NCBI GenBank assembly: GCA_965242865.1 | Contig: CBDETK010000013.1 | Location: forward strand, 544,001-608,000 | Length of the DNA: 64,000 nucleotides | Reading direction: 5' to 3' | Source of the DNA: Candidatus Latescibacterota bacterium | GTDB taxonomy: Bacteria; Latescibacterota; UBA2968; UBA8231 | In this document: piece by piece, positions 1 through 64,000 of the stretch | Position numbering within the stretch: position 1 is the stretch's first letter | Layout: the number at the start of each line of letters is the position of its first letter | Position numbers and translations under genes: made by a program | Notes under the pieces: model-generated | The model's input: the letters and a program-made list of their open reading frames with translations, nothing else | Databases searched by the model: none | Told to the model about the DNA's origin: nothing

Positions 1-711
1 GACCTCGCCGCCGAGAGCACCGAACGCATCGCCAAACGCGCTGACGAGGGCGGTGGTGTACGGGTCGCCGTCATCAACGGTCGCCACGCGCCGCAGCCCC
101 AGTTCACTGTACGCAAAGTCGGCGAGTGCCCGCGCTTGATAGAGATCGTTGTTGGAAACGCGGAAATACCCGGGGTGGTAATCGGGACCGGCGGTGCCGG
201 CGAGGTCGGACGTGAGCCGCGGCGAGGTGTTGGAGGGCGCGATCATCACCAAGCCGGCCGCGCTGAGCACGGGGGAGGCGGCCACGGCCGCGCCAGAGCA
301 GGATGTGCCGATGACGCCAACCACCTGTGGGTCCGCGGCGATCTGCTCGGCGCGGGTGCGCCCTCCATCCGGTCCACACGTGCCATCTACCGGCTCGCCG
401 AGTTCGATGGCGTACCCGCGAATGCTGCCGATGTCGCGCACGGCTAATTCAATGGCGTACCGCTCCGTCACACCAAGCGATGGCGCGATGGTGTGGGCGA
501 GCAAGGAGCGGATCTGGACGGCCTCGCCGGCGCGGATCTCGACCGCGCCGAGCGGGTGACGCTGCAACTCGGCGCGGCCAGCAACGGGCTCACTAGTCCA
601 CGTCACGCTGCTGAGGACGCGCTTGGCCGCGGCCTCGGTCGGCTGGTCCGCAGAGGAACACGCGCCGAGGGCCAAGGCGCAGGTGAAAAGAAAAAACAGA
701 GCGAATTTCAT
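1..711 (-). CDS. Branched-chain amino acid ABC transporter substrate-binding lipoprotein (LivJ/LivK-like), 5' part only; runs off the window start
   Basis: ATG at 711 preceded by AAGGAG; own translation MKFALFFLFTCALALGACSS (lipobox LGAC) ... GVIGTSCSG ... SPSNTSPRLT ... YFRVSNND; close paralog of 761..2080. Confidence 0.88.
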   Translation of the reverse strand, partial: MKFALFFLFTCALALGACSSADQPTEAAAKRVLSSVTWTSEPVAGRAELQRHPLGAVEIRAGEAVQIRSLLAHTIAPSLGVTERYAIELAVRDIGSIRGYAIELGEPVDGTCGPDGGRTRAEQIAADPQVVGVIGTSCSGAAVAASPVLSAAGLVMIAPSNTSPRLTSDLAGTAGPDYHPGYFRVSNNDLYQARALADFAYSELGLRRVATVDDGDPYTTALVSAFGDAFGALGGEV

Positions 712-760
712 TGGGTCTCCTTTATGGGTTTAGATGAGTCTTGATTGATGGTATCGAGGT

Positions 761-2080
761 TCACGGCGCGAATCGATGGACCACCGGCAATTGAGCGACG
801 TCGGTGATGCTCGCGTCCGCGTGGTGATAGATGTTGACGCGCCCGGTGCCGCAGTCGCCAAAATCGCCGCAGGAGAGCGTGCCGATCAAGCCCTGAAAGC
901 CGACGGTCGCGCTTAGTTGTTGGCGCAACGCGGCGCGGTCCACCAACAACTTCCCGTCCTCGGCCTCGGCCACCGCTTCAATGGCGTGGAGCAGCAGCGT
1001 GGTCGCGTCGTAGGCATGGGGCCAAAACGTTGAGGCGGGAGCCATTCCGTAGGTCGCTTTGTATGCGGCGAGCACTTCGTCTGCGCTCTTGCCGGTGACC
1101 CCATTGACGTTTGCGCCGTGATCCACCTCCGGCCCGGCAAAGTATATGCCCTCCGACTGAGGGGTGCCGAGGAACTCGGACACGAGCAGAGCAGAGCCTG
1201 CGATGAGGGTGGCGTCTGCCAAGCCATCGAACTCCCGCGCCTGTTGGGCAAAGAGCGAGCCTTCCACCTCAAAGAGCGGGAAGAAGATGCCGTCGGGACC
1301 GGCGGCTGCAATTTCTGCGATAACCTCCGTCATGTCCGCATCGCCTTTCTGGATCTGGGTGCTGGCCGCGACCTCGCCGCCGAGGGATCCGAACGCATCG
1401 CCAAACGCGCTGACGAGGGCGGTGGTGAATGGGTCGCCGTCATGGACAGTCGCCACGCGCCGCAGCCCTAGTTCACCGTACGCAAAATCGGCGACAGCTC
1501 GCCCCTTGTAGAGATCGTTGTTCGAGACGCGGAAGTACCCGGGGTGGTAGTCCGGGCTGACGGTGCCGGCGAGGTCGGACGTGAGCCGCGGCGAGGTGTT
1601 GGAAGGCGAGACCATGGCCAAGCCGGCCGCGCTGAACACGGGTGAGGCCGCCACAGCCGAGCCGGAGCAGGATGTGCCAATCACCCCGATCACCTGTGGG
1701 TCCGCGCTGATCTGCTCGGCGCGGGTGCGCCCTCCCTCCGGTCCACACGCGCCATCTACCGGCTCACCCAGTTCGATGGCATACCCGCGAATGCTGCCGA
1801 CATCGCGCACGGCCAACTCAGCCGCGTTCCGCTGGGTCACACCGGTTGACGGCGAGATGGTGTGCGAGAGCAGCGAACGGAGCTGGACGGCCTCGCCGGC
1901 GCGGACCTCAACTACGCCGAGCGAGTGATCCCGCGACTCGGCGCGGCCAGCGACGGGCGTACTGGTCCACGTCACACTGCTGAGGACGCGCTTGGCCGCC
2001 GCTTCGGTCGGCTGGTCCGCGGAGGAACACGCGCCAAGGGCCAAGGCGCAGGTCAGGAGGAAAAACAGGGCGAATTTCAT
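761..2080 (-). CDS. Branched-chain amino acid ABC transporter substrate-binding lipoprotein (LivJ/LivK-like)
   Basis: Start re-placed at MKFALFFLL (ATG 2080, upstream AAGGAGG); lipobox LGAC; GTSCSG, SPSNTSP, YFRV, AYDAT motifs of the type 1 periplasmic binding fold. Confidence 0.9.
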   Translation of the reverse strand: MKFALFFLLTCALALGACSSADQPTEAAAKRVLSSVTWTSTPVAGRAESRDHSLGVVEVRAGEAVQLRSLLSHTISPSTGVTQRNAAELAVRDVGSIRGYAIELGEPVDGACGPEGGRTRAEQISADPQVIGVIGTSCSGSAVAASPVFSAAGLAMVSPSNTSPRLTSDLAGTVSPDYHPGYFRVSNNDLYKGRAVADFAYGELGLRRVATVHDGDPFTTALVSAFGDAFGSLGGEVAASTQIQKGDADMTEVIAEIAAAGPDGIFFPLFEVEGSLFAQQAREFDGLADATLIAGSALLVSEFLGTPQSEGIYFAGPEVDHGANVNGVTGKSADEVLAAYKATYGMAPASTFWPHAYDATTLLLHAIEAVAEAEDGKLLVDRAALRQQLSATVGFQGLIGTLSCGDFGDCGTGRVNIYHHADASITDVAQLPVVHRFAP

Positions 2081-2109
2081 GGAGCCTCCTTTGTGGAGTT
2101 GAGCAAATG

Positions 2110-3459
2110 TCATCGTGCGCTGGGATAGATGCCCAAAAATTCGCGGGCCGGGTGGTGCGGCTCTGAGGGCGAGAGGGCATCGGGATCGTTGACTACGGCG
2201 GTAGCGGGCGGCACTATGGGGCGTCCGTGGGCGAGGGGATCGCCGGTATTTTGCATCCATTGGTCGAGACGCTGGCGCAGTGCTGCTAGGCGATCTTGGC
2301 AAGTGGGATCTGCGGCCAAGTTGTGGGTTTCGTGCGGGTCGAAGACTAAGTCGTAGAGTCGCTCGCGCTCTAGGGAGCGTTGCCGCCAGCCTTGGTCGAT
2401 AAAATAGTCTTTGGTCGGGCTGTCGTCGCAGTTGGGCATGACGGGGTATTGGCGTTGGTCGAAGCGGCGGATGTACTTGAAGCGCGGCGTGCGGATGCAG
2501 CGCTGGGGTTCGTAGTAAGTATGGTAGTTCACTTCGGCGAAAATTTCGCGGCGGATTTCCCGCGTCTGGCCGCTTACCAGCGGCAACAGGGAGGTCCCCT
2601 GCAGGTGCTCGGGCGAGGCAATCCCGGCTAGGGCGCAGACCGTTGGATAGAGATCGATTTGGCTGACCAAAGAGTCGATGAGTTGGCCGCGGCTGAAGCC
2701 GCCCGGGCCGCGCAGCACGAGCATGACGCCCAAGCCGTGGTCGGTGAGATTGCACTTCATGGTGGGGAAGGCCAAGCCGTGATCCGTGGTGCAAATGACT
2801 AAGGTGTTATCGGCCAAGCCGTGGTCGCGTAGCGCGGCCAAGACGCGGCCCATTTTGGCGTCGAGGGTGCGGGCCGCGTCGATGTAGGCAGCCATGTCGC
2901 GGCGCGTGTCGGGCGTATCGGGAAAGGGCGCGGGGGGCCGCACATAGCGCGGGTCAGTGGGAGCCTCGCCCGGGGGCGGGGGTGCAAACCCGCGTCCTTG
3001 GCGGTGGGTTTCGCCAAAGCCCACGTCCAAATAGAAGGGGGCTCGATGCGCTTCGGCCAAAAAGGCCGCGGCTCGCTCCTCAGTGGTGCTCGCGGGGGCC
3101 TCTTGGGGCAACAGGCGGGTGAAGCCGCCGTCGGCGACGTCGGCCACCACGTGCTGGAAGCCAGCTAGGGCCGTGGTGTAGCCGGCCTGTTGCAGGGTGT
3201 GGGTTAGGAGCCGCTCGGGATGGGGCAATGTCCAGCCTCGATTGACCAAGCCGGTCATACCGCAGGAATGGGCCCACTGGCCGGTGAGCAAGCAGGCGCG
3301 GCTAGGCGAGCAGGTGGGGTTGGCGCAAAAGGCCTGGCGGAAAAGGACGCCTTCCTCGGCCAACTGCTGGATGTGGGGCGTGGGTATGGCGTGGCCATAA
3401 GGTTGGACGTAGCGGCCGGTGTCGTGCGAGTGGATATAGACGATGTTGGGTGCTGGCAT
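2110..3459 (-). CDS. Sulfatase (Cys-type, formylglycine-dependent; sulfamidase-like)
   Basis: PNIVYIHSHD N-terminus, CSPSRACLLTG (CxPxR signature), TTDHG, LYDLVFDPHETHNLA. Confidence 0.93.
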   Translation of the reverse strand: MPAPNIVYIHSHDTGRYVQPYGHAIPTPHIQQLAEEGVLFRQAFCANPTCSPSRACLLTGQWAHSCGMTGLVNRGWTLPHPERLLTHTLQQAGYTTALAGFQHVVADVADGGFTRLLPQEAPASTTEERAAAFLAEAHRAPFYLDVGFGETHRQGRGFAPPPPGEAPTDPRYVRPPAPFPDTPDTRRDMAAYIDAARTLDAKMGRVLAALRDHGLADNTLVICTTDHGLAFPTMKCNLTDHGLGVMLVLRGPGGFSRGQLIDSLVSQIDLYPTVCALAGIASPEHLQGTSLLPLVSGQTREIRREIFAEVNYHTYYEPQRCIRTPRFKYIRRFDQRQYPVMPNCDDSPTKDYFIDQGWRQRSLERERLYDLVFDPHETHNLAADPTCQDRLAALRQRLDQWMQNTGDPLAHGRPIVPPATAVVNDPDALSPSEPHHPAREFLGIYPSAR

Positions 3460-3678
3460 GGCCCTGTCGTGGGTTGAGGGACGGTTCAAAGACGCAATCA
3501 CGCGCTAACAAGGGCGAGAATGCGCATGTGATAGAATAAGATATGCCCGCTTCGGCAAAAAATCTATCTATCCGGCGGTAAGGAGCGGACATTGACAGGC
3601 CAAAGCAGCCAACCATAGCTTAGGGGCCGCAAGCAGGGATTAACGACCTTTTCATTCGCCACCGTCGAAAGGCAAAAA

Positions 3679-4854
3679 ATGACTACCGAACGATCCGTGC
3701 AGGAGACCTACCGGGCCACGGCCTTTGCCGACGCCCAGCCCGAACTCGCTGCTCCCGGGGCCACGCCCGAGCGCTTGGCCCACTTGCAGGAGCATGGTTT
3801 CGTCATCATCACCGACTTTGTCGACAACCCGTGGATCCCGGTTCTGCGCGAGGCCGGCCGCCGCGTCACCGAGGCCTGCGCGCCCGAGCACGGGTACAGC
3901 AAGATCGACTGCTCAAAGGGCTATGTGCATCGGGCGGGCGGCCATGAGCCGTGGGCGATTCGGGGCCTCATCCATCCCGCTTTTGCCGAGCCTTGCTTTG
4001 CCGAGTTTCATGGCTCGGACGATTTCCTGAACTTCGTCGCCTCTTGGTGCGATGGGCTTGGGCCGGAGGACCTGGTGATGAGCGGTATGTTGCTGTGGTG
4101 CAATCCCCGGCGGCACGAGAATGGGCCGAGTTGGCACCGCGACGTGACGTGGTGGGGCGATGGCAAGCCCTATTTTTCGCAGCGAGACAAGCGCGGGGAG
4201 AGCTTGGAGGATTACTCCGAGGAAGTCGAAAAAACGCGCTGGGAAGAAATCCGCGCCAACAACGCCCGGTCGCTGGCGGAGCGGAACGGCGTGAGCATGT
4301 TTCTGGCGCTGGTTGACGACGAGTGCCACGAACTCATCCCCGGCAGCCACGATCGCTGGCGCACGCCGTTTGAGCACGATGTGCTCTTGCCGCAAGCCAT
4401 GAAGGACCAAGGGGTGCCCCACACGCCGAGTTGGAACCGGGTGGACCCGTTGCCGGGCCAAGTGGCGATCCGGCTCAAGCCCGGGGAAGCCCTCATCCGC
4501 AATGGGGTCACGATCCACACCGGGCACACCGTCCCCGAGCGCGAGCGCAACACCCTGTCGATTGGCTGGTCGAAGTGGTCGGGGCCGTTCACTGGCGAGC
4601 CATCGGTAGCGGACGCACGCAATGCGTGGCAACTCGATCCCGCGGTGCGCGCGGCCTTGCCGCACGAGTGGATGAAGACGGCGTGGGACCGTTGGGCTGA
4701 AACCCAAAAGCTGGGGGATACGCTAGAAGATCGCTACGCTGGGTTTGACATTCAGCGCATCAAAGCAGGCGAAGTCGCGGGCTGGCGTAGCGAGTTGGAA
4801 CGCCAAGCGGCGGCAGCGGGCGAAGCGTGGGAGCCGTTTCAAACGGTGGCGTGA
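3679..4854 (+). CDS. Phytanoyl-CoA dioxygenase (PhyH)-like Fe(II)/2-oxoglutarate dioxygenase
   Basis: EHGFVII, WHRD (HxD), LIPGSH, LKPGEALI and distal H(TG) completing the facial triad. Confidence 0.8.
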   Translation: MTTERSVQETYRATAFADAQPELAAPGATPERLAHLQEHGFVIITDFVDNPWIPVLREAGRRVTEACAPEHGYSKIDCSKGYVHRAGGHEPWAIRGLIHPAFAEPCFAEFHGSDDFLNFVASWCDGLGPEDLVMSGMLLWCNPRRHENGPSWHRDVTWWGDGKPYFSQRDKRGESLEDYSEEVEKTRWEEIRANNARSLAERNGVSMFLALVDDECHELIPGSHDRWRTPFEHDVLLPQAMKDQGVPHTPSWNRVDPLPGQVAIRLKPGEALIRNGVTIHTGHTVPERERNTLSIGWSKWSGPFTGEPSVADARNAWQLDPAVRAALPHEWMKTAWDRWAETQKLGDTLEDRYAGFDIQRIKAGEVAGWRSELERQAAAAGEAWEPFQTVA

Positions 4855-4868
4855 CCTTCAACCCGCCA

Positions 4869-6179
4869 TCAGCTCTCTCGTCCCACGGGCGCAATGCCAT
4901 ACTGACGTAGCGTATCCGCCAAGGTCGGCCGGCCGAGGCGGATGCGATCGTCGCTCAATAAATACGAGAATACATAGCCCAGCCCCAGCATCAGAATCCC
5001 GATCAGGAAGCAGTAGATGAACGCCCGGTCGGGATATTGATCCTTGAGATACCCCACGTACAGGGGGCCGCAAATTCCCGCCGCGGCCCAAGCCGTCAAA
5101 ATGGTGCCGTAGATCGTGGACATCTTTTGCGGGCCAAAAACGTCGAGCACGAAGGAGGGCATGGTGGCAAAGCCTCCGCCAAAGCACAAGAGGACATAAC
5201 AAACGAGCACAGAAAAGACCCAAGGGTTGCGCTCGGTCATCAAGATGCCAAAGACGACCATCTGACTGGCGAGCAAAATTCTGAAGACCCGGACGCGGCC
5301 CAGCCGATCGGATAGCAACCCCCAAAACAGCCGGCCCACGCCATTGCACAGGGAACTGATGGCGATCAGGGTGGCCCCGTATTCGGCCAGCGTCGCTGGC
5401 TCAACCGACGGATCGGCCAAGCTCCAAACTTCTTGTAGGAGTTCCGACTGAAAGCTGATGACGGAGATGCCAGCCGCGATATTGAAGAAGAAGACGATCC
5501 AGATGAGGACGAACTCAGAGGACCGCAGATAGGGCGCGACCGAGTCGGACTCGTCGCTGGACGCTGGTTCGGCAACCGCTCCAGCCGCGACCGGGGGATT
5601 GCTCAACAGCAAGCTGCAAGGGAGCAGAACAGCGGCGAAGATCACCCCCAACCCCAAGAAGATGCGGGACAAATCGCCTGCTAGATGGGACACGAGCAGG
5701 GGCGCCAAGCCCTTGCTCAACAGAAACGCGCCCACCCCGAACCCCATCACGACGATCCCGGTCGCCAAGCCCTTTTTGTCCGGGAACCACTTGGCCACCG
5801 TGGCCACGGGCGTGACGTAGCCCAGCCCGATGCCCGCCCCGCCGATGACGCCGTACCCCACGTAAAACAGCGCGAGCGCGTCCCATTGCAGGGCCAGCCC
5901 GGCCAGCAGATAGCCGCTCGAAAACATGAGGCTGCCGGTGACCGCCAAGCGCCGCGGTCCGACCCGCGGCAACAGCGCACCGGCCCAAGCCGCTGAGGTG
6001 CCCAGCGAAAAGATCGCCAAGCTGAAAGCCCAAGCCGTTTCGGTGAACGACCAGCCGAGTTGCCGGACCAAGAGCGTTTGAAAGAAACTCCACGCGTACA
6101 CCGTCCCAAAACAGATCTGCAGGAAGGTGCAGAATAGAGCTATCATTGAGCGCGGAATGAGTCCTCTTGGTTGCGCCAT
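4869..6179 (-). CDS. MFS transporter, oxalate/formate antiporter (OFA) family
   Basis: GTVYAWS, GLGYVTPVATVAKWFPDKKGLATG, NGVGRLFWGLLSDRLGR, FGGGFATMP; about 12 hydrophobic segments. Confidence 0.92.
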   Translation of the reverse strand: MAQPRGLIPRSMIALFCTFLQICFGTVYAWSFFQTLLVRQLGWSFTETAWAFSLAIFSLGTSAAWAGALLPRVGPRRLAVTGSLMFSSGYLLAGLALQWDALALFYVGYGVIGGAGIGLGYVTPVATVAKWFPDKKGLATGIVVMGFGVGAFLLSKGLAPLLVSHLAGDLSRIFLGLGVIFAAVLLPCSLLLSNPPVAAGAVAEPASSDESDSVAPYLRSSEFVLIWIVFFFNIAAGISVISFQSELLQEVWSLADPSVEPATLAEYGATLIAISSLCNGVGRLFWGLLSDRLGRVRVFRILLASQMVVFGILMTERNPWVFSVLVCYVLLCFGGGFATMPSFVLDVFGPQKMSTIYGTILTAWAAAGICGPLYVGYLKDQYPDRAFIYCFLIGILMLGLGYVFSYLLSDDRIRLGRPTLADTLRQYGIAPVGRES

Positions 6180-6212
6180 TGTTCTAGCCCTCAATCGCCC
6201 TTGCCGCGAAGG

Positions 6213-6935
6213 TTAAGACGGCTGTTCGGGCGGCGGGTGCGGCCCCCGGTCGGCGACATAGAGGAAAAGCCGAGCGAGGTGGCCGACTTCGTCGTCGCGC
6301 GCCAGCAGGTTGTCGTCTGTAGCTTTGCCATCGCGCGCCATGCCCACGGCATAGCTCAAGAGTGCGCCCAGCGGCTGGGCCGCTAAATTGACCAACCAGA
6401 TCGCGGCAAAGACGCCGACGACGAGGATGATGGAAAAAAGGTACACCTGCTGACCGATGGCGCGTTGAATTTTGAGCGCGATCAGCCCGGTGTCCATGCC
6501 CACGTGAACCGTCCCGGCAACGCCGACGAGAATTGGACTGCCCACTTCGACGAAATCGCCCATCCCGGGCAGGCTGCGCTCCACTGTGTCCATGTTGAAC
6601 GGATCGCTGGCGCGGATTTCGGCGGGAATGCCCGGCACAAAGGTATGGGCGAGAAACTCGCCGGCTTCGTCGGTGATGTAGATGTATTTTATGCCCTGAA
6701 TCTCGACGAACTGGTCGATGAGCGACTGCAACGCCGACAAGTCGCGATTGAGGAGAATTTCAACGCTCGAATCGGCAATGGTCTTGGCGATGTCGCGGCT
6801 GTTGCTCTCGTATTCGGCCGACAGGTGCGTATCGACCGTATAGACGCACAGAATGGAGGTCGATAGGCCGATCAAGCCGAACAGGGCAAAGACGCCGAAC
6901 AGGGTTTTCTTAAATAGCTTTTGGACTTTTATCAT
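6213..6935 (-). CDS. Two-TM membrane protein with extracytoplasmic domain and C-terminal HAMP, no output domain
   Basis: TM at N-terminus and near residues 165-185, then PLGALLSYA...RDDEVGHLARLF (HAMP-like) and a stop; start overlaps stop of upstream SBP gene. Confidence 0.75.
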   Translation of the reverse strand: MIKVQKLFKKTLFGVFALFGLIGLSTSILCVYTVDTHLSAEYESNSRDIAKTIADSSVEILLNRDLSALQSLIDQFVEIQGIKYIYITDEAGEFLAHTFVPGIPAEIRASDPFNMDTVERSLPGMGDFVEVGSPILVGVAGTVHVGMDTGLIALKIQRAIGQQVYLFSIILVVGVFAAIWLVNLAAQPLGALLSYAVGMARDGKATDDNLLARDDEVGHLARLFLYVADRGPHPPPEQPS

Positions 6936-8218
6936 GGTGCAAACCTAGCGCGCCAATCGTTCAGGGGGACAAAGCGGCCTTCATCGACCACCGTGTAGTA
7001 GATCTGCTGGAGACCTTGGCGGCGATTGGGACCGAAGGAGACCTGTTCGCCAATGCCCAGATCGAAATTCTCGACCGAGAACACCGCGTCCTCGAGTTGG
7101 TCGCGCTGGGGCTCGGCCCCGAGGCGGTGCAAAATTTCGACCATCAACTTGGCGTTGAGAAAGCCTTCGAGACTGACGAAGCTGTGGGCAAAGGGCGTAT
7201 AGGGGTCTTGCAACAGCGCTGGGGGCGGCTGCGGCGCGTAGCGGTCCATCAAGTCTCGATACTCGCGCACCGCGGGGATGGAGGTGTCTTCGTAGCTGGG
7301 CACCACTTGGGAGTTTACCAGCCACTGCGTATAGCGCTCGCTGTCGTCGCGCCCCTCGGTGAGCAGCTTGAGGAGGTTTTCGCTGCCGACAAACGACAGG
7401 TTGGCAAAAGGCACGTGCAGGCCCAGATCGACGGCATCGCGGGCAAAGGCCGCGCAGGCCGCGTAAGCCCCGATGCAGATCACGGCTTCGGGTTGAGCCT
7501 CCTTGAGGATTTCGACCTGTTTGCGCATCGTGCCGGTGAACCGCGCGCCGCGCCGGTAGGTGGCCTCGCCGACGATTTTTTGGCCGTGCCTTTTGAGGGC
7601 GCTGCGCACGCCAGCCCAGCCGCTGCGGCCGTACGCATCGGCCTGATAAAACACGGCAATGCGCCGGCGATTGATGCGCACGAAGTTATCGACCAGACCG
7701 GCCGTTTCTTGGCGGTAGGAGGCGCGCAGGTTAAAGGCGAAGGCGCCATAAGGCGGCTCCCGCTGGGGTTGCGCGCCGGTAAAGGGAAAGAACAGCAGGA
7801 TGTTCCGGTCTTGAAATTTCTTGAGGATGGGCAACACGCGCGTCACCGTGGGCGTACCGACATAACCAAACAGCAAAAACACGGGGTCGTCGAGCATCAG
7901 CCGCATGGTGTTTTTGACCGAAGGGCCGGGCTGGTAGCCATCGTCGTAGGCTTTGACCTGCACGGTGCGACCGGCCACGCCCCCTTGCTCATTTACGCGA
8001 GCGAAGTACGCGCCCGCCCCCCGATAGAGCTCAATGCCCAACCCGCGCGAGGGGCCGGAGAAGGCGGCGGACATGCCGAGGAGAATCTCGGTGTCGGTCA
8101 CGCCCGAGGCGGTCGGCGCAGCGGCGCGGGCGGCAAAGGCCCTCAAGCACCACCAAGGGGCTGTCGAGAAACCAATAAGACCGGAACGAAGCAGGGACCG
8201 CCGCGTTATTGCTCTCAT
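6932..8218 (-). CDS. Substrate-binding protein, LivJ-like type 1 fold, Tat-like signal peptide
   Basis: TRRSLL twin-Arg; GVTDTEILLGMSAAFSGP, DDGYQP, GYVGTPT, FNLRASYRQE, SLEGFLNA. Confidence 0.88.
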   Translation of the reverse strand: MRAITRRSLLRSGLIGFSTAPWWCLRAFAARAAAPTASGVTDTEILLGMSAAFSGPSRGLGIELYRGAGAYFARVNEQGGVAGRTVQVKAYDDGYQPGPSVKNTMRLMLDDPVFLLFGYVGTPTVTRVLPILKKFQDRNILLFFPFTGAQPQREPPYGAFAFNLRASYRQETAGLVDNFVRINRRRIAVFYQADAYGRSGWAGVRSALKRHGQKIVGEATYRRGARFTGTMRKQVEILKEAQPEAVICIGAYAACAAFARDAVDLGLHVPFANLSFVGSENLLKLLTEGRDDSERYTQWLVNSQVVPSYEDTSIPAVREYRDLMDRYAPQPPPALLQDPYTPFAHSFVSLEGFLNAKLMVEILHRLGAEPQRDQLEDAVFSVENFDLGIGEQVSFGPNRRQGLQQIYYTVVDEGRFVPLNDWRARFAP

Positions 8219-8285
8219 AACCGCTCGCTTCTTTCGGCTGGGGAGATCCAGCAAGGCATAATGAAGGGGCATTATAGGCCGGGGG

Positions 8286-9095
8286 TCAAGTTCGTTTGCC
8301 CAGTCCGTCTATGGCTTCGCGCACCACTTGTCCGGCCCAATCCTGCGCTGGTGCCACTTTTAGCAAAGCGGCAATCGTCCGGGGGTTGTCGAGGATGCTC
8401 ACCGGGTCCTGCAAGTGCCGCCCGGAGGGCACCCAAGGACCGGCGATCACCCACGGAATGGTCATGTCCTCGTCCATTGCCGTGCCGTGGGTGCGGTCGT
8501 GTCCTCCGTGGTCGCTGGTGACGATGACTGCGGTCTCGCCTTGGTTGACCGCGGCCAACACCGCGCCAATGGCCGCATCGGCCCGCCCAATAGCGGCTAG
8601 ATATTCGGCCGACATCCAGCCGTAGTCGTGACCGGCCACATCGGTACAGCCGAGATAGACAAAGGCAAAATCGGGCGTCCATTCCCGCAGCGTCGCCGCG
8701 GCCAAGCCGGCCAATTCCCAGTCGCCGTCCGGCGCGTGGCAGTTGTTCACGTAGTACGAGCGGTCCAGCGAACCCGGATCGGCCAGATCGCGCAATGGCT
8801 CCCAATTGTAAAAGAAGGCCGTGCGCTTGCCAGCTTGGTGCAGCACATCGACTAGGCTGGGCACGGGCCTGACTTGGGGCACCCAAGTGTTCGTGGTGAT
8901 GCCGTGCCGTTGTGGGGTCACGCCGCGAAACATGGAGGTGTGGCAGGGCAAGGTGGCCGAGGGCATTACGGTGCGCGCCGCATAGGTGCTGGCTCCTGCG
9001 CCGATTAGGCGGTCGATACAGGGAGTGGATGCCTGTTGCAAGCCATCGGGCCGCAGCCCGTCGATGACGAAGAGGATGAGACGTCGTGGGGACAT
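8286..9095 (-). CDS. Alkaline phosphatase superfamily protein (nucleotide pyrophosphatase/phosphodiesterase-like)
   Basis: IDGLRPD, PSATLPCHTSMFRG (Thr nucleophile), DVAGH, TSDHGG, H-G metal ligands. Confidence 0.88.
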   Translation of the reverse strand: MSPRRLILFVIDGLRPDGLQQASTPCIDRLIGAGASTYAARTVMPSATLPCHTSMFRGVTPQRHGITTNTWVPQVRPVPSLVDVLHQAGKRTAFFYNWEPLRDLADPGSLDRSYYVNNCHAPDGDWELAGLAAATLREWTPDFAFVYLGCTDVAGHDYGWMSAEYLAAIGRADAAIGAVLAAVNQGETAVIVTSDHGGHDRTHGTAMDEDMTIPWVIAGPWVPSGRHLQDPVSILDNPRTIAALLKVAPAQDWAGQVVREAIDGLGKRT

Positions 9096-9159
9096 GGGAT
9101 TCCTTTTTGGGGAAATGGGGGATTGGTTCTAGCGGATACTTTCCCGATTGTGGATGCGT

Positions 9160-10248
9160 CTATGGCTTCCCCCAAGAGCGGGGCAACCGACTTGTTTCGC
9201 ACGCGCTGGCGTACAGCGCGGCGTCGTGTGGTTTCAGCGGATACCGCGGCACCACCTCTCGGTTGACGATGTTCTCTGGCACCGGCCAATGGCCCCGGAG
9301 GACGGAGGCCAGATTGCAGACTCCGGTGCGCGCCACGTCTTCGCCGGATTGCACCGAATGGGCGGAGACGTGGGACGTCATCAGGACGTTGTCGAGCGCC
9401 ATGAGGGGATGCTGCAAGGTCTGGTCTTCGTCCGTGAAAACGTTGAGCCACTCGTAGGTGTCTAGCGCCGCGCCGGCCAGTGGCCCCTCCCGCAGCACCC
9501 GCACCAGCGCGTCTTCATCGACCAAGGCACCGCGGGACGTATTGATCAGGTACGAGCCCGGCTTCATCTGGCGCAGCAGGGTCTCGTCAAACAGGTGGTA
9601 CGTGTCTGCGTTCAGGGGCAACTGCAAGGAGACGAAGTCGGACTCGGCCAGCAGCGTGGCCAAATCCACCATTTCGACGTCCAAGTCGGCCGGTCGGGAC
9701 GCCTGCAAGTTTCTGCGCGTGGCCAAGACCCGGAGGCCAAAGGCTCTGGCGCGGCGGGCGACCATCTCGCCGGTGACCCCGAAGCCGACGATGCCCAGCG
9801 CACAGGTAGAAAGCCGCTGCAACTGGGTGGCTTCGGCGCGTGCTTGGCGGAAGCGGCCAGCGCGCATGAAGTGCTCCATCCGCGGCAGTTGGCGGGCGAG
9901 GGACAGCAGCATGGCCATGATGTGGTCGGTCATTTCTTCGGCGCAAAAAAAGGGGGCGTTGGCGACGACGATGCCGCGTTCCGTGGCCGTTGCCACGGCG
10001 ATCTTGTCGGTGCCGTTGCCGAGGCGTGCAATCAGGCGGCAGCGATCCAGCGATGCGACCACGGCTGAGGGCAAGCCGGTCGAGACGACGGCGACGGCGT
10101 CGCACCCTGCTAGACAGCGAATGAGGGCTTGCGGGTCTTCTTCTTCGACGTATTCAGGTTCGATGCCGAACTGGGCGTACAGCGATTGCTCCAACTCGCT
10201 GGCTGGGTACAGGGTGGCGTTGAGGCGGACGAAGCGGAAGGATGCCAT
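9160..10248 (-). CDS. D-isomer-specific 2-hydroxyacid dehydrogenase (CtBP/SerA-like)
   Basis: GIVGFGVTG Rossmann motif, SDFVSL, LINTSRGALVDE, AALD, TSHVS. Confidence 0.9.
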   Translation of the reverse strand: MASFRFVRLNATLYPASELEQSLYAQFGIEPEYVEEEDPQALIRCLAGCDAVAVVSTGLPSAVVASLDRCRLIARLGNGTDKIAVATATERGIVVANAPFFCAEEMTDHIMAMLLSLARQLPRMEHFMRAGRFRQARAEATQLQRLSTCALGIVGFGVTGEMVARRARAFGLRVLATRRNLQASRPADLDVEMVDLATLLAESDFVSLQLPLNADTYHLFDETLLRQMKPGSYLINTSRGALVDEDALVRVLREGPLAGAALDTYEWLNVFTDEDQTLQHPLMALDNVLMTSHVSAHSVQSGEDVARTGVCNLASVLRGHWPVPENIVNREVVPRYPLKPHDAALYASACETSRLPRSWGKP

Positions 10249-11112
10249 TCACCAGACCACTTCCAGCATGTCCCGCGCCCAGTACATCGGCCCGGCAAAG
10301 ACGCTTTTTACCTCGGCGATGCCCGCGGTGGCCTCTTCTTCCGGGTCGAGGGTCGGGGCCTGGTGGTTGATTACCAAGCGCTTGGCCCCGGCCTCGGCGG
10401 CCATGCGCCCGGCGTTCAGGGTGCCGGTTTCGGAGATGACGCTGGGGAAGGTTTGGATTTTCTCCTCCCGATGCACGGCCTCCATTACGAACAGGTCCGC
10501 GTCCCTCGCCAGCTCGACCACGGACTTGGTCGGGGCTGTATCGCCGCTGAAGGCGACGATGCCTTCTTCGGTCTCAAAGCGGAAGCCGTAGCAGTCGATG
10601 TAAGGCTGGGCGTGCTTGACCGCGCGTGCATAGCAGGTCCAGCCGTCTCCGGCAGCCACTTTTCCTTCGGCGTACTCGGCCGTGTGGACCGTTGGTTCCG
10701 GCCTAAAATCGCCCACGCCGCCGCGCATCTGGTAGGCGTGGATGCTCATGGGATGATGGGTGCGGGCGATCACGTCGTACCAGAAGAGGCCATCGGGACT
10801 CCAAATCCCGTCGGTGATGCGCTTAATCGGGGCCGGACCATAGACGTACAGGTCGGGCTCGGTGCCGATGCACTGGTCAAAGCGCGTCATCAGGAAGCAG
10901 AGGTAATCGGAGATGTGGTCCGAGTGCAGGTGGGTGAAGAACAGGTGGTGTACCGAAGTGCAGGGGATGCCCATGCGGTGCATCTTGTAGGTCGATGCGG
11001 GGCCGCAGTCGATCATCAGCCGCTGGCCGCAGATTTCGAGAATGAAACAGGTGCCCCAGCGGTCGCGGGTAGGGGTGGGCGTTCCGGCACCGACGATGTT
11101 GAGCTTTGGCAT
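10249..11112 (-). CDS. MBL-fold metallo-hydrolase, RNase Z/AtsA-like
   Basis: Start re-placed at MPKLNIVGAGTP; IDCG, THLHSDH, VKH, FSGDT, LVINH motifs. Confidence 0.88.
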   Translation of the reverse strand: MPKLNIVGAGTPTPTRDRWGTCFILEICGQRLMIDCGPASTYKMHRMGIPCTSVHHLFFTHLHSDHISDYLCFLMTRFDQCIGTEPDLYVYGPAPIKRITDGIWSPDGLFWYDVIARTHHPMSIHAYQMRGGVGDFRPEPTVHTAEYAEGKVAAGDGWTCYARAVKHAQPYIDCYGFRFETEEGIVAFSGDTAPTKSVVELARDADLFVMEAVHREEKIQTFPSVISETGTLNAGRMAAEAGAKRLVINHQAPTLDPEEEATAGIAEVKSVFAGPMYWARDMLEVVW

Positions 11113-11178
11113 GGGATCGTCTCCTCGGATAAGCGGGTGAAAATAAACAGGTATTATCGGCAGGGGGTCAAGGTAAGT

Positions 11179-11403
11179 GAGTACCTCCTCGCCGGTCGCG
11201 GCCAAATGTGGCGGCGGCAAAACGGCCGCGAGGAAGTCGTGGCGGTCGCGCCCAACGTCTGCCTGACCATTCCGCTGGGCACCCACTTCCAGTTCCGCGC
11301 CTTGGGCGACGAGCCGCTCGCCGCGATTGCCGTTACCATGCCGCCGTGGCCCGGAGCGGACGAAGCGTATTCGGTTGAGGGGAAGTGGTCGGAGAGATAT
11401 TGA
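11179..11403 (+). pseudogene. C-terminal half of a cupin-domain protein, N-terminus missing
   Basis: YLLAGRGQMWRR...LTIPLGTHFQFR...VTMPPWPG is cupin motif 2; no start codon or motif 1 upstream. Confidence 0.7.
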
Positions 11404-11527
11404 CGCAATCAAGCATAGCCTTATATATAGATGTATAAATGTAAGACGAGAGACTCTTCAGAGGATTAACCCTTGAAGATCAAGAACAATAACATCGGGC
11501 GGCTAATCGACCGCCGGGAATGAGCAT

Positions 11528-11968
11528 ATGTCGTTTCACAGAGTATTGGAAGGTCTTCAGGCCGTCGGAGAGCTACTGATCAAGCGGGGTTCAGCCATGG
11601 GGCCGTTGGTCCCTCCGCTCCTCTTGAGCGTGGTGTTCCTCTTTTTTGCTCATCTATTTCGGTCAACATTCGTGATTAGCGGCTTTCCGATCTTCAGTGC
11701 CGTGCTGGTTATCCTAGTGCTAGGGATCGTGATTGACTACCACCGCCGCTACGCATTTTTTGCAAAGAACGATCCCGACAGATTGCAGTCGGAGGAGTAC
11801 CGATACAAAACGGCGCAGATGCAGATGATCGCATCTGGGGAGTTACACGATTCAATTCCCGAAGAGGAACTTCCAGACGCGAAGGAAAAGCCGGACGCAC
11901 TTGAACCGTCGTCCGAAGAAGACGAACCACCAGACTCGACTGATACAGATGAGGAGAAAAGCGCATGA
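11528..11968 (+). CDS. Hypothetical two-TM membrane protein with acidic C-terminal tail
   Basis: 146-aa ORF, two hydrophobic segments, then FAKNDPDRLQSEEY and an E/D-rich tail; lower GC than flanks. Confidence 0.7.
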   Translation: MSFHRVLEGLQAVGELLIKRGSAMGPLVPPLLLSVVFLFFAHLFRSTFVISGFPIFSAVLVILVLGIVIDYHRRYAFFAKNDPDRLQSEEYRYKTAQMQMIASGELHDSIPEEELPDAKEKPDALEPSSEEDEPPDSTDTDEEKSA

Positions 11969-12321
11969 AATCCCATCTCTTTACATTCAGCCAAGCCTGC
12001 ACACAGGCGCGTGTGCATGCTGTTCTCAACAACACTGAGGGAGTTCAAACATGGATTGCGCCGTTTCCGTACTCCGCGATCCTCGTCTCCAAACTCAATG
12101 CTCAAGACCTCAGTGCCATTCTTCGCGATCGATTGCCCAACGTGTGGTTCATGGTCGCGGAAATGGACCCCCATGCCGTGAATGGCTGGCTGCCCGGAGA
12201 TCTCTGGGAGTACGTAAACGATCCGCAGAAGGCGTGGTCGCAACAATTGATCCGGACTATCGTCGATCCAAAGTATCTCCGTCGTCCTGCCGCCGATGCC
12301 GACCGAATGGCGGGGACGTAG
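11965..12321 (+). CDS. Hypothetical small protein, possibly ferredoxin/Cas2-like fold
   Basis: ATGA overlap with upstream ORF; W..PFP, WFMVAEM, NGWLPGDLWEY pattern. Confidence 0.65.
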   Translation: MKSHLFTFSQACTQARVHAVLNNTEGVQTWIAPFPYSAILVSKLNAQDLSAILRDRLPNVWFMVAEMDPHAVNGWLPGDLWEYVNDPQKAWSQQLIRTIVDPKYLRRPAADADRMAGT

Positions 12322-12342
12322 CGATATTTTTTGAAACGACCC

Positions 12343-13377
12343 ATGCGCCTAGTCGTCCTGTCGTCCAGCCATCACGGCCGCAGCATCGGCCAGACCGCCC
12401 GCGCCTTGGGGCACGATATAATCGGGGTCATGGATGGGGAAGAAACCCCGCGCCAGCAACTCGCAGAAGTGTTCCAATGCCGCGGCTTTGCCACGGCCGG
12501 CGAATGCCTCGACGCGGCACAGCCCGACGCCGCTTTAGTCGCTGGCAAGCACATTGAAATGCCGGATCACGTGCAGGCCTGCGTCGATCGGCGCGTCCCC
12601 TACCTGCTCGACAAGCCCTTTGCCGATTGCGCCGCTCGGCTCCGCCCGGTGGCCGCGGCTTCGGCTAAATGCGGAGTCTTCAGCGCCCTCACCCTGCCCA
12701 ACCGCGCCAGCCGCGTCGTCGCCACGGTGGAGCGTCTGTTAGCCGACGGCACGCTGGGCGATTTAGTCCAGTACAGCAGCCGCCTCAACAACGGCCCGCC
12801 CGCGCGCTACGACTCGACGCCCTCGGCTTGGCACAACGACCCGGCCATTTCCGGCGGCGGCAGTTGGGCCGTAGAAGCGGCCCACGGCATTGACACCTTT
12901 TTGCAATTCGTCGGCGAGCAGCCGGTACACGTGGTCGGTGCGCTCATGTCCAATGCCGCCTACGGCCGCACCGTGGAGGATATTGGCTTGGGAATGCTGC
13001 GCACCGGTGGGGGCGTGACCGGCTTGATCGAAAGCGGCTACGCCTATCCGGCCGGGGAGCGCAGCGGCGACCACTTCTTCCGCTTTATCGGCACCCGCGC
13101 CATGGTTTTCCAGCAGTATGGCAAAGAAGGCACGCCCCTCGTCGAAGTTCATACCACCGAGGGCGTACAGTTTTGTGAGGAGCTATCGCACGGCGAGCGC
13201 ATGAGGGCCATTGTCGAGCAAGCCCTGACCGCCTTGGCGGATGGACGCTCCTTCGCCCCCACTATCGACCAAGCCGTGCGCATCCTCGAAATACAGGACG
13301 CAGTGTACGACCATGCCCGCCGAAACCTGCTGACCAACGGCCCCCATCCCATGGGCATCCCGCCGACTCGACCGTAG
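12343..13377 (+). CDS. Gfo/Idh/MocA family oxidoreductase
   Basis: DAALVA, LLDKPFA (EKP-like), DPAISGGG...HGID, VEDIG. Confidence 0.88.
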   Translation: MRLVVLSSSHHGRSIGQTARALGHDIIGVMDGEETPRQQLAEVFQCRGFATAGECLDAAQPDAALVAGKHIEMPDHVQACVDRRVPYLLDKPFADCAARLRPVAAASAKCGVFSALTLPNRASRVVATVERLLADGTLGDLVQYSSRLNNGPPARYDSTPSAWHNDPAISGGGSWAVEAAHGIDTFLQFVGEQPVHVVGALMSNAAYGRTVEDIGLGMLRTGGGVTGLIESGYAYPAGERSGDHFFRFIGTRAMVFQQYGKEGTPLVEVHTTEGVQFCEELSHGERMRAIVEQALTALADGRSFAPTIDQAVRILEIQDAVYDHARRNLLTNGPHPMGIPPTRP

Positions 13378-13568
13378 CTAGCTACGGCGGCTAGAGGAAC
13401 ATCGCTGACCTGAATCTGTGAAGGCGGGTCAGAAGGTATGTCTTCTCCAATTTCCAACAGATACGCAACGAGAAGATCAACGGCATTTTCTAAATTCTCT
13501 AAAGCCTCTTTCTCGGTATATCCCCAACTCGCGGCCCCTTTGTGCTCCAACTCAATCCTATATATATC
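13378..13568 (-). pseudogene. HicB-family antitoxin remnant
   Basis: DIYRIELEHKGAASWGYTEKEALENLENAVDLLVAYLLEIGEDIP; in-frame TAA just upstream, no ATG, no normal stop, no hicA. Confidence 0.7.
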
Positions 13569-13637
13569 TTACTCTCGGTTCCTACTTACGGCCCGGCAAA
13601 GTTGCCAACGTGCGCTAAACCCAAGAAAGGCCCGCCA

Positions 13638-14506
13638 ATGAACCCCTTTTCCAGACTTCTATGCCTTTGCCTCGTCGCAGCCAGCGTTCAGGCCGAGACC
13701 CCTTCGCCGCTGCAAGCCATGCAGGAAGAGTTGACTCGCTCCGTCAGTCTGCTTGAGGAGCAGCTGGTCGCGCCCTACTTCCTCAGCTACGAAATTACCG
13801 AGACGCGGGGGATCAACGTCAGAGCCTCTTTCGGTGCGTTGACGTACAGCGACGAATCGTGCGGCCGCCAACTCGACATCGATCTGCGCGTAGGCGACTA
13901 CGCCTTCGACAATACGCATCAGGTTCGCGGCGGCCCTAGCAATTGGTCCACATCTACGAAGCCGACGCTAGCCTCTGGGCCAATATCTCGACGCGCCAAT
14001 ACGTCAACAGCGAGGGCAGCGAGATCCAGACCTCGCAGGTGCTCTACCGCCTGTTCATCTACGCCTTCACCAAAGCCGACGATGGCATGGAATTGCCGCG
14101 CTACGAATCCTTCTCCGCCTTTGCCCCAGAGGGCCTGCCCAGCGACGACGAGGTTCTCGCCTTGGTGGACCGCATGATCGACGACTTGCACGCTTTGCGC
14201 GACGCTCCAGTGGTGGCCCCCTACGCCGGTCCGGCGATTCTTTCGGGCCGCGCCAGCGGCGTCCTCTTCCACGAAATTTTCGGGCACCGCATTGAGGGCC
14301 ACCGCTAGAAGTGCGAGGACGAGGGCCAGACCTTTAAGAAGAAGATAGGGGAGAAAGTCCTGCCCGAGACCTTCTCGGTTTACTTCGACCCCACCCAGAC
14401 GAGCAGCACCGGCAAGGATTTAGTGGGAGCCTATGCATACGACAATCAGGGAGTCAAAGGACAGCGAGTGGCGGTCGTTGAGAATGGGGTTTTCCGCCGC
14501 CCCTGA
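13638..14506 (+). pseudogene. TldD-family metalloprotease pseudogene (secreted type)
   Basis: Signal peptide and PYFLSY...LRVGDYAFDN in one frame; frame switch near 13935; GPAILSGRASGVLFHEIFGHR (HExxxH); in-frame TAG 14306-14308; continues to YDNQGVKGQRVAVVENGV then truncated. Confidence 0.85.
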
Positions 14507-14523
14507 GCCATATTGGAACCATC

Positions 14524-15303
14524 ATGTACAAAAGGACCTGTATCCACGTTCTGACGGTTGCTACCGCGCTGGCGTTTTCCGCAGTCCACGCCGAAGACGG
14601 CATTTTGCAGCGCGCCTTGCTCGACGAATTGGCGCGCTCCATGCAGCAGCTCCAGCTCGAAAACCTAGAGCGGCCGTACTTTGTTTCTTACCTCGTGCGC
14701 GAAGTAAAATCCAAGAGTAGCTCGGCGACCTTCGGCAGCCTGCTCAACAGCGACGCGGGGCACGTGCGCAATCTCAGTGTCGAAGTGCGGGTCGGAGACT
14801 ACGCGCTCGATAACGCCAACTTCCGCTCGTTTTCCCGCTGCGGTTCGGGAGTGGTGTGCATGTACGGGGGTAGCATGCAGTTGCCCCTCGAGGACGACTA
14901 CGACGAATTGCGGCGCAAAATCTGGCTGGCCACCGACGGCGCGTACAAGAAGGCCCTTGAAGATCTGGCTAGGAAGCGCGCGGCCTTGCAGAACAAAACC
15001 CGCACCGAGGAAATTCCCGATTTCAGCCGGGAAGAGCCGGCTGCGGAAGTACGCGAAGAGACGCCCGCTGTCTTGGACCTCGACGCGCTGGACCAGCAAG
15101 TGCGCCAGCTTTCGGGCCTGTTCCGCACGGTTCCCTTTCGCTCGGCGGACAACTCCGCTACTTTTTTCAGAGGGCGAAGTGATGAAGTCCTAGTGAGTAT
15201 TGTCACTCCGCGCTTGGTCCTGTTTGAGGACATCACGCTCAAGCCGTCCAGCGGCGAGATCCCCAAAGTACCTGTGTCCGTCCATCCCTACTTCGACAAG
15301 TGA
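14524..15303 (+). pseudogene. TldD/PmbA-related partner protein with large in-frame internal deletion
   Basis: PYFVSY...VRVGDYALDN...IWLATDGAYKKA N-terminal domain joined directly to a C-terminal SIVTP..LFEDITL segment; only 259 aa. Confidence 0.7.
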
Positions 15304-15335
15304 ACGTTGTGTTATAGACTCTAAGGAGGAGCACC

Positions 15336-16037
15336 ATGAAGATTCTCCAGCGAAGCCTGTGCCTTGTTGCGATGCTTTTTGTTTTGAGTTGTTCGCTCAA
15401 AAAAACCACTCCCATAAACGGTTTGTCGATGCCCGAGTCGTTTGTCGTGGTCAACGATGAGAGTCCGTCTCTCGTTTTTGATATTCGGTATTATTCAGAT
15501 GATAATTTTTTAGGGACAAAAGTAAGGGGGTATAAAAGCGCGAAGTGCATTCTCACTAGGTCGGCGAGTGAAGCACTCAAAAAAGTGCAGCGCGAGATGA
15601 GCGCGGCGGGGTACACGTTGAAAATTTTTGACTGCTATCGCCCGCAAGAAGCGGTGGATCACTTTGTGGAATGGGTCCGCGATACAGACGATCAAAAGAT
15701 GAAGGCGCAGTACTATCCCAACGAAGACAAATCGCAACTCATCGAGAAGGGGTATATCGCAGACCAATCGGGCCACAGCAGGGGCAGTACGCTCGATTTG
15801 ACTCTGGTCGAGAACTCGAGTTCTACAGAGTTGGATATGGGGACGCCGTTTGATTATTTCGACACGTTGTCCAATACGGACGATCCGCGAATTTCGGATC
15901 AACAGAGACGCAATCGGCTGCTGTTAAAGGCCGCGATGGAAAACCACGGCTTTGTGAATTACGACAAAGAGTGGTGGCACTACACGCTTAAAGACGAACC
16001 GTATCCAGAAACATACTTTGATTTTCCTGTAAGGTGA
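15336..16037 (+). CDS. ddpX: D-alanyl-D-alanine dipeptidase (VanX/DdpX, peptidase M15), lipoprotein-like signal
   Basis: FDCYRP, SGHSRGSTLD, DMGTPFDYF, EWWHY; VLSC lipobox-like; AAGGAGG RBS. Confidence 0.92.
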   Translation: MKILQRSLCLVAMLFVLSCSLKKTTPINGLSMPESFVVVNDESPSLVFDIRYYSDDNFLGTKVRGYKSAKCILTRSASEALKKVQREMSAAGYTLKIFDCYRPQEAVDHFVEWVRDTDDQKMKAQYYPNEDKSQLIEKGYIADQSGHSRGSTLDLTLVENSSSTELDMGTPFDYFDTLSNTDDPRISDQQRRNRLLLKAAMENHGFVNYDKEWWHYTLKDEPYPETYFDFPVR

Positions 16038-16243
16038 CGGACGGTACGAGGTCGGCCGCCTCATGGAACCGGCCCTCCGAACGGACAACGGACGGTACGC
16101 CGCTTTTTCCTCAACGTCCCATACATGTAACCTTTTCGCTACACTCTAACGCTGCTGAGCTCCGTCCGCCCCTCTGAGCCGCCGCCGTGGCACGATTTTT
16201 GCCAGTTGTGGATACCACCTCACCCGCAACCAAGGCAGAACCC

Positions 16244-17167
16244 ATGGCCGAATTCGACACCATCGCCAAGCATCTCATCCACACCTACCCAACGGACTTC
16301 GCCCGATTCGCCCTCCAACAAGACGACATCCAAGTCCGCGGCGTCGTCGAGACCGAGCAAACCACTGTCGAAACCCATCGCACCGACAGCCTCATTCGCG
16401 TCCACGTCGATGGCGTCGAGGCGTTGGTCCATCACGAGTTTCAAACCACCGATAGCAAACCGCCCATGCCCCTCCGCATGGTCGGCTATATCGGACGCGG
16501 CATCGAGCAGCATAAGTGCCCGATCTACTCCAACGTCATCTACTTGCGGCCGGACGCCGGTCGGAGCGATCCGGGGTATTATCTCCAAGAGCAGCACGGC
16601 TACCGGGTGTTGGTGCAATACAAGGTGAGTCGGCTGATTGAGCTCGATGGCCAGCGCATACTTGAGGAGGGGCCTTCGGGCTTGCTGCCGTTTGCGCCGT
16701 TGATGCAGCCGCCCGCGGGGATAGATGCCGAGGGGTGGTTGCGCCAGTGTGTGAACCGGGCACAACAGGTGCCGCTGGCCGAATCCCGCCAGGCCAATTA
16801 CTTGGCCAATCTTGCGGTATTGAGCGGGTTGGTGTATAACTTAGACACGATTACGACCATCATCGCGGAGGAGACCATGTACGAGTCGTCGGTAGTGCAG
16901 TATTTCACGGAAAAGGGCATTAAGCAGGGCATTAAGCAGGGCATTAAGCAGGGCATTGAACAGGGCATCGAGCGAGGCGGCCGAGAACGCGCCCTTGAAG
17001 CTCTGCTCGAGGTGCTAGCGATTCGCTTTGAACTGGCTGCGTCGGATCCGTTGGCTGTCCGCATTGGGGCCATTGACGATGTGCAGTACCTCAAGCAGTT
17101 GCATCGGGCGGCCATACAGGTCCCCAGCCTTGAAGCCTTTAGAGACCTGTTAGACGAAGCCGAGTAG
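16244..17167 (+). CDS. Rpn family recombination-promoting nuclease/putative transposase (PD-(D/E)XK), long form
   Basis: MAEFDTIAK, RTDSL...HHEFQT, MPLRMVGY, LLPFAPLM, C-terminal GIKQ repeats and a LKQLHRAA tail. Confidence 0.88.
   Translation: MAEFDTIAKHLIHTYPTDFARFALQQDDIQVRGVVETEQTTVETHRTDSLIRVHVDGVEALVHHEFQTTDSKPPMPLRMVGYIGRGIEQHKCPIYSNVIYLRPDAGRSDPGYYLQEQHGYRVLVQYKVSRLIELDGQRILEEGPSGLLPFAPLMQPPAGIDAEGWLRQCVNRAQQVPLAESRQANYLANLAVLSGLVYNLDTITTIIAEETMYESSVVQYFTEKGIKQGIKQGIKQGIEQGIERGGRERALEALLEVLAIRFELAASDPLAVRIGAIDDVQYLKQLHRAAIQVPSLEAFRDLLDEAE
16877..17167 (+). CDS. Putative intragenic small Rpn protein (RpnS-like, 96 aa), in frame with Rpn
   Basis: GGAGG at 16867-16871, 5 nt before in-frame ATG 16877 (MYESSVVQY...). 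Confidence 0.6.
   Translation: MYESSVVQYFTEKGIKQGIKQGIKQGIEQGIERGGRERALEALLEVLAIRFELAASDPLAVRIGAIDDVQYLKQLHRAAIQVPSLEAFRDLLDEAE
16916..16975 (+). repeat. 12-bp coding tandem repeat GGCATTAAGCAG x3 plus 2 degenerate copies (GIKQ/GIEQ/GIER)
   Basis: Read directly from the sequence. Confidence 0.95.
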
Positions 17168-17203
17168 GGCACCGCGTAATTTCGGTTATATGAGCGTATT
17201 GTT

Positions 17204-19300
17204 CTAACGGGCCTCGGCCGCTGTCAGCACCATCTGCCCAACCTCGTCGACGCGCACTTGGTACTGAGGATGGACGACCGTGGTTGAATCGATCTCCTCG
17301 ACGATGGCCGGCCCCTGCACCACTGCGTCAGCCCCCAGCGCATAGCGGTCGTACACCGGGCAATCGACGAATCCCTTGCGCTCGGCAAAATACACCGGCC
17401 GGTTTCCCTTGGCCGTTGCTTCCCCGGCGGCCTTCGCCAGCGGCGCCAGCGCAGGTTTGGCAATCTGGCCGATGGCCGCGAGCCGCACACTGACTAACTC
17501 GACGTCCTCTTCCGGTGCGCTGAAACCATAAGCGCGCTCATGCGTGCGGTGGAACTGTGCCAATAGCTGCGCTAGCTCGGCTGGCCCCAAAGCACCAGCC
17601 GCCAACGGCAGCGTCAACTCGTGGCTCTGCCCAACGTAGCGCAGATCCACTTGGCGTCTGAATTCCATGGCCGCTTCCGCCATTCCTTCGCGCCCCAGCG
17701 TCTCCCGCCCCTGCGCCTCCAACGTGCGGAAGGTCTGTTCTAGGGTTTGGGAATCTACTTGGTCTAGCCGCTGGATGAGGGTGGTCGCGTAATCGTGTTT
17801 TAAGTCCGTCACCAACAGGCCCAACGCCGAGGCCGTGCCCGGGCTTTGGAGTATGATCGCCACGGGAATCTCGGTCAGGGCGGCGAGGCGGTTGGCGTGT
17901 GCTGGCCCCGCGCCGCCAAAGGCCACTAGCGCGAAGTCGCGCGGATCATAGCCGCGCTGCACGGAGACCAGTCGCAGCGCGTTGACCATGGCGGTGTTGG
18001 CGATCTCGACGATGCCGTGGGCCGCGGCGACCCAGTCCATGCCCAGTGGCCGGGCGCAGTGTTGTTCGATGGCGCGTTGGGCCGCGACCGGGTCAATGGC
18101 GATTTCGCCGCCGAGAAAATAGCTCGGGTTGAGCCGCCCCAATGCGAGGTTGGCATCGGTGACCGTGGGGTGGGTTCCGCCTCGGCCATAGCAGGCTGGC
18201 CCGGGATCAGCTCCGGCACTTTGAGGGCCGACCCGCAGGATGCCGCCGGGGTCCACCCAAGCGATGGACCCGCCGCCCGCGCCAATTTCCACGAGGTCGA
18301 TCACGGGTGTGCGGATGGGATACCCCGCGCCGCGCGTCGCCCCAAGGCCCGCTTGCGCCGTCGTCCCGACTTCGTAGTCCTTGGTCACGCTCGGCGCGCC
18401 GTCTTGGATCAGCGCGGCTTTGGCCGTCGTCCCGCCCATATCAAAGGAAATCACCTGCTGATACCCCCGCGCCTGCCCCAGGTGCGCGGCTGCAATCACG
18501 CCGGCGGCCGGGCCGGACTCGACCATGTAAACCGGCTTTTGCCGCGCGGCCGCAAAGGTGTACACCCCGCCGCTGCTCTGCATTACGAGTAGCTCGGCGG
18601 CGAGGCCGGCCTGTGCCAGCCGGTCTTCGATGCGCTGCAAGTAGCGCGCGACCACCGGGCGGATGCAGCTGTTGATCACGGTCGTGCTGGCCCGCAAGTA
18701 CTCGCGGAACTCGGGCGCCACTTCGGCCGACAGGGAGACGATGGCCTCGGGAAAGACTTCGGCGAGAATTGCCCCGGCCCGCCGCTCGTGGACGGGATTG
18801 GCGTAGGCGTGTAAAAAGCAGACGGCGATGGCCTCCACGCCCTCCGCTCGCAGTGCGTGCGCTACTTGGCGCAGGGCCTTTTCGTCGAGCGGCGTCAGCA
18901 CGGTGCCGCCGGCATTGAGGCGCTCGGGGACGCCAAAACAGCGGTGGCGCGGCACGAGCGGCCGGGGCTTTTCAAACTGCAAGTCGTAGAGAGTGGGGCG
19001 AATTTGGCGGGCGATCTCCAGCATATCGCGGAAGCCCTCGGTGGTGATAAAGCCCGTTGGCGCGACCTTGCCCTCGATGATGGCGTTGGTGGCGATTGTG
19101 GTGCCGTGAACGATATAGGCCACATCTTTAGCGGCGATCTGCTGCTTGGCGAGCAGCCGCTGCACTGCTTCCATAAACCCGCCGGACGGGTCTTGGGGGG
19201 TCGAAGAGACTTTGTCGGTATAGATGCGCCCGGTCGTTTCGTCGATGAGCGCAATGTCGGTAAAGGTGCCGCCGATATCGACGCCGAGTCTATAGGCCAT
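17204..19300 (-). CDS. Hydantoinase A/5-oxoprolinase family subunit
   Basis: GVDIGGTFTD, HGTTIATNA, ESGPAAG, DMGGTT, GAGGGSIA, GPQSAGADPGPACYG. Confidence 0.95.
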   Translation of the reverse strand: MAYRLGVDIGGTFTDIALIDETTGRIYTDKVSSTPQDPSGGFMEAVQRLLAKQQIAAKDVAYIVHGTTIATNAIIEGKVAPTGFITTEGFRDMLEIARQIRPTLYDLQFEKPRPLVPRHRCFGVPERLNAGGTVLTPLDEKALRQVAHALRAEGVEAIAVCFLHAYANPVHERRAGAILAEVFPEAIVSLSAEVAPEFREYLRASTTVINSCIRPVVARYLQRIEDRLAQAGLAAELLVMQSSGGVYTFAAARQKPVYMVESGPAAGVIAAAHLGQARGYQQVISFDMGGTTAKAALIQDGAPSVTKDYEVGTTAQAGLGATRGAGYPIRTPVIDLVEIGAGGGSIAWVDPGGILRVGPQSAGADPGPACYGRGGTHPTVTDANLALGRLNPSYFLGGEIAIDPVAAQRAIEQHCARPLGMDWVAAAHGIVEIANTAMVNALRLVSVQRGYDPRDFALVAFGGAGPAHANRLAALTEIPVAIILQSPGTASALGLLVTDLKHDYATTLIQRLDQVDSQTLEQTFRTLEAQGRETLGREGMAEAAMEFRRQVDLRYVGQSHELTLPLAAGALGPAELAQLLAQFHRTHERAYGFSAPEEDVELVSVRLAAIGQIAKPALAPLAKAAGEATAKGNRPVYFAERKGFVDCPVYDRYALGADAVVQGPAIVEEIDSTTVVHPQYQVRVDEVGQMVLTAAEAR

Positions 19301-21029
19301 CGCCTGCCAGCTCCCGCCGCCGCGCCGCGGTCGCGGCTCGATCGACTTGCCCGGTGGTGCTGTTGACGACCACGCCATACTCCGCCCGCGCCCGCGCCGC
19401 GCTCACCTTGCCCTCGCGCACATCTTCGGCCACCGCTTGGGGATCGCGGCAATGGGGCGGTCCGTAGCCGCCGCCGCCGCAGGTGCGATAGCTAAAGACC
19501 GTGTCGGCCGCGAGCGCAATCGTCGTTTTAGATCCCAATTCAACGCGCTGTCCTTCGGGATCGAGGATGTACCGCGCCCGGCCCCCAGCGTGCCCCCCCG
19601 CCAGCCCTTCCGGCCCCCAGCGGTCCCGGTCCGATAGGACGGTAAAGGACACTTCGTGATCGATAAATCGGTAGTCTCGCCGCAGCCCCAAGCCGCCGCG
19701 ATACTGCCCGGCACCCTCTGAGTTTTCTATCAGTTCATAGCGGTCAATCCGCAGCGGGTAGTTGATTTCGATTTCCTCAATCGGCGCGTTCTCGGTGTTT
19801 TGGCCGTGGCACTGCACCGCGTCCGGCCCGTCCTTGGTGCTGCGCCCGCCATAGCCGCCCGCCATCGTCTCATAGTAGGAATAAAGCTGCCCGGTGCGCG
19901 GGTCTGTGCCGCCAAACCCCACTTGGCACATCGTCCCCTTGGTCGCGGCCGGTATCGTATCGGGCAGCGCCGGATGCAGTGCCCGGAGCAGGACATCGGT
20001 GAGCCGCACTTGGGTCTCCCAGCCCCCAACCACTGGCGAGGGGGCCGTGCAATTGACGACCGTGCCCTCGGGCGCGACGAGCCGCACCTGCTCGTAAAAC
20101 CCCGCGTTGACCGGCACGTCTTGGTCGATCAGGCACTTGAGGACGTACGCACAGGCCGCATAGGTCTGCGCGTACGTGGAATTGACCGGGGCCCGGCGCT
20201 GTGGGTCGCACCCGGTTAGGTCGAAGAGCACTCCATCGCAGTTGATGACGACGCGGGCTTGCAGCCGCACCGGCTCGTCGGTAAAGCCATCGTTATCGAC
20301 GACGCCAGTGGCCGTGAACTCCCCTTGGGGCAATTTGCCCAACTCGGCTCGGGTGCGCTCCCTAGTGTAGTCGATGAGCCGGTCCATGTAGAAAGACGCT
20401 GGTGCCAACCCGACTTGCTCGACGAGGGTGTTGAGCCGGCGAATCCCCGAGTGGTTGGCCGCTATTTGGGCGCGAAAGTCGCCGCGCGTCTCCCGCTTGG
20501 AGCGGATCTGGGCAATGACCAATTCAAAGACGTCGGCCGCGATTTCTCCACCGCGCACTAACTTTACCGGCGGGATGATGACGCCCTCTTGGTACACCTG
20601 CTGAAAGGCGCCAATGCTGGCGGGCGCGCCGCCGCCCACATCGACGTGATGGGCGAGATTGGCCACATAGCCAAACAGTTCCTCGCCGCAATAGACCGGC
20701 GAAATCAGGGTGATGTCGTTGAGGTGGACTCCGCCGCGATAGGGATCGTTGACGAGGATCGCGTCGCCGGCGTGCAAGCGCTCAGGCCCGTATTCGGCGA
20801 CTGCGCGGGGCGTGAGGATCGTCAGCGAGCCGAGGTGTACGGGCTGGGTAAAGGCTTGGGCGACGGGCCGCAACTGGCGGTCGAAAAAGGCACAGGAGAA
20901 ATCGGCGCGGGTTTTGATGTTGGTGGAATACGCGCTGCGCCGGAGGGCAATGGCCATCTCCTCGGTGGCTTCGAGCAAGGCGTTGCGAATGACCTCGAAT
21001 TGGATGGGGTCGAGCGGGTCGGACAGCAT
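19290..21029 (-). CDS. Hydantoinase B/5-oxoprolinase family subunit
   Basis: DFSCA, PVHLGS, NDPYRGGVHLND, HHVDVGG, GAGQYRGG, GGGGYG. Confidence 0.95.
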   Translation of the reverse strand: MLSDPLDPIQFEVIRNALLEATEEMAIALRRSAYSTNIKTRADFSCAFFDRQLRPVAQAFTQPVHLGSLTILTPRAVAEYGPERLHAGDAILVNDPYRGGVHLNDITLISPVYCGEELFGYVANLAHHVDVGGGAPASIGAFQQVYQEGVIIPPVKLVRGGEIAADVFELVIAQIRSKRETRGDFRAQIAANHSGIRRLNTLVEQVGLAPASFYMDRLIDYTRERTRAELGKLPQGEFTATGVVDNDGFTDEPVRLQARVVINCDGVLFDLTGCDPQRRAPVNSTYAQTYAACAYVLKCLIDQDVPVNAGFYEQVRLVAPEGTVVNCTAPSPVVGGWETQVRLTDVLLRALHPALPDTIPAATKGTMCQVGFGGTDPRTGQLYSYYETMAGGYGGRSTKDGPDAVQCHGQNTENAPIEEIEINYPLRIDRYELIENSEGAGQYRGGLGLRRDYRFIDHEVSFTVLSDRDRWGPEGLAGGHAGGRARYILDPEGQRVELGSKTTIALAADTVFSYRTCGGGGYGPPHCRDPQAVAEDVREGKVSAARARAEYGVVVNSTTGQVDRAATAARRRELAGDGL

Positions 21030-21063
21030 GGCTTCTCGCAGTGTTGGAATGGGTTGATACCTT

Positions 21064-21103
21064 AAAAAAGACGCCGCCTCGTGTTAGAGCAAGGCGGCGT
21101 CTT
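21064..21103 (-). terminator. Rho-independent terminator downstream of the Ldh_2 gene
   Basis: 12-bp inverted repeat AAGACGCCGCCT/AGGCGGCGTCTT ending in a T6 run on the minus strand. Confidence 0.8.
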
Positions 21104-21111
21104 AGAGGCCC

Positions 21112-22188
21112 TCAGCCCAAGTCCAAGTTAAAATCCGCCGGGTTGAGGCCGCTGTCTTCGGCCAGTCCTCGCAGGCTGATCAAGACGTCCTCGGGCAGGA
21201 CGATCCCCTCGGCCAGTGCTTGCTCTCGCTTGTTCCACTCGATCTCGCCCGGTAGGAAGATGGCTCCGCCTTTGGCGGTGGAGGCCCCCTTGATCTCTTG
21301 GCACATAGCGTTCATGCGGGCGTGGAATTCCGCCAGCGGCATCATTGCGCCGACGTCAATGGCCACAAAGGCATGGCCTTGGTTGGAGGGCGCGTCCGTG
21401 TCCGCTACCCAGCTTTGGACGCCGCTCATCATGGCCGCTCCCGTGAGAGTGGCCGTCAGCAATTCCACTAGTACGGCCAATCCGTACCCTTTGTGGCCGG
21501 CCATGGGCAACTGCGCCCCTTTTTCTGGAAACTCGGTGGGGTCGGTCGTTGGGATGCCGTCTTCATCCACCAGCCAAGTGGCTGGAATGCTGCGCCCTTC
21601 GTTTTTGGCGGCGAATATTTTGGTGGCCGCAACCGCGCTCGTGGCAATGTCCAACATGACGGTGCGGTCCGTGCCGGTCGGTGCCGCGTAGGCGATCGGG
21701 TTGGTCCCTAAGACTCGGCTCTTGCCGCCCGGCACGGTCATGCAGGGTTCCACATTGCACATGGAAAGGCCGACCATGTCGCTTTCGGCGATCATGTTGG
21801 CGTAAAACCCGGCCGCCCCGTAGTGGCTGCTGCCGCGGATGCCGATGTAGCACATCCCGCTTTGGCGAGCTTTGGCAATGGCGAGTTCAACGGCGCGGCA
21901 GGAGATGGCGGGCGGCATGCCGTCGCAAGCGTCTATAATGGCCCAAGACGGACCTTGAGCGACGATGTTCTCTTTCGCGGTTGCAACCAGCCGGCCGCGC
22001 CGCGCATTCTGCATCAAGCCGCGGAGTTGCCGGGTGCCGTGCGTAAAGGTGCCCCAAGTGTCGGTGGTGACGAAGACGCGGGCACTCAGTTCGGCGTCTT
22101 CTTGGCTGAGGCCGGCTTTGACCATGGCCGCGACGCAAAAGGCCGTCAGGTCGTCCGGTCGGATGCTTTGGCGGGTAGATTCAGTCAA
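21112..22188 (-). CDS. Ldh_2 family oxidoreductase (malate/L-sulfolactate/ureidoglycolate dehydrogenase-like)
   Basis: THG, SSHYGAAGFY, GTNPIAYAAP, LDIATS, GHKGYGL, LPGE. Confidence 0.92.
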   Translation of the reverse strand: MTESTRQSIRPDDLTAFCVAAMVKAGLSQEDAELSARVFVTTDTWGTFTHGTRQLRGLMQNARRGRLVATAKENIVAQGPSWAIIDACDGMPPAISCRAVELAIAKARQSGMCYIGIRGSSHYGAAGFYANMIAESDMVGLSMCNVEPCMTVPGGKSRVLGTNPIAYAAPTGTDRTVMLDIATSAVAATKIFAAKNEGRSIPATWLVDEDGIPTTDPTEFPEKGAQLPMAGHKGYGLAVLVELLTATLTGAAMMSGVQSWVADTDAPSNQGHAFVAIDVGAMMPLAEFHARMNAMCQEIKGASTAKGGAIFLPGEIEWNKREQALAEGIVLPEDVLISLRGLAEDSGLNPADFNLDLG

Positions 22189-22333
22189 GGGATAGGCTCC
22201 TTTTGGGTGGGTGCGTGGTTTGCGAGTAGGATAAAGAGATTTTTCGCGGCCCGGTCAAGGAGGGGGCACGGAGCAGCGTCCTCGGGGGGCTTGTCCGCAG
22301 CAATAGAATTGGGCATTATTGCGCGGCTTGAGG

Positions 22334-22426
22334 CTCGTGGAGCAGTTGGCGTACGAAGCGTGTTTTAGGAACAAGGCCGGGCGAGATCGCAGTCATCCGA
22401 TTGCGGCCGAGGTGATAAGAGACGCC
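22334..22426 (+). pseudogene. About 93-bp fragment of an AAA-ATPase paralog
   Basis: LVEQLAYEACFRNKAGRDRSHPIAAEVIRDA aligns without gaps to LVNALAYEACFKNKAGRDRSRAISADAIQDA at about 35231-35323. Confidence 0.8.
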
Positions 22427-22714
22427 GAAGGTCTGTTTTTCCTCTTCTACTTTCTGCGTCGGGATACCTGTGAGGACGCCGCCATGCGCTTGTGCTTTTA
22501 TCGTATTCTTTATATCGGCCTCCTCGACAAATTCAATGCTTTTTCCGGGATAAACCCCCTGTAACTGCTCCCTGAACACCTTCTTCACATCCCCCTCTCC
22601 TCTGACCCCGAGAGAGATGTCAACCGTGCCGCCGCCGTTCCCTGAAATGATCGTCGTAAGCGTATAACCCGCTTGGGAGGCAGCGACAATCGCGGCTTGC
22701 CCCCCTCTTGTCAT
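22426..22714 (-). pseudogene. Truncated gene fragment, possibly N-terminal region of a HerA/DUF87-type ATP-binding protein
   Basis: Protein-like lower-GC frame ending GGVLTGIPTQKVEEEKQTF at the junction with the AAA fragment; family assignment from memory only. Confidence 0.4.
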
Positions 22715-22734
22715 TCATCGAGAAACCGCCATCA

Positions 22735-22986
22735 CTACTCGGCATCCAACTCGCGCTGAAATGCCGCCAGATCAGTCACTTGCACTGCCGCACGATGCAA
22801 CTGCTTGAGCCGTTGCAAGTCATCGATGGCTCTGATGTCAGCGGCGAATTGGTTAGCTGCATCAGGGGTAAAGCGAACCTCCAACACTTCTTGGATGCTC
22901 TCTTGGATGCTCTCTTGGATGTTCTCTTGCGTGGTCACTTGTTTAATGTACTGTGCAAACGATGATTCGCGCATAATTGCGTCCAT
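22735..22986 (-). CDS. Putative intragenic small Rpn protein (RpnS-like, 83 aa), intact
   Basis: AGGAGG (plus-strand CCTCCT 22992-22997), 5 nt before in-frame ATG 22986 (MDAIMRESSFAQY...QESIQESIQE). Confidence 0.6.
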   Translation of the reverse strand: MDAIMRESSFAQYIKQVTTQENIQESIQESIQEVLEVRFTPDAANQFAADIRAIDDLQRLKQLHRAAVQVTDLAAFQRELDAE

Positions 22987-23624
22987 AAGACCCTCCTGGG
23001 AAATGATGCTCGTGATCGTGCTTGGCTCGTACACCAACCCACTCAATACCGCCAATCCACCCAAAAAATTAACCTTGGTTGCATGATCCAAAGACACCTC
23101 ATCGGTCCTGAGAATGCACTGACGCAACCATTCCTGTGAAGCCATCCCTACAGGAGGTTTCATCAATGGCGCGAACGGTAGCAAACCTCGATGATCGCCT
23201 TCGATAATGCGTTGTCCGTCTATCTCACTCAGCCGAATCACCTTGTAGCGTACCACTACTTGGAAGTCGGGATGCTCCTGTATGTAAAGCCCTGTATCGC
23301 GCCGCCCCGCATCAGGCCGCAAGTAGATTACGCTGGAATAAACCGGCAGGCCATACTTCTCAATGGCGCGACCGATATAGCTGGATATGCGGTGCTCCAT
23401 CGGGGTGTCCGTGCTATCCGTAGTTTGAAATTCCGTGTGAACCACGACCTCCTTGCCATCAATCCGCACGAGAATCAGGCTATTGGTTTGGCGCGTTTCA
23501 ACCATGGGTTGTTCCGTGTCGAGGATTTCTTGGAACTCGACATCGTCTCGTCCAAGTGTGAAGCGGACGAAGTCATGGGATAGGTTTGAACAAGGCGTTT
23601 GGAAATCGTGTCGTATTCGGCCAT
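22735..23624 (-). pseudogene. Second Rpn family nuclease, frameshifted after codon 16
   Basis: Start MAEYDTISKRLVQTYP at 23624; the next residues HDFVRF lie in another frame (one base missing in the G run at 23577-23579); remainder colinear with Rpn at 16244. Confidence 0.85.
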
Positions 23625-23990
23625 CTAGATGTACCAACCGATCTCGGTATTGTTGCTGGACTTCTCGCAGGAATTAAAAAAAAGTAGGCAAATTGTCCTC
23701 TGCTTGTTCTACAAGGGCCTGCCCAGCTTGGCGGACTTCTGCTACAAACTTCTGCTACACTTTCTTGCTGAATACCGCTCTCTTGCTTGTTGCGTTGTAA
23801 TATAGAGATCCAGCAACGTCGTCCGGTGTGTTGCGAGTTATTCGTAATTCATCATTAACCTCGTATATGATTCGTCAAGACGAAACCGCCTCGGCAATGA
23901 CGGTCAAGCTCGAATTCGGCGTCAAACGCTCAAATTGTACGCGTTGTACGCGTTTTCATACTCAACGGCAAAAGTAGGCGAGCAGGCTCC

Positions 23991-24938
23991 CTACGGCAAA
24001 AACAACTCCACCGCCTCGCTGCGCCACTGCATCTGTTGCGCGGTCGTCTCATGCGGCTTAAAGGCACAAGCGACCTCGGCAATCGGCACCCCTCTCACCT
24101 CGATCCGCTCCAAGTCGGCCACGCCGTAGCCCAAGGTGTCGGCGTAGTGCAAAAGACCCAGCTCCATCGGCTCAAAGCCCATGGCCTTGGCCATGACCGC
24201 ATCCACGGCAAACACATCGGCTGAGGCCGCGGCCACCCCCATCTGCACGACGTCGGTTCCTCCCGGGCCATTGCCCTGCAAACCCACCGTGCCATCGACG
24301 ATCCCGATGTCCGGCTTGAGATACTGGGCCAAGCGGATCAAGTTCACATTGAGCACCTCGGCCTCGCTGGGCAACACGCGCTCGGCATGAGAGGGATAGC
24401 CGTGCATCTTGATGCGATCCTCTTTGTGTAGCGTCCCCATAATCATGTTCTTCTCCGCCAAAGTAACCACGCACACATCGTGAGTCTTGGCCACGGCCAC
24501 CGAGATGGTGCAGGGGCATTCGAGGACCACGCTCGGCATCCGCACGGTCGCCTCAATGCCACCGGCCATGTAAATCGCGGTCTCTTCCCACCACGTCTCC
24601 CGATGGAGATCGACCAAGCGAATCGGCACCGGGTATTCTTCGACTAGGGCGGCGTAGCCGAAGTTGACAAACGCCTCGCCCGAATACTTCTCGTTGCCGC
24701 CTTCGGCAATGACGATCTCCTCGGGTGGCTGCGGCGTACTGAGGAGAAAGTCAATGGTGCCGCGCATGGCGTCGGTGTGCGTTGAGGCGAGGGGGTTTTC
24801 GCTGGACAGGAAGTTCGGCTTGAGCATCACTTGGGCGGCCAGCTTCGGCTCGATGTCCTCGCGCACTAAATCCAGCGCTTGATATACGTTGGCTTGACGC
24901 GCCCCAGCGCGTGCCAAACCCACTCGGATTGTATCCAT
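23991..24938 (-). CDS. DUF362 domain protein
   Basis: VMLKPN, IAEG, KTH..VTLAEKN, IVDG..GLQGNGP, D.FAVD; AAGGAG RBS. Confidence 0.85.
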   Translation of the reverse strand: MDTIRVGLARAGARQANVYQALDLVREDIEPKLAAQVMLKPNFLSSENPLASTHTDAMRGTIDFLLSTPQPPEEIVIAEGGNEKYSGEAFVNFGYAALVEEYPVPIRLVDLHRETWWEETAIYMAGGIEATVRMPSVVLECPCTISVAVAKTHDVCVVTLAEKNMIMGTLHKEDRIKMHGYPSHAERVLPSEAEVLNVNLIRLAQYLKPDIGIVDGTVGLQGNGPGGTDVVQMGVAAASADVFAVDAVMAKAMGFEPMELGLLHYADTLGYGVADLERIEVRGVPIAEVACAFKPHETTAQQMQWRSEAVELFLP

Positions 24939-25029
24939 ACAGCATGTCTCCTTGGTTAGATGATGCCTTGCCCGCGCCCCGGTCCCAATGTATCATTTCT
25001 CGTCCTGCCAATCAATCCAATCTGCGCCT

Positions 25030-26388
25030 ATGCGTCTAACCTTTGCCGACGGCACCCTACTCCTGCGCGACTTTGCCGGCCAAGACGCGCCCCCCGCTTT
25101 TGTCTGGGACGCCCGCGTCGATCTATTCCGCGCCCAAGCACTCCACTACCGAGCCTGTTTGGAACACCTCAAGAAGGCGGGCGTGGCATTCGACAATACC
25201 GTGCCGCGCTACAACAGGCTTTCCTTGACATGGCGAGACGCCCCGCAGCCATACCCCCATCAGCGCGAAAGCATGGACGCTTGGGAGCAGCACGGCCGCC
25301 GCGGCGTCGTAGTGTTGCCCACGGGCGCGGGCAAGTCGCAAGTGGCGCTCATGGCCATCGCGCACGTTCAGCGGAGCACGCTCGTCGTCGCGCCGACCAT
25401 CGACCTGATGAACCAATGGTACGACTTGCTAACCGCTGCGTTTGCCACTGAAGTGGGCCTGCTCGGCGGCGGCTACCACGAACTGGCCGACCTCACCGTG
25501 GCCACGTACGACAGCGCGTACCGGTATCTCGACCGCTACGGCAACCGCTTCGGCTTGGCGGTCTTTGACGAGGTGCATCACTTGCCCGGAGAAATGTACA
25601 GCCACGCCGCTGAAATGTGCATCGCGCCCTATCGGCTGGGGCTGACGGCCACGCCCGAACGCGCCGACGGCCGCCACGCGCTCCTCGACACCCTCGTCGG
25701 GCCGCCCGCGTACGAGCGCGGCATCCGCGCCCTGTCGGGCGAATACCTCGCCGACTACCGAGTCGAACGCCGCCAAGTAAACATGGTCGCCGAGGAGCGC
25801 GTCCAGTACGAGGCCGCCCGCGACGAGTACCGGGCCTTCCTCGCCGACAAAAACATCCGCCTCGGCACCAAAGACGGCTGGCGGCACTTCGTCATGCTCT
25901 CGGCGCAGAGCACCAGCGGCCGCCGGGCCATGCAGGCGTATCGCCGCCACCGCCAAATCGCCTTGGGCACCACCGTCAAGCTCCGCGTGCTCGAAGACAT
26001 CCTCAAGGCCCACCCGCGCGACCGCGTCCTCGTGTTTACCAACGACAACGAGACCGTGTACCAAATCGCCTCTACCTTCCTCGTCCCGGCCATCACCCAC
26101 CGCACCCGCACCAAGGAGCGCAAGGCCATTCTGCAAGCCTTTAACCAAGGCGACTATCTGTGCTTGGTGACCTCCAAGGTGCTCAACGAGGGGGTCAATA
26201 TCCCAGAGGCCAACGTCGCGGTGGTGCTGTCTGGCTCCGGGACCATCCGCGAACACGTCCAACGGCTCGGCCGCATCCTGCGCCGTCGCCAAGGCAAGGA
26301 GGCCGTGCTCTACGAAGTGGTGTCCAAAGACACGGTCGAAGACCACATCAGCGACCGCCGCCGCCGCCACGAAGCCTACAAAGCGTGA
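25030..26388 (+). CDS. XPB/Rad25-like superfamily 2 DEAH helicase
   Basis: LPTGAGKS, FDEVHH, GLTATPER, VLNEGVNIP, QRLGRILR. Confidence 0.92.
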   Translation: MRLTFADGTLLLRDFAGQDAPPAFVWDARVDLFRAQALHYRACLEHLKKAGVAFDNTVPRYNRLSLTWRDAPQPYPHQRESMDAWEQHGRRGVVVLPTGAGKSQVALMAIAHVQRSTLVVAPTIDLMNQWYDLLTAAFATEVGLLGGGYHELADLTVATYDSAYRYLDRYGNRFGLAVFDEVHHLPGEMYSHAAEMCIAPYRLGLTATPERADGRHALLDTLVGPPAYERGIRALSGEYLADYRVERRQVNMVAEERVQYEAARDEYRAFLADKNIRLGTKDGWRHFVMLSAQSTSGRRAMQAYRRHRQIALGTTVKLRVLEDILKAHPRDRVLVFTNDNETVYQIASTFLVPAITHRTRTKERKAILQAFNQGDYLCLVTSKVLNEGVNIPEANVAVVLSGSGTIREHVQRLGRILRRRQGKEAVLYEVVSKDTVEDHISDRRRRHEAYKA

Positions 26389-26389
26389 G

Positions 26390-27613
26390 ATGCTGACTAC
26401 GGATTTGCTGCTAACCCGCTCGCGCGGCCCCTATATCGCTCCCCGCTATCTCGACGTCGAGGACCCGCAATACATCGCGCTCGCTCAAGCCCTCATCGAT
26501 CGCTACAACGCCCACCAAGGCGCGCCACGGCAAACGCTCCAACGCGCCTTGGACCTGCACGCGGGCGACCGCACCGACTACCGAGTGCAGCGCGGCTTGG
26601 CCAAACTGCTGGGCGACGACTACTGCGAATTTTACATCGACAGCCCGCAGCCGCCGGAAGAATTGCGCCACGCCGTGTTTGCCCTCGCCCGCCAGCACCA
26701 TCCCATCGTCCGCGAAACCAGCCTCATCTACCCGGTCAAGCGCGAAGATTTGCTGGAGCAAATCGCCCGCAAATACCACATCAGCAGCAGCGCGGTGCTC
26801 GACGGGCTATATGCCGATCTGCCCACCAACCACGTGCTCGGCACCTTTGACGCGCCCTCGCCCCATCAACTCCTCACGCGCTACAACGTCGCGCTGGCCC
26901 AAGCCATGCTCTACCGCTGCGAAATCCTGCGCCTGAGTGTGCATCGCAACCTGCCCGTGCGCTATAAACAGCTCTTCAAGTTCATCAAGTTCTACCGATT
27001 GATCCACACCATTGAAGGCGACGTGGACGCCGGCTACGAGATCGGGCTCGACGGGCCGGTGAGCATCTTCCGCCACTCCCAAAAATACGGCCTGCAAATG
27101 GCGGTCTTCCTTCCCGCCCTGCTCCTGTGTACCCGCTGGTCGCTGCAAGCCGACATTTTGCGCAAAGACGGCCGCCGCCAGCAATTCGTCCTCGACGACC
27201 AATCCGGCCTCGTGTCGCACTACAAGGATCAGACCTTGTACGACTCCCTGTTGGAGGAGACGTTTGCTGTGCGCTTTGCCAAGGCTAAAACCCAATGGCA
27301 GCTAGAGCGGGAAAGCGAAATCGTCAATCTCAAAGAGACCGTGATGATCCCGGACTTTACCTTCCGCCATCCCGACGGCCGCACGGCCCTGCTGGAAATC
27401 ATGGGCTACTGGCGGCCCGAGTACCTAAGGCGCAAGCTCGCAAAACTGCGCCAAGCTCAACGCCGCGACCTAATCGTCGCGGTCTCGTCCAACCTCAACG
27501 TCAGCGCGGACGACTTCACTGATGTACCGGGGGGGGTCTTCTTCTTCAAGAACAAAATCCAGCCCAAAGACGTCATCGCGTTATTGGACCGGACCGAGCC
27601 GCAAGCCTCGTAA
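26390..27613 (+). CDS. DUF790 family endonuclease (Bax1-like)
   Basis: LYADL, RYNVALAQ, LDGPVS...KYG, YDSLLEE, IPDF...LEIMGYW.PEYL..K; 1 nt after the helicase stop. Confidence 0.9.
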   Translation: MLTTDLLLTRSRGPYIAPRYLDVEDPQYIALAQALIDRYNAHQGAPRQTLQRALDLHAGDRTDYRVQRGLAKLLGDDYCEFYIDSPQPPEELRHAVFALARQHHPIVRETSLIYPVKREDLLEQIARKYHISSSAVLDGLYADLPTNHVLGTFDAPSPHQLLTRYNVALAQAMLYRCEILRLSVHRNLPVRYKQLFKFIKFYRLIHTIEGDVDAGYEIGLDGPVSIFRHSQKYGLQMAVFLPALLLCTRWSLQADILRKDGRRQQFVLDDQSGLVSHYKDQTLYDSLLEETFAVRFAKAKTQWQLERESEIVNLKETVMIPDFTFRHPDGRTALLEIMGYWRPEYLRRKLAKLRQAQRRDLIVAVSSNLNVSADDFTDVPGGVFFFKNKIQPKDVIALLDRTEPQAS

Positions 27614-27726
27614 GGGAGGGGTTATCCAGCAGTAAGGAACCAGCGTCGAAGACCAGAATTCGTGGAACTCATGGGGAAAACGTTGCTATTGCGGAGAACG
27701 AGGCGGCGTTTGCGGCTCACTAAAAA

Positions 27727-28359
27727 TTACCGGGCGATTTCCCGCGCCATGGCATCTTCCAGATCGCATCCGGTTGCGAGCCAATCTTTGCGGATCGCCA
27801 AGGCATCTATCTGTTGTTCCTCTTCCCCGATAGGCCGGTCGTCGAGCATTCCCATGAAATCCAAAGTCCGGGCCATGCCGGCGAGGAAGGAAGGCGTCGG
27901 CAACAGATACGATGTCCAAAAGTGCGACGCGGCTGCGTGCGGAACGATGCTGTTCACCGCCATATCGGGATAACGCTGATAAATGGCGGCCAGCAGTTGT
28001 CTAAATGTCCGCGAGAGAACCCATTGGGCAACGTCTTGCAGATAGCGGGCGATCTCCTGCGGAAGCTCTGCCAACATTGCAGCACCCCGTGCGTAACCAG
28101 AGTCCGTCAGGGAGTACAGGCGATACTTATTATGATCGATGCCCACTTCGTTCTCCATCGACAACGCATCGAGATCTTGGAACACGGCCAAATCGAGTGG
28201 ACCGTAGTTGTAGGGCTTGAAATCAAAATGCGGCCCCTCGACGAACTGGGGGATCTCCTTATCGACCAAGAAGAGGAGCTTTTGTACTCGCACTGGGTCG
28301 AATTGCGTCCCTGCTCCACCGGCCGCCATGGCCGTCAACACGACTTCAGGGCGTTTCAT
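27727..28359 (-). CDS. Hypothetical protein: YwgA/SocA(Panacea)-like winged-helix N-terminal domain plus a C-terminal helical module
   Basis: VQKLLFL...FDFKPYNYGP...YSLTDSG...IYQRYP; AGGAGG RBS; tail PSFLAGMARTLD...DALAIRKDW. Confidence 0.65.
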   Translation of the reverse strand: MKRPEVVLTAMAAGGAGTQFDPVRVQKLLFLVDKEIPQFVEGPHFDFKPYNYGPLDLAVFQDLDALSMENEVGIDHNKYRLYSLTDSGYARGAAMLAELPQEIARYLQDVAQWVLSRTFRQLLAAIYQRYPDMAVNSIVPHAAASHFWTSYLLPTPSFLAGMARTLDFMGMLDDRPIGEEEQQIDALAIRKDWLATGCDLEDAMAREIAR

Positions 28360-28519
28360 AATATCCTCCTATAATCGTAGAGTGCCTTGTGCCCCGTGTA
28401 CACGGGGTGACCGCCGCCCTGTCTATTCAGGGCGGCAACAACGGCAACAGAGAAGATATGGAGCGAGGATAGCTGATTCAAGCACCCGTTGGGCTTTTCC
28501 TGTCAAACGCACCCGCCGC

Positions 28520-29842
28520 TTAGTCGGCAGGTACTGCGCTGAATTTGCGTCGCACGAAACGCAGCGCGGCGGGGTAGCTATCGATCTGCCCCTCTAGCTG
28601 GGCGTCCTCAACGGCCGCGAGAATCTCCTTAAAGCGCGGCCCCGGCTGCAACCCCAAGGCAATCAAGTCGCGCCCGGTCAGCAGGGCCGGCGGACGCAAC
28701 TGCTCCTTTTTTAGCTGGGCCAACTGCGCTTGGCAAAACTCGTATAGGTCGAGCTTGCCGTGGCTGGCCAAGCAATCAGCGCGGTGCAACTGGAGCAGCT
28801 CGGGAAAGTGCGGCTCGCGCAACAGGCGCATCAGCGTACTCGGGCGCATCTGGCGCACGTGATCGATCCGCAGATGGTCGGCGACGAGCGTGCAGACGCG
28901 CTTCCGCGCTTGGTTGGACATCTGCAGCCGCCCGCAGATCGCGGCCGCCATGTTGGCCCCAACCGCTTCGTGGCCGTGGAAGCGAAGGCGGTCGGCGCGG
29001 ACCAGAGTAGCCGGCTTGCCAATGTCGTGCAGCAACGCGCCCCAAGCCAGCTCGGCCGACGGCTCGTCGAGGTGATCAAACAGGGACTGAACGTGGGTCC
29101 ACACATCGCCTTCGGGATGGAATTCTGCGTCCTGGGGGACGCCCCGCATGGCCGCGACCTCCGGTAGCACGACTTGCAGCAAGCCCGACCGCTCCAACAG
29201 GCGCAAGCCGCGCCGCGCTCCCCCCTCGGTCAACAGCAGGGTCAACTCGTCGCGGAGACGCTCGGCACTGACGCCGGCAATGCACTCGGCCCGGGCGCAG
29301 AGCGCGTCCCACGTCGCGGGTTCGATGGCAAACCCGAGCCGGGCTTCAAAGCGCACGGCCCGCAACAGGCGCAGATCGTCTTCGGCAAAGCGCGCCCGCG
29401 GCTCGCCAATGGCGCGGATGACTTGGGCGCGGAGGTCTTGCTGCCCGCCAACGTAATCGAGGATCGCGGCGTGTGCCGGGTCGTAGAACAGGCCGTTGAT
29501 GGTAAAGTCGCGGCGCTGGGCGTCGGCGCGCGCATCAGCCGGCGCAATGGAGGTGGGACGGCGTCCATCGCGGTACGGGCCATCGCAGCGAAAGCGCGCA
29601 ACCTCGTAGGAACCTTCGTCGAGCACCACTAGGGAGATGCCAAACTGCGCGCCGATCGGGACCGTGTGCTCAAAGAGCGCGGCCACCTCTTGCGGCTCGG
29701 CATCCGTAGCCACATCCCAGTCCTTGGGCACGCGCCCCAATACCAAGTCGCGCACGCAACCGCCCGCGAGCAGGGCTTGGAAGCCGGCCTGCCGCAAGGT
29801 CTCGACAATGCGCCGAGCCCCAGCGTCTATATCTACATTCAT
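28520..29842 (-). CDS. cca: CCA tRNA nucleotidyltransferase/poly(A) polymerase family with HD domain
   Basis: GGCVRDL..G..PKDWDVAT, RRDFTING, EDDLRLLRAVRF, HPEGDVWTH, LLHDIGKP. Confidence 0.9.
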   Translation of the reverse strand: MNVDIDAGARRIVETLRQAGFQALLAGGCVRDLVLGRVPKDWDVATDAEPQEVAALFEHTVPIGAQFGISLVVLDEGSYEVARFRCDGPYRDGRRPTSIAPADARADAQRRDFTINGLFYDPAHAAILDYVGGQQDLRAQVIRAIGEPRARFAEDDLRLLRAVRFEARLGFAIEPATWDALCARAECIAGVSAERLRDELTLLLTEGGARRGLRLLERSGLLQVVLPEVAAMRGVPQDAEFHPEGDVWTHVQSLFDHLDEPSAELAWGALLHDIGKPATLVRADRLRFHGHEAVGANMAAAICGRLQMSNQARKRVCTLVADHLRIDHVRQMRPSTLMRLLREPHFPELLQLHRADCLASHGKLDLYEFCQAQLAQLKKEQLRPPALLTGRDLIALGLQPGPRFKEILAAVEDAQLEGQIDSYPAALRFVRRKFSAVPAD

Positions 29843-29900
29843 CAGATTGATCGCCTCTCGGTCGAAAGTACCATTCGGCTGCCAAAATGAGCAAGCACTT

Positions 29901-29929
29901 TTGACAAGCAGCCATCCCTAAGTTATTGT
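29901..29929 (+). promoter_or_regulatory. Candidate sigma70 promoter
   Basis: TTGACA (29901-29906), 17 nt, TATTGT (29924-29929) in the divergent intergenic region. Confidence 0.5.
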
Positions 29930-29938
29930 GTCGCTCGC

Positions 29939-30830
29939 TATGTCGTCTTTGCTCTATGGCCTCACCCGCATCGCCCTTTGTGCGTCAGTGCCTTGCTGCG
30001 CGGCCGGCCTTCTTTTTTTGGTCGAATACCAAACCCAATTCGCGGCCCGCTACGTTGGCCAATACCTCGTGCAGCAAAACCCCAAGCGCCAGCCGAGGGG
30101 CGCGCTCTGGCAGGGCATTCTCGCCAGTCGGCAAACCCGCATGGCCCTATCCGACTCGCTGGCCGAGACCCCCCTAAAGCCAAAGCCGCGCCAAACCCCG
30201 CAACCCGTCTTGCAAAACCACTATCAACTCCAGTACCACGGCACCCACGCAGCGTTCTTTGCGGTGGCGCGGCGCGACTCCGCCCTGCAACCCGAGCAAT
30301 TCGACCCCGCGACCCTGCGCGAACTCGCCTATTCCCTCCAGATCTACGAGCAGGGCCGCTACTTGCTAACCCAAGCCATCGTCCCGGACGACGCCTCGTA
30401 CCTCCGCGCCCTCATCGGCACCCAAATAGCCCTAGAGGACGGTTCGCTCTTCTACCAACTCCACAAGTGGTTGCTGGCAAAAGACGAGCCCGAAGCCTGG
30501 ACCTTTTTGAAGATGCAAGAGGAAGATGTGGCGTACTGGCGCGAGCATCTGGCACCGCTCTTGAGCGCGGACCCCGACCCCGCGCAAAGCGATGCCGGGC
30601 CGATCATCACCGCAGCCCTCGCGCAGATCGTGCAAGCCCGGGCCGACTCCCTGCGCCACGGCGAGACCGCGCACCTGCTCGCGGCGTGGGACGGCGCAGA
30701 CGGCTTTGAGCTGCGCCTGACCCGCACTGGGGACCAATTCGCCGCGTACGCAATCATGCCGGGCCGCGAGGCCACGGCGCTCGTGCTGCCGGCCCAACTC
30801 GTGCAACAACGCCTCGGGCTCGAGCCGTGA
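29939..30830 (+). CDS. Hypothetical membrane-anchored protein, translationally coupled to PBP1A; start uncertain
   Basis: ORF of about 297 aa with N-terminal hydrophobic segment; GTGA overlap with next gene. Confidence 0.7.
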
Positions 30831-32869
30831 GCCGCCCCCTGCTCATCGGCGCGGTCCTGACCGGGCTGCTCGTTTTGGCCACCGGACTGGGCGTCGGGTA
30901 CGTCGTCTGGCGCATGGCCCCGGGCTTGCCCAGCCTGCCCACGGACCCGCGCGAGTTGGGCATCCGCCCCGGCACGGAGATGTACGCGGCCTCGGGCGAG
31001 CGCATCTACACCTTCAACCAGAGCCGCCAATGGGTCCCGCTCGAGCGCATCAGCCCGCACGTGATCCACGCGCTCATTGCCACGGAGGACGCGCACTTTT
31101 ACCACCACCGCGGCATCGACCTGCTGTCCATTGTCGGCGCGATGCGCGACAACTTGCTCGCGGGCGGCCTTACGCGCGGCGGCAGCACCTTGACGCAGCA
31201 GCTCGTCAAGCGCCTGTTCTTTTCGCCGGAAAAGACCTTTCGGCGCAAGCTGTCCGAAGCGCTGCTCGCCGTGCAGCTCGAATCGTTTTTTGCCGCCTCG
31301 TACCCAGACACCAACGCCGCGGGCCAGCCTGTGTACAAAGACCGCCTCCTAGAGCTGTACCTCAACGAGGTCTTCTACGGCACCAACGCCTACGGCATTC
31401 ACGACGCCGCGGCCACCTTCTTCAACACGACCCCAGACTCGCTGAGCCTGCCCCGCGCGGCCATGCTCATCGGCCAGCTCAACGCCCCCACCGCGTACAA
31501 TCCCCTGCGAAACGCCCGCCAAGCCACCGCCCGGCTGCAACACGTGCTCGACCGCATGGCGGCCAGCGGCGTGCTCGACCCGCAGACGCGCCGGGAATAC
31601 GCCGCCCTCCGCACCGCCGACCTCATCGACCCCGGCTACCCGCCCCGCAACCCGGTGCCCTATTGGGTCGAAGCCATCAACGCGGAAATCGTCCGGCAGT
31701 GGGGGCCATCGGCCCTGCACTACGGCAGCCTGAAGGTCTATACCACCTTGGACATTGCCATGCAAGAAGCGGCCGAAAACGCCGTGGCCAAGGGCATGGT
31801 CGAATTGGATGAGCGGCTGGGGTTTAAGCCCTATTCGGAAGCGGCCATGGCCGAGCGGCCCGCGTACGTCCAAGGCGCGTTGGTATGCCTGTCGCCGGCC
31901 GGCAAGGTGCTGGCCATGGTCGGGGGCCGCGACATTTTCGTCAGTTACTACAACCGGGCCCTCACCGCCCGCCGCCAGCCCGGCTCGGGCTTTAAGCCGA
32001 TAGCCTATCTAGCGGCTTTAGAAGCCGGCCAAATAAGCCCGGTCTCCGTGTTCAACGACCAGCGGCGCACCTATATCGTCAACGGGCAAAAGTGGCAACC
32101 GCGCAACTACGGCGGCCGCTACTTAGGGCGGACGACCGCGGCCTGGGCCTTGGTCCGCTCGGCCAACTCCACGGCCATCCAAATCTCCGAGCTCGTCGGC
32201 CCTTCCCGCGTCGTTGAGCTCGCGCACCGCTTGGGTTTTGCCGGGCCGATCGGCGCGTACAAGAGCATTGCCTTGGGCGTTGCCGAAGTCACCGTCTTGG
32301 AGATGGCCGTGGCGTACGGAACCTTTGTCAACCACGGCTTGCAGATGACGCCGACCTTGATCGAGCGGATCGTCGATGCCAACGACCAGCCGCTCTTTAT
32401 CCATCAGCCGCAGATCCGCCAAGCCATCGCCCCGGACCTAGCGGCGCAGATGGTCCACCTCTTGCGCCAGACCGTGGATCGCGGCACCGGCCACCAAGCG
32501 CGTCGCCGCGGCTTTGCGCGGCCGGCCGCTGGCAAGACCGGCACGACCAACGACAATACCGACGCTTGGTTCACCGGCTTCACGCCCGACTTAATCGCCA
32601 GCGTCTGGATCGGGTTTGACGACCGCCGCACGCACAAGCTGATGGATACGCGGGGGGTGCAAATCACCGGCGGCAACGGGGCCGTACCGATCTGGACGGA
32701 TTTTATGATCGCGGTAAACGAGGGGCGGCCAGAACGGGATTTTGACCTACCCGAAGACGTGAAAATTTACAACGTGGATTTCCGCACCGGCCAAGTGCGC
32801 TCCAAGCCGGACCAGGACGGAGTGCCGCCGCTGTCCGTAGCCTTGCGCCGAGGCGAGCGGCCCAACTGA
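30827..32869 (+). CDS. Class A penicillin-binding protein (PBP1A family; transglycosylase plus transpeptidase)
   Basis: EDAHFYHHRG, GGSTLTQQL, RKLSE, LYLN; SGFK (SxxK), SAN, KTGT. Confidence 0.95.
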   Translation: MSRPLLIGAVLTGLLVLATGLGVGYVVWRMAPGLPSLPTDPRELGIRPGTEMYAASGERIYTFNQSRQWVPLERISPHVIHALIATEDAHFYHHRGIDLLSIVGAMRDNLLAGGLTRGGSTLTQQLVKRLFFSPEKTFRRKLSEALLAVQLESFFAASYPDTNAAGQPVYKDRLLELYLNEVFYGTNAYGIHDAAATFFNTTPDSLSLPRAAMLIGQLNAPTAYNPLRNARQATARLQHVLDRMAASGVLDPQTRREYAALRTADLIDPGYPPRNPVPYWVEAINAEIVRQWGPSALHYGSLKVYTTLDIAMQEAAENAVAKGMVELDERLGFKPYSEAAMAERPAYVQGALVCLSPAGKVLAMVGGRDIFVSYYNRALTARRQPGSGFKPIAYLAALEAGQISPVSVFNDQRRTYIVNGQKWQPRNYGGRYLGRTTAAWALVRSANSTAIQISELVGPSRVVELAHRLGFAGPIGAYKSIALGVAEVTVLEMAVAYGTFVNHGLQMTPTLIERIVDANDQPLFIHQPQIRQAIAPDLAAQMVHLLRQTVDRGTGHQARRRGFARPAAGKTGTTNDNTDAWFTGFTPDLIASVWIGFDDRRTHKLMDTRGVQITGGNGAVPIWTDFMIAVNEGRPERDFDLPEDVKIYNVDFRTGQVRSKPDQDGVPPLSVALRRGERPN

Positions 32870-32875
32870 GCGCGT

Positions 32876-33979
32876 TCACACCGCGGCCAAGACCTCGCGC
32901 ACCCGCCGCGCTACAATACCTTCCTCCCCGGGCTCCATCATATAGGGATTGATCCCAAAGCCGCTCTCGTGGGTGGCAACCTCAATGCGCGGTTGACCGG
33001 CCGCGAGCTGACGCGCCAGCTCGTGGCCGCTGAGGGCCAGCCGTTCCCGGTCCCAGCGCACCGCCAAGTTCGGCGCGACATTCGAGCGCCCCGGCTGCTC
33101 GATCTGGGTCGTCACCGACGGAAACGGCTCTACGGCCGCCGCGATCGCGGCCAAACGCCGCTCCCATTCCCGCCACTCGGCCGCGTGGTCGCGCACCACC
33201 CACTGCTCTACGGCCGCCAACAGCCCCATGATCTCTTCCTTGCCCGCCTTCATGGGCCGCCCCAGCGCGTGGTGCGGCGCTCCGTTGAGGAACGCGGCCT
33301 GCAACAGGTCCTTGCGCCCCAAGACCAAGCCCGACGCCTGCGGCCCGCGCAGGCACTTGCCGCCCGAATAGGCCACCACATCCGCTCCCTGCTCCAGATA
33401 CCAGTTGGGCGCGTCCGGCCGCTCGGCCGCGGCATCCACCAAGGTCGGAACGCCGTGCCGCTGCCCGACCGCGGCCATGTCCGCCACCGAGATCGCCCCC
33501 CGTTCGGCTGCATCGCCAAACACCAAGAGCATGGCCGTGCGCTCCGACAGAGCCGCTTCGAGCGCGGCGAGCGTCTCGACCTCAATTATTTCGACGCCGA
33601 CCATGCGCACAGCGCGATCGTACCCGTGGCGGTGGCTCGGTTGGACGAGGACTTGGTTTTTCATGCCCGTCGCGTCGGGCAACCGCGCCATCTTGTCGGG
33701 ATCGGTGCCGGCCACGCAAGCGGCCGTAACTTGGCACAGCGCTGCGGCGCACCCATTGACAACAAGCCCCCACTCGCACTGCATGAGCTCGCCGATGCGC
33801 GCTCCAACGGCTTCCATGAGCTCGTCGAGGTGAACGTATTGCTTAGAGGCCTCGACCATGGCCTGCCGCACTTGCGGCAAGATCAGGGAGCCGCTGATGA
33901 TGGTATAGGTCCCTCGGCAGTTGATCAGGGGACGGACGCCGAGGCTTTCGTAGGTTGGGTAATCGAGCTGGCTGCTCAT
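32876..33979 (-). CDS. SelA-like PLP-dependent enzyme (DgaE/selenocysteine synthase-like)
   Basis: LINCRGTYT..SGS, VDAAAE, YSGGKCLRGPQASG, GRPMKAGKEEI. Confidence 0.88.
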   Translation of the reverse strand: MSSQLDYPTYESLGVRPLINCRGTYTIISGSLILPQVRQAMVEASKQYVHLDELMEAVGARIGELMQCEWGLVVNGCAAALCQVTAACVAGTDPDKMARLPDATGMKNQVLVQPSHRHGYDRAVRMVGVEIIEVETLAALEAALSERTAMLLVFGDAAERGAISVADMAAVGQRHGVPTLVDAAAERPDAPNWYLEQGADVVAYSGGKCLRGPQASGLVLGRKDLLQAAFLNGAPHHALGRPMKAGKEEIMGLLAAVEQWVVRDHAAEWREWERRLAAIAAAVEPFPSVTTQIEQPGRSNVAPNLAVRWDRERLALSGHELARQLAAGQPRIEVATHESGFGINPYMMEPGEEGIVARRVREVLAAV

Positions 33980-34037
33980 CTGTTTTCCTCGTTTCTAGTT
34001 ATGGGTGTAAATAGGAGTGAAAAATCTATGGGCGGCC

Positions 34038-34160
34038 GTGATGTTGCGTATTTATTTTATGCTTCGTCATTTTTTGCACAAGCATAGTTTGACCGAGGTG
34101 TTATTTGAGCGCACCGTGCAGTATCTATCGGAACGCGGGTTGCTCGTTCGCGAAGGGACG
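34038..34160 (+). mobile_element. IS5-family transposase remnant with internal deletion
   Basis: MLRIYFM joined directly to RHFLHKHSLTEVLF...LSERGLLVREGT, two normally separated IS5 transposase segments; no DDE domain or IRs seen. Confidence 0.65.
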
Positions 34161-34456
34161 AAGGAAGCTCTGATGAAGTCTAATAAAATTTTTCCCGGAT
34201 GAAACGACGCACACGCCAATGGACGCTTGACGAGATGTTCAGCCATTGTCATCTCAAAATCGCACAGGCCGTTGAACAGGGGCTAGTGTGGTTGACGAGC
34301 GGACCGGCCTCAATCCTCAAGGAGCCAGTCCCTGCTGGCGTACTCAGCACCGTTGCCGCCGCTCCGACCCAAAGATTGTGGAAAAGATCAACGAGCTGCT
34401 CGCGGAAGTGTCCGACAAGCTAAGACTCAATTGAGACCAGCAAGGAGTCGCGATTC

Positions 34457-36061
34457 ATGACGACAACAGCCATGCGTTTTTTTAATACCGCCGGTCCTAT
34501 CGATGCGGCGATGCATTACCACATCCCGCCCTTGGCGAGGATCGCTGTCGAAGATCTGCTGTTGCTCATCCGGCAGCGGAAGTACTTCATCCTGCACGCG
34601 CCGCGTCAGACAGGCAAAACCTCGGCACTCTTGGCATTGAGAGACGATCTCAACGCCAGCGGCGAGTTCCGCTGTGTCTATGTCAATGTCGAGATCGGTC
34701 AGTCAGCGCGGGAAGATGTGGCCGCAGCCATCCGGGCCATTCTCAGTGCCTTGGCTCGTGCCGCACGCTACGCACTGGACGACCTGTTCGTCACCGACAT
34801 CTGGCGCGGCATTCTCGACGACGCTGGCCCCAACGACGCGCTGGGGGAGACCCTCGCCCGCTGGTCCGAGTCGGACGCCAAGCCGCTGGTGCTGCTGATC
34901 GACGAGATCGACGCGCTAATCGGCGACACCCTGCTGGCGGTGCTGCGGCAACTGCGCGCCGGCTATCCCGACCGGCCGCGCCGCTTTCCCCAAAGCGTCA
35001 TCCTCTGCGGAGTACGCGACGTGCGCGACTACCGCATCCGATCATCCGCTGAAAACGCCATCATCGCTGGCGGCAGTGCCTTCAACATCCGCGCCGAGTC
35101 CCTGCGGTTGCAAGGCTTCTCCCAAGACGATGTTGAGGATCTGCTGGGGCAGCACACCGCCGAGACCGGCCAAGCGTTCACCGATGAGGCGCGACGCGAT
35201 GTCTGGATGCTGACCCAAGGCCAGCCGTGGCTGGTCAACGCGCTGGCATACGAGGCCTGTTTCAAGAACAAGGCCGGCCGCGACCGAAGCCGGGCGATCT
35301 CCGCTGACGCCATCCAAGACGCCCGCGAGCAGTTGATCCGCCGCCGTGAGACCCACTTAGACCAACTCACCGACAAGCTCCAAGAGGAACGAGTGCGCCG
35401 GGTGATCGAGCCGCTGCTGAAAGGCACTGAGGACATCGGCTCGTTGGCGGCCGATGATCTGCAATACGTGCGCGACTTGGGCTTGGTCGCGCTGGAAGGG
35501 CCGGTGGCCATCGCCAACCCGATCTACCGCGAGGTCATCCCCCGCGACCTGACTTGGACTACGCAGGAGATGTCGATCCACCACGACCCGGCTTGGTTCG
35601 TTGATGATAGCGGTCGCTTGCAGGTGGACAAGCTGCTGGCGGCGTTCCAAGAGTTTTTCCGCGAGCACTCCGAGCATTGGGTGGAACGGTTCCAATACAA
35701 GGAGGCCGGACCGCAACTGTTGCTACAGGCGTTCTTGCAGCGGATCGTCAACAGCGGGGGGCGCATTGAGCGGGAGTATGGCTTGGGTCGGCGTCGCACG
35801 GATTTGCTGCTGGTGTGGCCGGTGGCCGGCGATCTCAGTCTGTTGCAGAAAGTGGTCATCGAGTGCAAGGTGCTGCACCGGGGGCTGACGCCGACGTTGC
35901 GCGAAGGGTTGGCGCAGACGCGAGCGTACATGGACCGTTGCGCGACGGCCGAAGGGCATCTCGTGCTGTTCGACCGAACCGAGGGCACGGCGTGGGACGA
36001 CAAGGTGTATCGCCGCGAGGAAACCGAAGGCGGCGCACCCGTCACCGTCTGGGGAATGTGA
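34457..36061 (+). CDS. AAA-family ATPase with C-terminal PD-(D/E)XK-type nuclease domain
   Basis: FFNTAGP, APRQTGKT (Walker A), LLIDEID (Walker B), TQGQPWLVN, EREYGLGRRRTDLL...VIECK. Confidence 0.88.
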   Translation: MTTTAMRFFNTAGPIDAAMHYHIPPLARIAVEDLLLLIRQRKYFILHAPRQTGKTSALLALRDDLNASGEFRCVYVNVEIGQSAREDVAAAIRAILSALARAARYALDDLFVTDIWRGILDDAGPNDALGETLARWSESDAKPLVLLIDEIDALIGDTLLAVLRQLRAGYPDRPRRFPQSVILCGVRDVRDYRIRSSAENAIIAGGSAFNIRAESLRLQGFSQDDVEDLLGQHTAETGQAFTDEARRDVWMLTQGQPWLVNALAYEACFKNKAGRDRSRAISADAIQDAREQLIRRRETHLDQLTDKLQEERVRRVIEPLLKGTEDIGSLAADDLQYVRDLGLVALEGPVAIANPIYREVIPRDLTWTTQEMSIHHDPAWFVDDSGRLQVDKLLAAFQEFFREHSEHWVERFQYKEAGPQLLLQAFLQRIVNSGGRIEREYGLGRRRTDLLLVWPVAGDLSLLQKVVIECKVLHRGLTPTLREGLAQTRAYMDRCATAEGHLVLFDRTEGTAWDDKVYRREETEGGAPVTVWGM

Positions 36062-36225
36062 CGCAAACACTCCGTCGAGCGGGGACCTACGTACGCGACC
36101 CTTACGTTTGAGTACGCCTTTTCTGCTGTTCCTGTGCGTCCAAGATCGCTGGCAAGATGCCCTCGATCCCGTGCAAGGCGGGAGGCGTGTAGTAAGGACT
36201 GTTACAAAACAAGGAGATCGCGCCC

Positions 36226-37398
36226 ATGCGAGCGACCATCTACACTTACCCTTGGGACCTGTCGGACGAGGGCATTGACTCGGCCCTAGACACCATCGCC
36301 CACACGGCTGGTCTCAACAGCGTCAGCCTAGCCCAGAGCTACCACGTATCGACGTATTTTTTACCGCACAATCCCCGGCGGCCCCTCTACTGGGGAGAAG
36401 AAGGCGCGCTCTACTTTGAGCCATCCCCCGCCTTTTACGACGAAAGCCCCATCGCCCCCCTGATCAGCCGCGTCGTCGATGGCCCAGATTACATGCACCG
36501 GCTCGCGGATGCCATCCGAGCGCACGGGCTCGACCTGACGAGTTGGCTGGTCTTCAACTACAACCACTACCTGCCTCAGCACTATCCAGACGCGGCCAAG
36601 CGCGATCCCTTTGGACACATCAACCTAGCCCAGCTTTGTCCGGCCAGCCCCTTAGTGCGCGACTACGCCCGCGCCCTCTGCCGCGACATTGCCGCGCAGT
36701 TTCAGCCGGACGAGTTCCACCTCGAATCGCTGGGCTACCTGCCCTTTAGCTACGGGTTCCGCAATCCCAAAATCGGCGTGCAAATCGCGCCCTTTTGCGA
36801 GCTGCTGATGGGGTTGTGCTACTGTCGGCACTGCTTGCAGCGGGCCGGTGCCCTCGGCTTGGATGGGGAGGGCTTTCGCGCCGAGGTCGCCGAGTTCCTC
36901 ACCCGCGAACTCGCTTCTAATCCTACCCCGGAAGCCATGCGGCCCCCGAATGCCGAGGCCGTAGCCGCCGCCTTTTCTGGCCGCTTGCAGACCTTGCTCG
37001 ACGCCCGCGTCGAAACGGCGACCTCGCTGGTGGAGGAAGCCGTTGCCATTGCCGCCCAAGCCAGCGCACGGGCCTCGTTCTTTGGGGGCCGCGACCGGGT
37101 CGTCAACGGGCTTGATGCAGAGCGCGTCCTCCGCAAGGTGTACATGGTCAACGCCGGCGTGGGCGACGCCCCGGACGCACTCGCCGCTAGCGTCCGCACC
37201 CTGCGCGACGAGTTCCCAGCCGACACCGGCCTCAGTGCCATCGTCCACCCCGGAGGATTCGCCGACAGTGCCGCGCTCGGCGCTCATCTGACCGCGTTGC
37301 GTCAAGCGGGCGTTCAGGGCTACGCCTTCTACAACTACGGCCTCATCCGCCGCGCCCACCTCGAATGGATTGGCACTCACCGCCATTTGTGGGCATAA
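36226..37398 (+). CDS. Hypothetical protein, probable glycoside-hydrolase-like TIM barrel
   Basis: YPWD, LCPASP.VRDY, FHLES, CYCRHC, FYNYG; AAGGAG RBS. Confidence 0.65.
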   Translation: MRATIYTYPWDLSDEGIDSALDTIAHTAGLNSVSLAQSYHVSTYFLPHNPRRPLYWGEEGALYFEPSPAFYDESPIAPLISRVVDGPDYMHRLADAIRAHGLDLTSWLVFNYNHYLPQHYPDAAKRDPFGHINLAQLCPASPLVRDYARALCRDIAAQFQPDEFHLESLGYLPFSYGFRNPKIGVQIAPFCELLMGLCYCRHCLQRAGALGLDGEGFRAEVAEFLTRELASNPTPEAMRPPNAEAVAAAFSGRLQTLLDARVETATSLVEEAVAIAAQASARASFFGGRDRVVNGLDAERVLRKVYMVNAGVGDAPDALAASVRTLRDEFPADTGLSAIVHPGGFADSAALGAHLTALRQAGVQGYAFYNYGLIRRAHLEWIGTHRHLWA

Positions 37399-37410
37399 GG
37401 AGCTTTTCTC

Positions 37411-38430
37411 ATGGACATCCCAGCGATCCAACGCGCCATTGACGCGCTGCCCCGCCATTGCCTGACGCATTTGCCCACGCCCTTGCAGCACTGTCCGCGG
37501 CTGTCGTCCGCGCTCGGCGGGCCGCAGATATGGATCAAGCGCGACGATCTAACCGGCCTCGCCTTTGGCGGCAATAAGTCCCGCTACCTCGAATTCACCT
37601 TGGCCGAGGCCACGTCCCAAGGGTGCGATGCGGCCGTGCTGAGCGCGGTCGTCCAGTCCAATCACTGCCGCCAATTCGCCGCGGCCTGCGCCCAGCTCGG
37701 CCTCCGGGGCGTCGTCGTCCTGCGCGAGGACGATTCCATCATGGGCCGCAAGTCGCCGGCTCAGGGCAACTACCTTTTAGACCAGTTGTGCGGGGTGCGC
37801 ATTCACTTTGCTCGGCCCGAGGGGGTTGGCGCAGCCATAGCCGAGGAAGTGGAACGGCTCGAGGAAGCGGGGTGCAAGCCTTTCACCGGCCTGTCCGGGT
37901 TGTTGTCGCGCGTTGCCTATATCCAGTGTGCCTTGGAAATCGAAACCCAACTGCGCGTTGCGGGCATCCAAGCCGATGACGTAGTAATCGGGTCTGGGGG
38001 AGCCAGCTTGGCCGGGCTGGTGGCCGGTTTTTCCCTCATGGGTCGGTCGGTCGGCTTCCTCGGCACGCCCCAGAGCAAGATGAGCCAGCCCGAAGGGGTG
38101 CCGGAGCGCGTCGCGCAAGCCGCCGCAGAGGCCGCGGCCCACCTCGGCCTCCACTGCGCGCCCGACCCGGAGCACATCGCCGTGACCGATGCGTACGTCG
38201 GCCCGGGCTTCGGCCACTTGGACCGCGCCACGCTCGACAGCATCCGCCTCCTCGCCCAGCGCGAGGGCATCTTCGTCGATCCCACCTATTCGGGCAAGGG
38301 ATTGGCCTGTCTGATTGATCAGGTGCGCCGAGGGCGTTTCCACGCCAGCGAAAACATCGTCTTCGTCCACACCGGGGGAACGCCGCTGTTGTTTGCCTAT
38401 GGAGAGGAATTGGTGGGAGCGCGAACCTAA
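37411..38430 (+). CDS. D-cysteine desulfhydrase/ACC deaminase family PLP enzyme
   Basis: LPTPL, IKRDDLTGLAFGGNKSR, QSNH, DPTYSGK, FVHTGG. Confidence 0.9.
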   Translation: MDIPAIQRAIDALPRHCLTHLPTPLQHCPRLSSALGGPQIWIKRDDLTGLAFGGNKSRYLEFTLAEATSQGCDAAVLSAVVQSNHCRQFAAACAQLGLRGVVVLREDDSIMGRKSPAQGNYLLDQLCGVRIHFARPEGVGAAIAEEVERLEEAGCKPFTGLSGLLSRVAYIQCALEIETQLRVAGIQADDVVIGSGGASLAGLVAGFSLMGRSVGFLGTPQSKMSQPEGVPERVAQAAAEAAAHLGLHCAPDPEHIAVTDAYVGPGFGHLDRATLDSIRLLAQREGIFVDPTYSGKGLACLIDQVRRGRFHASENIVFVHTGGTPLLFAYGEELVGART

Positions 38431-38460
38431 GACGCTTGAGTTTGGTTTAGATGTTGGACC

Positions 38461-38895
38461 TTACTGGGCGGACTTTTGTTTTGACAGCGCAATACCGCCT
38501 TCCTCAATCCCCAAGGCCCCGACGACTTCCTTGATTCGAGCGAGCCGGGCCGAGGCGTAGTCCGTGGCTTCGTACCGCTGTATCTGTTGTTCCTTGAGGC
38601 CGAGGCGTTCGGCCAGCTCTTTTTGACTCAGTCCTTGAGCGATCCGCGCTTTGATCAGAAGGGTCGGCAACTCAGCGACAGCCTTGAGTTGATCGAGTTG
38701 AAACAGGCCGGCTTTTAGCGATTCATATTCGCGCAATTCCTCTTCTAGGTCGGCGATTTGGCTGCTGAGGGCCTCGCGTTGCGCCTTGACAATGAGCGGA
38801 TGTACTCCATCGCCCTTACCAATGCCCTGCAAGGTCTGCGAGAACCGCTTCGCTTGCGCTTTGGTAAGCCGATATTGCCTTTCGTTTTTGATCAT
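38461..38895 (-). CDS. XRE-family HTH protein (HigA-like antitoxin/regulator)
   Basis: MIKNERQY N-terminal helices; LIKARIAQGLSQKELAERLGLKEQQIQRYE HTH; GGAGG RBS. Confidence 0.88.
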   Translation of the reverse strand: MIKNERQYRLTKAQAKRFSQTLQGIGKGDGVHPLIVKAQREALSSQIADLEEELREYESLKAGLFQLDQLKAVAELPTLLIKARIAQGLSQKELAERLGLKEQQIQRYEATDYASARLARIKEVVGALGIEEGGIALSKQKSAQ

Positions 38896-38911
38896 TGGAA
38901 ACCTCCCAAGT

Positions 38912-40444
38912 CTATGGCCCCAACCCCAACGGCCCCATGAGCTCGTCCAGCGCGTCGGCCAGCGGCTGTGGGTTGGCGAGGTCGGCGATGATGGCTGCTA
39001 GGAAACGAACGCCGCCGCGACGGGCAAAATCCGCAATCTGCGCGTAGCTCAGCTTGGGCAGGTCGGCTAGCTGCTCGCCGACTAGGTGCGCGAGCCGGTG
39101 CTCCAAAATGGGCGGTCTCTCGGCGTACGGCATGTTCTTCAGCAACAGGATTAGGTCGTTGCGCGCCAAGACGCGCTCGCGGACTCCGTAGCCCAAGCGG
39201 CGGCAATATCCGGCAAAATCGTCCAAAGCATCCGCCCGGCCCCCGGCCAAACCCAGCGCGTCCTCCCGGCCAAAGAAGGTCGTCATCGCGGTCCGGGCGA
39301 TCAGGTAATGGCCCCACACCGTGGGATGCAAATACTCGGTGATGAGCGCGTCTCCGACCAAACCCGCCGGCGCGTGGGCGGCAAACGCCTGCTCCACGTC
39401 GATCAAGAGCGCCCCAGACTGCGCGGCCAAAGAGCGAATGGCGCGGTTGAAGGGCGAGCAGGCCCGCAGGTGAATGCCGTCTAAATCGCGGGCGCGCACA
39501 AACGCGGCGAGTGCTTGGGCGGAATCCCCGGCCGCTTGGTGGGCCGAGCCAGCGGCAAAGTGCAAAGCCGCGTGTTGGGGATACTCCGCGGGGGTCGCGT
39601 CCGGCGGCGGGACCGGCCCCTGCGAGCGCAGGGGATAAAATCCGGCCAAATTGGACACCAGCGTACAGAGCGCGACCGGCACTGCGCGTGCGCGCAGCAC
39701 TTCGATCATCTCGGCCATGTTGCGCTGGTAATGAGCCACAGTCTGCTGGTGCGCTTCGTCCCCCAAGTAAATCTCGCGCTGCACCAAGTGGACGCCAAAG
39801 GACTCGGCGGGCGCGGCCGGGCGCAGCGAGTGCAGGAGGCTGTCGAGCAGGTAGTAGAGCTTGGTCCGCTGCAAGAACAGCTGTAGCTGGATGAAGGACC
39901 AGTTGCCGCTCAGGCGGGCAAACGGCGTCGCGGCCCCGTACGGCCCGACGAACTCGTTGTGACCGGCGTAGATGAGGACCAAATCCGGCTCGTGCTCGAC
40001 CACCTCCTCGACAAATTCGCGCAAGACAAAAGAATTGGTGGCGGTGACGCCGCAGTTGACGACCTCGATTGTGCGCGCTGGATACGCATCCGCGAGCATC
40101 TGGTGCAGGAAATTGGGAAACGAAGTGTACGCGGGATTGGGGAAGCCGAGCAGGGTGGAAGCTCCGAGCGCGAACACGCGAAATGTGCGCGCGTCTTTCA
40201 CGCGGGCAAAGCGGTCTTGACCCGGGGCCAAGCGCACGTACTGGCGAGGGAAGAAGCGTCGGGCGGCCTGCGGGTTGATGCGGTAGGACGAGTCCGTAGC
40301 CGCGAAAAGAGCGTCGTCCGGGCCGATGCCAGCCAGCCACAAGGCCGCCTCCAAGAGCGCGACGAGCGACAAACCAACCAGCAGGGCAAGGCCCCGGTCT
40401 TTTGCTCTGCGTACCGTTTTTGCTTTGTTTGTCGCGTCCATCAA
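38912..40444 (-). CDS. Membrane-anchored SGNH/GDSL hydrolase-like protein with a TPR-like insert
   Basis: ALGAST (block I), NCG, YAGHNEFVG (block III), EYLHP (block V variant); N-terminal TM. Confidence 0.8.
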   Translation of the reverse strand: MMDATNKAKTVRRAKDRGLALLVGLSLVALLEAALWLAGIGPDDALFAATDSSYRINPQAARRFFPRQYVRLAPGQDRFARVKDARTFRVFALGASTLLGFPNPAYTSFPNFLHQMLADAYPARTIEVVNCGVTATNSFVLREFVEEVVEHEPDLVLIYAGHNEFVGPYGAATPFARLSGNWSFIQLQLFLQRTKLYYLLDSLLHSLRPAAPAESFGVHLVQREIYLGDEAHQQTVAHYQRNMAEMIEVLRARAVPVALCTLVSNLAGFYPLRSQGPVPPPDATPAEYPQHAALHFAAGSAHQAAGDSAQALAAFVRARDLDGIHLRACSPFNRAIRSLAAQSGALLIDVEQAFAAHAPAGLVGDALITEYLHPTVWGHYLIARTAMTTFFGREDALGLAGGRADALDDFAGYCRRLGYGVRERVLARNDLILLLKNMPYAERPPILEHRLAHLVGEQLADLPKLSYAQIADFARRGGVRFLAAIIADLANPQPLADALDELMGPLGLGP

Positions 40445-40456
40445 TCGCTAAAAAAC

Positions 40457-42403
40457 ATGGCTGAAATCGACCCCTCTGACAATGCGCCGGCCGCCATTAC
40501 GGGCCGGAGCATCCTCGTCGGTGCCGCGCTGAGCTTGCTCATTGCCATCGGCATTCCCTACGGCAGCATGGTCGTCCAAGGCTCGCGCCTCGGGCTGAGT
40601 TCGGCCACGCCAGCCGCCTTCTTCCTGCTGTTCGTCCTGCTGCTGACGGTCCAAGTCGCCTTGGGCCGCTACGGTTTTCGGCGCGGCGAGTGGGTCGTCA
40701 TCTTCGCCATGATGGCTGTCGCCACGGCCATCCCCACACGCGGTGTGGTGGGGATGCTGCTGCCCATGATCACCGGCACCTTCTACTACGCCACTCCCGA
40801 AAACCAATGGGCCGCCTTAGTCCATCCGTTTCTGTCGGATTGGATGGTCGTGTACGATCCGGCCGCGGTAAAGGCATTTTACGAGGGCACCAAAGGCTCG
40901 GCCATTCCCTACGGCGTCTGGCTCAGGCCCCTCGGGCACTGGTTGGTGTTCTACGCGGCGTTTTACGCCGCCATTATCGCGGCCATATCCATCTTGCGCC
41001 GCCAGTGGGTTGACAACGAGCGCCTCGTTTTTCCGCTGGCCCAAGTTCCCCTCGCCATGATCCAAGACAGCGGCGAGCAAAAACTCCTCAAGCCCTTTTT
41101 TCGCAACCCCATCTTGTGGTGCGGCCTGCTGGTGCCCTTCTTGTTCAACAGCACCAACGCCCTGCACCACTACTTCAACTTCGTCCCCGCCCTCGCCCTC
41201 CAGACCAGCGTCGAGCTGTTTAGCCGCACGGCCTCGCTCAACATCCGCATCAACTTTTTGATGTTTGGCTTTGCGTACTTCATCAACTCCAATATCGCCT
41301 TCAGCCTGTGGTTTTTCTACCTGCTGCACGTGCTCCAAGAAAGCATCTTCAGCTACGTCGGCATTTTCAGCCCCGAGGAGTTGGGGCCTTGGACCGGGTC
41401 GGGGCCGGTGGGCGCGATCATGGGGCATCAGATGATGGGCGCGCTCATCGTCTTGGTGTGCTATGGATTGTGGACGGCGCGGCCCCACCTCAAAAACGTG
41501 CTGCGCAAGGCCCTGTGGGGCGACGACCGGATCGACGACTCGCAGGAGATTCTCTCCTATCGGGCCGCGTTTTGGCTCTTCGTCGTCGGCGTGACCGCGA
41601 TGGGCTTTTGGCTGTGGAAGAGCGGGATCCCGGGTTGGATCGTGCCCTTTTTCCTGTTCTCGTCGCTGGTCATATTCATCGGCCTAGCGCGCATCATCGC
41701 CGAGGCCGGCATGCCCACGGTGACCCCGGAAATGGTCCCGGCCGGCTTTGTGGTGTCCGGCGTTGGCGTCCCGGCGCTCGGCGCGCAGGGCATGGTCGCC
41801 ACGGGCTATTCCTTTGTCTGGGCCGGCGATTTGCTGGTCTTTATGACCGCGCCCCTCGCCAACAGCCTGCGCTTGGGCAGCGTGATCCAGGGCACTCGCC
41901 GCCCGCTCTTTTGGGCGCTTGTCGCGGCCATGCTCATCAGCCTCGTGGCCTCCTGCTGGTTCATGCTCTACCTCGCGTACCGCGATGGCGCGCTCAACCT
42001 GCATCCCCAGTACTTCACGGGCTTTGCCGCATACCCCTCGGACTTTGCCGCACAAAAGCTCGCCAACCCCACCGGGCCGAGCCTCGTCGGGTGGCTGTGG
42101 ACGGGTTTCGGGGGCCTGATCATGGGCGGCTTGATGACCGCTCGCCACTTCTTGGTGTGGTGGCCCTTTCACCCGCTCGGGTTTGCCGTCAGCACCGGCT
42201 GGGTAATGAACAGTATATGGTTTTCGATATTTCTCGCTTGGCTGATCAAGATCGCCGTCCTCAAATACGGCGGCCCCCGCACCTACCTCCTCACCCGTCC
42301 CTTTTTTATCGGAATCGTGCTAGGCCAATTCGTCGCCGCCGGCCTCTGGCTAGTGGTAGATGGCTTCACCGGGATGGTCGGCAACCGGACGCCGGTGTAT
42401 TAG
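40457..42403 (+). CDS. Polytopic membrane protein, DUF6785/DUF6784-like (putative transporter)
   Basis: ILRRQWVDNERLVFPLAQVP, ARIIAEAG, WWPFHPLG, KYGG..Y...PFFIG; many TM segments. Confidence 0.8.
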   Translation: MAEIDPSDNAPAAITGRSILVGAALSLLIAIGIPYGSMVVQGSRLGLSSATPAAFFLLFVLLLTVQVALGRYGFRRGEWVVIFAMMAVATAIPTRGVVGMLLPMITGTFYYATPENQWAALVHPFLSDWMVVYDPAAVKAFYEGTKGSAIPYGVWLRPLGHWLVFYAAFYAAIIAAISILRRQWVDNERLVFPLAQVPLAMIQDSGEQKLLKPFFRNPILWCGLLVPFLFNSTNALHHYFNFVPALALQTSVELFSRTASLNIRINFLMFGFAYFINSNIAFSLWFFYLLHVLQESIFSYVGIFSPEELGPWTGSGPVGAIMGHQMMGALIVLVCYGLWTARPHLKNVLRKALWGDDRIDDSQEILSYRAAFWLFVVGVTAMGFWLWKSGIPGWIVPFFLFSSLVIFIGLARIIAEAGMPTVTPEMVPAGFVVSGVGVPALGAQGMVATGYSFVWAGDLLVFMTAPLANSLRLGSVIQGTRRPLFWALVAAMLISLVASCWFMLYLAYRDGALNLHPQYFTGFAAYPSDFAAQKLANPTGPSLVGWLWTGFGGLIMGGLMTARHFLVWWPFHPLGFAVSTGWVMNSIWFSIFLAWLIKIAVLKYGGPRTYLLTRPFFIGIVLGQFVAAGLWLVVDGFTGMVGNRTPVY

Positions 42404-42468
42404 GAAGGTCGGCGGATTAGGAAGGTCGGCGGTCTGAAAACCCATCTCGAGGCCGTCTGAAAACCCAT
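42399..42468. repeat. Two short direct duplications: ATTAGGAAGGTCGGCGG x2 and GTCTGAAAACCCAT x2
   Basis: 42399-42415/42416-42432 and 42432-42445/42455-42468. Confidence 0.9.
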
Positions 42469-42475
42469 TTGGGTC

Positions 42476-42646
42476 GTTGGGGCCGGCCCCCGTGCCGGCC
42501 CCCTAAAAATCAGGAGAATCAGGAGAATACAAGGTTGGGGCCGGCCCCCGTGCCGGCCCTCATCATTCTAAAGAATCAGGAGAATACGAGGTTGGGGCCG
42601 GCCCCCGTGCCGGCCCTCACATTCTTAAAGAATCAGGAGAATACGA
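42476..42646 (+). repeat. Three units of about 57 bp, each with an identical 26-bp REP-like hairpin GTTGGGGCCGGCCCCCGTGCCGGCCC plus AATCAGGAGAATAC
   Basis: Copies at 42476-42501, 42534-42559, 42591-42616; 8-bp stem GGGCCGGC/GCCGGCCC. Confidence 0.92.
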
Positions 42647-44287
42647 ATGCATATAGGAATTTTACTGGTACTGGCATTGGTCTTATCGTCATGCACCCAA
42701 ACCGAGCGGCCAGTCGCCAAAATCGACGAAGACCCCATCTCGGCAGAAAGCCTGCGAGCCTTTGTCGAAAAGCTGCCCCCGGGCCTGCGCCACCCCGAAG
42801 GCGGCCACGCGGCCCGGCGTCAATACGTGCAATCGCTCATCGACCGCCAACTGATCCTCAAAGAGGCCGTCGCCCACGAGCTGGACACCCTACAAGCGGT
42901 AAAACGCGCCGTAGATGAAGCCGTGGATGCGCGGGTCATCGCCCTCTATCGGGCGCGTCACATAACCGCTCAGGTGCAAGTGCCCGAAGCAGAGGTGCGG
43001 CGAGTCTTTGCCGAAGAGGGCTATGACCGCGAGCGTAAGCTCAACGCTATTTTGGTCCACACGCGCCCGGAAATCGAAGCGGCCGTGGCCGCCCTCGAAG
43101 CGGGTCAGCCCTTTGCCGAGGTGGCCCGCGCCCACTCGCTCGACAAACGCTCGGCCGAACGGGGCGGCGAGTTGGGCTTTATTGGCCGCGAGGCCGCGCC
43201 CAGTTTGCACATCCCAGCCGAGGTTTTTAAGACCCTGCCCTTGGGGGAAATATCCGCGCCCCTGCGCGCCGGCCGCAGTTGGCACATCGTCCGCTTCAGC
43301 GAAGACCGCGACGCGCCCTACGAGCGCTACCGGCCCCTCATCGAGGAGCAGCTCTTCCGCGAGCGGTTGGCCCAAGTGGAGGCCGAGCACTTTGAGTCGC
43401 TCGGCGCAGCGGCCGGGGCGGCCCTCAATCGCGACGGACTCCAGCTCATGCTCGGCGCGGCCCAGCGCGAGGACACCAGCCTGCTCGATACGTGCGCCAC
43501 GCCCCTGTACACCTTTACTGAAGGGCAAGCCACGGTCGCGGCGGCGTACAAGGCCCTGCGGCGGCTCAATGCCCAGCGCAGCCTCAAAGACAGTGCGCGC
43601 ACGCGCACCGCACTCGACCGGCTGGTGCTGCGGCCCCTCCTCCAACGACGTGCGGCCCGCGAACAGGGCCTGTACGACGACCCGGACGTCCAGCGACTGG
43701 CCACGAGAGCCTATCAAAACGCGCTGCTCAATGCGGTGCGCCACCGCTTCGCAGCCGTCGAAATGCTGTCCGACGCCGAGGTGTGGTCATACTACGACAG
43801 CCATCCCGACCTGTTTTACCACGAAGAGTCCGTTGAGGTCGAAGAGCTGCTCGCGTCCAGCCCGGCCGAGGCCCAGTGGCTCGCCGACCAACTCGCGGCC
43901 GGTGCGCGCTTTGCCGAGCTCGCGGACCGCAGCGTACGCGCCCAAGCGGCCCAGTCGCAAGCGCGCTTCCACTTCCATCCACGCGACGAAAAGCTCTATC
44001 CGCGCCTCGTCCCGGCCATCGCGGCCGCGCAACCGGGCCAGCTCGTCGGGCCGGTTCGGGTGCGCGACGGGTACTCGGTTTTCCGCGTCCAAGGGCGCAA
44101 TCCCGGCCGGGTCGAGCCGTATGAACAGGTCCAGCGCCGCGCCCGCGCCCTGTTGCGCCGCGAGCGGGAAAATGCGGCCTTCACCGCTTTCGTCAAAGAC
44201 CTGCGCCAGCGCTATCAGAGACGGGTCGAGATCGACGAGCAAGCGCTCAAAGCGGCCCTACCGGACTCGCTGGTCCAAGGCACTTGA
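42647..44287 (+). CDS. Parvulin-type peptidyl-prolyl isomerase/SurA-PrsA-like foldase lipoprotein
   Basis: LSSC lipobox; FAEVARAHSLD..SAERGGELG, GEISAP...WHIV; second degenerate rotamase domain. Confidence 0.85.
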   Translation: MHIGILLVLALVLSSCTQTERPVAKIDEDPISAESLRAFVEKLPPGLRHPEGGHAARRQYVQSLIDRQLILKEAVAHELDTLQAVKRAVDEAVDARVIALYRARHITAQVQVPEAEVRRVFAEEGYDRERKLNAILVHTRPEIEAAVAALEAGQPFAEVARAHSLDKRSAERGGELGFIGREAAPSLHIPAEVFKTLPLGEISAPLRAGRSWHIVRFSEDRDAPYERYRPLIEEQLFRERLAQVEAEHFESLGAAAGAALNRDGLQLMLGAAQREDTSLLDTCATPLYTFTEGQATVAAAYKALRRLNAQRSLKDSARTRTALDRLVLRPLLQRRAAREQGLYDDPDVQRLATRAYQNALLNAVRHRFAAVEMLSDAEVWSYYDSHPDLFYHEESVEVEELLASSPAEAQWLADQLAAGARFAELADRSVRAQAAQSQARFHFHPRDEKLYPRLVPAIAAAQPGQLVGPVRVRDGYSVFRVQGRNPGRVEPYEQVQRRARALLRRERENAAFTAFVKDLRQRYQRRVEIDEQALKAALPDSLVQGT

Positions 44288-44290
44288 GCG

Positions 44291-45739
44291 ATGCCTGTGC
44301 GCCTGTTGCTGATGTTGGGGGCACTCGCCTGCGCCGACCCACCCGATCCGCAGGACGCGCCGCGCCGAGAGGAAGCCCGCCGTTTGCTCCAGCGCGGTAC
44401 GCTCTTTTTGCAACAGGAGCGGCCGGCCCGGGCCCTAGCGGTGCTCGCGCAGGCCGTGGCACTCGATTCTGCGTCGAGCACCGCCCAGTTTCAAAAGGGC
44501 CTAGCCCACGCGCGGCTCGACCAGCCCACGCGCGCGATTGAGGCTTTCAGCCGCGCCTTGGCCCTCGCGCCCGACCAGCCCCGCGCTCACTTTGCCCTCG
44601 CCGCGGTGCTGCGCGACCAGCATCGCTATCTAGAGGCCGCGGCCCAGCTAGAGCAGGCCATGGCCCTCGCGCCCGACCGCGCCAAATATCACTTCTATCT
44701 GGGCGAGGTGCGGCGCGCCACCGGCGATTTTGCCGGGGCCCTCGCGGCCTTCAACCGCACCTTGGAGCTCGCACCCGACCACCTCGCGGCCCGCTACTAC
44801 CACAGCGACCTCCTCATGCGCGATCAGCAATTAGCCCGGGCGCGCACCGGGTTTGTCGAGCTGCTCGCCCGCGACCCGGATCACGTCCAAGGCGGCCTCG
44901 GCTTGGGCGGCCTGCTCATCCGCCTCGGGGAACCCGAAGCAGCCATTCCCGTGCTCCAGCGCGCCGCGGTGGCCGCCCCGCACAATCCCGCTCCCCACTA
45001 CCTACTGGCCCAAGCCTACGCCGCGGGTGCCCGGCCGGACGACGCCCGCAACGCGCAGGGCCGCTTCCAGCGGTTGGGCGCGGCCGAGCGCCACCTCAAT
45101 CAAGGCAACATTTACATCCGCCAAGGCGCGTGGGACAAGGCGATTGACTCCCTAAAGCGCGCCTTGGCCAACGACTCTACCTCGGTAGAAATTCGCCTGC
45201 GCCTCGCCACCGTGTACGCGCAGCAACAGCGCTTTGCCGACGCCCGCGCCGCGCTGGAGCAAGTCCTCGCCCGCGACCCCGATCACCGCGACGCCGGCCT
45301 CATGTTGGGCGACCTGTACCTGCACGAGGGCGCGCTAGAGGAAGCCTCCGCGCACTTTGGCCGCGCCTTGGCGCTCGATCCTCACTCCTTTGCCGCGGCG
45401 TATGGCTTGGGCCGGACGCGCTTCAAACGCGGCGATTTTGCCGGAGCTGTCGCTGTGTTGCGCCGAGCACTCGCCCGCAATCCCGACCACCGCGACGCCC
45501 ACTACGTCCTCGGGCTGGCTTACGTGCGCCAAGCGCGCTACCGCGACGCCCGCGCCCAGTTCGCCCGCAGCATTGCCCTCGACCCAGACCACGCGGAATC
45601 GCACTACGGGTTGGCGCTGATCTTCGTGCAGCAAGGGCAGCGGGAACGAGCGCGGCACGCCTTGCAACAGGTGCTCGCCCTCGCCCCGGATCACCAACGC
45701 GCCCGGGCCAAGCTGGGCGAACTGGACCCAGGGCCGTGA
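44291..45739 (+). CDS. Tetratricopeptide repeat lipoprotein
   Basis: ALAC lipobox; about 12 TPR units of the type A..ALAP....A.F.LG. Confidence 0.9.
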   Translation: MPVRLLLMLGALACADPPDPQDAPRREEARRLLQRGTLFLQQERPARALAVLAQAVALDSASSTAQFQKGLAHARLDQPTRAIEAFSRALALAPDQPRAHFALAAVLRDQHRYLEAAAQLEQAMALAPDRAKYHFYLGEVRRATGDFAGALAAFNRTLELAPDHLAARYYHSDLLMRDQQLARARTGFVELLARDPDHVQGGLGLGGLLIRLGEPEAAIPVLQRAAVAAPHNPAPHYLLAQAYAAGARPDDARNAQGRFQRLGAAERHLNQGNIYIRQGAWDKAIDSLKRALANDSTSVEIRLRLATVYAQQQRFADARAALEQVLARDPDHRDAGLMLGDLYLHEGALEEASAHFGRALALDPHSFAAAYGLGRTRFKRGDFAGAVAVLRRALARNPDHRDAHYVLGLAYVRQARYRDARAQFARSIALDPDHAESHYGLALIFVQQGQRERARHALQQVLALAPDHQRARAKLGELDPGP

Positions 45740-48015
45740 CGGGTCGCATCCGCGCCTTGTGCTTGGCCGGCCTTTGCTTCGGCTGCCAAGCTGCGCCCGA
45801 GGCCGAAAGCGACCGCGTCTATGCCGAGGCCCTGCGCCTGCTGCACCAAGGCCGGTTCGCCGCGGCCGCCGATCGCTTCGAGCACGTCGTCCGCTTGGCG
45901 CCCGACAGCGCGATTGCCCAGATCCGCCGCGGCGAAGCCCTGCTCCGCCAAGGCCGGTGGCAGAGCGCGGGCCGCTTGCTCGACGAGCTGCCGACGCCGG
46001 CGCGCCAGCGGCCCGAGGCCCGCCTCCTCGAAGCGCGGCTCCTCGCCTTTGGCGGTTTTGCCCGCGAAGCCGAGCTGGCCGTCAACGAGGTCCTCGACCA
46101 ATATCCCCACTCGCTCGACGGTCGCCTGCTGCTGGCCGAGCTATACCTACAGGCCGCCGCGACCATGAACCTAGAGCGCGCCACAGCCCTGTGCAGCCAA
46201 GCACTGGCCGCCCAACCCCAGCGCCGCGACGCGCATTACCTCTTAGTCCAAGCCACGCTGCGCCTCGGCCGCTTTCCCGCGGCCTTGGAGCGCAGCCGCT
46301 CGTTGCTCGACGCCTATCCAGACGACGGTCGCGCCTATCTCTTGGCCGGCACGGCCGCCTTCTGGGCCGGCGACGACCGCGCCCGGCCTTGGCTCGAAAG
46401 AGCGGTTGATTTGCTGGAATCGCTCGACCGGCTAGAGGCCCTGTGGCTGCTCAAACTGGCCCACGAGCGACAGGGGCCGGCTGCGTCAGCGCTGCGGCCG
46501 CGCCACCGCTTTCCCCTGCATCCCTCAGGGCCAGCCGCGACCGACGTGCGCTTTGTCGATGTGGCCGCTCGCGTGGGCGTGGCCAAAAAGGATCGCGGCC
46601 GCGGCAGCGCTTGGCTCGACTTTGACGGCGATGGCGACTTCGATCTGTTCAGCGTTGGCATCCAAGCCGAACACGCGCTGTACCGCAACGACCGTGGCCG
46701 ATTTCGCGAGGTGGCCCACGCGGCCGGGCTCGCCGATGCCCGCGGCGGTTGGGCGGCCGCGAGCGCGGACTTTGACAACGACGGGGACGACGATCTCTTT
46801 GTCAGCCGCGACGCTTGGGAGGGCCGCGCGCCCAACTCGCTGTACCGAAACGATGCGGGCGCATTCCGCGACGTGGGCTTGGCCGATTCCAGCGACAGCT
46901 TTACGGCCGCTTGGCTCGACTTCGACCGCGATGGATACCTCGATTTGTACGTGGCCAACGGCGTCACGGGTTCGGGCGCGCCAAACGCCCTCCTGCACAA
47001 CCAGCAAACCGGCGCGTTCCTCAACGTAGCCGCAGCGGCTGCGGTCGCCGATTCGGGCAAGACCATTGGCACGGCCGCGGGCGACTTTGACGGCGACGGC
47101 TGGACCGACTTGTACGCGGTCAACATCGGCCAACTCAACCGCCTCTATCGCAACCTCGGCGACGGCACCTTTGCCGACATAGCCGAGCGCGCTGGCGTCC
47201 TTTTTCCGGTGGAAGGCGGGTATGTGGCGTTCTCGTTTGACCTTGACAACGACGGGCATCTCGACCTATTTGCTTCCACTATGAGCGCCTTTCCCGATGT
47301 CCTCAACAGCATGGTCACCGGTGAGGCCATTGAGCCGAACCGGCCCTTTCTCTATCGCAACTTGGGCGACGGCACCTTTGCCGACATCACAGTCGCGGCC
47401 GGGCTCAACCGTTCGTTCGGCAGCATGGGCGCGGGGCTGGGCGATATAGACAACGACGGCTTCGTCGATATGTACCTCGCCAACGGCGGCCCGCAAATGG
47501 CCCGCCTCGAACCCAACGCGCTGTTCCGCAACTTGGGCGACGGCACCTTTGCCGACATTACGGCCGCAACCGGCACCGGCAGCCTCGGCAAGGGCCACGG
47601 GGCCACCTTTGCCGACTTTGATCGAGACGGCGACTTGGACCTCTACGCTGGCTTGGGAGGCCACTACGACGCCGACACGTGGGCCAACGCGCTCTATCGC
47701 AACGACGGCCCGGCGCGGCACTACCTAGCCATTGAGCTGGTGGGGACCGAGGCCAACCGCAGTGCCCTCGGCGTGCGCGTCGCAGCCTTTGCCGAGGGCC
47801 GCGCCATCCGCGCCCAGCGCCAGAGCGGCTTTGGCTTTGGCAGCAGCAATGAGCCGCTTTTGCACCTCGGGCTGGGGTCGGCTACCCGCGTCGATAGCCT
47901 GCACGTGCTGTGGCCCGGTCAGCCCCCTCAGCGCTTCTTTGACCTGCCCGTCAATAGCCACATCCGCATCGTCCAACGCGAGGCGCACTACCAAGTTGTC
48001 AGGAGGGCACCATGA
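45736..48015 (+). CDS. TPR plus FG-GAP/CRTAC1-like beta-propeller plus ASPIC/UnbV domain lipoprotein
   Basis: Repeated DFDxDGxxDL and LYRNLGDGTF.D motifs; C-terminal SGFG..S...LHLGLG....D...V.WP. Confidence 0.9.
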   Translation: MTGRIRALCLAGLCFGCQAAPEAESDRVYAEALRLLHQGRFAAAADRFEHVVRLAPDSAIAQIRRGEALLRQGRWQSAGRLLDELPTPARQRPEARLLEARLLAFGGFAREAELAVNEVLDQYPHSLDGRLLLAELYLQAAATMNLERATALCSQALAAQPQRRDAHYLLVQATLRLGRFPAALERSRSLLDAYPDDGRAYLLAGTAAFWAGDDRARPWLERAVDLLESLDRLEALWLLKLAHERQGPAASALRPRHRFPLHPSGPAATDVRFVDVAARVGVAKKDRGRGSAWLDFDGDGDFDLFSVGIQAEHALYRNDRGRFREVAHAAGLADARGGWAAASADFDNDGDDDLFVSRDAWEGRAPNSLYRNDAGAFRDVGLADSSDSFTAAWLDFDRDGYLDLYVANGVTGSGAPNALLHNQQTGAFLNVAAAAAVADSGKTIGTAAGDFDGDGWTDLYAVNIGQLNRLYRNLGDGTFADIAERAGVLFPVEGGYVAFSFDLDNDGHLDLFASTMSAFPDVLNSMVTGEAIEPNRPFLYRNLGDGTFADITVAAGLNRSFGSMGAGLGDIDNDGFVDMYLANGGPQMARLEPNALFRNLGDGTFADITAATGTGSLGKGHGATFADFDRDGDLDLYAGLGGHYDADTWANALYRNDGPARHYLAIELVGTEANRSALGVRVAAFAEGRAIRAQRQSGFGFGSSNEPLLHLGLGSATRVDSLHVLWPGQPPQRFFDLPVNSHIRIVQREAHYQVVRRAP

Positions 48016-51002
48016 GGCTCTTAGCGTTGCTCGTCCTTTGCTCGGCGTCGCTGGCCACAGTCCAAGCCCAACAGGGCCACCGCGTCACCAGCCGCTCGGT
48101 AGAAGTCAACCGGGCCGCGCACTGGCGCAACTGGCAGTTGCCCACCCACGCGGTGAAGGTGTCGCCAGCGGGCGTGGTTGAGCCGCACTTTTTCCGCGCC
48201 CGCTTCAACCTGCTCGACGATCTAGCGACCTTTACCCGCCCCATCCCGGATCTGCGCCGCCGCCGCAATCAGACCGCCATCCTCAACATCGACAGCACCC
48301 GAACCCGCGACGTAAAAGGCGAGATCATCCTCGACCGCAAGGGCAACCCCATCTACTCCTACTTCTTTCGCCCGGGCATCAGTCGCGTCGGCTCAAACTC
48401 AGCCGCGGCCGCCCACATCCTCGACGCGGACCCAACCACCTTTTGGGAGCCCGACCCGCAGGCCCCGCTCGACGACTGGTGGATCGAACTGGACTTGGGC
48501 CGCGTGGTGGCCGTCGATTCCCTCGTCCTCCACTTTGTCGAGGAAGAGTTGGGCGACCCCTTCTTCCAGTTCCGAGTCCTCGCCGCGCCCGACCAAGAGC
48601 CGGTGTGGGAAAACGCCGACAAAATCACCTTTGAGCGAATCGCCCACACCAAGGCCCCCAACCGCGACCAACGCACCTTTCGCATCGGCCTCGAACAACT
48701 CGACGCCGACCCGGATTGGCGCGGCAAAATGGTGCAGACCATCCGCATCGTAGTCAGCGATACCCGCGGCGAGCGCGGCGAGCGGCTCAGCGAAGCGGAA
48801 TGGCAGGCCCTGCCCGCGGACGAGCGCGGGGCGATCGTCTATTTCATTCGCGACGAACAGGGCTTTGAAGAGCCGGTCGAGCGCGCGGTTTATGAAAGCC
48901 TCGATGCCCCGCGCCAAGGCCGCCTCGATTACTACCGGCGCGAGCGGCCGCGCCTCGCCGGAATCGAGGTGCATGGGTTTGGCGACAACATCAGCAGCGG
49001 CTTGGTGGCCGGCGGCGGCCAGCTCGACCTGACCGGCGACGGCTTTTTGCCGGGGCCGGCTTTTGACGCGGATTTCAACACCAGCTTCCTGCACCTCGTG
49101 TGGTCGCCGACCATTGACCGCGGCGTGCTCACCGTTGACTTGGGCGCGTCGTTTTGGCTCGACGCCATGCGGATTTCCTCGGCCCGGCCCCAGCCTTTTA
49201 TCGACGGCTACCTGATCCGCGGCTCCGACGGCTCGCGCGACACCCGCGGCAAAATCAAGTGGGCGCGGCTAAGCCCCCGCTTTCGCGAGGACAACAGCAC
49301 CGATCGCTTTGAGCACATCGTCGATACCTACCCCCACAGCCCCAAGCTCCGCTTCCTCGAAGTGAGCATCGTCTCGTCGGACCCGCGCCGCCGAGGGGGC
49401 TACAACACCGGGCCGACCATTGCCGAGTACCAGCTTTTTTCCACCGGCTACCCCGCGCAAGTCGCGCTGACTTCCGACCTGATCGCGCTGCCTGGGGCGC
49501 GCAACTTTGGGGCCATCACTTGGGAAGCCGAGACGCCCCCGGGCACGACCGTCGCCGTCCGCACCCGCACCGGCGACTTGCTGGGCAAGGTCATCCGCTA
49601 CTTCGACAAAACGGGCAACGAAATCGCCTACGATGCGTGGAAAAACCTCTTGGGCAGCTTCAAGGGGCCAGCCGACACCTCCTTCGTCCCCACCAGCGGC
49701 TGGAGCCCGTGGAGCCGCGCCTATCAGCAGCCCGGCGACATGGTCACCTCCCCCGGCCTACGCAAGTTCATGCAGTTCCAAGTCGAGATGATCACCACCG
49801 ACCGCACGGTCGCCTCGTCAATCCGCTCCCTCGCCGTCGAGCTCCTCCACCCCGTAGCCCAACGCATCACCGCCGAGTTGTGGCCGCCCTCCGTGGCGGC
49901 CTCCGGGGTGCGGGAAACCTTTGACGTCTTCGCCCAGCCCACTTTCATCGAGTCGCCAGCGCGCTCGCGCAGCACGGGCTTCAACGAAATCCTGCTGACC
50001 ATGCCGGCCTCGGACCAGCTCGAACTCGTGGAGCTGGGCATTGCCGGCCCGGCCGGCGAACGAGTCTTTCGCCCCGCCGCCGCCGACTCAGCGCGAATCG
50101 CGCTGTTGGCCAATGGCGGCGACTCGATCTGGGTGCGCCTAGACGACGCGCTCAACATCCTGCCAGCGGCCCGCCGCACGTACCATCGCATTGCCCTCGA
50201 AGGCGAAGAGGTGCCGGTTACGCAAGGCGGCTTGCCGCTTACGGGCGCGGCCTATGGCACCCTCGACCAAGACGAGCGCGGCGCCATCCGCTACTTCCGC
50301 CGCACCGGCGACCGGCTCAGCGAAATCGACCAAACTAGCTACCAGAGCCTGCCCAGCGCGGAGCAAGGCCCGATCCGCTACTTCCGCATTCTGCGCGGCG
50401 ACGGCGCCCAGTTCCCCTTTAACGCGCTCGGCGACTCGCTCGACTTGGTCGCGTACAATCGCCTTTCCGCGCCCCAGCGCGGCCTAGTCGCCGGCCCGGG
50501 TCCGCGCCTGCGCGTGCGTCTGTCCGCCCCGGTCTTTCTCAACGGCACGACCTTGCGCCTGTTCGTGCGCCACGCGGCCACCGCCAGCGCCGACGCTGCG
50601 TGGCAGGCCGTTGAAGCGGGCAACGCGGCCGACAGCGTCGCCAGCAACACGCTTTCGATCAACGTCCCCATCGACGGCGAGCTCGTTCAGGGCCTCGCCG
50701 TCGGTCCCAACCCGTTTACGCCCAACGGCGACGGGATCAACGACGCGGCTGAAATCTCGCTGGAGATCTTCAAGCTCACGTCGAGTCGCCGCCTCCAAGT
50801 GCGCATGTACGCGCTCGATGGGCGGCGGGTTTGGCAGCGCGAGGAAATGGTGTTGAGCGGCCGCACCGCAGTGCGTTGGGACGGCAGCGATGACCGGGGC
50901 CGCCGAGTGCCGCCCGGGCTGTATCTGTGCCAAGTCCAGCTCGAGGCCGACGCCACTGGCTTCCCGACGAGCCAAGCGCGGGTTATCGCCGTGGCCTACT
51001 GA
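48012..51002 (+). CDS. Large secreted protein with discoidin-like segment and FlgD-Ig-like C-terminal domain
   Basis: Signal peptide; LDADPTTFW...WIELDLGR; C-terminal PNPFTPNGDGIND...WDGSDDRGRRVPPGLYL. Confidence 0.85.
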   Translation: MRLLALLVLCSASLATVQAQQGHRVTSRSVEVNRAAHWRNWQLPTHAVKVSPAGVVEPHFFRARFNLLDDLATFTRPIPDLRRRRNQTAILNIDSTRTRDVKGEIILDRKGNPIYSYFFRPGISRVGSNSAAAAHILDADPTTFWEPDPQAPLDDWWIELDLGRVVAVDSLVLHFVEEELGDPFFQFRVLAAPDQEPVWENADKITFERIAHTKAPNRDQRTFRIGLEQLDADPDWRGKMVQTIRIVVSDTRGERGERLSEAEWQALPADERGAIVYFIRDEQGFEEPVERAVYESLDAPRQGRLDYYRRERPRLAGIEVHGFGDNISSGLVAGGGQLDLTGDGFLPGPAFDADFNTSFLHLVWSPTIDRGVLTVDLGASFWLDAMRISSARPQPFIDGYLIRGSDGSRDTRGKIKWARLSPRFREDNSTDRFEHIVDTYPHSPKLRFLEVSIVSSDPRRRGGYNTGPTIAEYQLFSTGYPAQVALTSDLIALPGARNFGAITWEAETPPGTTVAVRTRTGDLLGKVIRYFDKTGNEIAYDAWKNLLGSFKGPADTSFVPTSGWSPWSRAYQQPGDMVTSPGLRKFMQFQVEMITTDRTVASSIRSLAVELLHPVAQRITAELWPPSVAASGVRETFDVFAQPTFIESPARSRSTGFNEILLTMPASDQLELVELGIAGPAGERVFRPAAADSARIALLANGGDSIWVRLDDALNILPAARRTYHRIALEGEEVPVTQGGLPLTGAAYGTLDQDERGAIRYFRRTGDRLSEIDQTSYQSLPSAEQGPIRYFRILRGDGAQFPFNALGDSLDLVAYNRLSAPQRGLVAGPGPRLRVRLSAPVFLNGTTLRLFVRHAATASADAAWQAVEAGNAADSVASNTLSINVPIDGELVQGLAVGPNPFTPNGDGINDAAEISLEIFKLTSSRRLQVRMYALDGRRVWQREEMVLSGRTAVRWDGSDDRGRRVPPGLYLCQVQLEADATGFPTSQARVIAVAY

Positions 51003-51110
51003 TCGAGGAGGAGGAGCTTGCGACGATCACAATCGGTCCTGCATACTAGTTAGGTGGTAACGGTCAATCCGGCCCACGCTTCTTGGCTGTATCCTCACTG
51101 TGAGCATAGC

Positions 51111-51600
51111 GGGAAGTTATATACTTGATACCGGAAATTAGGGCCGTTATAATATGCTAACCATCTAACGGAGGATGAATGATGACACAACCTATCGTCA
51201 GCAACTACGACCTGTTCCGCTTGTTTTCTGGCGAAGACGAGGAGTCAGCACGCACCCGGTTGGAATCCGTGCGTTGGGGCGGCCATATAATTTGTCCCCA
51301 TTGCGGCAGCCACAACATCTATACTAGAACTGGCAAGCGTACGGGGATCCATGACTGCCGCGATTGCCTCTCGTACTTCAGCGTCCGGACGGGGACGGTC
51401 TTTGAGAACTCACGCATTGCGTTGCGGGATTGGATTCACGCAATTTATCTACTGATGACGGCACACAAGGACATAAGCAGCATCCAGTTGTCAAAGGAGA
51501 TGGGCGTAACTCAGAAAACGGGATGGCTTATACTGCACAGACTGCATACCGCTTGCGGGGGGAATATGGAAGCCCTGCGTGGAATGGTTGGAGGTGCGGG
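51111..51600 (+). mobile_element. Truncated IS1595-family element: candidate left end plus transposase Zn-ribbon/HTH, DDE domain absent
   Basis: RWGG..CPHCG...CRDC...FSVRTGTVFE.S...SSIQLSKEMGVTQKTGW..LHRL, ending at LRGMV where the E.DE motif should follow; GGGAAGTTATATACTTGATACC upstream. Confidence 0.8.
51125..51153 (+). promoter_or_regulatory. Near-consensus sigma70 promoter of the IS1595/RM unit
   Basis: TTGATA (51125-51130), 17 nt, TATAAT (51148-51153); GGAGG RBS at 51170-51174. Confidence 0.75.
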
Positions 51601-52471
51601 TCCAATGAGCAGGCTCGACGCCGGCTTGAGCCACGTCATGTCCTATCGCCCCGAGCATTTAACTGAGAACCCGTGTATCCTCGTCCAAGGCGACGCCACA
51701 AAGAGGGACACCCTGAAACGCGAATGCGCGGACTTGATCGTTACATCGCCGCCTTACAACATAGGCAAAGCCTACAATGGGTATGCGGAAGCCGATGAAA
51801 AATCCTACGACGATTATTTGAAGTTCTCTAAAAAGTGGCTGCGGAACTGCTACTTTTGGACTCGACCAACCGGCCGTCTATGTGTCAATGTGTCAATTGA
51901 CAAAAATCGCAACGGAAAAGTCCCACTATCCGCCGATATAACCAAAATAGCAATGGATGCCGGATGGTCTTATCATGCTACCATTATATGGAACGAGGGA
52001 AACATTAGCCGTCGGACGGCTTGGGGCAGTTGGAAATCTGCTAGCGCACCGCACATCATCGCGCCGGTTGAAACAATTATTGTCCTCTATAAGGGCCGCT
52101 GGAAGCGGGAACGACAGGGTACGAGTGACATTAGCGGAGAAGAGTTCAAGGATTGGGTATTGGGAGTTTGGAATTTTAACGGTGAAAGTGCAAAACGGAT
52201 TGGGCACGAAGCCCCGTTCCCACGTGCCTTACCGGAGCGGTGCATTAAGTTGCTATCTTTTCCCGGCGATACCGTGCTCGATCCATTTGCTGGCTCTGGT
52301 ACCACCTTGATAGAGGCGGTGGAACGCGGGCGGAGTGCGCTTGGGATCGAGCTAGAAAAGAAATACTGCGACCTGATTAAGCAAAGGATTGAAAAGGAAT
52401 GCAAAGTGAGATTGGAGACATCACAACAGGTGACGCCGGCGAAATCTACACTTCTCTGCTGGGCGGCATAG
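51179..52471 (+). CDS. IS1595 transposase N-terminus fused in frame to a beta-class N4/N6 DNA methyltransferase
   Basis: Single 430-aa ORF; TSPPYN (motif IV) precedes DPFAGSGTT (motif I); HEAPFP. Confidence 0.9.
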   Translation: MMTQPIVSNYDLFRLFSGEDEESARTRLESVRWGGHIICPHCGSHNIYTRTGKRTGIHDCRDCLSYFSVRTGTVFENSRIALRDWIHAIYLLMTAHKDISSIQLSKEMGVTQKTGWLILHRLHTACGGNMEALRGMVGGAGPMSRLDAGLSHVMSYRPEHLTENPCILVQGDATKRDTLKRECADLIVTSPPYNIGKAYNGYAEADEKSYDDYLKFSKKWLRNCYFWTRPTGRLCVNVSIDKNRNGKVPLSADITKIAMDAGWSYHATIIWNEGNISRRTAWGSWKSASAPHIIAPVETIIVLYKGRWKRERQGTSDISGEEFKDWVLGVWNFNGESAKRIGHEAPFPRALPERCIKLLSFPGDTVLDPFAGSGTTLIEAVERGRSALGIELEKKYCDLIKQRIEKECKVRLETSQQVTPAKSTLLCWAA

Positions 52472-52980
52472 CTTCCTATCGCTCCGCGCATGAGTTCATA
52501 GGCACTGCCTACGAGATGTATCTATCCGGGTATCCAACTAACCCAAGCGTCAATGGCAAAGTATTTGAACTGCTCGTATTTGAAACCTTGGTACGCGAGA
52601 ATGTGCTCCCGTTTTACTATCAAGCGCAGATCTCCCTCGTTCCAAACGTCGTCTTCGATTTTGTCTGTTTTAACCTCAGAAAACCTGTCGTTCTCTCGTG
52701 CAAGGTCTCGTTGCGCGAACGCTACAAACAGGCCGACCTTGAAGGTACGGTCTTGCGGCAAGTCTATCGCTTGGCCGAAAGTTATCTCTTGACGTTAAGC
52801 GATGAACAAACGGGAGTTCAGGACAAGATCGTGAAAGGGGACATTGCTGGCTTGGCCTCTTGCATCCGAGCGGATTCCGAACAGTACACCCGCCTGCTGG
52901 CCGAACTCTCCAAACGCGAGTTTGTAGAGGCGAGCCCTATAAAGCCGTTGTGCGGTTCGTTATTTTCGTTATCCCAGTAA
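52399..52980 (+). CDS. Putative type II restriction endonuclease (PD-(D/E)XK variant)
   Basis: NGKVFE, VFDF...LSCKVSLRERYKQADLE resembling the K.S.RER motif of EcoRII/Cfr10I-type enzymes; overlaps the MTase 3' end. Confidence 0.75.
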   Translation: MQSEIGDITTGDAGEIYTSLLGGIASYRSAHEFIGTAYEMYLSGYPTNPSVNGKVFELLVFETLVRENVLPFYYQAQISLVPNVVFDFVCFNLRKPVVLSCKVSLRERYKQADLEGTVLRQVYRLAESYLLTLSDEQTGVQDKIVKGDIAGLASCIRADSEQYTRLLAELSKREFVEASPIKPLCGSLFSLSQ

Positions 52981-53048
52981 ACCGTTGCCTAACGCCCGGG
53001 GCCAATTATCATTAGCCCCGAGGTACTTCCACTAAGGAGGGATTGCAG

Positions 53049-55712
53049 GTGAACCGGAGATGGATATGCCAGACGGCAATCGCCGTCCTGTGGCTCGGCA
53101 GTGCGACCGCCGACGCCCAGACCTATGGAGCGCGCACGGGCACGGTCAAACGAGGCGGGGTGGTTTCCTTTGAGCCCCAGGGGCCGGGCGTCCTGTTCGA
53201 TGCTCTCGACCCGGCCAAGCGCCGGTGGTACGTGCCGCAAGAGCTGTTTAACGAATACCAGTGGCGGCAATGGGAATACTCCAACTACGCCCGCGATCAC
53301 TACCAGCGCTACGTCAGCGCCATCCACGAGGGCGATTACTACTACGACCTCTACGGCAACCTCATCACCCGCGGCTGGCTGATTTTCAACAACTCCCAGA
53401 CCCAGCCCCGGCAGTTTGGCTCTTCGGTGCTGAAGTCTGGAAAATTCGAGGGCTGGTTTAGCGGCTTGGTCGTCTCGGCCGACTCTCGGGGCCAGCACCA
53501 CTACGCCCTGACGGCCGGCACCAAGATCCGCTCGACCCTGACGCCGATGACCTTTTCCAAGCCGCGCTGGGACGGCATTCAATTCGACTACGCGGCCGAC
53601 AAATACCAAGGCACCCTGATTTACTCGCGCATCAGCCGCCCCGGGGGCACGTCGACCAACGATCAAGAGAGCTTGGTCACCAACGCCACGTCCATGTTCG
53701 GCAGCCGCGTCACCGCGCAGGTGGGCGACTTTGCCACGCTCGGTTTGACCATGGTCAACGCCCACCAGTCCAACACCCTCATCGACGGCTTTACCGGCAA
53801 CCCCTTCACCGGCGAGCTATCGGTCGATCAAAACCAGACCGTCTCGATCATCGAGATCGTCTTGCGCGACGACAGCCCGGCCGATGGGGTCGGCGGCGCG
53901 GCCTTCTTCAGCGCCGGCTCGGACATCATCATCACCTATCTCGACGGCACCCAAGAAAACGGCAAGGCCATTCGCTTTGAGCCGATCGTCGAGGGCGGCC
54001 TCGTGGGCGAAGGCTTCCTTTCGGCCGACGGCGTCGAGGAAATTCGCCTGCGCTACGACTTTGACAGCCCGGCCTTTGTCAACCGCGCTTCCGGGACCAA
54101 AGAAGAGATCAAAAAGGTCGAGTTCCGCCTCGTGCTGGGCAACGACTATCAGGTCTGGGTTACCTCCGACAGCCAGCTCAACGCGAGCGGCGAGTCCGTG
54201 CTGTTGCTCGTCGCCCAAGCCGCGGGCAACGTGCGAGACAACACCAATTTGCAGATCGTCAGCTTCGACTATGGCCTCCCGACCTCCACCCAGATCTGGG
54301 GAGCCACCCTAGAACTGAAAAAGGTCCTCGGCTTTGACTTCTACGGCGAGTACGACCTTAGCTACAGCTACACCAAATACCCCAATGTGGTTGCCAAGAC
54401 CCACACCACCTTTTCGGGCATCCGCGGCGACCGGGCTGCGGCCGCGTGGATGATAAACCTGTCGCGGGCCGCGTTTCCCTTCTTCTTCTTGGGCGAGGCG
54501 TACAGCATGGATCCGCGCTACTCCACCCGCACGTTCACCGCCCAAGGCGATGGCTTTATCGACTACGAGGACGAGCGCATCCACGTGGTCGAGCTCGTCG
54601 AGGACAACGACGACCAAGACGAATTTCCCGACACCGTGCGCAAGGACTGGCAGACCGGCGACCCAAGCGTCTTTCCCGGCTGGGACGAGAACAACGACTT
54701 CATCTCGGATTTCAATCAGAACGACAACCGCTTCTTGAGCAACCTCATCCCAGACTACGAGGAGCCGTTTTTGCGCCACAACGTCGATCGGCCCGAATTC
54801 CTCTTCGGCATTGACCTAAACAACAACCTGTGGGTCGATCGCTTTGAAAACGACGAACTACCCGACTATCCCTACAAGAAGGATCACCGCGGGTACAACG
54901 CCTACGGCGGCGTCCACCTCACCCCAGAGGTGCGGCTGATGGTCGGCGTCTTGCGCGAGGGCCTCATTTCTTCCAATCAGAAAAACCACGCCAATTACGC
55001 CTTGCTGACCCTCGACCGCCACACGCCCACTTGGGGGCGCTTCCGCGTCTTTGAGATGCTCAAATCCACCACCGACGACATTCCCGACGACCTCTTGCAG
55101 TGGCTGCCCAGTGCCAATATCCGCACCGGCGAACCGACCAAGGTCGAGGATCCGCTCATCGCCCGCGACGCTTGGATCAACAGCCTGTGGATCGGCCACG
55201 ACTACGAGCTGCGCGGCCTGCTGACGGCCAATTTTATCAAGTACGACCTGTACCACTCGCGGCTCAGCGCCAACGAGCGCGCGCTGTTGGGCCTGCGCCA
55301 GCGCGACTTTTTCTTTGGCCTGATCAACAAGATCAGCTACCGCTTCGACTTTGGCCGCCTGTGGCTGGAGCCGCGCTGGAAAAGCGAGTACCGCCGCCAA
55401 AGCCGCGACCTGATTGCGGCCGAAAAGCGCACCGAGCTAGCCGAGATCGGCGGCTTTATCCTCGGCTTTCCCCTGCTGAGCCACACGAACCTGCTGAGCG
55501 GGCTGGAGCTGACCTTCCTCAACGACATGGAGCGCGACTCCAACGACTTCAACGGCCTAGTCTGGGCCTTGCAGCTATCCAATATCTCCGATTACCTCGG
55601 CTACAAGGTCACGACCCATGCGGGCATGAAAATCGACCGCCACCAGCCCCGGGGCGAGGACGCCGTGATCATTAACCAGTTCTTCATTTCCATCTACGCC
55701 GGCTTGCAATAA
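53049..55712 (+). CDS. Large exported protein, probable outer-membrane beta-barrel with Ca-binding loops
   Basis: AAGGAGG RBS, GTG start, signal peptide; alternating beta-strand pattern ending FISIYAGLQ; DNDDQD, DENNDFISD, DLNNNLWVD. Confidence 0.7.
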   Translation: MNRRWICQTAIAVLWLGSATADAQTYGARTGTVKRGGVVSFEPQGPGVLFDALDPAKRRWYVPQELFNEYQWRQWEYSNYARDHYQRYVSAIHEGDYYYDLYGNLITRGWLIFNNSQTQPRQFGSSVLKSGKFEGWFSGLVVSADSRGQHHYALTAGTKIRSTLTPMTFSKPRWDGIQFDYAADKYQGTLIYSRISRPGGTSTNDQESLVTNATSMFGSRVTAQVGDFATLGLTMVNAHQSNTLIDGFTGNPFTGELSVDQNQTVSIIEIVLRDDSPADGVGGAAFFSAGSDIIITYLDGTQENGKAIRFEPIVEGGLVGEGFLSADGVEEIRLRYDFDSPAFVNRASGTKEEIKKVEFRLVLGNDYQVWVTSDSQLNASGESVLLLVAQAAGNVRDNTNLQIVSFDYGLPTSTQIWGATLELKKVLGFDFYGEYDLSYSYTKYPNVVAKTHTTFSGIRGDRAAAAWMINLSRAAFPFFFLGEAYSMDPRYSTRTFTAQGDGFIDYEDERIHVVELVEDNDDQDEFPDTVRKDWQTGDPSVFPGWDENNDFISDFNQNDNRFLSNLIPDYEEPFLRHNVDRPEFLFGIDLNNNLWVDRFENDELPDYPYKKDHRGYNAYGGVHLTPEVRLMVGVLREGLISSNQKNHANYALLTLDRHTPTWGRFRVFEMLKSTTDDIPDDLLQWLPSANIRTGEPTKVEDPLIARDAWINSLWIGHDYELRGLLTANFIKYDLYHSRLSANERALLGLRQRDFFFGLINKISYRFDFGRLWLEPRWKSEYRRQSRDLIAAEKRTELAEIGGFILGFPLLSHTNLLSGLELTFLNDMERDSNDFNGLVWALQLSNISDYLGYKVTTHAGMKIDRHQPRGEDAVIINQFFISIYAGLQ

Positions 55713-55725
55713 GCGCACAGGACGC

Positions 55726-57936
55726 ATGGCTAGACGCTGGATGTTCTATGGGGTGGGGGCCGTCTTCGCGCTCGCCCTCTCAGCGCGCCTGTACTACCTC
55801 CACGAACTACGCGCCAGCCCGCTTTTCACCGCGCCCGTCGTCGATGCGCGCACCTATACCGAGGACGCGCGCTACCTCAGCGACGTCTCCTTTGCGGGTC
55901 GGCCCGCGCCCTTCTGGCAACCGCCGTTCTACCCCGTGCTCCTCGGCGTCCTCTTTGCCCTCGCCGGAGACGACCTCTACCTGCCGCGCTTCATCCAAGC
56001 CATCCTCGGCGCGCTCGTCTGCGTCCTCATAAGCCTGTTGGGGCACCGGGTCTTTGGCGCCGGAGTCGGGCTGGGCGCGGGGTTTGCCGCGGCCTTGTAC
56101 GGGCCGCTCATCTACTTTGGCGGCGAGTTGCTGCCGACCCTGCTGGCCTGTGGCCTCAATGTGCTCGTGCTGGTACTCGTAGTCGGCGCGGGGGGTTGGC
56201 AGCGCGCCCTAGCGGCCGGGGTGTTGCTGGGCCTGTCCGCGCTGACCGTGGCCAACGTGCTGCTCTGCGCGCCCGTGCTGTTGGGCTATCTCTACGGGCG
56301 GCAACGCCGGCTCCGGGCACCGGCCCTCCTGCTCTTGGGCTGTGCCTTGGTCATCGCGCCGGTCGCGTATCGCAACTGGGCGGTCGGCGGCGATCTAGTG
56401 CTCATCTCGCACAACGCCGGCATCAACTTTTACATCGGCAACAACGCCGACTCCGCGCAAACGACCCGCATCCGCCCGGGCCGAGCTTGGGCCGAGCTGG
56501 TGGAAATGCCCGAGCGCCGCGCCGGCATTGAGCAGCCTTCGGCCAAGTCGCGCTATTTTTTCGCCCAGTCTTGGCAGTACATGCGCTCTGAGCCGCTCGA
56601 TTTCTTGCGCTCGCTGGCCTACAAGGGCTACCTGTTCCTGCGCGGCGACGAGCTCCCGCGCAACCGTGACCCCTACTTCGCCCGCAACGATTCTGGGCTG
56701 CTGTCGATCCTGCTGTGGAAAAAGGGACTGGCGTTTCCCTTCGGGTTGGTCGCGCCGCTGGCGTTGTTGGGGCTTTGGGGCGTTTCGCGCTCCTCCTCGC
56801 CCGAAGGACGCTTGCTCGCGCTCTTTGTGGCCTGCTACGCGCTTTCCGTGGTGCTGTTTTTCGTCACCGGGCGCTATCGCCTGCCCGCCGTGCCCGTGCT
56901 GTTGTTGTTCGCGGCTTGTGGCGTACGCGTCCTGTGGCAGCGCCCTCGGCCGGCCCTCGCTGCTTTGGCCGGCCTGTTGGTCTTTTGCAATGTGGGCGCG
57001 GGGGCGATGGACTCAGCGGGCAATGCCCACGAACACTACTACCTCGGGTACGCGTACGAAGCGCGGGACATGCCGGCCCACGCGGCCCGCCACTACGGGC
57101 GCGCCATCGCCCGCGACCCGGACTTCCCCGAGCCCGTCCTCGCGCTCGCAGCGCTCCACGGCGAGGCCGAGCGCTACGACGAGGCCATGGCCCTCTATCG
57201 GCAGTACCTCCAAGCGCGGCCCCACGACGCGGATGTGCGCTTTCTCCTCGGCCACACCGCGCTGCTCGCTCGGCACTACGACGAGGCGGCAGCCGCGTAT
57301 TCCGAGGTTGCGGCCGCGCGGCCCCACTGGGCGGCCGCGCACGGTGGCCTCGGCTACGCCCTCCTGATGACGGACCAACCCCAGCGTGCGGCCCAGTGCT
57401 ATCGCCGCACGCTCGAACTGAACCCAGACTCGACGCTCGTGCGCTATCAACTGGCCCGCCTGTACGCGGAGCAGGGGCAACACCGTGCGGCCATCGCCGA
57501 GTTTGAGCAGCTCGTGCAGCGCACACCGCACGTGCCCGAATACCCAACCCGCCTCGCCGACCTGCTCATCGAGCTCGAACAAGGCACGGGCATGGCCCTC
57601 GGGCAGACGGAGCGGCTCGCGGAAGCGGAACACCTCTTGCGTCGCGCCATTGCCCTCGCCCCCAAGGCCGCGCATCCCCATTGGAGCCTAGGGATGCTCT
57701 ATGCTCGCCAAGCGCGCTATCCAGAGGCCGTGCCCCTGTTTGAACGTTTGCGCCAGCTCGCTCCGCACGACTATCAGGTCCATCTATTCCTCGGCCACCT
57801 GTACCAGCGCACTGGACGCCCAGCCGACGCGGCAGCTCAATTCGCGGCCTTTAGCCGTGGCCAGCGCGCCTACCAGATGAAAAAGGTGGTGCGCCGAGAA
57901 ATGGAAGCCCAGATCGAACAAATTTTCGGCGGTTGA
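55726..57936 (+). CDS. GT-C fold (PMT_2/ArnT-like) membrane glycosyltransferase fused to TPRs
   Basis: VVDARTY, QPPFYP..L, NAGINFYIGNN, FFVTGRYRLP; C-terminal TPR array. Confidence 0.82.
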   Translation: MARRWMFYGVGAVFALALSARLYYLHELRASPLFTAPVVDARTYTEDARYLSDVSFAGRPAPFWQPPFYPVLLGVLFALAGDDLYLPRFIQAILGALVCVLISLLGHRVFGAGVGLGAGFAAALYGPLIYFGGELLPTLLACGLNVLVLVLVVGAGGWQRALAAGVLLGLSALTVANVLLCAPVLLGYLYGRQRRLRAPALLLLGCALVIAPVAYRNWAVGGDLVLISHNAGINFYIGNNADSAQTTRIRPGRAWAELVEMPERRAGIEQPSAKSRYFFAQSWQYMRSEPLDFLRSLAYKGYLFLRGDELPRNRDPYFARNDSGLLSILLWKKGLAFPFGLVAPLALLGLWGVSRSSSPEGRLLALFVACYALSVVLFFVTGRYRLPAVPVLLLFAACGVRVLWQRPRPALAALAGLLVFCNVGAGAMDSAGNAHEHYYLGYAYEARDMPAHAARHYGRAIARDPDFPEPVLALAALHGEAERYDEAMALYRQYLQARPHDADVRFLLGHTALLARHYDEAAAAYSEVAAARPHWAAAHGGLGYALLMTDQPQRAAQCYRRTLELNPDSTLVRYQLARLYAEQGQHRAAIAEFEQLVQRTPHVPEYPTRLADLLIELEQGTGMALGQTERLAEAEHLLRRAIALAPKAAHPHWSLGMLYARQARYPEAVPLFERLRQLAPHDYQVHLFLGHLYQRTGRPADAAAQFAAFSRGQRAYQMKKVVRREMEAQIEQIFGG

Positions 57937-57957
57937 TCCGCAGAAAGCGACTTCTCG

Positions 57958-60900
57958 ATGTACAACGCGAGCCGCTGGGCCGTTTTCGGGCTGTTCTTTT
58001 TCTCTGGGGCCTGCGCCCTAATCTATCAAATCACTTGGCTGCGCCTCTTCCGGCTGGCGATGGGCAATACGGTCTTTACCTCGGCCACGGTGTTGACCGC
58101 GTTTATGGCCGGGCTGGCGTTGGGCAGTTGGCTCGCCGGCCGGATCGCCGACCGCACGGGCCGGCCCCTGCGCGTGTACGCCGTGCTAGAAGTGCTCATC
58201 GGCCTTTGCGGCTTGGCCATGATGCCGGCCTTTAGCGCGATAGAACCGGTCTATGGCTGGCTCTATCGTGCGTTGGATGGAACCGGCCTTTGGCTCGGGG
58301 TGGGGCGCTTTTTCGCGTCGGCCGCCCTGTTGGCCCTGCCCACGACCCTGATGGGCGCGACCCTGCCGCTGTTGAGCCGCTTTACCACCCAACGGCTTGA
58401 GCGCATGGGGCGCGACTTGGGGCGGCTCTACGCGCTCAATACGCTCGGGGCCGCGCTCGGGGCCGCGCTGACCGGGTTCCTGTTGGTCCCTTCCCTGGGG
58501 GTGCAGACCACGCTGTGGACAGCGGCCGGGGCCAATGTGCTCATCGGCGCGCTGGCCTTTGTCCTCGCGGACGCGCCTTCGGCCCGCACCCCTGCAGACG
58601 AACCGGCGTCGCGCCGAGGCGACCCGGCCGCGCTGTGGGCACTCGGACTGACGGGTTTTGCCGCCATGATCTACGAGGTGAGCTGGACTCGCACCCTCTC
58701 GCTGCTCATCGGCTCCTCAGTGTATGCGTTTACCTTGATGCTGGTGGCCTTTATCTGCGGGCTGGGGCTGGGCAGCTTGGTGCTGGCCGGCTGGATTGAC
58801 CGCCGGGCGCGGCTCTTTGGCGTCCTCGCCCTGTTGGAGCTGGCCGTCGGCCTAACGGCTCTGCTGGTCGAGCCGCTCTTTGGCCTGCTGCCCCTCGTGG
58901 TCGTCGAGCTGGTCAACCGCTATGCCGGCTCCTTTGGGCTGCTGCATTTGAGCGAATTTCTCATGGCCTTCGGCCTGATGTTCCTGCCGACGTTTGCGGC
59001 CGGCGGCATCTTCCCGGCCGCGGCCAAGCTCTACACCCGGCACCTCTCCACAGTGGGCAAGTCGGTCGGCGATGCGTACGCGGCCAACACGCTCGGGGCC
59101 GTGCTCGGGGCCTTTGCCGGGGGCTTTCTCTTGATTCCCCTTATCGGAGTGCAGGCCAGCATTCTCGCGGCCACCACCCTCAATCTAGGGTTGGGCCTTT
59201 ACTTCCTCTGGCGCGATGGCCGGTTTAGCCGGCCGCTGGTCCGCGTGCTGGCGCCCGGCCTGCTGCTGTTGCCCCTAGCGGTTTCGCGCCTGCCGGCTTG
59301 GGACGTGGCCCTGCTCAACAGCGCCCCGTACCTCTACGCCGAGCAGTATCAGAGCGCGGCCCGCCTCACCGGGCAAGGCGTGGCGCATGCCATTGGGCGC
59401 GATCGCCGCTTGCTCTATGCCAAAGAAGGCATGACCGCGACGGTGACCGCGTGGGAATGGCGCGGCGAGCGGTTCATGCGGGTCAACGGCAAGGTCGTTG
59501 CCTCCTCGCAGGGCAAGGACTTGCGCTCGCACGCGCTCTTGGCTCATCTGCCGCTGCTGTTGCACGAGGATCCCCAAGACGTGCTGCTGATCGGCTTGGG
59601 CTGCGGCATCAGCTTGGGCGCGGCCTTGTGCCACCCGATTGAGGCCATTGACTGCGTCGAGCTGTCGCCCGAAGTCGTGGAGGCGACCGAACTCTTTAGC
59701 GAGGTGAACCAAGACGCGCTCGCGGACCCGCGCACCCGGATGATCGTCGGCGACGGCCGCAACCACCTCGCGCTTTCCGAGGGCCGCTACGACGTCATCA
59801 TCTCCCAGCCTTCGAGCTTGTGGATTGCCGGCATGGTGGATCTGTTCACCCGCGAGTTTTTCCACGACTGCCGCCAAAAGCTCGCGCCCGGGGGCTTGGC
59901 CGGCGTTTGGCTCCAAGCCTACGCGCTCGAACCCGAGGATGTGCAAACCATTGTCGCCACGTTTGCCCACGCCTTCCCGCACGTGTCGGTCTGGGAGCTA
60001 ATCCCCGGGATTGACTACTTGCTCGTCGGCTCGGCCGCGCCAGTGCCGGTGGGATTGGACCGGCTCACGGCGCGCTTGGACCGGCCCGGGGTGCGGCGCG
60101 ACTTGGCGCGCAGCGGCGGGGGCGACGCCCTCGATGTGCTCTGCTCGTATGTCATGGGCGATCGAGGGGTTAAACAGCTCGCGGGCGATGCCCCGCTCAA
60201 CACCGACGACAATGCCCGGCTGGAGTTTGCGGCCCCGCGGGGCCTGTACCGCGACCTAAGCCGCGGCTCCGGGCTGTTTTCCCTCGCGGACCTAGCCGAG
60301 GTCCGGCGCGCGGATCTGGGCTTTGTGCATCCGGCCGCGCCGCCGGAGCTAGCCCGCGCTTGGGCGGCGCGGCACCTCGCGCTGGACGGGTTGATGCACG
60401 AGCAGCGCGGCGCGTACTCCGCGGCCTTGGCCCAGCTGGGCCAAGCCGCACGGCTGCGGCCCGAGGACATAGAAGTGCGGCGCGTCTTGCCCGAACTGAG
60501 CTTCAAACTGGCCGAAGACGCCATTCGCCGGGGCCGCTTGCAACAGGCCGTGCGCTGGTACGACGAATTGCTCGCCGCGCTGCCCGACCACGCCGTGGGC
60601 CACTACCGCAAGGGCGAGCTGCACGAACACCTGCGGCAGTGGGACGTGGCGGCCGCGGCCTATCAGCGCACGACCGAGCTCGCTCCGACCTTTGTCGCCG
60701 CCCACTTGCGCCTCGGGGCCATTCACACGCGCCGCCGGGCATTCGCCGAGGCCGCGGCGACCTATCGCCGCGGCTTAAAGGCCCTGCCCGTTCACCTCGG
60801 GCTGCTCAACAACCTCGGCACCACTCTCTTGATGCAGGAGCGCTTTGCCGAGGGGGTAAGCGTCTTTCGCCAAGCCTTGGCCCTAGACTCCACGGACGCC

Positions 60901-61128
60901 CGCGTGTGGAACAACCTCGGCACGGCCTTTCTCAAGCAGCGGCAGTTTGCCGCGGCGCAGCACTATTTGACGGAAGCGGTCCAGCGGCGGCCCGAGGACG
61001 CGACCTTGCGGCTGAAACTGGCCGACGCCTATCGGGGCACGGGGGATGTGGAACGGGCGCGACAGGTGCTGGAGGAGGGACCGGACGAGCCGCGGGTGCG
61101 GGAGATGAGGGCGCAGTTGGGGGAGTGA
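57958..61128 (+). CDS. Fused MFS-like/spermidine synthase-like membrane protein with TPRs
   Basis: SGACALIYQI.W, LYALNTLGA, VLLIGLGCGIS, VELSPEV, DGRNHL, YDVIISQPS, NTDDN; C-terminal TPRs. Confidence 0.88.
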   Translation: MYNASRWAVFGLFFFSGACALIYQITWLRLFRLAMGNTVFTSATVLTAFMAGLALGSWLAGRIADRTGRPLRVYAVLEVLIGLCGLAMMPAFSAIEPVYGWLYRALDGTGLWLGVGRFFASAALLALPTTLMGATLPLLSRFTTQRLERMGRDLGRLYALNTLGAALGAALTGFLLVPSLGVQTTLWTAAGANVLIGALAFVLADAPSARTPADEPASRRGDPAALWALGLTGFAAMIYEVSWTRTLSLLIGSSVYAFTLMLVAFICGLGLGSLVLAGWIDRRARLFGVLALLELAVGLTALLVEPLFGLLPLVVVELVNRYAGSFGLLHLSEFLMAFGLMFLPTFAAGGIFPAAAKLYTRHLSTVGKSVGDAYAANTLGAVLGAFAGGFLLIPLIGVQASILAATTLNLGLGLYFLWRDGRFSRPLVRVLAPGLLLLPLAVSRLPAWDVALLNSAPYLYAEQYQSAARLTGQGVAHAIGRDRRLLYAKEGMTATVTAWEWRGERFMRVNGKVVASSQGKDLRSHALLAHLPLLLHEDPQDVLLIGLGCGISLGAALCHPIEAIDCVELSPEVVEATELFSEVNQDALADPRTRMIVGDGRNHLALSEGRYDVIISQPSSLWIAGMVDLFTREFFHDCRQKLAPGGLAGVWLQAYALEPEDVQTIVATFAHAFPHVSVWELIPGIDYLLVGSAAPVPVGLDRLTARLDRPGVRRDLARSGGGDALDVLCSYVMGDRGVKQLAGDAPLNTDDNARLEFAAPRGLYRDLSRGSGLFSLADLAEVRRADLGFVHPAAPPELARAWAARHLALDGLMHEQRGAYSAALAQLGQAARLRPEDIEVRRVLPELSFKLAEDAIRRGRLQQAVRWYDELLAALPDHAVGHYRKGELHEHLRQWDVAAAAYQRTTELAPTFVAAHLRLGAIHTRRRAFAEAAATYRRGLKALPVHLGLLNNLGTTLLMQERFAEGVSVFRQALALDSTDARVWNNLGTAFLKQRQFAAAQHYLTEAVQRRPEDATLRLKLADAYRGTGDVERARQVLEEGPDEPRVREMRAQLGE

Positions 61129-61134
61129 TTCCTC

Positions 61135-61890
61135 TCATATATTGTAGTGCAGCCCGCACTCTTTGTGATCGGTCGCGCCGCTGTCGTGCTCGTTGAACCA
61201 GCGCCAGCGACCGACGCGCTTGTGCTCGCCCGGGCGGGTCGGGGTTGAGCATATAATGCAGCCAAAGCTCGGATAGCCCTGCCCGTAGAGCGGATGGACC
61301 GGCAGCTTGTTTTCCTTGGTGAAATCCATGAGCTGTTCCTCGGTCCAATCCACCAATGGGTTGAGCTTGAGTAGCTTTCGCTGCGTACCGTATTCATTGA
61401 TCAAAGCCGCCTTCTTCGCCGTCTGCTGGCGGTGCTCAGATTGATCCCAACGCTGCCCGGAAATCCAACAATCCGCGGTCCGCAACAGCGCGTTGTTGGG
61501 CCATTCTTTGCGGACTTGGCAGCAGTGCTCCTGCTTTTCCTTGGAATCAAAAAACAAGTACTCGCCGTGGCGCGAAACCATCAGCTCGACGTCGCGGCGC
61601 TTGGGCTGGATGACCTCAATGCGGCAGCCGTAGCGCGCCTCAACTTCTTGGCGAAACGCGTACGTCTCCGGGTGGAGCCGGAAGGTGTCAATGGTTGCCA
61701 AGCGCAGGTCCAACCCCAAGGACGAGACCATGTGGATCATGGCCACGCCGGTGTACTGGAAGCTGGTGTTGAGGACGGCCCGACCGGGAAAGGTCTCGCT
61801 GGCCCAGCGCAGCAGGGCCTCGGCCGGCATCTGGGCTAGGGGCAAGTCGCGGATGTAGTGTTCTAACGGCTGATTGCGTTCTTTGTCCAT
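61135..61890 (-). CDS. cysH: Phosphoadenylyl-/adenylyl-sulfate reductase (4Fe-4S APS reductase type)
   Basis: TSFQ, IDTFRLHPETY, CCQVRK, KLNPL, GYPSFGCIICS, GRWRW, KECGLH. Confidence 0.93.
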   Translation of the reverse strand: MDKERNQPLEHYIRDLPLAQMPAEALLRWASETFPGRAVLNTSFQYTGVAMIHMVSSLGLDLRLATIDTFRLHPETYAFRQEVEARYGCRIEVIQPKRRDVELMVSRHGEYLFFDSKEKQEHCCQVRKEWPNNALLRTADCWISGQRWDQSEHRQQTAKKAALINEYGTQRKLLKLNPLVDWTEEQLMDFTKENKLPVHPLYGQGYPSFGCIICSTPTRPGEHKRVGRWRWFNEHDSGATDHKECGLHYNI

Positions 61891-61911
61891 CTCGTCGTCT
61901 GCAGCGGGGAA

Positions 61912-61936
61912 AATGACCTTATAATGACCTTATAAT
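61912..61936. repeat. 11-bp tandem repeat AATGACCTTAT x2 (+AAT) in the divergent cysH/ABC promoter region
   Basis: Read directly; creates two TATAAT hexamers. Confidence 0.75.
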
Positions 61937-62113
61937 ATAAGATACTGAGAAAATATTGAGAAAAGAGACGCGCCGGGCCTGTCCAAAAGAAAAGCGCGTC
62001 CCGAACCTGCTAATCTGGTTGGCTCGGCCCCGGACAGCACGCCTCTTGCCATTGTTCAAACGGCAGGATTAGCTTTTTCAGGCGAGGTAAGCCAACCAAA
62101 GCGAGCACGAGCC

Positions 62114-64000
62114 ATGAGCAGCCAAAAATTACTAGAACCCGCCGATGAGGCCGCGGCCGCGCGGATTGCCGCGGCCCTGCCCGCGGCCGAGGCGGTGCTA
62201 ATCCGCGCCTCTACGGATTTGGCCGCCGACGGGCGCTTTGGCCGCCAGTGGCTGGTGGCCACCCCTCGCCGGGTCCTCGTCGTGCCGGCTCAGGGCGCGA
62301 TCGTCGATATCCCCCTCGCCTCGCTGGCCAAGGTGCATACCGACGCGCTCGTCGGCGGTGGCCAGTTGGCGATTGAGCGCGTGGATGCGCCGACCTTGGC
62401 GCTGAGCTATACGCGCTCGGAGGCCGAAAAAATGTCCGAGGTGGCGCGGGGCTTGGAGCAGTTGCGCCAAGGCCAATCCTTTGCCATCAATGGGCACTTA
62501 GACCGGACCCGTTGCGCCCAGTGCCACCGGCTCTTGCCGGAGCGAAACGGCATCTGTCCGGCGTGTATTGAGAAGCTGGCGACCCTCAAGCGCATTGCCA
62601 GCTATCTCGGCCCGTACAAACTCAAGGCGGGGGTGTTGGCCTTTGCCTCCATTGCCACCACGGCCGCCGAGCTAGCCCCCCCGCTGATTACCAAGCGCAT
62701 CGTCGATGAGGTGTTGGTCCCGGTGGAGGGCCGCGCCACCGGGTTTGACGAGCGCGTCCACCTCTTGGGCCTGTTCGTCTTGAGCTTAGTCGGCGTCCGC
62801 TTCTTTGCTTGGGTCGCCGAATGGGCCCACGGCTGGATTGCGACTTGGCTCGGCGCGCAGCTCACCGCGGATATTCGCTCGCTTCTCTACCGCCGGTTGG
62901 AAATGCTGTCTTTGCAATTTTACGACAAGCGCAAGGTCGGCTCCCTCATCTCGCGGGCCACCCGCGACGCCGGCATGTTGCAGGACTTCCTCGTCGATGG
63001 CTTGCCTTACATCGTCATCAACGGCCTAATGGTCTTTGGCATCCTCGGGTTTTTGTTCTGGATGAGTTGGTCGTTGAGCCTGTACGTGTTGATCCCGGTG
63101 CCCCTGATCATGCTGTGGGGGGTGATCTTTTGGCGGCGCTTGCGCGGGTTTTTCGTCAAGTGGGGCGAGGTCTGGTCGGGTCTGACCGAGCGCACGGTGG
63201 AGACGCTGGCCGGCATCCGCGTGGTCAAGGCGTTTGCCCAAGAGGGCCGGGAAATAGCGGCCTTTGCCAAGCCCAATGGCAGGCTGCGCCAAGTCGCCGA
63301 AAAGACCGCGATCAATCGCGGCGTGTTCTTCGCCACCATCTCGTTCCTAACCGGGTTGGGGGTCTTGGTCGTCTGGCTGCTCGGCGGGCTGCAAGTCCTC
63401 GGCGGCAAAATGACCTTGGGCACGCTGTTGGCCTTTTACTCGTACATGTGGCTATTTTACGGCCCCTTAGAGTGGTTCGGTCAAGTCAATGCTTGGATGT
63501 CGCGGGCCTTTGCCGGGGCCGAGCGCATCTTCGAGGTCATCGACACCCCGCCCGAGGCCTATGAGGACCCAGCCGCCCAGCGGCTGCCGCGCATGAAAGG
63601 AGGCATCCGCTTCCGGGGCGTCACGTTTGGCTACGACAAGAGCAAGCCCGTGCTGAAAAACTTTGACTTGGACATCGAGCCGGGCGAGATGATCGGCCTC
63701 GTGGGCAAGTCCGGGGTCGGCAAGACGACGACCGTCAACCTCATCGCCCGCTTTTACGACGTCGATTACGGGGCCATTGAAATCGACGGGATCGACATCC
63801 GCCGCATCGCCCTGCGCGACTTGCGCTCCCAGATCGGCATCGTGCTGCAGGAGCCAGTGCTTTTTTCCGGCACCATCGCCGAAAACATCGGCTACGGCCG
63901 GCCCGGTTCCTCCTTGGCCGACATCATGGCGGCCGCCCGCGCTGCCAACGCCCACAACTTCATCATCGCCAAGCCCGATGGCTATGAGACCCAAGTCGGG
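62114..64000 (+). CDS. ABC exporter (fused permease/ATPase) with N-terminal extension and Zn-ribbon; 3' end beyond window
   Basis: Own translation from ATG 62114, open to the window end; CAQCHRLLPERNGICPAC, TM domain, GIRVVKAF, GKSGVGKTT (Walker A), IGIVLQEP. Confidence 0.9.
   Translation, partial: MSSQKLLEPADEAAAARIAAALPAAEAVLIRASTDLAADGRFGRQWLVATPRRVLVVPAQGAIVDIPLASLAKVHTDALVGGGQLAIERVDAPTLALSYTRSEAEKMSEVARGLEQLRQGQSFAINGHLDRTRCAQCHRLLPERNGICPACIEKLATLKRIASYLGPYKLKAGVLAFASIATTAAELAPPLITKRIVDEVLVPVEGRATGFDERVHLLGLFVLSLVGVRFFAWVAEWAHGWIATWLGAQLTADIRSLLYRRLEMLSLQFYDKRKVGSLISRATRDAGMLQDFLVDGLPYIVINGLMVFGILGFLFWMSWSLSLYVLIPVPLIMLWGVIFWRRLRGFFVKWGEVWSGLTERTVETLAGIRVVKAFAQEGREIAAFAKPNGRLRQVAEKTAINRGVFFATISFLTGLGVLVVWLLGGLQVLGGKMTLGTLLAFYSYMWLFYGPLEWFGQVNAWMSRAFAGAERIFEVIDTPPEAYEDPAAQRLPRMKGGIRFRGVTFGYDKSKPVLKNFDLDIEPGEMIGLVGKSGVGKTTTVNLIARFYDVDYGAIEIDGIDIRRIALRDLRSQIGIVLQEPVLFSGTIAENIGYGRPGSSLADIMAAARAANAHNFIIAKPDGYETQVG

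Follow-up and report, generated by a model that had tools for sequence, protein, structure and literature searches.

The window analysed here, a 64,000-nucleotide stretch of a Latescibacterota contig, carries at 51179-52471 (+) a single open frame of 430 codons that joins the N-terminal domain of an IS1595 transposase to a DNA methylase. The N-domain (51179..51592, +) comprises a zinc ribbon and a three-helix helix-turn-helix (HTH), as delineated by Pfam, NCBIfam, alignment, and a structural model. It is followed in frame by a beta-class amino-methyltransferase (51605..52471, +; Pfam), in which the SPPY motif stands before FxGxG; its structurally solved relatives are N4/N6 methylases. Pfam placed PF12760 (Zn_ribbon_IS1595) at residues 20-63 of the fusion (E 2.7e-10; 40.5 bits against a cut-off of 25.4) and PF01555 (N6_N4_Mtase) at residues 185-401 (E 4.6e-45; model positions 2-220 of 221). 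Residues 77-137 matched the NCBIfam model of the IS1595 transposase (NF033547) over positions 1-64 of 215 only, and thus the DDE core is gone from the fusion; PF12762 (DDE_Tnp_IS1595) was likewise absent from the ORF. Aligned with 117 transposase fronts, the N-domain match ends one residue before the first catalytic ExDE motif, while the closest intact transposase found (P0126) shares 64% identity over the N-domain. SPPY is preceded by 189 residues in the fusion as compared to at most 87 in each of the top 118 other methylases. An earlier note on this DNA, made from its letters alone, had proposed an IS1595 zinc ribbon and HTH without DDE core in frame with an SPPY-type beta-class methylase, and Pfam and NF033547 agree with this description.

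The frame probably starts at 51182 rather than 51179, as GGAGG lies 7 nt upstream and the database call is 429 aa long (ribosome-binding site and start codons at 51179 and 51182, 51170..51184, +). Comparison of alleles defined a junction or linker (51557..51607, +) containing a G6 run, M130, M136, GGAGGT, and M143.

A CCGG-family endonuclease overlaps the methylase

On the same strand, and overlapping the methylase by 73 nt, a 193-aa ORF (52399..52980, +) could be assigned by alignment, profile, and model to the CCGG family of PD-(D/E)xK restriction endonucleases (E57, D87, K102, R106-E107-R108, and E115); the earlier note had recorded it as an overlapping endonuclease-like gene. E57, D87, K102, E107, R108, and E115 were invariant across 52 aligned endonuclease sequences, in agreement with the permuted PD...K...E active site and the R-(D/E)R motif described for CCGG-family enzymes (PMC6344858). 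PspGI was the best solved match to the endonuclease profile (E 8.7e-5), and the top six Foldseek matches to the model (pLDDT 92) were PspGI, EcoRII-C, and Ecl18kI (E 5.5e-5 to 6.5e-4), with 14-24% identity to the solved structures. RE_BsaWI was detected in 42 of the 52 family members, while the window protein scores below the curated cut-off. The 73-nt overlap (52399-52471) seems ancestral, as many stand-alone methylase relatives have the same C-terminal tail. Indirect evidence that the methylase and the endonuclease travel together came from the match lists of the two proteins: 25 of the 119 contigs in the methylase list recur in the endonuclease list, contigs being equated by identical size.

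Candidate targets within the family are CCGG, CCWGG, CCNGG, and WCCGGW. The solved structures closest to the endonuclease (PspGI, EcoRII-C, and Ecl18kI) cut CCWGG or CCNGG, and the unit contains no CCWGG. At a related locus (L100), a relative of the endonuclease and an HpaII-family nuclease share one C5 methylase, and the HpaII-family partner suggests a CCGG core for the target. From their family assignments, we infer a putative CCGG-core target for both the methylase and the endonuclease. The methylase subfamily of the window may also resemble M.Hpy99VIII. The latter is a beta-class m4C methylase of CCGG (PMC3936762). CCGG occurs 12 times in 1957 bp, once directly abutting the -35 box (51131-51134).

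L100:1390-4628 and L101:1345-4586 each carry in a row a small HTH gene, a C5 methylase, and two endonucleases, one of the window family and one of the HpaII family; the arrangement suggests two nucleases sharing one methylase. Avoidance of CCWGG in the genome (O/E 0.16) was set aside as evidence for the target because many palindromes are avoided. In G000:C13, many six-base palindromes are strongly avoided (O/E 0.05-0.25), and the genome holds many methylase-like matches.

The unit has one IS1595 end and lies in an intergenic site

Upstream of the fusion lies an IS1595 left end (51111..51132, +), recognized by its likeness to the ends of IS1595 elements in relatives, which open GGGAATTATATAC; it has one extra G near the tip and holds the -35 box of a sigma-70-type promoter, TTGATA-17-TATAAT (51125..51153, +). 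The promoter matches the consensus at 11 of 12 positions, although the scan that detected it yielded 2 sites as compared to 1.7 expected in shuffles, a count that by itself is at chance level. Of the 22 IS1595 ends of relatives that were listed, 6 place a TTGA box at the offset seen in the window. Thus, a -35 box inside the end belongs to the ordinary IS layout and, judged by this layout, is no sign of domestication.

The best inverted match to the left end downstream within the window reached only 13/20, a genome-wide fuzzy search for ends revealed no partner near the fusion locus, and judged against the empty sites of relatives, the 8-bp target duplication is missing. In contrast, two control loci (L024 and L103) had paired ends and 8-bp duplications. 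Both the near-consensus promoter with its -35 box in the candidate left end and the missing right end had been noticed before and held up here. The genome contains a single zinc-ribbon match, the fusion itself, and the unit is present in one copy. An intact IS1595 transposase was not found in the genome, which has only two broken DDE pieces elsewhere; as the assembly reaches 94% completeness, it may lack an intact copy that the genome has. Judged by its ends, the putative type II restriction-modification (RM) unit is immobile.

Three mini-elements of 44-50 bp (G000:C13:1048040-1048089, 3321067-3321110, and 3323788-3323831) consist of two IS1595 ends each. These six ends are of the window's type and near-perfect, and each mini-element lies directly 3' of a repeat-rich lipoprotein gene, behind an identical 40-bp flank. 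A solitary IS1595-type end with a TTGACA box is located just upstream of a short gene (G000:C13:5120276) and possibly represents an IS-donated promoter.

As had been noted earlier, the unit is lower in GC than its surroundings (0.49-0.53 as compared to 0.67 and 0.61 in the flanking genes) and splits an envelope cluster. The flanking genes are adjacent, with gaps of 18-148 bp, at 13 of the 14 relatives' loci examined, the 14th having one flank only. Comparison with these loci revealed a leader upstream of the IS end (51001..51110) that is absent from empty sites, and a right junction (52981..53042) at which host intergenic sequence is back at about 52985 with neither a right IS end nor an 8-bp duplication. 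Because the left boundary of the inserted DNA lies 60-110 bp upstream of the IS end, the unit did not land here through IS1595 transposition, a route that we rejected also for the missing duplication. Positions 51044-51052 duplicate 9 nt of empty-site sequence, and the cassette proper may start at 51053. The leader is common to related alleles from 51010 on; it had no match in 30 genus genomes and one weak 25-nt match among 75 family genomes. We weighed a 9-bp inverted pair (51056-51064 and 52981-52989) as possible element ends but discarded it, its right arm being partly host sequence.

The intergenic site itself (window 51002-53043; L004, L010, L012, L014, L090, L091, and L092) hosts differing inserts across the genus, including palindromic inserts of about 100 bp in four species and, in G009, a further 790 bp that include a gene. 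In G005, the break is flanked by short inverted repeats.

The fusion is shared by several alleles

The protein cluster of the fusion has four members, three of which carry the fused N-domain: the window protein, P0123, which differs from it by one change, and P0125, which is 96% identical and in frame, with three extra linker residues. The fourth, P0124, is the IS domain alone, encoded on a 1927-bp contig together with its partner P0004, which starts at M130. The tail of P0124 and the start of P0004 are two frames of one DNA, with the frame shifted by +1 in the run of G residues. The same contig has a second +1 shift, which fuses the methylase to the endonuclease; both shifts look like one-base homopolymer gains, and the presence of the second leads us to read both as probable sequencing-read errors. 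Linker length differs between alleles by 0, +3, and +7 codons. A further contig (run X12, record 10), spanning 51010-52966 of the window, has 149 differences, and its only gaps are one 9-nt in-frame insertion and one compensated pair; thus, the fused frame is kept without a net shift.

The stretch or parts of it occurred in runs from four studies, with four rows labelled sponge metagenome; no RNA dataset was listed as containing it. Run X10 contains two distinct cassette alleles (records 4 and 5; 81 and 55 differences in 560 bp). Their presence in one sample implies that two or more strains or species found together carry the cassette.

Searches for further fusions gave consistently negative results within their scope. 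Among the top 120 whole-protein matches, PF12760 was present only in the window's own cluster. A weak search with region 1-175 yielded 9 matches among 182 candidates and no independent fusion. No methylase fusion was seen in the best 150 of 13,023 representatives matching the IS domain, of which 75 were scanned with Pfam at 1e-4 and 47 at 1e-12, with the stretch after the HTH read by eye in all 150; distant fusions may exist beyond the reach of these searches. The 168 phylum genomes searched contained no second fusion at 1e-70 and no relative of the endonuclease, atlas searches returned generic methylase clusters or nothing, and single-protein scans of genome and metagenome contigs detected distant methylases only. 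Searches of the open-access literature turned up no described case in which a transposase domain is joined to an RM methylase. Because all three alleles have the same breakpoint and the same derived residues, they point to one fusion event. By these comparisons, the fusion is not unique but of single origin, in a narrow group of sponge-associated bacteria. Thus, the search for other such fusions that the earlier note had called for produced three alleles with a common breakpoint but no independent case.

A viral contig holds a complete element of similar architecture

L103:1009-3565, in a viral contig, is a complete IS1595 element of 2557 bp with 22-bp perfect repeats and an 8-bp duplication. 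It encodes an intact 309-aa transposase, a C5 methylase, and then a 37%-identical relative of the window endonuclease, whose stop codon falls within the right repeat. It is the only one of five viral-contig loci with the endonuclease to combine it with a transposase, the other four having no transposase match in the DNA examined. The element bears out the statement that IS1595 elements carry passenger genes, here an RM pair, and the IS1595 origin of the domain, left end, and promoter in the window is supported by the domain matches and by the ends in relatives. The RM unit is thus probably a deletion derivative of a complete IS1595 element like L103. Because its methylase is of the C5 rather than the beta class, L103 models the parent architecture and is not the direct parent.

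The parent would have been an IS1595 transporter element with the order left end, transposase, methylase, endonuclease, and right end. A deletion reaching from the first catalytic residue of the transposase to the methylase start would have joined the N-domain with the methylase, and loss of the right IS end would have left an immobile type II RM cassette. The IS promoter and ribosome-binding site would now drive the fusion methylase and the overlapping endonuclease; going by their families, the methylase may guard a CCGG-core site, which the endonuclease would cut in foreign DNA.

The transposase domain is constrained but has changed at conserved residues

The three alleles differ at 12 of 127 columns in the IS domain, at 19 of 268 in the methylase, and at 25 of 129 in the endonuclease. 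Pairwise, this corresponds to 7-9 of 127 residues (6-7%) in the IS domain as compared to 13-16% in the endonuclease. Only 1 of the 12 IS-domain changes falls in one of the 41 conserved columns (permutation p about 0.001). The dN/dS of the domain is about 0.2, with about 11 amino-acid-changing differences seen as compared to about 50-60 expected under neutrality; this estimate is rough, as it is derived from totals rather than aligned DNA and takes the X12 contig to be allele P0125, with which the insertion and three substitutions agree. Judged by these patterns, the IS domain is under selection, and the constraint implies that it is probably translated.

All alleles retain the four zinc ligands (C39, C42, C60, and C63). 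In a structural model of residues 1-138 (mean pLDDT 80), the zinc ribbon is predicted with confidence, and helices lie at 82-94, 101-108, and 112-125. The similarity of this model to HTH regulators is modest (Z 6-7), and a Z under 8 may reflect the common fold alone; Foldseek with the IS-domain model gave nothing at E 0.001. T111, Q112, K113, W116, and R121, at the start of the predicted recognition helix, are unchanged in the three alleles. In contrast, all alleles share five fixed replacements (P17S, K84D, G98D, A115G, and R123H), each in a column that is 75-99% conserved among transposases. All 117 references have R or K at position 123, and the replacements of R123, G98, and A115 occur in none of the 117. 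K84D, R96H, G98D, and R123H lower the charge, and the net charge of the N-domain is +3, +2, and +2 in the alleles as compared to a median of +9, with 2 of 116 references as low, in a reference set that includes broken IS copies keeping the first catalytic motif. The changed basic residues and low charge suggest a folded domain with weakened DNA contact. Such a domain fits both a leader on which the methylase depends and a repressor of tuned affinity.

Possible roles of the retained domain

We favor, at somewhat short of an even chance, the reading that the unit is an immobile RM cassette with an IS-supplied promoter and a folded leader whose DNA binding has weakened. The unchanged start of the recognition helix speaks against it, since it fits retained specific binding, but weighs little with only three sequences. 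Also against it, the constraint approaches that on the methylase, which is more than a merely carried domain would lead one to expect, and no domain-deleted allele was seen among the alleles found; the C5 methylase of L103 is a further difficulty. We regard the domesticated controller that the earlier note had put forward as possible though doubtful. Here, the zinc ribbon and HTH would bind the IS end over the -35 box, so that the fusion methylase represses its own operon in the manner of M.Ecl18kI through its N-terminal domain, and the substitutions would have tuned affinity in the transition from transposase to repressor. The break exactly at the domain boundary, the confident fold with its likeness to HTH regulators, the kept recognition-helix residues, a constraint near that on the methylase and above that on the endonuclease, and the IS end retained on top of the promoter all argue for this role. 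So does the lack of a separate controller gene (ORF of at least 60 aa) in the unit, whereas in L100 and L101 the methylase is preceded by a small HTH gene. However, R123, G98, and A115 have changed to residues not seen in any reference, the charge is near the bottom of the range, the HTH similarity may mean the common fold alone, and the fusion arose only once, in a narrow group. Moreover, a single end whose tip is degenerate is the sole candidate operator, and none of the 25 longest inverted repeats listed lay in the promoter. Of the controller proposal, then, a constrained domain shared by several alleles stands, with 12 of 127 variable columns as compared to 25 of 129 in the endonuclease, whereas the five changed residues, a domain less basic than 114 of 116 references, and the degenerate tip count against it.

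It is unlikely that the methylase is made mostly from an internal start (M130, M136, or M143), with the IS piece supplying the promoter only and the long frame being a relic. M130 follows a G-rich stretch (-9.4 kcal/mol with the anti-SD) and M143 follows GGAGGT (-10.6), and M136 lies 54 residues before SPPY, a distance close to that of native starts (median 52). All alleles retain M130 and M136, and starts there would account for the in-frame linker changes without recourse to the IS domain, though not for the constraint upstream; the contig in which a +1 shift splits P0124 from P0004 also fits, although its second shift points to read errors. A silent relic, however, would not give a dN/dS of about 0.2 or spare the conserved columns. 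The separate methylase start proposed earlier at M143 is not conserved: GGAGG at 51590 and the ATG at 51605 are where they had been placed, but the residue is Thr in P0004, and in the P0125-type allele the 9-nt insertion moves M143 to a distance of 18 nt from GGAGGT. GGAGGT (window 51586-51598) may be transposase V-E-V codons one base out of frame rather than a ribosome site of the methylase. We consider it very improbable that the domain serves the enzyme through nonspecific DNA contact or dimerization, or works in trans at IS1595 ends elsewhere in the genome, or that, separately, CCGG methylation provides a CfrBI-like feedback. The six near-perfect ends in the three mini-elements would be available for action in trans, while the low charge argues against nonspecific binding. 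In favor of methylation feedback, the CCGG at 51131-51134 directly adjoins the -35 box and is missing from all six related ends that have their -35 box in this position, and the HpaII-family partner in L100 points to a CCGG core; yet with 12 CCGG per 1957 bp a promoter-near site is not rare, the closest structures cut CCWGG or CCNGG, and the unit lacks CCWGG.

Under the favored reading of a weakened leader, early charge-lowering changes probably loosened the grip of the N-domain on the IS end, leaving weak promoter feedback at most. Its attachment to the essential methylase would keep the domain translated and folded, since a frameshift, stop, or misfolding would end protection.

Discussion

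Taken together, the sequence comparisons indicate that the fusion is real, not unique, of single origin, immobile, and under selection, whereas its regulatory role is putative. It looks like an early, putative case of a bacterium reusing part of a transposase. The methylase of an RM system must be tuned against a toxic nuclease and, to our knowledge, the source of RM control domains is mostly unknown. If the domain is a controller, a transposase DNA-binding module captured by an in-frame deletion within an RM-carrying IS1595 would let the methylase repress itself at the former element end. Such autorepression would exemplify a direct way for RM systems to acquire autoregulatory domains, with elements of the intact parent architecture still to be found in nature. 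The steps can be compared side by side: L103 as a complete IS1595 with RM genes, P0126 as an intact transposase of 64% identity, and the three fused alleles. This makes possible a direct test of whether a freshly captured transposase domain regulates or is merely carried along. Even the duller answer would have an IS hand a promoter and a start to a defence system and then be frozen.

Unlike C-protein–controlled RM systems, the unit has no separate small HTH controller gene among its ORFs of at least 60 aa. M.Ecl18kI/M.SsoII, M.EcoRII, and M.MspI are C5 enzymes. Methylases that repress their own promoter via an N-terminal HTH are known (PMC3874152 and PMC2760811), and the fusion shares with M.Ecl18kI/M.SsoII, M.EcoRII, and M.MspI an N-terminal HTH and a candidate site overlapping the promoter. 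It differs from them in that its domain is transposase-derived and includes a zinc ribbon and in that its methylase is a beta-class amino-methylase. In systems of the M.Ecl18kI/M.SsoII type, R and M are opposed around a shared control region, whereas M and R of the window are co-directional and overlap. In CfrBI, methylation of a promoter-region site controls expression (bioRxiv 10.64898/2025.12.04.692298); the window unit resembles it in that a candidate cognate site adjoins the -35 box, its target being putative, but its genes are not divergent.

The endonuclease shares the permuted PD...K...E site, the R-(D/E)R motif, and the fold with PspGI, EcoRII-C, Ecl18kI, and BsaWI of the CCGG family (PMC6344858), but has only 193 aa. 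Known IS1595 elements include ones that carry passengers and have 25-bp repeats and 8-bp duplications (PMC5704250 and PMC8101967). The transporter elements (tIS; MTnSag1/tISSag10 and tISCpe8; PMC5704250) and L103 resemble the unit in end type, in a promoter within the left end, in zinc ribbon and HTH, and in downstream passengers, which in L103 include the same endonuclease family. In contrast to these elements, the unit lacks the DDE domain, the right end, and the 8-bp duplication, is present in single copy, and has its passenger fused to a transposase remnant. SETMAR and the vertebrate transposase-capture genes (compare PMC9062482 and bioRxiv 10.1101/2020.05.07.082677) likewise combine the DNA-binding part of a transposase with a host-type enzyme and have an element end as a possible target, as in the window unit. 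The window fusion differs from these captures in being bacterial and young, in involving an RM methylase, and in having probably been formed by deletion inside one element.
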